DNA of 6,618 nucleotides, taken from Prasinococcaceae sp. CCMP 1430. Lineage: Eukaryota > Plantae > Prasinodermophyta. The translations under genes were made by a program, and so were the position numbers. The stretch covers positions 246,461 through 253,078 of the forward strand of contig RQSC01000031.1 in the NCBI GenBank assembly GCA_013416795.1, in the 5' to 3' direction. The notes below the pieces were generated by a model that worked only from the letters and a program-made list of their open reading frames with translations, had not been told where the DNA came from and did not search any database. The number at the start of each line of letters is the position of its first letter. Position 1 is the stretch's first letter. This document shows positions 1 through 6,618 of this stretch, one piece after another.

Positions 1-291
1 CTCATCCTCGTCGCCGTCGCATCCGCCGCCGCCAGTGCCCTCGCAGGCTCGGGCGAGCGACCACAGGCTCACGCCCGCGGCGACGTCCGCTGCGAATTTG
101 ACCGCGCCAGCGGCGGACTGCGCTCGGCCGTGCACGAGCCGCGCGTACGGCGCGCCCGGCCGCGCGAGCAGTGCCGCCGCGCCGCGCCGCTCCACGCAGA
201 GGGCGAGGCCCAGCGACGTCCGCGCGTGCTCGAGGCGGAGCGCGCCGCCCGTCGGCGGCAGAGCACAGTCGGCCGCCGCCCTAGCGCACAT
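1..291 (-). CDS. Possible hypothetical protein or exon running off the left edge of the window
   Basis: The minus frame from ATG 291-289 is open to base 1: MCARAAADCALPPTGGALRLEHARTSLGLALCVERRGAAALLARPGAPYARLVHGRAQSAAGAVKFAADVAAGVSLWSLARACEGTGGGGCDGDEDE. It is Ala/Leu/Gly-rich with mostly G/C-ending codons and no recognisable motif. Open frames are cheap at this GC content, and the start is uncertain. Confidence 0.3.
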   Translation of the reverse strand, partial: MCARAAADCALPPTGGALRLEHARTSLGLALCVERRGAAALLARPGAPYARLVHGRAQSAAGAVKFAADVAAGVSLWSLARACEGTGGGGCDGDEDE

Positions 292-778
292 CGCCCGCCG
301 GCGACCGCGCGCCGACGCAAACGCCAGCCCTTTCGCTGCCCCCTGCGCCCCTCGAACGTCACGATCGGGGCGGACAGGGCGTGTGCATGCGCGTGGGCGC
401 GCGCGCGCGTGCGCGCGCGTGTGGGGAGGGGGCGAGGCGCCGGCGGGCAGCTGCCTGGCTGCGCGCTGGCGCGCGACGCGCCGGCGGCTGCCGCATGTAG
501 GTAGGGTCTTGGTCTTTACCCTAAACACCACACCACACGAACCCAATCCTATCGCGCGGCACCGTGGAGGCTGCAGACCTGCGCTCCTGCGCGCGCATGC
601 CCGGGGGCCGGGGTCGCGGCACGCGAGCAGGCGACCGCCCGAGCGCGCGCGCGTGCGCGCGGGGTGGGGCTCTCGGGCGGGCGCGCCCGAGGGTACATAA
701 ACGTGCTCTCCAGTAAGCTTCACCCTCCGCAGCAAAAGTGCAGGCCGGCGCCGTCGGCGCGGGCGCGCTCGCGAGCGC

Positions 779-1411
779 TCAGTTGGCGACGCACGCGGCG
801 AACCCCTCGTTGAGCTCCTTCCTATCGAGCTTCTTGCCGATGAAAACCATCTTGTTGATGCGCTCCTCACCGTCAGCCCAGGGCTTGCCCACGCCCTCCG
901 AGCTGTTGGACATGCCCATCATCATGTGCACGGCCTGGAAGACCCACTTGTCGGGCGAGTCCTTGATAGCGAGGATGCCCTTGCTGCGGTAGATGTCGGC
1001 GCCCTTCTCCTGCAGCAGCTTGCCGAGCCACTGGTTGAGGAGGTTCATGTCCATCTCGCCGGCGAGCGTGATGCCCACGCTCGAGACCTCGGAGTCGTGC
1101 TTGTGGCCGTGCGCGTGCCCGTGCTTGTGGCGCTTGTGGTCGTGCGTGGGGTCCTTGTCCTCCTCGCCCTTGCCGTGGCCGTTGCCGTGACTGTCACCGT
1201 GACCGTGGTCGTGCGAATCCTCCTTGTCGTGGTCGTCGCCGTGGCTGTGGTCGTGGCTGTGCGAGTGGTCCGAATCCGAATGGGAATGCTCGTCAGCCTC
1301 CACGAAGTGCTCGTCCACATCCGCCACGATGCGGTTCAGGTCGAAGCGCTTGATGCCAAGGATCTTGTCCAGGTCGACGACCGAGTTCGTGGTCTCGATG
1401 ATGTCGCAGAA
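779..1411 (-). CDS. COG0523/CobW (ZNG1/YjiA-like) G3E metal-binding GTPase, last exon: His-rich linker and CobW C-terminal domain
   Basis: AG acceptor at 1413-1412, then FCDIIETTNSVVDLDKILGIKRFDL, a His-rich tract, and CobW_C motifs DIYRSKGIL, WVFQAVH and KMVFIGKKLD. TGA stop at 781-779. The exon is 633 nt and joins the upstream exon in phase 0. Confidence 0.93.
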   Translation of the reverse strand, partial: FCDIIETTNSVVDLDKILGIKRFDLNRIVADVDEHFVEADEHSHSDSDHSHSHDHSHGDDHDKEDSHDHGHGDSHGNGHGKGEEDKDPTHDHKRHKHGHAHGHKHDSEVSSVGITLAGEMDMNLLNQWLGKLLQEKGADIYRSKGILAIKDSPDKWVFQAVHMMMGMSNSSEGVGKPWADGEERINKMVFIGKKLDRKELNEGFAACVAN

Positions 1412-1511
1412 CTATCAGGCGCGATAATGGCATAGGTCAGGCGTATGTGCGAAGCGAGCACGCACGCGCGCGCGCGCGTGGGCGAGGGCGACGACGCGCG
1501 CGCCATCGCAC
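1412..1511 (-). other. Spliceosomal intron (100 nt) of the CobW-family gene
   Basis: AAG|GTGCGA donor, CTGAC branch-like motif (1440-1436) and TGATAG|TTC acceptor. Removing it restores AINK|FCDIIET. Confidence 0.88.
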
Positions 1512-1915
1512 CTTGTTGATGGCGTTGATCTGCTTGCGCACTTCGGCCTTCTCGTCCGCGGAAACGAGGTCTGTCTTGTTGAGCAGGATGCGGTCAGCAA
1601 AGGCCACCTGCTGCTCGCTCTCGTTGACGCAGTCCTCCTTGACTTCGTTGAGGTGCAGCCCGATGTGCTTGGCGTCAACCACTGTGAGGATCGAGTCGAT
1701 GTACAGGTTGGCCTTGATGTCCTCATCGGTAAAAAAGGTCTGTGCAACGGGCGCGGGGTCGGCGAGACCGGTGGTCTCAATCATGATTGCGTCGAACTTC
1801 TTCTTCTGACGCATCAGGCGGTTGAGGATGCGGATGAGGTCGCCGCGCACCGTGCAGCAGATGCAGCCGTTGTTCATCTCGAAGACCTCCTCCTGCGTCT
1901 CGATCACGAGCGCGT
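1512..1915 (-). CDS. COG0523/CobW GTPase, middle exon
   Basis: [15 protein letters not shown] (the CxCC metal site diagnostic of COG0523), [13 protein letters not shown] (Walker B ExxG) and [14 protein letters not shown] (G4 NKxD). The exon is 404 nt, phase 1 in and phase 0 out. Confidence 0.95.
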
Positions 1916-2108
1916 CTGCCGCGCGCAGCGAGGGGGCACGGGGCGGGCACGGGTGGCGCGGCCGCGCGGGCGCGGGCGATAGGCCGAGGACCGAGCGCGC
2001 GCGTCAGCGTCCATCTCAGATGCGCGCGCGCACACGAGAGAGACAGACACAGAGAGAGAGAGAGTGGGGCGCGACGCTGGAATGGCTGCATCGCCTGCTC
2101 GCTCTCAC
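1916..2108 (-). other. Spliceosomal intron (193 nt) of the CobW-family gene, containing a CT/GA microsatellite at about 2036-2064
   Basis: GACG|GTGAGA donor and GGCAG|AC acceptor. Splicing gives GID-D-ALVIET in frame. Confidence 0.88.
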
Positions 2109-2225
2109 CGTCGATGCCGATCTCGCCGAACTCGTTCTCAATCACGGCGATCCTCTTGCCATGGTTGCCCGTCAGGATGTGGTTGATGAGCGTGGTCTTG
2201 CCCGCGCCAAGGAAGCCCGTCACAA
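2109..2225 (-). CDS. COG0523/CobW GTPase, Walker A exon (first exon visible; the true start exon was not found)
   Basis: CCGCAG|TT acceptor with ACTGAC branch motif at 2280-2275, then [38 protein letters not shown] (Walker A GxxGxGKT and the ENEFG motif). Confidence 0.95.
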
Positions 2226-2755
2226 CTGCGGGCGCATGCGACCAAGAGCGGCCGAAGGCGCGGCGCGAGCGCGCGTCAGTGCGGGCGCAGCAGGCCGGCG
2301 CGCAGCGGCTCCGGGAGCAGCGCGCGCGCGCTTCCTGCTCCGTCTCTGCCGCGCCCACTCCCTCCCCTCTCTCGCCCCCTCGAGCATGCAGCCACCCACG
2401 CACACACTCACGCGCCGCCTAACCTGACGCCCTGCAGCGCTTCCTCAACCCAGCGCCCAGCGCCCGGCCGAGCGCTCGGCCAATGCGCTGCGCCCCCCTC
2501 GCTGGCGCCCGCCTTCGGCGACGCAAAGTAAGGAAAAGGGCGCGGCGCGCGCCCCGGTTCCGCGGCGGTTCCGTTCCGTGTTTCCGCCGTTTGGGATTCG
2601 CACGGCGCGCGCATGCGCCCGAATTCCGCGCGTTCCCCCCATCCGCCCGCACCCCGTTTTCGCGCCGCTGCGCGCCGAAGCGTCGGTCAGAGCTCGGCCC
2701 GTCTTCTTCGGCCGACGGACCTCTCCCCGCCGCGCTCCGACTTTTTTTTTTCGCC

Positions 2756-2787
2756 CGCGCGCGCGCGCGCGCGCGCGCCCGCGCGCG
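2756..2787. repeat. (GC)n microsatellite preceded by a T run
   Basis: About 11 GC units at 2756-2777 follow a T run at 2742-2751. Similar (GC)n tracts occur at about 397-419, 643-660, 1465-1478, 2320-2331 and 4329-4340. Confidence 0.8.
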
Positions 2788-3551
2788 GGCCACAGCCACC
2801 CCAGCCGGAACATGGCAGCAGTCGGGGCCTTTGGTCCGGCCTTCTCGCCGCGTGGCGCCGCAGGGGAGGAGATCCGCATGCGGGCCCACGGTCGCGCGCG
2901 GATCTTTTCGGAACGCCGCGCGCGACGACGGGGCGGACGCAAGATCATTCGCCAATCAACCAAACAACCAAACACAGAAAAAACGGGTGAGGAAGGAGAG
3001 TGGGTGCGGGTGCGAGAAAGGGTGTTTGGGGGTGGGCGACGGCCGGCGCCCACGCAGGGTGGAAAAGAAGCAAAAACACACCCGAGCTTGCGCGCGGTCT
3101 GAGGCGCGCGAAGAGGGCGCCGAGCGGAATTCGAAAACGGGCGCGGCGCCGCGCGCGCACGCACCGACCAAACAATTCACACTTTTGCAAGCAGCCACCC
3201 GGCAACAGACAAGACATGCACAACTGCAACCGCCGGCCAGCACGCCGTTGAACATCCCACCGACCGGTCGACCGATCGCGATGGGAGCGCAAACGAACCA
3301 CACCGAAAAACCCGGCGCCCCGCTCCCCTGACTCTGATGACTGAATCAAATCAACAGCCCTCAATCAATCAACAGCCAGACGCGCCGCGCGGGGGGCAGG
3401 GTGGCCCGGTGGGGACCTCAACCCTGCCGCCCCGAACCCTCATCGTCGCCCTCACCCTAAAAAACAGGGCGGGAAGGAGGGGGAAAAGGTGCGAGCGCGG
3501 GCCGCCCGAGCGCAGGCCGCTGGGCGGCCGCAGGCGCGGCCGGGGCCGCGG

Positions 3552-3656
3552 TCCGGCGGCGGGCGCGGCGCCACCGGCGGCGGCGCCACCGGCGGGCATC
3601 GAGGCGAGCTTCTCGGCGCCCTCCTTGATCATCTCCTCGAGGTCCTTGCCCTCGAT
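3552..3656 (-). CDS. RPLP2: 60S acidic ribosomal protein P2, downstream exon (3'-truncated; similarity ends in the Ala/Gly hinge)
   Basis: TTCCAG|ATC acceptor, then IEGKDLEEMIKEGAEKLASMPAGGAAAGGAAPAAG, which is the typical P2 helix and hinge. The frame continues into unrelated sequence to TGA at 3371-3369. No EESDDDMGFxLFD tail was found. Confidence 0.85.
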
Positions 3657-4002
3657 CTGGAAGGGCGCGCGGCGAGGCGACGGGGCGGGGGCGCACCAGG
3701 GCGGCGCGTGTCAGCATGACGCGTCGACGATAGGTCAACGATCGCTCCCAGCCCCCTCCCTCCCACGCTCGCCGCCTCGCGCGGCGAGGCAACCACGCGC
3801 AGGGAGCAATCTCGCTCGCGGCGGCACTGGCGGGCGGGGCCACGGGCGAGCAGCCGAGTCGCGCGCCCGGCATCGCACGCAGCGGCAGCGCGGGGACGCG
3901 CCCGACTTCGCACGCGGGCGACTCCGCGCGCGGCCGCAGCTCGCAGCCCCTGATCCTCTCCTCTCTAACCCCTTTCGCGCACACACGAGCACCGCCACGC
4001 AC
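3657..4002 (-). other. Spliceosomal intron (346 nt) of the P2 gene
   Basis: GAG|GTGCGT donor, CTGAC at 3714-3710 and CCAG acceptor. The phase 0 join gives LLLKE|IEGKD. Confidence 0.87.
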
Positions 4003-4130
4003 CTCCTTGAGAAGGAGCTCGATCTTGGCGTCGTCGGCCTCGACGCCGGCGGCCGAGAGGATGGCCTTGATGTCGGCGGCGGAGCCGTCCTTGCCGGCCT
4101 GCTTGGCGAGCATGTACGCAGCGACGACAC
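4003..4130 (-). CDS. RPLP2: 60S acidic ribosomal protein P2, N-terminal domain exon
   Basis: CAACAG|GT acceptor with CTGAC at 4158-4154, then VVAAYMLAKQAGKDGSAADIKAILSAAGVEADDAKIELLLKE, matching the P2 pattern MxxxAAYLL...SAxDIKxILxSVGxEAD. The phase implies a tiny ATG+1 nt first coding exon. There is no ATG on the minus strand in 4131-4399. Confidence 0.9.
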
Positions 4131-4399
4131 CTGTTGCGGAGCGCGCGGCAGGGGTCAGCACGCGGCGCTTGCGCAGCTCGCGGAGGCGGCGACCCGCGCT
4201 CGCGCGCTGGGAGGGCGAGCGCGGCCCGAGCGGTGCCGTGCCGCCTGCAACGGCGGCGGCGTCGACCGCGACCGCGACCGCTGCCCCGCCAGCCTCTGTT
4301 TTTTTCGGCCGGGCTTGCTGCAGCGAGGGCGCGCGCGCGCCGCAACGGCGCGCGGCAGTGCGGCGAGGCAGCCCGCGCGCGCGCCGCACGAACGTGCGG

Positions 4400-5351
4400 N
4401 NNNNNNNNNNNNNNNNNNNNNNNNNNNNNNNNNNNNNNNNNNNNNNNNNNNNNNNNNNNNNNNNNNNNNNNNNNNNNNNNNNNNNNNNNNNNNNNNNNNN
4501 NNNNNNNNNNNNNNNNNNNNNNNNNNNNNNNNNNNNNNNNNNNNNNNNNNNNNNNNNNNNNNNNNNNNNNNNNNNNNNNNNNNNNNNNNNNNNNNNNNNN
4601 NNNNNNNNNNNNNNNNNNNNNNNNNNNNNNNNNNNNNNNNNNNNNNNNNNNNNNNNNNNNNNNNNNNNNNNNNNNNNNNNNNNNNNNNNNNNNNNNNNNN
4701 NNNNNNNNNNNNNNNNNNNNNNNNNNNNNNNNNNNNNNNNNNNNNNNNNNNNNNNNNNNNNNNNNNNNNNNNNNNNNNNNNNNNNNNNNNNNNNNNNNNN
4801 NNNNNNNNNNNNNNNNNNNNNNNNNNNNNNNNNNNNNNNNNNNNNNNNNNNNNNNNNNNNNNNNNNNNNNNNNNNNNNNNNNNNNNNNNNNNNNNNNNNN
4901 NNNNNNNNNNNNNNNNNNNNNNNNNNNNNNNNNNNNNNNNNNNNNNNNNNNNNNNNNNNNNNNNNNNNNNNNNNNNNNNNNNNNNNNNNNNNNNNNNNNN
5001 NNNNNNNNNNNNNNNNNNNNNNNNNNNNNNNNNNNNNNNNNNNNNNNNNNNNNNNNNNNNNNNNNNNNNNNNNNNNNNNNNNNNNNNNNNNNNNNNNNNN
5101 NNNNNNNNNNNNNNNNNNNNNNNNNNNNNNNNNNNNNNNNNNNNNNNNNNNNNNNNNNNNNNNNNNNNNNNNNNNNNNNNNNNNNNNNNNNNNNNNNNNN
5201 NNNNNNNNNNNNNNNNNNNNNNNNNNNNNNNNNNNNNNNNNNNNNNNNNNNNNNNNNNNNNNNNNNNNNNNNNNNNNNNNNNNNNNNNNNNNNNNNNNNN
5301 NNNNNNNNNNNNNNNNNNNNNNNNNNNNNNNNNNNNNNNNNNNNNNNNNNN
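4400..5351. other. Assembly gap (952 N)
   Basis: Run of N. The ORFs in the track that span it are artefacts. Confidence 1.
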
Positions 5352-5431
5352 GCTCGCGCGCTCGGGGGGGGGTGGGTGGGGGAAAACGCTTTTTTTTTTT
5401 TTATTTGCTGTAAAACAGACCTTTGTTCGCA

Positions 5432-5464
5432 CCAGCCAGCCCGCCAGCCTCCAGCCAGCCAGCC
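5432..5464 (+). repeat. Imperfect (CCAG)n tract directly before the endonuclease start codon
   Basis: ccagccagcccgccagcctccagccagccagcc followed by ATGG. Confidence 0.7.
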
Positions 5465-6578
5465 ATGGCGGCCATGAGCCGGCCGGCGCCGCCGGCGGAC
5501 AGCCCCGCCGCGCGCGCCGCCGGCGAACCCCACAAAACCTCTTGTGGGATGTGGGTGGGCGTGCCGGACTGCCGCCAGTTTTTTTGGGGGTGCAAAACTC
5601 TGGATGAATGCTGGGGCTATGGGAGCGGCGCGTTTGAAGGGGATGGGCACTTTTCTGCCCGGGACGGCGACCCGCTCATTGCATTCAAAAACACCTCCGA
5701 AAGGATGGTGAGGCTGCAGGAGTGCCTGTTTCGCAGCGCTGCCGATTTCGCAGCGCAGGTGCACAAATATTACCCCAAAAACCCTGCGCGCAAACCCTAT
5801 TGGGTGCTCAAACTCGCAAACCGCGGAGCGATTTGCGCGATCGTTGCAAAAATGCGCAAATATCTGTGCGACAAAAAAAGCTTCGAAGCACGCATTTTGC
5901 TCAGAAACTGCGGCGCTGGTGGCTTTGAAATTGCCCAGACGGAGGAGGAGCGCGAGGCCGAACGCGCGCAGCGCGAAAAAAAATTCGCGGCGCTGCCGGA
6001 GGGGGAGCGCCGCGCCTGGGAGGCCGGGGTGAGGGACGCGGACGGCGTGAACCAGTTGGTGGATTTGGCGGAGCGCGACGCCAGCGGAAGGGTGCGGTCT
6101 GTGGCGTGCGAAATCCAAATGACCTGCCCCAGCGTGATTTTACGGTTGCTGCGCGCGAGCGGAGTGAAGACCGTGGGAATCCACGTAATTCCCGCGCGCG
6201 CGAACAACAAACCGCGATACACTTTTCGGTTTTCGCGGCGCGGCGACGTCGCGCGCGTCATCGGCGGGTACGCCCGTTTTTTACAAAGCGAGAAAGCGCG
6301 CGGGGCGGCGGACGCGCAGCTCGCAGAGCTGAAGCGCCGCGACGCGGAGGGCGTGCCTGAACCGGTGTTTCTGAACACCACACATGAGCAGCATCGCCAG
6401 CGCCAGCTCACCGACGTTGGCGGCCGCCTTGGCGGGAGCGGCCGCGGGGGCAAGCTCCTGGCGCAGGCACCTCATCGCCGCGGCCGTGCCCCCCGAGTAC
6501 AGCGCCTCGAGGTACTTCTGCTGCAGCAGGGCGAACCACGCAGCAGCCATCGCCTGCGCCCACACCCGCGCCCACACC

Positions 6579-6618
<40 letters not shown>
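5465..6618 (+). CDS. Double-motif (monomeric) LAGLIDADG homing endonuclease; nuclease portion about 5465-6379 (about 305 aa), frame open to the window end
   Basis: Manual translation of plus frame 2 from gccATGg, with an upstream in-frame TAA at 5411. Domain 1: CWGYGSGAFEGDGHF (motif 5621-5647) ... PLIAFKNTSERMVRLQECLF ... NPARKPYWVLKLANRGAICAIVAKMRKYLCDKKSFEARILL. A charged linker follows. Domain 2: RAWEAGVRDADG (motif 6020-6046) ... ACEIQMTCPSVILRLLRASG ... NNKPRYTFRFSRRGDVARVIGGYARFLQSEKARGAA. The two halves repeat the same LAGLIDADG pattern, and there is no stop or frameshift. Confidence 0.85.
6380..6553 (-). CDS. CTLH-domain exon of a WDR26/GID7-like protein, interrupted after LMC (possibly a gene fragment or pseudogene)
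   Basis: GCGCAG|GCG acceptor, then AMAAAWFALLQQKYLEALYSGGTAAAMRCLRQELAP...GELALAMLLMC. This resembles the WDR26-type pattern FLLLQQKYLExL...ALxxLRxELxPL...LMC as recalled. Codons are strongly G/C-ending. After LMC the frame enters the endonuclease antisense strand and stops at 6283-6281. Confidence 0.72.
6556..6618. repeat. (GCGCCC)n hexamer tandem repeat with CACACC variants, probably intronic; the window ends in it
   Basis: 6.5 perfect units at 6580-6618, with degenerate units at 6556-6579. Confidence 0.9.

Follow-up and report, generated by a model that had tools for sequence, protein, structure and literature searches.

The nuclease gene and its neighbors

Besides a gene for a predicted nuclease, whose features are collected in Table 1, the window, by which we mean the whole 6,618-nt stretch of DNA analyzed here, contains CobW, ribosomal P2-like, and CTLH genes, all with introns. 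The nuclease frame begins, as an earlier note on this DNA had described, at an ATG (position 5465) within a GCCATGG context; an in-frame stop lies upstream at 5411-5413. This start context is host-like, and no sigma-70-like site was found upstream of the gene (5352-5464). The same note had taken 5465-6379 to be an intact reading frame, which does not hold: position 6379 is no stop, and the frame stays open for 384 codons up to the window end, leaving this copy without a stop codon. The frame is missing from the list of open reading frames because no stop occurs before the window end, which explains an omission that the note had rightly remarked on. The nuclease core reaches its full extent at about residue 296, and the gene's own end is absent from the window copy; past the core, the frame crosses the CTLH exon antisense, then the intron microsatellite, and runs off the window. 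A 261-nt contig under organism label C spans 5417-5674 with 11 differences (96% identity) and no gap listed. The His/Cys-rich stretch ahead of domain 1 (5531-5611, with the residues named in Table 1) might bind metal.

Table 1. Features of the nuclease gene and of its junction with the CTLH exon, in window coordinates.
Feature	Position	Strand	Remarks
Upstream region and probable 5′ leader	5352..5464	+	T-run, then CCAG repeats; start context resembles the host CobW start
N-terminal leader, Ala/Pro-rich then Cys-rich (H23, C27, C36, C43, C49)	5465..5593	+	Unstructured in a low-confidence model
LAGLIDADG domain 1	5594..5950	+	Motif GSGAFEGDG with Asp60; Lys137/138 close to the domain end
Charged, probably helical linker	5951..5992	+	Second genomic copy stops matching at ~5993-6017 (rough estimate from depth bins)
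LAGLIDADG domain 2	5993..6358	+	Motif EAGVRDADG with Asp193; helix-strand-strand-helix-strand-strand-helix plus closing helix
Stretch with a second genomic copy	6018..6325	+	43 differences in 308 nt (86% identical), no gap listed
TGCCTGA	6354..6360	+	Last bases common to both nuclease copies; in the uninterrupted CTLH gene, the same 7 bases extend across the break site
24-nt junction filler	6361..6384		6-bp hairpin plus 6-nt direct repeat of the flank; absent from the other nuclease copy and from the intact host gene
Truncated duplicate exon of the WDR26-like CTLH gene	6385..6553	-	Differs from the intact gene by about 5%; continues antisense into the nuclease, with a stop at 6281-6283
Spliceosomal-type intron end (CAG acceptor) and CGCCCG microsatellite	6554..6618	-	Arg-Pro repeats in the nuclease frame

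On the left side of the window, a CobW/ZNG1-type GTPase with a long His/Asp-rich insert is encoded at 779-2228 (minus strand), its exon 1 missing in the window; wild CobW/ZNG1 versions vary in length (174-182 amino acids in the last open reading frame). The P2-like gene (3554-4129, minus strand), which from its sequence we take to encode the 60S acidic ribosomal protein P2, gave no exon match in homology searches; its exons are without the acidic C-terminal tail seen in wild contigs, and its start lies in or near the N-gap. Wild marine contigs match window positions 1-2463 at 97-99%. The following ~1.1 kb (2464-3553) is rich in A/T runs, apparently non-coding, and stands in place of ~1 kb of the wild contigs; compared with wild contigs L011, L012, and L015, part of the P2 C-terminal exon, the intergenic region, and CobW exon 1 are missing. 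Both joins of this block lie in low-complexity GC sequence, and it represents either a real deletion-insertion or a gap-fill error. On L011, a 1216-codon open reading frame without a significant Pfam match (5121-8771, minus strand) lies beside a PhyH dioxygenase gene and is conserved in several wild contigs. No empty insertion site was seen, the wild CobW contigs ending at the RPLP2 tail.

A two-domain LAGLIDADG protein of phage-like type

Both helices that had been read from the sequence are present: GSGAFEGDG ends at Asp60-Gly61 and EAGVRDADG at Asp193-Gly194, 133 amino acids apart. Sequence searches of Pfam, NCBIfam, and the PDB with the nuclease protein gave no LAGLIDADG match, and a word-index homologue search returned no relative. 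The only family-profile match was to PHROG 5046, over residues 52-147 (E = 2.5e-4), with the second half matching weakly. This family includes gp14 of LittleE, whose N-terminal part passes the cut-off of PF14528 (LAGLIDADG_3), such that the recognition by Pfam models foreseen in the note came only by way of a phage family that holds such a domain. LittleE gp14 itself (L026:9064-9597, minus strand) is annotated as "HNH endonuclease" and lies antisense in a putative group I intron; PHROG 5046 carries the same HNH label, despite the LAGLIDADG_3 domain.

We built a profile from nine phage LAGLIDADG proteins, with a seed taken from a weak fold match, and scored the nuclease protein against it. The total reached 28.1 bits, with 14.4 and 11.6 for the two domains, compared to a maximum of 5.8 among 2000 shuffles; Asp60 and Asp193 both align to the conserved acid of the phage motif (motif position 8). 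The two halves of the protein also resemble each other. By ESM Atlas features, double-domain LAGLIDADG_3 clusters were found at 0.92 with 174-181 shared, a borderline value for recognition.

The model of domain 2 (pLDDT 66) displayed the order alpha-beta-beta-alpha-beta-beta-alpha and matched ESM Atlas LAGLIDADG clusters at a TM of 0.52-0.56 over 103-109 residues. When domain 2 was searched against the PDB with Foldseek, ~30 of the best 50 rows were organellar intron-encoded LAGLIDADG proteins, with I-CreI second (E = 0.012), and the VIA fold comparison gave Z of 4.7-4.8, the PDB fold scores being individually weak. Domain 1 did not fold in the model. Modeled at full length from the single sequence, the protein gave a poor structure (pLDDT 44), with ACT-like top matches because a strand-helix substructure is shared. 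Structure prediction thus bore out the expected fold for the second domain and not for the first. Combining the lines of evidence, we regard the LAGLIDADG assignment, as predicted from profile scores and models, as secure, and the double-motif protein that the note had proposed holds up, since the phage profile scores both halves and both catalytic acids are in place. By analogy with established LAGLIDADG chemistry, the protein would be an active nuclease.

The gene stands free, outside any recognizable intron or intein, as had been claimed. No Hint-domain match was found in the nuclease, which has its own ATG after an in-frame stop and a neighbor gene on the opposite strand; no zinc finger was matched in Pfam, NCBIfam, or the PDB, and no Cys pairs follow domain 2; and Rfam gave no group I or group II intron match within 5352-6618. 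A probable RNA contig runs across the nuclease-CTLH junction unspliced, with no joint seen. We found no viral hallmark gene or close viral homologue in the window or in IMG/VR, and no transposase gene nearby.

A repair-type junction with a truncated host-gene duplicate

Read-derived contigs tile positions 5352-6521 with zero differences, and the right-hand junction is spanned by contigs covering 6331-6521 in DNA and 6288-6521 in a probable RNA run. The depth over 5352-6521 is 66-104, similar to that of unrelated low-complexity contigs that match there (84-94); the nuclease-CTLH segment of the window is at about single-copy depth, and its GC content is 63%. In all, 16 DNA data sets contain the stretch; they carry two organism labels and most probably are lines of one clone and not independent support. 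Mutation-accumulation lines exist for Prasinoderma coloniale, the presumed host species, which is haploid (PMC11884799), and if the 15 similar runs are such lines, they count as one clone. The right-hand nuclease-CTLH junction is confirmed as real and nuclear. The nuclear context reported before therefore holds on this side. Across the 952-N gap on the left, linkage is doubtful, as the assembler may have started in an intact CTLH gene and passed into the nuclease-fused duplicate.

The TGCCTGA microhomology at the junction has a rough chance probability of 3e-4, and it is followed by the filler described in Table 1. Microhomology together with templated filler is typically seen where a double-strand break has been repaired by end joining.

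The CTLH exon beyond the filler has WDR26 as its best PDB match, a weak one (E = 0.16). Two further versions of this exon occur in the same DNA run, both departing from the window at 6385, as does a 1557-nt contig of the probable RNA run. Their continuation reads LLRQG, and therefore an uninterrupted CTLH gene exists and the window exon is a truncated duplicate; the uninterrupted gene is probably transcribed. The exon versions differ by 3-7%, compared to 0.5-1% for CobW exons among wild contigs. At window position 6489, a C>T difference gives Gly (SGG) in the duplicate exon against an apparent Asp (SGD) in the intact versions. The orphan exon is also extended by 35 codons that run antisense to the nuclease (6281-6553, minus strand). 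The probable RNA contig at 6288-6521 has a depth of 19, versus 25 for the intact CTLH transcript, and the orphan-exon transcript could act as an antisense RNA that silences the nuclease. No contig of the probable RNA run X17 covers 5465-6287, and nuclease mRNA was thus not seen there.

We rejected two other placements of the gene. A position of the nuclease within a spliceosomal CTLH intron does not fit: in the intact transcript the exon just carries on, and there is no host-type donor at the junction. A fusion "after LMC codons" does not fit either, as LLRQG is what the intact gene encodes here, and the codons for Met-Cys belong to the filler. A wild CTLH locus was not found in our searches. 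Spliced gene models were searched one exon at a time.

A second copy with a conserved core and changed outward residues

The genome contains at least two copies of the nuclease. Our analysis of the second copy rests on 37 of its 43 differences, in domain 2 only; none of these 37 changes introduces a stop, and they leave the catalytic motif unchanged. The amino-acid changes concentrate on the outward face of strands 2-4, at positions predicted to read the DNA (e.g., E216A, Q218R, G238K, R251Q, R255Q, and S257R). Outward strand codons were changed in 9 of 12 cases and inward ones in 0 of 11 (p = 3e-4), and the outward pN was 0.44 against a pS of 0.20 (p = 0.02), with a core pN of 0.03; these p-values are indicative, as the hydrophobic alternation in the window protein served to tell the strand faces apart only once the changes had been seen, and the test covers 12 outward codons in two sequences, while surface residues vary more in any protein. 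The pattern points to purifying selection on the nuclease core, and the two copies are predicted, probably, to recognize different sites. In the depth arithmetic, a further contig (depth 64) matches 6331-6360 and ends exactly there; therefore, the other nuclease copy continues differently beyond this point. This second copy may be without domain 1.

Decayed wild relatives and a foreign composition

An exhaustive search of 1.8 billion representatives returned only two frameshifted fragments of domain 2 and no full-length orthologue of the nuclease, and IMG/VR, JGI metagenomes, GTDB, and GenBank phages held no relative of it. The decayed fragments are 75-82% identical to the window copy, with a dN/dS of about 0.22, and sit with other apparent gene fragments in a 1.2-kb mosaic on four marine contigs (L001-L004), flanked by host-like microsatellite DNA. 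Besides a repeated subterminal motif of 35 nt, the mosaic (L001:520-1750, and also on L002-L004) contains what appear to be pieces of two or more other genes. It has the same right flank in two sample sets (91% identical) and no match in IMG/VR.

The codon use of the nuclease, judged by its Lys codons (AAA:AAG of 15:2, versus 0:18 in a host exon), is foreign. A/T runs occur at 15.6 per kb in the nuclease versus 1.2 per kb in the host, and this composition also marks the non-coding block at 2464-3553 and the wild mosaic. The trinucleotide profile of the nuclease correlates with that of the 2464-3555 block at r = 0.81 and with the wild mosaic minus its nuclease part at r = 0.78, compared to 0.42-0.55 for host DNA; the test is loose, as an unrelated phage reaches r = 0.79 with the same block.

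Discussion

The reading that we favor, with a confidence that is about evenly balanced, is that of a selfish family of free-standing nuclear meganuclease genes, phage-like in type and copied into breaks by repair. A two-domain (monomeric) phage-like LAGLIDADG gene would have settled in an algal nuclear genome as a small selfish family. The predicted protein, once expressed, would bind a long site across its two sheets and cut it, and the gene would then be copied into the break during repair, where synthesis would end at a short microhomology and end joining would close the gap. Such copying would leave nuclease copies beside host-gene fragments, as in yeast WHO10, and the window copy would be one such product, with its own stop codon lost at the join. 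The second copy, the decayed wild fragments, and the repair-type junction to a truncated host-gene duplicate are consistent with the "undescribed nuclear selfish element" that the earlier note had suggested. Against this reading stand the A/T-run composition common to the non-coding block and the wild mosaic, by which the gene could be a passenger, the individually weak fold matches, the lack of any nuclease mRNA seen, and a presumed host, Prasinoderma coloniale, in which no sex has been observed (PMC7455551).

Among known systems, the phage LAGLIDADG_3 proteins (PF14528; PHROG 5046 with mycobacteriophage LittleE gp14; ESM Atlas clusters of 260-275 amino acids) are like the algal nuclease in domain length, first-helix motif, and strand pattern, and their "PYL-x-x-R/K"-like closing helix aligns with it. 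Identity is only ~20%, however, with no significant pairwise match in any database, and the algal gene differs in its eukaryotic nuclear location and host-like leader. A viral derivation, which had been offered as an option, finds its nearest known families in phage proteins and no direct viral source.

The yeast WHO genes, and especially the dispersed WHO10 (PMC7282813; 10.64898/2026.08.13.744650), are likewise free-standing nuclear double-LAGLIDADG genes with several diverged copies, an adjacent host-gene fragment, and decayed copies; WHO10 insertions carry gene fragments (PMC7282813). Unlike these, the algal protein of 300 amino acids has no intein-derived part, no C-terminal zinc finger, and no FBA1. 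Without the intein-derived part or zinc finger, it is not a member of the WHO family; by analogy, it may work like a WHO element. A WHO gene is flanked on one side by its full-length target and on the other by a piece of that target starting at the cut site; in the alga, a fragment lies on one side and an intact gene exists, but this fragment comes from the 5′ part and lies on the opposite strand, whereas that of WHO is 3′. HO, VDE, and nuclear or giant-virus intein endonucleases share the two motifs in one chain and the nuclear location, whereas the algal gene has no Hint match, no same-strand extein, and its own start codon. Organellar intron-encoded enzymes (of the I-CreI, I-OnuI, and I-SceI type) have the same fold, but the algal gene has no surrounding group I or II intron RNA, is GC-rich and about single-copy, and gave no LAGLIDADG_1 or LAGLIDADG_2 Pfam match.

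It is unlikely, in our judgment, that the locus is instead a site-specific mirror image of a WHO element, targeting the WDR26-like gene. The element would then consist of a new 5′ half, a promoter, and the nuclease, with the old 5′ half, orphaned by cutting and repair, still transcribing into the nuclease tail, an arrangement that we likewise doubt; and the assembly gap would conceal an intact WDR26-like gene immediately to the left of the nuclease, which seems to us equally improbable. The orphan 5′ exon does break mid-exon and abut the nuclease, the probable RNA contig spans that join, and the three CTLH-exon versions in a presumably haploid strain are far more diverged than wild CobW exons; the diverged nuclease copies would fit an arms race. 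Yet the intact gene and the 5′ side of the nuclease are unlinked in the data, the other copy leaves at 6360 into non-CTLH sequence with no joint listed, the break site is not an obviously conserved stretch of protein, and the join removes the stop of the nuclease, unlike a tidy element end. Were this so, the alga would hold an independent green-lineage homing element of a third category, neither intron nor intein, that joins a phage-type nuclease, a WDR26-like target, a swap of 5′ halves, transcribed orphan halves, and an arms race on DNA-reading residues, for which we see a similarly small chance.

We are about as skeptical of the nuclease being cargo of larger foreign or mobile DNA, either an eroded endogenous virus or a fragment-capturing transposon, with the CTLH join as an incidental capture or rearrangement scar; selection on the nuclease within the life of this larger element would be of the same low probability. 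The trinucleotide profile shared with the non-coding block and the wild mosaic, and the frameshifted nuclease piece amid other apparent gene fragments on L001-L004, would fit such cargo, and green-algal endogenous giant viruses do carry homing endonucleases (10.1101/2024.09.03.611062). However, the LAGLIDADG genes of the Chlamydomonas endogenous giant virus are inteinic (10.1101/2024.09.03.611062), the viral, GTDB, metagenome, and phage collections gave no relative, no viral or transposase gene lies nearby, the start context is host-like, and the unrelated phage matches the block about as well.

A domesticated and duplicated host gene, either an HO-like programmed cutter or a WhiA-like DNA-binding regulator, is very improbable: the host-like leader, the purifying selection on the core, and the 96% identical 5′ piece under another organism label would suit this option of the note, but the lost stop, the unadapted codon use, the lack of mRNA over the gene body, the decayed wild fragments, and the lack of a full-length orthologue speak against it. 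Least probable of all is an assembly artefact in which contaminant or organellar DNA was fused to a nuclear exon, for which the adjacent 2464-3553 block could be cited, and which is largely refuted for the right junction by independent DNA and probable RNA contigs that span 6361-6385 with zero differences, by the near single-copy depth and GC content, and by the recurrence in the 16 data sets.

The selfish, repair-copied family that we favor would extend a lifestyle that the literature we searched describes only in yeasts. According to the WHO papers, homing elements in eukaryotes comprise introns, inteins, and yeast WHO elements (PMC7282813; 10.64898/2026.08.13.744650), and our search, of incomplete coverage, turned up no family of free-standing LAGLIDADG genes in algal nuclei. 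A second example from a green alga, with a construction of its own, would show that this lifestyle is not peculiar to yeasts. Moreover, two natural versions with an identical core and nine changed outward strand residues provide ready material for testing how meganucleases change their specificity. Should homing prove real, it would constitute indirect evidence for cryptic sex in Prasinoderma, and if the nuclease indeed targets the WDR26-like gene in an arms race, a diploid stage would be implied in an alga without observed sex.
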